From: Promethearchaeota archaeon
GTDB taxonomy: Archaea; Asgardarchaeota; Lokiarchaeia; Sigyniarchaeales; SOKP01
Length of the DNA stretch: 17,010 nt
Direction of reading: 5' to 3'
Assembly: GCA_030599585.1 (NCBI GenBank)
Contig: JAUVNS010000034.1
Coordinates: 1-17,010, forward strand
This document shows, one piece after another, positions 1-17,010 of the stretch (the stretch's first letter is position 1; each line of letters starts with the position of its first letter). A model generated the notes under the pieces. The model was not told the origin of the DNA and did not search any database. It saw only the letters and a list, made by a program, of their open reading frames with translations. The position numbers and the translations under genes are program-made.

Positions 1-475
1 CATGGACGGTTGGAGGTAATGGTGGTAACCCAAACGACTCTCGCAAATCTCTCCATTTTTTATTTCCTTCTCCATTGGCTGGCACACCATGTCCAGTTTT
101 GTAAAATATGTTATTAGCTAAATTGAAATGAGCGTCTAAAATAAAGCCTTCTTCAACAGCGATATTTCTTAACTTTATAATCATATCAGTGACAGGAATA
201 TCTCGTGGGCATCGCTCATAACAAGTATAACACGTACTACAAAACCAAATATCAATATCTTGTAATACAGATTCATCACCTGTTAATGCTCTACGAAGAA
301 CCGAACGCGTTCGATACGCAGTTCTTCTCCCAGATGGACAAGAGCCTGTACATGTTCCACAGTTAATACACGCTCTCAGCTTCTCTAAACCGGCGTCAAC
401 AAATTTTTGAGCAATTTTTGAGCTCGTGGCATTATAAACCTTTCTTTTTATGTATTTTTCTACATTTTCACTCAT
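1..475 (-). CDS. hdrC: Heterodisulfide reductase subunit C, second paralog (partial; 3' end runs off the window)
   Basis: Not in the ORF track; translated by hand from ATG at 475: MSENVEKYIKRKVYNATSSKIAQKFVDAGLEKLRACINCGTCTGSCPSGRRTAYRTRSVLRRALTGDESVLQDIDIWFCSTCYTCYERCPRDIPVTDMIIKLRNIAVEEG...KTGHGVP...LPPLPPTVH. Two CxxCxxCxxxCP motifs plus the HdrC TGHGVP and PPT.H signatures; no stop before the edge. Confidence 0.93.
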   Translation of the reverse strand, partial: MSENVEKYIKRKVYNATSSKIAQKFVDAGLEKLRACINCGTCTGSCPSGRRTAYRTRSVLRRALTGDESVLQDIDIWFCSTCYTCYERCPRDIPVTDMIIKLRNIAVEEGFILDAHFNLANNIFYKTGHGVPANGEGNKKWRDLRESFGLPPLPPTVH

Positions 476-531
476 GATTAATCCAAATCCCCATTTTAAA
501 ATAGATTTAATAAAAGGTAAAAAACTAAGTC

Positions 532-550
532 TTCACATAAACGTGATTGA
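532..550. promoter_or_regulatory. Putative operator, TCAC-N6-GTGA core (minus strand reads TCAATCAC-gtttat-GTGAA), upstream of hdrC paralog 2
   Basis: Dyad core at 533-546; the same 13 specified bases occur at 7103-7121 upstream of the other hdrC. It lies just upstream of a TATA-like TTTATTAA (minus strand, about 507-514). Confidence 0.45.
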
Positions 551-740
551 TCAAACAAATCAATTGATAATCTTATATGTGAAAAGGTAATTGTCTTAAA
601 AAAATTTATTATGATTAAATAATAACCAAATTCCTACAATTTGCTATATCGTATATTGTATATTTTTAAAAGGTAAATGATTAGATTTATTGGATTACAG
701 CCTAATCTATTATCAAAATTAGAGTACAGCGATGCTATTC

Positions 741-780
741 TAAAAAGAAAGAAGAATAAAATATTATAAAGAGAAAAATT
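741..780 (-). terminator. Probable archaeal oligo-U/pyrimidine-rich terminator after mvhG
   Basis: Minus strand after the stop reads aatttttctctttataatattttattcttctttcttttt. Confidence 0.4.
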
Positions 781-794
781 GTTAGATTGGGAAT

Positions 795-2195
795 TTATTC
801 AGCGATCGTTTTATCGTGATATTTATGCCCTAAAGAACTCGCCGCTAATGTAAATCGATTAAATAATCCAGCGGGATCTTTAATTAATTCCATGACTTCG
901 TCTGGGTCCTTGTCTTTACAGAGTGAGCCTAAAGTACTAATAAATTTAACACCAGGATCAACAACTCCTGTAACTGCTCCATAACATCCTAAACAAGGAG
1001 CGTTAGCTTTATTGGGGCAAATCGTTCCGCACCCTGCTTGGGTTACTGGTCCTATGCAAATATACCCTTGTTCTAAAAAGCAAGTATCCATTGTAGACAA
1101 TCCTTCGTAGTCACGCTTTAATTGAACGGGAAGCTTATCAGTTATGTCTCGATCGCAGTGGCTACATACGGATTTAGAACTGAACTTGAAATTAGGATCG
1201 TCTCTTAATAAATATAATGAAATTCCAAGTATATCATCGATAATCTCAACTCCGGAGGGAGCAACAGCTAAAGCAAACTTTCTGTCCTCACCAATCTGTA
1301 CGTCTTTCAATTCAAAACTGTTTGGTTCGTATGCTAATCTCTGAAGTATATCTCCGCGGAAATAAAAGTTCGTAATGTTTGATGCTCCCGTGTATAAATC
1401 TAAAAAGTGTTGTATACTCGCTGCGTGTTCTGGAGCTAATTCTACTGTACTGAAAAGGATTTCTCTTAACTGTATAACTTTTTCGCCAGGCTTGTCTGTC
1501 GATTTAAAGCACCCAAAACAAATATCTCCGGTATTCGGACACATCAAATCGCATCCAGCGGCAGTAATTGAACCATAACATAAAATGTTCTCGTCTAAGA
1601 AACATCCTTTATTTTTTAAGTTGCACGAGTTGCAGACGCAGCCCTTTTTATCTAGCGTTGATGGTCCTTCTCCAACGAGAGTAAGCAAAAATGATATAGC
1701 AGCAATAATATTATCAGTAGTCGGCGGACAACCAGGAACAAATACGTCTACATCGATTATTTTATCAACATTGACGATAAAATCCTCAAATCCAGGAACA
1801 TTCTTAGTAGGTTCTTTCGGTTTTTTGTCTGTTATTGATTCAGTTTCAGTAAACTTACGTTTTACGAGCTCTTCTTTATCGTATAAGTTGGCTAAACCTG
1901 CTACGCTTCCATAACACGAACAAGCTCCAATTGCAACTATAATTGCACATTTCTGTCTCATTAGTTTAGCGTTTTCAGTATCCTTTTTAGTCCTGGCAAC
2001 GCCTTCAATAAACCCTACTAAGATATCTTTATCAGGTCTTTCAATAAGAGAGTCCAACTTAAAATCTACTACAGCTGGCCAGTAAACGATCTCTAATTGC
2101 GGTAATATTGGCAATAAACCTAAATGAGCGTTTAACAAGCTCTGATGACAACCCCAGCAACTACTAAGTTGCATGAACGCGACTTTTATCGGCAT
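795..2195 (-). CDS. mvhG: MvhG/VhuG-type [NiFe]-hydrogenase small subunit (group 3c-like), extended with a duplicated C-terminal Fe-S module
   Basis: Proximal-cluster motifs SSCWGCHQS, IEG, GACSCYG and PGCPP. Two copies of CxxC...CFL...C.G..T.AGC...CP.....CxGC (about aa 188-229 and 344-404). C-terminal DPAGLFNRFTL as in MvhG; downstream of mvhD and hdrA. Confidence 0.85.
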   Translation of the reverse strand: MPIKVAFMQLSSCWGCHQSLLNAHLGLLPILPQLEIVYWPAVVDFKLDSLIERPDKDILVGFIEGVARTKKDTENAKLMRQKCAIIVAIGACSCYGSVAGLANLYDKEELVKRKFTETESITDKKPKEPTKNVPGFEDFIVNVDKIIDVDVFVPGCPPTTDNIIAAISFLLTLVGEGPSTLDKKGCVCNSCNLKNKGCFLDENILCYGSITAAGCDLMCPNTGDICFGCFKSTDKPGEKVIQLREILFSTVELAPEHAASIQHFLDLYTGASNITNFYFRGDILQRLAYEPNSFELKDVQIGEDRKFALAVAPSGVEIIDDILGISLYLLRDDPNFKFSSKSVCSHCDRDITDKLPVQLKRDYEGLSTMDTCFLEQGYICIGPVTQAGCGTICPNKANAPCLGCYGAVTGVVDPGVKFISTLGSLCKDKDPDEVMELIKDPAGLFNRFTLAASSLGHKYHDKTIAE

Positions 2196-2283
2196 TTTAG
2201 ATCATTCTTTTTTTTTTATATAGATTTAATTCTAATTTAATTTATACTTTATACTTAATGAAAAAAATATAATAAAATGAAAC

Positions 2284-2964
2284 TTATGTAGGCTTTTCAG
2301 ATCGTGTAATGAGTTCTGTCCAAAATGGTTCTTTGTATTCACCAGAATAATAAATTTTGTTAATTTTTACCTTTATTGCGCCAGTTGAGCAAGCTGTTTC
2401 GCACGCGCCGCATTTAACACAAGTGGCTCTCACGTTGAAATCTACCTTCCTTTTTTTACCTAAATCGTTCACTCTATTTTCCTTGAAAAATGCACCAGTA
2501 GGACAAACTTCGAAACAAGACATACAAGAAATGCATAGGTTCCAATCAATCTTGACTTTTCCATCTACGTACACTTTTGCTATTTTGCCTGACTTCTTGC
2601 ATTTAACATTTTTATATTCTAATTTTGGTAGGACTTTTGCTTTAACAATTTCAATATCATCTAATGCAACGGGTACACCGTCCTTTTTTAAAGTTATCGC
2701 CGAAAAGGGACACATGTATGCGCAAGTTCCACAATAAGAGCATTTTTCTGCATCGGGAATATCTGGAAACAAATCTGCAGTTTTCTTTTTAACCAAATCA
2801 TGATGATATTGTTTGATAGCCTCTTGAGGACAAACTCTTGAACAAACGTAACATCCTGTACATAAATCTCTGTTAAATTCAATAGCCTGATTTCTCGAAT
2901 AGAAGCTTAAAATAACTTCGTTTTTGTGACTATTAACAATTCTCTCGACTCTCGGATACGACAT
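2284..2964 (-). CDS. Polyferredoxin with four [4Fe-4S] motifs (FwdF/MvhB-like)
   Basis: CTGCYVCSRVCP, CSYCGTCAYMCP, CISCMSCFEVCP and CVKCGACETACS; starts 2 nt after the mvhD stop. Confidence 0.85.
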   Translation of the reverse strand: MSYPRVERIVNSHKNEVILSFYSRNQAIEFNRDLCTGCYVCSRVCPQEAIKQYHHDLVKKKTADLFPDIPDAEKCSYCGTCAYMCPFSAITLKKDGVPVALDDIEIVKAKVLPKLEYKNVKCKKSGKIAKVYVDGKVKIDWNLCISCMSCFEVCPTGAFFKENRVNDLGKKRKVDFNVRATCVKCGACETACSTGAIKVKINKIYYSGEYKEPFWTELITRSEKPT

Positions 2965-2966
2965 TT

Positions 2967-3392
2967 TTAATTGCCTCCTTTTATTGGGCTTGGTCCTAGT
3001 TCCTTGAGTACTTCTGAATATTCTCTTGCGATTTCTGTTAAGACAACACCTTCAGAAGCAGAAACAAATATGTACTTCAATCTTTTAGGATTAATTCCAA
3101 ATTGTTCTAAATATCTCTTAAGTATCGGCATTTTTCGTACCGTTTTAAGATTTCCTTCTACATAATGGCAATCACCGGGATGACAATGGCTAACCATTAC
3201 TCCATCAGCGCCATTCATGAAGGCATTAATAACAAATTGAGGATCAATTCTCCCTCCACACATAACTCTTACGATTCGTAAGTTAGCGGGTCGTTGCATC
3301 CTTGAAGTTCCTGCCCCATCGGCTCCGGCGTAAGAACACCAATTACAGAATATTCCTAAGACGTAAGGATCAAATACTTCTTGACTACTCAA
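2967..3392 (-). CDS. mvhD: Hydrogenase/Hdr [2Fe-2S] adaptor subunit MvhD
   Basis: FCNWCSYAGAD, RIVRVMCGGRIDP, GADGV, HCHPGDCHY.EGN and VSASEG signatures; TTG start overlaps the hdrA stop by 8 nt. Confidence 0.95.
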   Translation of the reverse strand: MSSQEVFDPYVLGIFCNWCSYAGADGAGTSRMQRPANLRIVRVMCGGRIDPQFVINAFMNGADGVMVSHCHPGDCHYVEGNLKTVRKMPILKRYLEQFGINPKRLKYIFVSASEGVVLTEIAREYSEVLKELGPSPIKGGN

Positions 3393-5409
3393 CTTCTACT
3401 TCCTCTTGTTTTGGTTTTTTAAGAATAGCGGTTTCAATCATCGGTAAAATTTGTGCATCGTCGAAATGGTTTTGAACAATAGCTTTCGAAGGGCATGCGG
3501 CTACACATGTACCGCACCCTTTACACAAAATATCATTTATTTCTGCTACACTTTCAATTTCATTAAAAGTTATTGCATTAAATGGACAAAGACCGATGCA
3601 ACTTTTACATCCCGCACATTTATGATCTAAAACTGTTGCGAAGTAAGGTATAATTTCAACTTCCTTTTGAGACATAAGTGTTGCAGCGCTCGATGCAGCA
3701 GCTTTAGCTTGAGCAACGGTATCGGGAATATCTTTCGGTCCAACTACATTTCCAGCAACAAATATACCGTCAGTTAATGTATCGACTGGTCGTAATTTAG
3801 GATGTGCTTCCATTAAGAAACCATCTTCGGTTTTAGTCGCCGTTACATTGAAAATCCGGGCTATATCATCGATATCTTCTCGAGGTTCTAAACCAATTGA
3901 CAAGACTACCATATCAACTTCAAGCTCAATTGGTCTTTGTAGCGTGGTATCCTCAGCGCGTATTATTACGTTATCATTCTCACCTTCTAATATCTCTGCC
4001 ACTCGTCCTCTAATAAACTTAATTCCGTAGTTCTTCGCCGTATCGTTGTAAAATTCTTCGTAACCTTTCCCAAATGCTCTAAGATCAATATAGAATATAA
4101 ATAATTGAGTATCAGGGTGTTTTTCTTTATAGGACCTGGCTTGTTTCGTGGCATACATACAACAGACTCTTGAGCAGTATTTTCTGCCTTTTCCGGTAAA
4201 TTCTCGACTGCCTACGCATTGAACCCAAACTATTGATTTCGGTTCTTTTAAATCTGACGGTCTTTTAACTTTTCCTTCAGTGGGTCCATAGGAACTTAAT
4301 AACCTTTCCATCTGAAGTGCGTTAATAACATTTTTATGTCTTCCGAATCCATACTGCCCCATTCTTCTTGCATCGTATGGTTGAAATCCTGTAGCTAAAA
4401 TAATGGTTCCAACTTTGACATCTACATATTCGGGTTTATCGTCGTATCGAACTGCGGAAGTAGGGCATGCTTCGGCGCAAATTCCGCACCTAATACAATG
4501 ATTCATATCGATTGTATACTCACCAGGTACAGCTTGAGGAAACGAGAGATAGATTGCCTTTCTTGGCTTCATTCCCAGGTCAAATTCGTTAGCGCACTCA
4601 ACTGGGCATATGTCAATGCAGTGCCCACATCCTGTACAAATATTCTGATCAATATAGTGAGGATATTTTTCTATTCTGACTTGAAAATTACCTACATATC
4701 CATCTAACGATACGACTTCAGAATACGTCATCAATTCAATGTTAGGATTTCGGGCTACTTCGCTCATCTTTGGAGTTGTAATACACGATGAGCAGTCCAT
4801 TGTAGGGAATGTTTTATCAAGCTGAGCCATATGTCCACCAACTGTTGGGGATTTTTCTACTAAATAAACTTTATACCCTGAGTTTGCTAAATCTAAAGCT
4901 GCGTTTATGCCCGCGATTCCAGCACCTACTACCAATGTCGCAGGTTCAACTTTTACAGTGGTAACCTTTAGCGGCTTAAGTGCTCCAGATTTAGCTACGG
5001 CCATTCTAATATGGTCCTTAGCGATCCTAGTAGCACCAGGAACATCGTTCATTGTTACCCATGTACAGTGTTCACGAATATTTGCCTGTTCATAAAGGTA
5101 TTTGTTTAGTCCACCTTCTTCACATGTTCGTCTGAAGGTTTCTTCGTGCATTCTGGGAGAACAGGCGGAAACCACAACCCGATTTACTTTTCCAGCTTTG
5201 ATATCTTCCATTATCATGCCTTGTCCGATATCGGAACACATGAACTTATATTCACTTGCTAAAGCAACATTTGGTAGCGTTCGTGCGTAATCACACAATT
5301 TTGGAACGTCTACAACGCCTCCGATGTTGACTCCACACCAACAGATGTAAACCCCAATTTTTGGAGGCTCTTTGCCAGTTATTTTAATCCCATTGTCTGC
5401 TTTTACCAT
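3385..5409 (-). CDS. hdrA: Heterodisulfide reductase subunit A (FAD, electron-bifurcating)
   Basis: IGVYICWCGVNI, ACSPRMHE, NIREHC, GAGIAG, GGHMAQLDKTFPTMDCSSC, inserted ferredoxin pair, QCVGSR, YCSRVCC, EAHPKLRPVDT, GPKDIPD and a C-terminal ferredoxin pair; GAGGT Shine-Dalgarno-like motif upstream. Confidence 0.97.
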   Translation of the reverse strand: MVKADNGIKITGKEPPKIGVYICWCGVNIGGVVDVPKLCDYARTLPNVALASEYKFMCSDIGQGMIMEDIKAGKVNRVVVSACSPRMHEETFRRTCEEGGLNKYLYEQANIREHCTWVTMNDVPGATRIAKDHIRMAVAKSGALKPLKVTTVKVEPATLVVGAGIAGINAALDLANSGYKVYLVEKSPTVGGHMAQLDKTFPTMDCSSCITTPKMSEVARNPNIELMTYSEVVSLDGYVGNFQVRIEKYPHYIDQNICTGCGHCIDICPVECANEFDLGMKPRKAIYLSFPQAVPGEYTIDMNHCIRCGICAEACPTSAVRYDDKPEYVDVKVGTIILATGFQPYDARRMGQYGFGRHKNVINALQMERLLSSYGPTEGKVKRPSDLKEPKSIVWVQCVGSREFTGKGRKYCSRVCCMYATKQARSYKEKHPDTQLFIFYIDLRAFGKGYEEFYNDTAKNYGIKFIRGRVAEILEGENDNVIIRAEDTTLQRPIELEVDMVVLSIGLEPREDIDDIARIFNVTATKTEDGFLMEAHPKLRPVDTLTDGIFVAGNVVGPKDIPDTVAQAKAAASSAATLMSQKEVEIIPYFATVLDHKCAGCKSCIGLCPFNAITFNEIESVAEINDILCKGCGTCVAACPSKAIVQNHFDDAQILPMIETAILKKPKQEEVEVE

Positions 5410-5423
5410 AATTTTTACCTCTT

Positions 5424-6377
5424 TTAAGCGTTCTCTCCAATTTTCTTTAGAATAGGTTTTACAGGCGTAAATGGAGGCACTCCTTTTAAATCAGGACTCA
5501 CTTTCATTCCCAACTCTTCGGGTGTCATTCCCATCGCTAATCCAATTAATTGAGTAAAGTATAAAACCGGAATATTGAATGGAGCACTTATTTTATCTTT
5601 AAAGATATTGTTTACTTCTACTTGTCCTAAGTCAAACTGAAGATGACAAAAAGGACAGCATGTTATAATCGCATCTGCATTTGCAGCCGAAATATTTTCC
5701 AATTTTTCGCGTGTATAATCTAGAGACAATTCTTTGAAAGCGCCTCTTACGCCCCCACCGGCCCCACAACACATGTTTTTATCTCGATAATCTAGACTTT
5801 TACACCCCGATATCTCCATTAATTCGTCGAAAAAAGTTGGGTTCTCAACATCAGTTCCCCAAGGTCTTATCTCTTTTGGTTTTGTGAGATGACAACCGTA
5901 GTGTAACGCTAGATTTAGATTTAAGGGTGTTTTTCTTCCGTATTTAGTTCTATTTCTTATTTTTTCAGGTCCTATATCGTTATAAAATATATCTACAATA
6001 TGGCGGATTTCAATACTACCTTTATACTCCTTTCCAATTTTTGCGAGGTGCTCGTTAACCATTCTTTTCTTTTCTTTGTTGTGCTTTAATGTATGGTTTA
6101 CTTCAAGTAAACTTCCATAGCATCCATTACACATTAATGTGATATCTACACCGAGTTCTTCAGCAATGACAATGTTTCTTGCTCCTATTACCAACCAAGT
6201 GTCTATATCAAACCCGCGAAATACACCAGGCGCAGGACAACACGACGCTCCTTTCATGTCTATTAATTCAATTTTAAATTTCTCAGCCACGGCTCTCGTA
6301 GCTCGCTCGATAAATGGATACCTGTTAGGGATGACGCATCCAAGGAATAACGCGAATTTTAAATCATTACTTGCCAT
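5424..6377 (-). CDS. hdrB: Heterodisulfide reductase subunit B (two CCG domains)
   Basis: FLGCVIPNRYP, GASCCPAPG, CNGCYGSL, HYGCH, CCGAGGGVR and CPFCHLQFD.GQ: methanogen-type HdrB motifs. Confidence 0.96.
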   Translation of the reverse strand: MASNDLKFALFLGCVIPNRYPFIERATRAVAEKFKIELIDMKGASCCPAPGVFRGFDIDTWLVIGARNIVIAEELGVDITLMCNGCYGSLLEVNHTLKHNKEKKRMVNEHLAKIGKEYKGSIEIRHIVDIFYNDIGPEKIRNRTKYGRKTPLNLNLALHYGCHLTKPKEIRPWGTDVENPTFFDELMEISGCKSLDYRDKNMCCGAGGGVRGAFKELSLDYTREKLENISAANADAIITCCPFCHLQFDLGQVEVNNIFKDKISAPFNIPVLYFTQLIGLAMGMTPEELGMKVSPDLKGVPPFTPVKPILKKIGENA

Positions 6378-6382
6378 TCTAA

Positions 6383-6952
6383 TTAGCCTCCTTTATCATC
6401 TTTCTTTTCATCATAATCACCTACTCCTGTAAGCTTATCAAATTCCGTACTCTTTAGTAATGCCTGAACTTCTTTTTCAGCTTTAGGATATTTGTGTGTA
6501 GTAGGTGGAACACTAGGCAACTTATGGAACTTGCGCAATTTATTCCATTTTTCTTCGTTAATTGGAACTCCGTGCCCCGTGTTGTAAAACATTTTGCATA
6601 AAGCAATGTGAGGTGCTTGCATGTAACCTTCTTGAACTGCTAAATTTCTGAGGTATATTATTACATCTGTTACCGGTACACCTCGAGGGCATCTTTCCAA
6701 GCACGTATAACACGTACTACAAAACCATAATTCTTTATCTGAAAAAATTTCTTCTTTAAGTCCTAATTGCACTTTTTTCATGAGAGACCTAGTGCGTAAA
6801 GCAGTTCTTCTTCCACTTGGGCAACTTCCAGAACAGGTTCCACATTGAATACACGCACTTAATTCTAAATATCCCGCATCTCTTAATAAATTGGACAAAT
6901 CGTCCGTGATTTCCGTGATTTTATTAGTTTTTAATACTTCCAACATATCCAC
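6383..6952 (-). CDS. hdrC: Heterodisulfide reductase subunit C
   Basis: CIQCGTCSGSCPSGRRT, WFCSTCYTCLERCPR, TGHGVP and PPTTH. The GTG at 6952 sits within AGGTG, so the true start may be ATG at 6946. Confidence 0.95.
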   Translation of the reverse strand: MDMLEVLKTNKITEITDDLSNLLRDAGYLELSACIQCGTCSGSCPSGRRTALRTRSLMKKVQLGLKEEIFSDKELWFCSTCYTCLERCPRGVPVTDVIIYLRNLAVQEGYMQAPHIALCKMFYNTGHGVPINEEKWNKLRKFHKLPSVPPTTHKYPKAEKEVQALLKSTEFDKLTGVGDYDEKKDDKGG

Positions 6953-6981
6953 CTAATTGTACTATTAATAAATTTATATCT

Positions 6982-7001
6982 TAATTTTAAGCTTAAAATT
7001 A
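6982..7001. promoter_or_regulatory. Perfect 20-bp palindrome upstream of the hdrCBA operon (possible operator)
   Basis: TAATTTTAAGCTTAAAATTA is its own reverse complement and lies about 30 nt upstream of hdrC. Confidence 0.4.
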
Positions 7002-7102
7002 TCTTTTCATTAGTCACTTTCTTACGTATTTTATAGATATGGTAAAGAAGTTTAATAAGGTTTTTTTTTATTATTTATAATCATTCACAAAAACTACTAT
7101 TT

Positions 7103-7121
7103 TCAATCACAAAAAAGTGAA
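7103..7121. promoter_or_regulatory. Putative operator TCAATCAC-aaaaaa-GTGAA upstream of hdrCBA
   Basis: Matches 532-550 in the opposite orientation; upstream of an A-run plus CTTATTAA (BRE/TATA-like, minus strand, about 7051-7070). Confidence 0.45.
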
Positions 7122-7214
7122 AAGTGATTATAAAAGATAATTAAGTTGTTTAAAAGTAACTATAAATGTACATTTTTGAAAAAAGACGAGTGTTCTAAAA
7201 CTGTTCTAAATACG

Positions 7215-7451
7215 TTACTCGTTGTTTCTCGTTAGTTCTTTTAGAAATTCTAACTGTTTTTCTTCTGGTAAAAAAGCTAATTCTTTCTTGATTTCCTTTA
7301 GCTCGTCTTTTGAAAGGTTTAATTTATGTAATTCTTCTCTGACTTCTTTGGATAAGATTGAAAATATTCGATAGAAATATTTCTTTACGACTTCTATTTT
7401 CTCAAATCCTCCATTATTTTCATCGCTACTTATCAGGCTCACCAAATGCAT
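7215..7451 (-). CDS. Small hypothetical helical protein (78 aa)
   Basis: ATG to TAA, co-oriented with its neighbours and filling a gap; E/K/L-rich amphipathic composition (LSKEVREEL...ELAFLPEEKQLEFLKEL). Confidence 0.6.
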   Translation of the reverse strand: MHLVSLISSDENNGGFEKIEVVKKYFYRIFSILSKEVREELHKLNLSKDELKEIKKELAFLPEEKQLEFLKELTRNNE

Positions 7452-7532
7452 ATTTTATGTGATATTTACAATTTCATGTATGCTCAATAAAGAAATGAAA
7501 TGAGCGTTATTAAAAAATATGGAGTCCATATT

Positions 7533-10397
7533 TTAATTTTTTATTATAGGTAATGAAAAGAAAAAAGTGCTTCCTTTATTTCGTCCTTCTGACTCCACCC
7601 AAATTTTACCATCGTGAAGGTTAATTAATTCTTTTGAGATATACAATCCGAGTCCTGTTCCTTCGATGCCTACATCCCAACCCTGGCCATATCTTTCAAT
7701 TTTTCCAAACTGCGTAAAGAGTTGTGCGATCTCTTTCTGAGTTAATCCGATACCCGTATCTTTTATCGATACTATATAATGACCGTTTTTTTGTTCGGAA
7801 TCTATTGTGATTTGTCCTCCTACAGGAGTATATTTTACAGCGTTGATTATTAAATTTGTTATAACTTCGTAAATTTTTTCTTTATCGAATTCTGTAAAGA
7901 TTTTTTCTTTTATATTTACCGTAATCTTCTGCTCTCTCAAACTAGCAATTCCTTGTAATTGTTTTACGCAAAAATTAATTAAAAATGTAAGATCTTCTTT
8001 TTCCTTTCTTATATTTAGCAATCCTTGTTCTAATTGCGAACTTTCTACTAGTGAATTGATGTAGTCCTCAAGGCGCTTACTCCCATTCTTGATCTCCTCC
8101 AAGATCGAGATAACATCGTCGTCTAATTTATCAGAATGTAGTTTTAATAACAAATCTGTGAAACCTTTTATGGATATTAACGGTGTTTTTAATTCGTGGG
8201 AGGTTCGGGAAAATAAATCGCTTTTTAATTTATTAATTTCGCTCAACATTTTATTTTGTTCTTCTAAGTGTTGCTGAGACTTCCATCTTCTTTGCTCTAT
8301 TTCAAGAGCATCGCAAATTAAGAAGAGGACTAATTTGTTTTGATTAGAAAGCGTAGGGTTTTCGGTAAACAATACAACCAACAAATCGTTTAAATCGTTC
8401 CCCGACATTATTAATTTACCGTAGCAAGCTTTAATGTTTTGGTTCATAATGAAATGATCTGTTTTGCTATATTCCGTTTTATCGATGTCATAAAACTCCT
8501 GAGTGAAATCGTGGTTTTCTACAAATATCTGGCTTACAAATAAATTTCTTTTAAAATCATCTGAGTTATATATTTTAACATCCCCCTTATGAGACATTAC
8601 TCTATATTGTTCTTTTTCTTCACGAATAATTTTGTTGATATACAAAACAACATCGCCATCAAGTAATTTAAGGCAAGTTTTTAGCAATAATTCGATGTTT
8701 TGTTGAGTATCCGTCGTGTAGTTTAAAAAGTTTATATTCAGTTCGTAAATTAATTCTTCGTAAATCTTCTTTTCTGTGACATCCTCTAACCACAATCGAA
8801 AACTTAGTAAATTACCGTTTTCATCGTGTTGGTTTAATCTTTTACCTTGGAGCCACTTCATTTTACCTTCGTTGGTAATAACTCTAAACTCTATCTCTTT
8901 TCCTTCTTCAGAATTTAATAATCTTTGCAAATCATCGGGATGAATAATTTCATCCATTAATTTTTTATTTACAATTTTGATATCTTGATAACCAATGAAT
9001 TCTAGCAGTCTAGGGTTGAGGTAAGAGATGCTATTATTTTCTAATTCAATTTCTAAAACTCCAATTGTTGACGTCTCTAATAAGTCCCTAAGTTTTTCTT
9101 CTGAATCCTTAATTTTTTGTTCCGTTAACACTTTTTCTGTTATATCCTCCACAGTAAAAATTATATTCTCTATCTTCCCGTTGCTTCCAATAAGAGGAGT
9201 ACCATTAATTGAAAGGAGGATATCTCTATTCTTAGATAATCTAAAGGTTGCGTGATAGTCTAATAGTGGCTTTTTCGTTTGCATAATAATTTGAAAAGGA
9301 AGCTCTTGTTTTGGTATGGGATTGCCTTCTGAGTCTACAAGTTTGAATTTTGATGCTATAAAGGATTTTTTCAGTAGTTCTTCTTTAGGATAATGCAAAA
9401 CCTTCTCAGCTTGTGAATTTACGTAAATAATATGTCCCTGTGTATCAATAGATAGAATCCCTGCAGGATTTGTTTCCATGATTCTTTCCAGTCTTTCATG
9501 TTGCATTCGTAAATTCTCTTCAGCGTTCTTTCTTTCGGTGATATCTTCAAATGTTATTAAAAGTCCTGCTACTTTACCGTCAGAATTTAGTAAAGGAATC
9601 CGATTTACATCGATCCAGATTTTTTGTCCATTTCTACTTATCCAATATTCATCTGAATGAAAAACTGCTTTATTAGATTCAATAACTTTTTTCTCTTGTT
9701 GTCTATTAAACTCAATCTGTTTGCTGTCCCAGAGTAATTCTTCGTCCTTTTTAGCGATAATATTTTCGGGATGGTCAATTCCTATTAAATTTGCATAATT
9801 GTCATTACACCCTAAATAACTTAAATCAATGTCTTTCCAGATGATATATTGTGGTATATTCTCCATAACCATTTGGAGCATTTCGTATGAGCTTTGGAGG
9901 GCTTCTTCGTATTTCTTAGGATTGAACAATTTCCAAAATCGTATTTCGGGAATGGTTTCAGTTATTTTTTTAAACCGATCTTCCGTATCCTTTAAGTTTA
10001 CTTCGATTTTCTTTTGCTTTGAAATATCTTTAAGAATTACTAAAATCTTGTTATTTTTATTCTCATCAACGAACTTCTTTGCTTTAATTTCAGCCCACAC
10101 AATTTCGCCTTTCTTTGACAGCAACCTTATTTCTTGGAAATAACCAAAAATTTCAACACCTTTTTTTAAAAATTTAGCGATTTTTTTTATATCATCAGAA
10201 AAAAATATTGTTAGAAAAGGCTTGTCTGTCAGGTCATTTTCAGAATATTCAAGCTTATCTAGTAAAGGGCATTGATTGATAAGTTCTATATCGAGATCTT
10301 TATTCTGATTAATGACAACAACTAAGTCGTTAACGATTTCCATAAAAATTTGAAATTGAGTCTTAATATTGTCTTGTTTGTCGTCGTCAGCAATCAT
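7533..10397 (-). CDS. Soluble multi-PAS sensor histidine kinase (about four PAS, a GAF-like segment, HisKA, HATPase_c)
   Basis: PAS/PAC ends DISKQK, DITERK, DITEK and DVTEKK; H-box TSHELKTPL; N-box NLIINAVKY; G1 DTGIG; F-box FTQF; G2 GTGLGL; no transmembrane stretch. Confidence 0.93.
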   Translation of the reverse strand: MIADDDKQDNIKTQFQIFMEIVNDLVVVINQNKDLDIELINQCPLLDKLEYSENDLTDKPFLTIFFSDDIKKIAKFLKKGVEIFGYFQEIRLLSKKGEIVWAEIKAKKFVDENKNNKILVILKDISKQKKIEVNLKDTEDRFKKITETIPEIRFWKLFNPKKYEEALQSSYEMLQMVMENIPQYIIWKDIDLSYLGCNDNYANLIGIDHPENIIAKKDEELLWDSKQIEFNRQQEKKVIESNKAVFHSDEYWISRNGQKIWIDVNRIPLLNSDGKVAGLLITFEDITERKNAEENLRMQHERLERIMETNPAGILSIDTQGHIIYVNSQAEKVLHYPKEELLKKSFIASKFKLVDSEGNPIPKQELPFQIIMQTKKPLLDYHATFRLSKNRDILLSINGTPLIGSNGKIENIIFTVEDITEKVLTEQKIKDSEEKLRDLLETSTIGVLEIELENNSISYLNPRLLEFIGYQDIKIVNKKLMDEIIHPDDLQRLLNSEEGKEIEFRVITNEGKMKWLQGKRLNQHDENGNLLSFRLWLEDVTEKKIYEELIYELNINFLNYTTDTQQNIELLLKTCLKLLDGDVVLYINKIIREEKEQYRVMSHKGDVKIYNSDDFKRNLFVSQIFVENHDFTQEFYDIDKTEYSKTDHFIMNQNIKACYGKLIMSGNDLNDLLVVLFTENPTLSNQNKLVLFLICDALEIEQRRWKSQQHLEEQNKMLSEINKLKSDLFSRTSHELKTPLISIKGFTDLLLKLHSDKLDDDVISILEEIKNGSKRLEDYINSLVESSQLEQGLLNIRKEKEDLTFLINFCVKQLQGIASLREQKITVNIKEKIFTEFDKEKIYEVITNLIINAVKYTPVGGQITIDSEQKNGHYIVSIKDTGIGLTQKEIAQLFTQFGKIERYGQGWDVGIEGTGLGLYISKELINLHDGKIWVESEGRNKGSTFFFSLPIIKN

Positions 10398-10660
10398 GTT
10401 CTTACATCCTTAGTCATAACTAATTTTTATTTTCTAACCTTCGTGTGGCTTCTAATTAAACAAGTAAAACCACATTTATTTATATATATAGTATAAAGAT
10501 ATTAGCAGTATTGTGATATTGCGTAAGATCATAGAAAGAATGTTATATTCTAATAACCATAAAAATTTATTTCTACAAAAATTATTAGACTATAACAAAT
10601 TATTAAAAATTGTAACAATTGGGAAGTTTCCTAAATAGTATAGGAGTGTGTTCAGTATCT

Positions 10661-11503
10661 ATGGATGATTTTTTAAGTTGTTTGTCATGTGGTAAGAAGT
10701 TAGGTTCAAAATCGAAGAATAATACACATGGACAATGCACAGAATGCCTTTTGAAACTAGAACTTAAAACAGAAGATATAAATTTTGAATTCATTCAAAA
10801 ATATCTGCAAGGAATTTTAGATTTCTTTGTATCTGACGTAAGTGCAGCATTTAACAAAGATCCCGCTGCACGTACTTTGATTGAAGTGTTAACGAGTTAT
10901 CCCGGTATAAAAGCTGTATTATTGTATCGTATAGCCCACTTTTTTTGGAAATTGAATATTCCATATATTCCAAGATATATTTCAGATATTGCAAGAGAGT
11001 TAACTGCAATTGAAATTCATCCTGGTGCCGAAATTGGTTCCGAATTTTTTATAGACCATGGTGCGGGAGTTGTAATAGGCGAAACTGCAGAAATTGGGAA
11101 TAACGTAACATTTTACGCGGGAGTAGTCTTAGGGGGCACTAATTTAGAGCAAATTAAGAGACATCCCACTTTAGGAGATAATATCGTTGTTGGTACTGGA
11201 GCCAAAATCTTAGGACCCATCACTATCGGTGATAATGTTAGAATTGGAGCGAATTCTGTAGTAATACACGATGTACCTCCAAACTGCGTTGCCGTTGGGG
11301 TTCCTGCAAAAATTGTATCTAAGAAAGGAGAAAAAATAGACAAGATAGACCTACGACACGGAGATCTCCCAGATCCTATTTCAATTGCTATTGAAATGTT
11401 AGATAAACGACTTAAAGAGATCGAACTCCATTTCCCTGATATCAAAAAACCGAGTAAAGACGAATTAGAAATATTTTACGGCGAATATGGAGAAGGAATT
11501 TAA
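10661..11503 (+). CDS. cysE: Serine O-acetyltransferase with an N-terminal zinc-ribbon-like extension
   Basis: DPAAR, YPG, IEIHPGA, FIDHGAGVVIGETA, KRHPTLG, IGANSVV and GVPAK hexapeptide-repeat motifs. The ORF track starts at TTG 10619; ATG 10661, downstream of AGGAG, is preferred, but the start is uncertain. Confidence 0.93.
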   Translation: MDDFLSCLSCGKKLGSKSKNNTHGQCTECLLKLELKTEDINFEFIQKYLQGILDFFVSDVSAAFNKDPAARTLIEVLTSYPGIKAVLLYRIAHFFWKLNIPYIPRYISDIARELTAIEIHPGAEIGSEFFIDHGAGVVIGETAEIGNNVTFYAGVVLGGTNLEQIKRHPTLGDNIVVGTGAKILGPITIGDNVRIGANSVVIHDVPPNCVAVGVPAKIVSKKGEKIDKIDLRHGDLPDPISIAIEMLDKRLKEIELHFPDIKKPSKDELEIFYGEYGEGI

Positions 11504-11545
11504 GCGTAAAGGGCTTATTTCAAAATAAATAAAAAGGTGAAAATT

Positions 11546-12475
11546 ATGGCTAATTATTACAATAATATTATAGAAACAATAGGAAAGACCCCCTTAGTAA
11601 AGCTTAATCGAATTACTAAAGATGTTAAACCGAATATATTTGTTAAGTTAGAATCTTTTAACCCTGGTGGTAGCGTTAAGGACAGAATTGGCATGAACAT
11701 GATCCTTAAAGCAGAAGAAGAAGGCATAATTGATAGCGACACTATTATCGTTGAGCCCACGTCGGGAAACACAGGGATTGGTCTTGCAATTATTTGTGCT
11801 ACAAAAGGCTATAAATTAATCCTTACGATGCCTGAAAGTGTTTCAGTTGAAAGAAGACAAATTCTTCTTGCGTATGGTGCTGAAGTTATTCTCACGCCAA
11901 AAGAGGGAGGCATGAAAGGTTCTATAACGAAAGCAGAAGAAATCGCAAAGGAAAGAGGAAAAGTGCATATCCCTCAACAATTTAGGAATTTTGCTAATCC
12001 AGATATCCACAGGAGGACCACGGCCAAAGAAATATTTAACGACTTAGATGGTCAAGTCGCCGGATTTGTTGCTGGAGTTGGAACAGGAGGAACTATAACT
12101 GGAGTAGGTGAAATATTAAAAGATAGAGTTGGAGCAAGGTTTAGAGTTTATGCTGTGGAGCCTAAAGAATCTGCGATTTTATCAGGAGGAGAACCTGGAC
12201 CACATAAAATTCAAGGTATAGGAGCGGGATTTATACCAGAAGTGCTGAACACCAAAATATACGACAAAATTATTACTGTAACCTACGATGATGCCGTCGC
12301 AACAGCAAGAAAATTAGCTAAATTGGAAGGAATTTTTGTTGGTATCTCTTCGGGAGCCTGTGCGTGGGCAACTATCTATGAGGCTTCAAAAGACTTCGAA
12401 GAAGGAGATAATCTTGTAGCTTTACTACCAGACGGTGGAGAAAAATATCTCTCAACTGATTTATTTCGTTTTTAA
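11546..12475 (+). CDS. cysK: Cysteine synthase A (O-acetylserine sulfhydrylase)
   Basis: IGKTPLV, NPGGSVKDR (PLP lysine), PTSGNTG, QQFRN, GVGTGGT, GPHKIQGIGAG and GISSGA. ATG 11546 follows an AGGTGA Shine-Dalgarno motif; the ORF track's GTG at 11537 lies inside it. Confidence 0.96.
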   Translation: MANYYNNIIETIGKTPLVKLNRITKDVKPNIFVKLESFNPGGSVKDRIGMNMILKAEEEGIIDSDTIIVEPTSGNTGIGLAIICATKGYKLILTMPESVSVERRQILLAYGAEVILTPKEGGMKGSITKAEEIAKERGKVHIPQQFRNFANPDIHRRTTAKEIFNDLDGQVAGFVAGVGTGGTITGVGEILKDRVGARFRVYAVEPKESAILSGGEPGPHKIQGIGAGFIPEVLNTKIYDKIITVTYDDAVATARKLAKLEGIFVGISSGACAWATIYEASKDFEEGDNLVALLPDGGEKYLSTDLFRF

Positions 12476-12482
12476 GAAGAAT

Positions 12483-13379
12483 TTATTCAATTTTTATTGT
12501 ATCTAATAACAATATATCGTAAATTTTCTTCCAATATTCTTCAATGTTCCACTTGGATTTGTCTTTTATTCTTTCAGATAAATCAAGAAATATCTCTTTT
12601 ATTTCTAACGTGTGAAAATAGTTAATTGACGGTGCGATAACCGCAATCATATATTGTTTTTCTCCAAATCTTTCTTTTTTGTCAGGATAAGAATCAAAAT
12701 AGAGGTAACCACGAGTTTTTAGATTTTTTATTTCTAATAAAACACCCTCTGCCTTTGTAATTTTATCATGACCATAAATTGATGTTGCTACCGTAAATAA
12801 TTGATTTACAATGTCATCTAAAGGAATTGGAAAAGATTTTTCCTCAGGGAAATATCGATTTAATTCTGGGCCGAATTTATCGTCCCAAAATGCTAGAAAT
12901 AAGCAGATAAAAAATTCTTGTTGACTCTCAATAGGGCTTTTCATTTCCATATTCGCAGTTGAAAATGATTCTTCAATTTTGTTGTTTAATGCGTTAATTC
13001 TTTTATTACGGGCAATTCTACCTGCTAATATTGCGAGTAAATCTTTCTCGTCAAAAGGTTTAGTTAAATAATCGTCCGCCCCAAGCAGCTTACCAAATCT
13101 TATATCCTTAGGAGTAGTACGCGCTGAAAGAAATAGGAATGGAATTCTATTCCAACGCGGCTCGTTTGAGATTACTTTAAAAAATTCGTACCCATCCATT
13201 TTAGGCATCATGATGTCGCTTATAATAATATCTGGGATTTCGCTAAGGGTAGAGAGAATTTCTATAGCTTCTTTTCCATTTTTCGCAGTGAGAGGTTTAT
13301 AATTATTAGATTCTAGTAATAAATTTAAGTTATACAACAAATCAACATTATCTTCAACTACAAGTATAAGAGGTTTCAA
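12483..13379 (-). CDS. Response regulator: REC domain plus a probable longin/uDENN-like C-terminal domain
   Basis: REC: LVVED, IISD55IMMP, FLSA and YLTK107PF are all intact. The C-terminal part begins FFICLFLAFWDDKFGPEL and shows no HTH. TTG start. REC is certain; the longin call is inference. Confidence 0.88.
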   Translation of the reverse strand: MKPLILVVEDNVDLLYNLNLLLESNNYKPLTAKNGKEAIEILSTLSEIPDIIISDIMMPKMDGYEFFKVISNEPRWNRIPFLFLSARTTPKDIRFGKLLGADDYLTKPFDEKDLLAILAGRIARNKRINALNNKIEESFSTANMEMKSPIESQQEFFICLFLAFWDDKFGPELNRYFPEEKSFPIPLDDIVNQLFTVATSIYGHDKITKAEGVLLEIKNLKTRGYLYFDSYPDKKERFGEKQYMIAVIAPSINYFHTLEIKEIFLDLSERIKDKSKWNIEEYWKKIYDILLLDTIKIE

Positions 13380-13430
13380 GGCAAATCTAACTGAATTTCA
13401 TTTTAAATTTCTATTACAATAGAATTAGGC

Positions 13431-16037
13431 TTAGTTATTATATATGTCTTTTTCAATTCTCGGTAAAAAAATGTAAAAAATTGCTCCATTTCCATATTCG
13501 CTTTCAACATATACTTCTCCATTATGAAGTTCGATCAATTCTTTCGCAATAGGTAATCCAAGACCCGTTCCGGGGATATCACTTACCTGATCTGATCTAA
13601 AAAATCTCTGAAATATAGATGGAATATCTTTTTCTGAAATTCCAATTCCGTTATCTTCAAATTGGAATAAAACTCCATCCTGAGCATTAGTATTATATTG
13701 CCCTTTATAATGATCGACTGCTATAACCTTAATACTATTCTTTTCATTAGAATACTTCATAGCATTGTCAATAAAAATACGAAATATTTGGTCAACTTTC
13801 TTACTGTCGCCATATAATTTGATGTCATCGCTAATATCTACACTAAAAGTTATATTTTTCTGGTTTCCAATTGGTTCCATCAGTGTTAAGATATCCTTAA
13901 GGACTAAAGATGGCTGATATTTGTTCCATTTCATTTTTCCTTTCCCATCGTCTAATCTCGAAAGCGTTAAAATATCTTCTATCAAGTCTTTGAGGAGGTA
14001 GATATTTCTTGAGATTCCTTCTCTCAATTTTTTCTCGATATCTGGAGTAATTTTATCCGCGTGGTTTTCTAAAAATTCAATCGACATTGTCAATACGCTA
14101 ACTGGTGTTCTTAATTCGTGGGAAACAGTAGAAACAAAACGGCTCAAATTTTCCTCCGCTTCTTTACGAGCGGTTATATCCATTCCATATATGTTCGCAT
14201 ATTCCTTTCCTTTAATAGGGACAATAAAGAGGTTATAAATTCGGTCTTTAATTTCTAACTCCATATCAATATTTTTATTTTTTGAAAATGCGACATTGAC
14301 AGGCGAAGTGAGAACATCTGGAATTCTACTACCTTCCCCTATTCTGAATAAATTTTGGCTAGCTTTATTAGCTAAAAGGACATAATTATTACTTAATCTC
14401 AGTATAGGATTAGGGTTCTCCAATGGAAACCTTGCCATGTCAGCAATTTTTTCTTGTGCAATTTTTCTCTCAGTAACATCGCTCACAAAAGCCATTGCAC
14501 CTTCAAAATTTCCATCTTCATCGAAAATTGGAGACGCTTTTAGAGTGGTAAATACTTTTTTACCAGATTTGTGGATAAACTCAAACTCATGATCTTCCTC
14601 TATGCCCTGCTTACGTCTTTCAAAATTTTCCTCTGCTATTTTTTTTCCATTCTCGTCCATAAATTCATAAAGATTAACTCCAATCATTTCGTCAATCTCA
14701 TAACCAAACATATCTGCCATACTTTGATTCACAAATGTAGTATTTGTTTCATCGTCGATTACCCATATGCCCTCTAGGGAATCTTCAACTAACTTTCTAT
14801 ATTTTTCCTCTGATTTTTTCATCGCAGTTTCAAACTTACTGCGTTCAGTTATATTTGTGAAATTTTGAATTATTCCTACGAATTCCCCCTTAGTATTTCT
14901 GTAAGGAACAGATTGCACAATACTTACGATTTCAGTACCCTCATCCAACTTAGTAGTTAATTCGTACTCATAATACTCTTTACCTTCTTCGATTTGTTTC
15001 ATTGAGCACTTATCAGTATCACAAAGATGCCCAAGTGGCGTTAAAGCAGGATCGTAACATTTCATCCCTAATATTTTCTTTTCAGATATGTGAAAAAGAT
15101 TAGTATACGTATGATTTACTCGTATAATTTCGCAGCCTTTATTGATAACTCTCAGCGGAAGAGAAGCGTTAAATATTTGGTTAAATTCTGAATGAGTGAG
15201 TTCTAAATCATCTGCTTTTTGTCTTAATGATTCGTCGCTTAACTTTAATTTTCTAAGTAACAATCCAAATGGATTCGTTAAGCCAATTTCGATTATTGCT
15301 TTATATATAAAGAAAAATGCGACTATTTTTAATATATGACCGATAAGATTTGAGAAGTCAAATACGCTCACATAAAAGGTGAACGCCAGTTCTGAAACCA
15401 TCGTTGTACTAATGGAAATAACGAGTAAGAAAAAGATCTTCTTATCAAATTCGTTTCTAAACTTATACAAAATTAAAATTGAAGCTAATAAAATGGAATT
15501 TATTACATACTCACTAACAATTTTAAAAGGTGTTAACCCCTGACCTACGATAAAACAGGTTGGAAATAATCCCATGAATATTGTATAAAAAAGAATTGAG
15601 ATAATAATTACACCACTACCCATCAGATAACTGGCATTTACTTTTTTATTAATAGCAAGCGAAGCAAGAAGATAAGAAACTGATTGCCAATATCTTGCTG
15701 CAATCCATAATTGCGTGGGAAGATTCGCATCGTAACTAAGAAAGATTTTCATTCCTGAATAGGATAATGTGTGGAACAAATCTATTACGCTTATAAATAA
15801 GAAGGAGGTTCCAACTATTAAGAAGAAGGAACTATTCATGTACTTTCGAGAGTTCCAACCAATAAAAAAAATTCCGCCCGAAATTACTATGCTAATAACC
15901 TCAGCTATCGAATGAAAAAGTAAATAACTATAGGTGCTCAACAAAAATGTTAGCAATATCCCCGTTATAAGGATAAAATACTCTATAAAGTCCCGCCAAA
16001 AGACTGATTTCTCTGATTCAGATTCTTTAGGAAACAA
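13431..16037 (-). CDS. Membrane sensor histidine kinase: MASE3, PAS, PAS, short PAS-like segment, HisKA, HATPase_c
   Basis: Hydrophobic N-terminal ~250 aa with MASE3 signatures YLLFHSIAE, DLFHTLSY.GM, NLPTQLWIAARY, GLTPFKIVSEY, SELAFTFY and GHILK; H-box VSHELRTP; DNAMKY, DNGIGI and GTGLGL. TTG start. Confidence 0.93.
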   Translation of the reverse strand: MFPKESESEKSVFWRDFIEYFILITGILLTFLLSTYSYLLFHSIAEVISIVISGGIFFIGWNSRKYMNSSFFLIVGTSFLFISVIDLFHTLSYSGMKIFLSYDANLPTQLWIAARYWQSVSYLLASLAINKKVNASYLMGSGVIIISILFYTIFMGLFPTCFIVGQGLTPFKIVSEYVINSILLASILILYKFRNEFDKKIFFLLVISISTTMVSELAFTFYVSVFDFSNLIGHILKIVAFFFIYKAIIEIGLTNPFGLLLRKLKLSDESLRQKADDLELTHSEFNQIFNASLPLRVINKGCEIIRVNHTYTNLFHISEKKILGMKCYDPALTPLGHLCDTDKCSMKQIEEGKEYYEYELTTKLDEGTEIVSIVQSVPYRNTKGEFVGIIQNFTNITERSKFETAMKKSEEKYRKLVEDSLEGIWVIDDETNTTFVNQSMADMFGYEIDEMIGVNLYEFMDENGKKIAEENFERRKQGIEEDHEFEFIHKSGKKVFTTLKASPIFDEDGNFEGAMAFVSDVTERKIAQEKIADMARFPLENPNPILRLSNNYVLLANKASQNLFRIGEGSRIPDVLTSPVNVAFSKNKNIDMELEIKDRIYNLFIVPIKGKEYANIYGMDITARKEAEENLSRFVSTVSHELRTPVSVLTMSIEFLENHADKITPDIEKKLREGISRNIYLLKDLIEDILTLSRLDDGKGKMKWNKYQPSLVLKDILTLMEPIGNQKNITFSVDISDDIKLYGDSKKVDQIFRIFIDNAMKYSNEKNSIKVIAVDHYKGQYNTNAQDGVLFQFEDNGIGISEKDIPSIFQRFFRSDQVSDIPGTGLGLPIAKELIELHNGEVYVESEYGNGAIFYIFLPRIEKDIYNN

Positions 16038-16065
16038 GATAAGTTCACTTTTTTCTTAGTAATTT

Positions 16066-16608
16066 TTAATTTATAGCTGATTTTTGAAAAACTGTATATA
16101 TAGATGTTGTATAAATTTGATGTGGAAAGTTCTGTGGAAGTATATCTTTTATCTGTTTTATTAAAGTCTTGATTAGTTCTTGGTTTATTTCTTTGTTTAT
16201 TAACTCCATGTCAGGATCAAATTTATGTAGGAATAAAGAAAAATCTGGAGTTAACTTATTTTCCTGTAATAATGTAATAATTTTAGTTAAATACTGTAAG
16301 GAAAGATCGTATCGCCCTCGATCTTGAATATCTACCACGTAAATAAGTTTGCTCGATCCTTTAATGTGATTTTTAAAGTTTTTAACATAATCTTCTCTAA
16401 ATTTTTCTTGCCCCCCAAAATCCCAGATATTGAAATCTAAGCCCATAGTATTAAATTTGTTTATTTCAAATCCTCTTGTTGGTTTTATAGCGCTAAACGA
16501 CGTAAGATTTTTCACACCTTTTAAACATAACACAATAGATGACTTACCACTGTTATCTAAACCCATTATAACTATTTTTTTAGTAATCTTAGAGTTATTC
16601 CTTTGCAT
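16066..16608 (-). CDS. Ras-superfamily small GTPase, Asgard Rag/Arf-like
   Basis: G1 GLDNSGKS, G2 PTRG, G3 WDFGGQ, G4 HKFD and G5 TSIY. Confidence 0.92.
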   Translation of the reverse strand: MQRNNSKITKKIVIMGLDNSGKSSIVLCLKGVKNLTSFSAIKPTRGFEINKFNTMGLDFNIWDFGGQEKFREDYVKNFKNHIKGSSKLIYVVDIQDRGRYDLSLQYLTKIITLLQENKLTPDFSLFLHKFDPDMELINKEINQELIKTLIKQIKDILPQNFPHQIYTTSIYTVFQKSAIN

Positions 16609-16610
16609 AT

Positions 16611-16949
16611 TTAATATTTAATTCCTAGTGTATCTAAAATATCTTCATTATTCATATTAATTCGCGCAACAAAGGCTCTAATTTCAGCTAGGAGCTTAAA
16701 AACTTCCATATTCCTGATTTTATAATGTTTAATTGTTTTTTTGTTTAATACAATTCTATCAAAAATAATGAGGTTCTTATTAGTTAAAACCTTTAAATGT
16801 TGAGATATTGTGGATTGGGATTTTTTCAGAGCTGATTGAATTTCAGAAGAGGTCTTCTTCCCATGATACAACAAATCTAATATCTCTAATCGAGTTTGAT
16901 CGGCTAGTACCTTCAAAAACTCGGTGATATCTTTTTTAGGTTCACTCAT
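16611..16949 (-). CDS. ArsR/SmtB-family winged-helix transcriptional regulator
   Basis: LKVLADQTRLEILDLL...SQSTISQHLKVL ArsR signature; stop is 2 nt before the GTPase ATG. Confidence 0.92.
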   Translation of the reverse strand: MSEPKKDITEFLKVLADQTRLEILDLLYHGKKTSSEIQSALKKSQSTISQHLKVLTNKNLIIFDRIVLNKKTIKHYKIRNMEVFKLLAEIRAFVARINMNNEDILDTLGIKY

Positions 16950-17010
16950 AAATTCTATTTAGTTGTATTTTAGAATTATTGGTGTTAATCGCATTTAAAC
17001 GTATTTTTAA

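Follow-up and report, generated by a model that had tools for sequence, protein, structure and literature searches.

A conserved gene cassette of Lokiarchaeia encodes a two-component system with a longin output domain beside a Rag-like GTPase, its candidate target

Does a membrane histidine kinase, through a receiver fused to a longin domain, control a Rag-like GTPase encoded beside it? The question is raised by four minus-strand open reading frames (ORFs) in a 17,010-nt stretch of a Lokiarchaeia MAG (the window), which occur in the order ArsR-family protein, Rag-like GTPase, MASE3-PAS kinase and receiver-longin protein (the regulator; Table 1). Intergenic spacings are 2, 28 and 51 nt, and the ORF coordinates agree with a first-pass annotation that had read four co-oriented genes with these gaps. 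Its wider interpretation, in which phosphorylation of the receiver gates GAP or GEF activity toward the GTPase, is supported overall, and we consider it fairly probable that the regulator acts as a homodimeric GAP on the co-encoded GTPase under the control of phosphorylation. The cassette is surrounded by genes for CysK/CysE, CysRS, Lrp and a thioredoxin system; these neighbors only hint at a sulfur, amino-acid or redox signal. A scan of the locus for sigma-70 promoters and terminators gave results at chance level with a model ill-suited to archaea, and a convincing ArsR operator palindrome was not found in the AT-rich upstream regions.

Table 1. Positions of cassette features and of a further kinase in the window
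Feature	Positions	Strand	Description	Basis
ArsR-family winged-helix protein	16611-16949	-	112 aa	Pfam HTH_5, E 6e-14
Stand-alone Rag-like (Rag/ArfR group) small GTPase	16066-16608	-	180 aa	Pfam Gtr1_RagA 1e-22, Arf 2e-21
GTPase Q67 codon	16410-16408	-	catalytic Gln
Membrane sensor histidine kinase	13431-16037	-	868 aa; MASE3, two PAS, HisKA, HATPase_c	Pfam, MASE3 2e-78
Kinase His640 codon	14120-14118	-	predicted phospho-acceptor
Regulator	12483-13379	-	298 aa, TTG start	Pfam Response_reg 4e-24 over residues 5-118
Receiver domain	13005-13379	-	residues 1-125
Receiver Asp55 codon	13217-13215	-	phospho-acceptor
Longin output domain	12483-12920	-	residues ~154-298, FLCN/SMCR8/NPRL2/C9orf72 type	structure comparison
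WD-x3-GP motif	12867-12887	-	W165-D166-D167-K-F-G170-P171, beta1-beta2 loop	aligns to C9orf72 WD..GP
Arg237	12669-12671	-	candidate arginine finger, beta4-beta5 loop	conservation and predicted interface
Further PAS kinase	7533-10397		954 aa, cytoplasmic

The ArsR-family protein lacks cysteine, as do 59 of 68 orthologues, and the conserved Cys/His ligand sites of metal- and sulfide-sensing ArsR-SmtB repressors are absent from it. Conserved across the 68 orthologues are the recognition helix (SQSTISxHL), which holds the sole conserved His, and an acidic C-terminal tail (D-I-x-D-T-L). This tail is retained at kinase-less loci and was not seen in three unrelated ArsR-like paralogues. The protein is a candidate operon regulator and/or GTPase effector.

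The GTPase motifs are intact (G1 GLDNSGKS, T44, G3 DFGGQ, G4 HKFD and G5 TSIY), and G16, G21, K22, T44, D63, G66, Q67, K129 and D131 are invariant in the alignment. Rag/Gtr-type features are present, namely Gtr1_RagA above the cut-off, an HKxD G4 and a TSI(Y/W) G5, although the Arf score is nearly equal, so that the protein may be of the Rag or the ArfR type. The closest PDB entries are 8yl2 and 8zla/9m28 (LokiRagM). In the tree the GTPase forms its own clade (support 100/99), grouping with the genome's fused Rag-like GTPases. It has no C-terminal roadblock domain, the ORF ending at residue 180 (orthologues are about 171-199 aa), and no Arf-type N-terminal helix or myristoylation site, there being about nine polar residues before beta1, no Gly2 and no hydrophobic segment. 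CAAX is likewise not present.

The kinase and regulator have the features of a classical two-component pair, with an intact H box, an ATPase domain and a phospho-Asp site in adjacent genes. Hydropathy predicts seven TM helices in the MASE3 region, and His640 lies in SHELRTP, which is present in 61 locus kinases. In the receiver, the phospho-acceptor Asp55 is accompanied by intact E9/D10, S85, Y104 and K107; across 121 homologues, D55 is kept in 117, K107 in 116 and Y104 in all. Residues G96, L99, G100, D102 and G120 are conserved at 100% and R124 at 94% in the homologue alignment, and the alpha4-beta5-alpha5 face is strongly conserved, as in OmpR/PhoB. Alpha5 runs on as a 31-residue helix (residues 111-141) in the full-length AF2 model (pLDDT 84.1).

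Beyond Response_reg, no Pfam family is assigned to the regulator, and a narrow alignment of the longin region gave no significant family against Pfam and PDB sequences. The AF2 model of this region has the arrangement bb-a-bbb-aa plus a C-terminal helix (pLDDT 80.8), and Foldseek places chains of GATOR1 and FLCN-FNIP2 at the top (E 2.5e-4 to 7e-4). VIA Z scores are 12.9 for the Loki roadblock-longin 8yqg (rmsd 3.2, 134 aligned), 11.6 for Lst4, 11.5 for C9orf72 and 11.2 for the FLCN complex; MglB matches reach 7.9-8.3 vs 11-13 for longins. The TM score against an SMCR8-like structure is 0.72. The AF2 fold and the matches to GATOR1, FLCN-FNIP2 and C9orf72 bear out the longin-like output domain that had been proposed from the sequence alone. 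At the sequence level, the best PDB match of a broader longin profile was human C9orf72 (full length, E 0.056), and Pfam Folliculin was found in 4 of 50 longin members (best E 0.002), both signals being weak alone. The leads of an atlas feature search were all under 0.9.

Two motifs point to the function of this domain. In 78 GTPase-linked homologues, the W, D167 and G of WD-x3-GP are invariant and P171 is 99% conserved. R237, between strands 222-232 and 240-249 in the AF2 model, is retained in 120 of 123 homologues and invariant in alignment set A3. The arginine fingers of the eukaryotic proteins (SMCR8 R147, FLCN R164 and NPRL2 R78) are in a loop position, and R237 is tentatively equated with SMCR8 R147/FLCN R164 by topology and predicted contact rather than by residue-level superposition. 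The accessible text of PMC12290439 places the GP motif in FLCN, NPRL2, SMCR8 and C9orf72 and not in non-GAP longins, and describes C9orf72 W33-D34 as essential. The regulator combines WD, GP and loop Arg in one chain, which ends at residue 298 without a DENN domain. The locus has one receiver-longin; a second copy, lacking the Arg, is seen in just a few relatives, with Arg-plus/Arg-minus tandem pairs at L125, L128 and L178.

A complex of the longin dimer with the GTPase was predicted with an ipSAE of 0.78, vs 0.08 for the best control. Of solved pairs, 58 of 80 reach the ipSAE mark, against 2 of 110 mismatched ones; these counts are only roughly valid for this complex. Runs share at least 92% of contacts, with partner pLDDT of at least 83. 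The predicted complex places the GP loop on GTPase Q67 and R237 in the interface, with a geometry resembling C9orf72:SMCR8:ARF1; the interface that the first-pass annotation had suggested seeking by modeling is thus predicted. The score may reflect likeness to, or memory of, solved longin-GAP complexes. As a set, the predicted interface residues are no more conserved than the remainder, and mutual information across paired regulator/GTPase alignments, at an uninformative Neff of 36, gave no interface signal.

The GP motif, the position of the candidate arginine finger and the catalytic Gln kept in the GTPase favor a GAP over a GEF. Longin dimers are mostly GEFs (PMC10933270), the fold is matched by DENND, Mon1-Ccz1 and TRAPP as well, and RomRX of Myxococcus, once taken for a GEF, has been reclassified as an effector (PMC13408092, accessible portion). 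Even so, we judge a GEF, effector or scaffold role for a GTPase-binding regulator quite unlikely: only GAP-type longins are reported to have the GP motif, the loop Arg is kept almost without exception in the regulator family, GAP-type longins outrank GEF longins in both fold searches, and the predicted contacts center on Q67.

The full cassette order is present in 65 of 121 loci including this one (64 of 120 others), across five genera and another family (G157), and the linkage has outlasted inversions and loss of the kinase and is also seen in paralogues and a second family; a synteny survey had been proposed as a check on the arrangement. At 17 more loci the regulator is directly followed by a GTPase. 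Their GTPases form a clade of their own and their longins largely do so too, and the AU test (p 0.27) neither establishes nor excludes that the two stand-alone GTPase clades share a single origin. Locus L101 was left out of the cassette members, its neighboring GTPase being of another class. Regulator homologues are named Promethearchaeota/Lokiarchaeota. Hybrid kinase-receiver-longin fusions were also found, and the cultured Ca. L. ossiferum has a longin-TPR/GTPase pair (UYP46867.1). A related-locus search returned mostly bacterial receivers, and this query did not recover the longin family from G013 (4.4-Mb single contig, 93% complete).

The first-pass annotation had allowed for chance adjacency, and the genome does encode 69 small-GTPase domains, with 10.5% of its ORFs within 3.5 kb of one. 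Against this background, both of its receiver-longins adjoin GTPases, specifically the two best-matching unfused Rag-like G domains (about ten others are fused), and the paralogous regulator adjoins a GTPase of a different clade. Conserved order among kin is not independent evidence, and the mirror correlation of regulator and GTPase pairwise identities (rho 0.76) was not counted as evidence because kin share history. Yet the linkage survives rearrangement and recurs in paralogues and a second family, and Heimdallarchaeota-labelled genomes also place receiver-longins among kinases and fused GTPases. Chance adjacency is effectively refuted, its probability being close to negligible.

A reciprocal, GTPase-anchored search identified ArsR > GTPase as the most widespread pair and the kinase as the least constant member. 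In 20 of 40 such loci the gene immediately before the GTPase is ArsR, and 14 of these (families f1, f3, f5 and f7) have neither regulator nor MASE3 kinase. About 60 of 150 GTPase-clade matches are not near a listed match, and 33 of the 40 checked are without both receiver-longin and MASE3 kinase. Conversely, the Arg is retained in about 15 copies of the receiver-longin or of related longins that lie more than 3.6 kb from any GTPase, and close cousins of a true partner can pass the complex test. Together these data suit a reading in which ArsR and GTPase form the real functional unit, the kinase and regulator are co-regulated neighbors, and other Rag-like GTPases are the main targets of the longin as a GAP. 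We regard it as unlikely, given that two GTPase clades each adjoin receiver-longins despite inversions and kinase loss, that each regulator of the genome lies beside one of its two best-matching G domains, and that regulator-less GTPases often adjoin another longin (Mon1/Fuz-type in 10, a GP-longin fusion in 5).

In the preferred model, a GAP gated by phosphorylation, the MASE3-PAS kinase would autophosphorylate His640 and pass the phosphate to Asp55. The receiver would then govern whether a longin homodimer assembles or is exposed, and this dimer would act in the manner of the heterodimeric longin GAPs of eukaryotes. The WD-x3-GP loop of one protomer would rest against the P-loop and switch II (Q67), with Arg237 of that protomer serving as arginine finger, the second protomer would cup switch I, and both together would speed GTP hydrolysis. 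Phosphorylation most likely turns the GAP on, through receiver dimerization via alpha4-beta5-alpha5 and the long alpha5 helix, although it could switch the GAP off. As output or autoregulator, ArsR is the likeliest candidate.

Most loci have the MASE3 kinase immediately upstream, and D55, K107 and Y104 are each present in no fewer than 95% of homologues. Both argue against a GAP that is constitutive, or whose Asp55 receives phosphate from a different kinase, for instance the 954-aa PAS kinase, and we think such an arrangement very unlikely. It would accommodate the loci where the kinase is missing (ArsR > GTPase > regulator at L129, L130, L174, L175 and L178) or swapped (L292 and L111-type), which leave the cognate pairing of kinase and regulator not fixed, and the ability of longins to dimerize unaided (8yqg). 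The 954-aa kinase is not accompanied by a regulator of its own and stays close to the cassette within this genus.

A more far-reaching proposal, which we hold tentatively and think possible though doubtful, is that a symmetric longin homodimer, assembled by phosphorylation, is the arginine-finger GAP of its own dedicated Rag-like GTPase, which when GTP-bound would in turn control an ArsR-type transcription factor. If true, an Asgard archaeon would have a complete kinase > GAP > GTPase > transcription pathway and would offer a living model of the homodimer from which C9orf72-SMCR8, FLCN-FNIP and GATOR1 descend. Tandem copies in relatives, with the Arg in one and absent from the other, would be an independent rerun of the division into catalytic and non-catalytic subunits. 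Were the regulator to act as a GAP on the co-encoded GTPase, arginine-finger longin GAP chemistry would predate eukaryotes, a homodimeric ancestor would be supported, and the cassette would show how Rag-like switches got nutrient or stress input before mTOR existed.

The arrangement had been put forward as a candidate new system, with no description of it known. This stands for the GTPase partner, which no paper found names, but not for the fusion of longin and two-component domains, which was published by Liu et al. (bioRxiv 10.1101/2020.10.19.343400). They report NPRL2-like longins fused to two-component domains in Asgard (Fig. 5c), a description that the regulator fits, and propose growth control centered on two-component systems. 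In the accessible part of their text, these fusions are not linked to a GTPase partner, a cassette, an arginine finger or ArsR; Fig. 5c may draw the regulator's exact architecture. A literature search combining receiver, longin and Asgard/Loki, with most subscription papers outside its scope, found no description of the cassette. Asgard longins with the GP motif of the regulator and an arginine finger, for which R237 is its candidate, have been reported (Traffic 2025, PMC12290439), and the accessible text poses the question of ArfR or Rag/Gtr GTPases as their partners, with no receiver fusion, gene context or assigned GTPase; the cassette supplies a candidate. GTPase genes of MK-D1 are generally not in operons with longins (PMC10933270). 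A GAP-target pair is assigned in neither source, as far as their accessible text goes, and the cassette names a testable pair of small soluble proteins of about 145 and 180 aa.

With C9orf72-SMCR8 (Arf), FLCN-FNIP (RagC/D) and NPRL2-NPRL3 of GATOR1 (RagA/B), the regulator shares the fold, GP, WD, a loop arginine as candidate finger and a predicted two-longin cup on switch I/II. The eukaryotic GAPs are heterodimers with DENN or other C-terminal domains, the WD being in C9orf72 and the Arg in SMCR8, whereas the regulator carries both in one receiver-fused chain without DENN; its GTPase lacks the roadblock tail of Rag and the membrane anchor of Arf. Kinase and small-GTPase systems are already known in bacteria. 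In Myxococcus MglA-MglB-RomR/RomX, a response regulator likewise controls a small GTPase, but the genes are not clustered with mglA, the RomR output is not a longin, and the GAP MglB is a separate roadblock protein. The actinobacterial conservons/AGPS (CvnABCD; PMC4316618, PMC13343842) are likewise four-gene operons of membrane histidine kinase, roadblock-fold GTPase regulator, small GTPase and small accessory protein. They have no response regulator, their GAP is a roadblock protein (MglB-type) and their GTPase belongs to the MglA family, where the cassette has a phospho-Asp receiver, a longin and a Rag-like GTPase; the likeness is one of analogy, not homology of the system.

The cassette is real and conserved. 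Four co-oriented genes with gaps of 2, 28 and 51 nt had been recognized in the first-pass annotation, and these ORFs stand as claimed on the minus strand of the window, an entire contig of 17,010 nt from a 4.85-Mb MAG (see table). Kinase His640 (within SHELRTP), receiver residues E9/D10/D55/S85/Y104/K107 and GTPase motifs G1-G5, including catalytic Q67, are all intact. Homologues of the regulator carry the names Promethearchaeota or Lokiarchaeota.

Features of the window and their positions
Feature	Coordinates	Strand	Remarks
ArsR	16611-16949	minus	
GTPase	16066-16608	minus	180 aa
MASE3-PAS-PAS-HisKA-HATPase kinase	13431-16037	minus	868 aa; Pfam
Response regulator	12483-13379	minus	298 aa
CysE-like acetyltransferase and CysK-like cysteine synthase	10619-12475	plus	convergent to regulator stop codon, 7-nt gap
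Second kinase	7533-10397	minus	954 aa; cytoplasmic; four PAS domains; no adjoining regulator
Conserved ORF after second kinase	7215-7451	minus	78 aa; no Pfam match
Heterodisulfide-reductase electron-bifurcation cluster	795-6952	minus	HdrC-HdrB-HdrA-MvhD and polyferredoxin; 466-aa MvhG-like (Oxidored_q6) protein with Cys-rich extension

Elsewhere in the window, synteny of the second kinase and its 78-aa ORF is kept across the genus, and this kinase is a possible second input to D55. The CysE/CysK-like pair is kept in genus g1, with a thioredoxin-reductase/HSP20 block instead in g12. Positions 16875-17010 recur at 92.7% identity in another contig of the genome (C20:1-137) as either a strain variant or a duplicate, MAG contamination being 8.9%; further along C20, as in relatives, lie genes for two Lrp-like proteins, CysRS and a roadblock-like protein. 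Contig C18 and the start of the window have 99 identical nt in common.

Within the class, 133 of 161 genomes yielded the longin; in the phylum, a profile search yielded it in 167 of 400. Linkage in related genomes was borne out when 121 loci, window included, were compared (best matches were taken first, which biases the set to two genera): the full cassette order is kept in 65 of them, and it also occurs in another family (G157). In 17 loci, a GTPase of a separate clade directly follows the regulator, often with a divergent non-MASE3 kinase, as on the genome's own contig C50. Other loci are inverted or truncated, and roughly 15 longins have no GTPase nearby. In Heimdallarchaeota-labelled genomes, kinases and fused GTPases surround receiver-longins. 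The Ca. Heimdallarchaeum receiver-longin (L162:7025-7930, L163:7037-7942) adjoins a kinase, has lost the Arg and has no GTPase within 7 kb; it is possibly repurposed.

At L034 (G133), the MASE3 kinase occupies two ORFs of 272 and 523 aa, through a frameshift or an assembly error. Paired receiver-longin genes, one Arg-plus and one Arg-less (L125:5960-7890, L128:5573-7453, L178:4473-9957 and L179, whose first copy is broken), resemble the catalytic/non-catalytic split of SMCR8/C9orf72; the tandem pairs of L153 and L155 have the Arg in both copies. The cultured Ca. Lokiarchaeum ossiferum (L170:7008-9062) encodes a longin (WD..GP, RGG)-TPR protein, UYP46867.1, and, 10 nt downstream of it, a GTPase of 171 aa.

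The reciprocal survey, anchored on the GTPase, tempers this picture. When coordinates were compared by hand, roughly 87 of the 150 listed GTPase matches adjoined a listed longin match. Among 40 of the remaining loci retrieved for gene context, three have a receiver-longin and four a MASE3 kinase truncated where the contig ends. ArsR lies directly upstream of the GTPase in 20, of which 14, from four families, lack regulator and MASE3 kinase; a single Mon1/Fuz-type longin follows the GTPase in 10, and in 5 its neighbour is a fusion of a GP-longin with a GTPase-like domain. The kinase is missing from L129, L130, L174, L175 and L178 and swapped in L292. These counts make ArsR > GTPase the pair with the widest distribution. 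A longin of some kind usually accompanies the GTPase clade, and the member that can be exchanged is the kinase.

The ten loci with a Mon1/Fuz-type longin (130-170 aa; L272, L281, L283, L286, L288, L293, L295, L297, L300, L306) carry a sister group of the GTPase, often have upstream of it a protein of ~750-790 aa whose N-terminus bears a hydrophobic segment, and are a possible second GTPase module. In L271, L280 and L284 (families f5, f7), a GTPase-fused GP-motif longin with an RGG loop adjoins ArsR > GTPase.

The cassette GTPase has similar Gtr1_RagA and Arf Pfam scores, and its nearest solved proteins include LokiRagM, an Asgard Rag-like GTPase. We take its HKxD and TSIY motifs to be Rag-type. 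It has neither roadblock tail nor membrane anchor, and the cassette GTPases form one clade (100/99) within the Rag-like group. Among 69 small-GTPase domains in the genome, the top two cassette-profile matches are unfused G domains, each adjoining one of the genome's two receiver-longins (background proximity to small-GTPase domains, 10.5%); ten fused proteins rank next.

No Pfam family matched regulator residues 135-298. The longin-like output domain proposed earlier is upheld by the topology of an AF2 model (pLDDT 80.8, from 93 homologues) and by its nearest structures: GATOR1 and FLCN-FNIP2 chains rank top in Foldseek, and VIA-align Z reaches 12.9 with a Loki roadblock-longin, followed by Lst4 (11.6), C9orf72 (11.5) and the FLCN complex (11.2), with GEF longins and MglB below these. 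Atlas gave TM 0.72 to an SMCR8-like structure. The top PDB sequence match of a broader profile was human C9orf72, weak (E 0.056) and spanning the whole domain; in this alignment, W165-D166-x3-G170-P171 coincides exactly with the C9orf72 WD..GP motif. R237, in the predicted beta4-beta5 loop, is invariant in 78 GTPase-linked homologues and kept in 120 of 123 overall. According to one study (PMC12290439), GP marks GAP-type longins, C9orf72 W33-D34 and SMCR8 R147 are essential, and GP/Arg longins occur in Asgard with GTPase partners unassigned. Because a single chain holds features that eukaryotic longin GAPs divide between two subunits, the regulator's architecture suggests a homodimer. The same longin is also fused to hybrid kinase-receiver proteins, HATPase and RsbRD_N (P0150, P0167, P0235, P0129; L187, L188), with GTPases on either side of the L187/L188 hybrid genes.

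A regulator-GTPase interface was indeed predicted when two longins were modelled with GTPase, GTP and Mg (ipSAE 0.78 versus 0.08 for the best control; contact agreement between runs at least 92%, partner pLDDT at least 83). In calibration, 58 of 80 solved pairs and 2 of 110 mismatched ones attained the mark; these counts apply only roughly to this complex. In the model, the contacts of one longin come from residues 165-172, the first helix and R237, and those of the other from its own GP loop; they meet the P-loop, switch I and switch II, most tightly at Q67. The geometry resembles C9orf72:SMCR8:ARF1 (PMC8213707), so the score may reflect likeness to solved complexes and not binding by this pair. 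Interface residues as a whole are no more conserved than the rest.

We consider it fairly probable that the system is an arginine-finger GAP under kinase control: the kinase would pass phosphate to D55, and the longin dimer would supply the arginine finger for GAP action on the co-encoded GTPase. As for direction, we tentatively prefer that phosphorylation would drive GAP assembly, because the alpha4-beta5-alpha5 face of the receiver shows strong conservation, as in OmpR/PhoB regulators, which dimerise through it upon phosphorylation (PMC2586830), and because alpha5 extends into a 31-residue helix in the AF2 full-length model. ArsR retains its DNA-recognition helix and a conserved acidic tail and lacks metal-binding cysteines; its role may be autoregulation, effector function or both. 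Genes that recur nearby (divergent Lrp/AsnC, CysRS, CysK/CysE, thioredoxin reductase, HSP20) give no more than a hint that the input could be amino-acid, sulfur or redox status.

No description of the arrangement had been known to the first-pass annotation. Literature searches on receivers and longins in Asgard or Loki, covering few subscription papers, found neither the cassette nor the GTPase partner. Already published are GP/Arg Asgard longins, bacterial kinase/small-GTPase systems (conservons; PMC4316618, PMC13343842) and, in a preprint (bioRxiv 10.1101/2020.10.19.343400), Asgard fusions of NPRL2-like longins with two-component domains. The cassette proposal is directly testable. The regulator would work like a longin GAP subunit, yet it falls outside the eukaryotic complexes, having neither DENN domain nor partner subunit. 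Compared with conservons, the cassette is analogous, not homologous.
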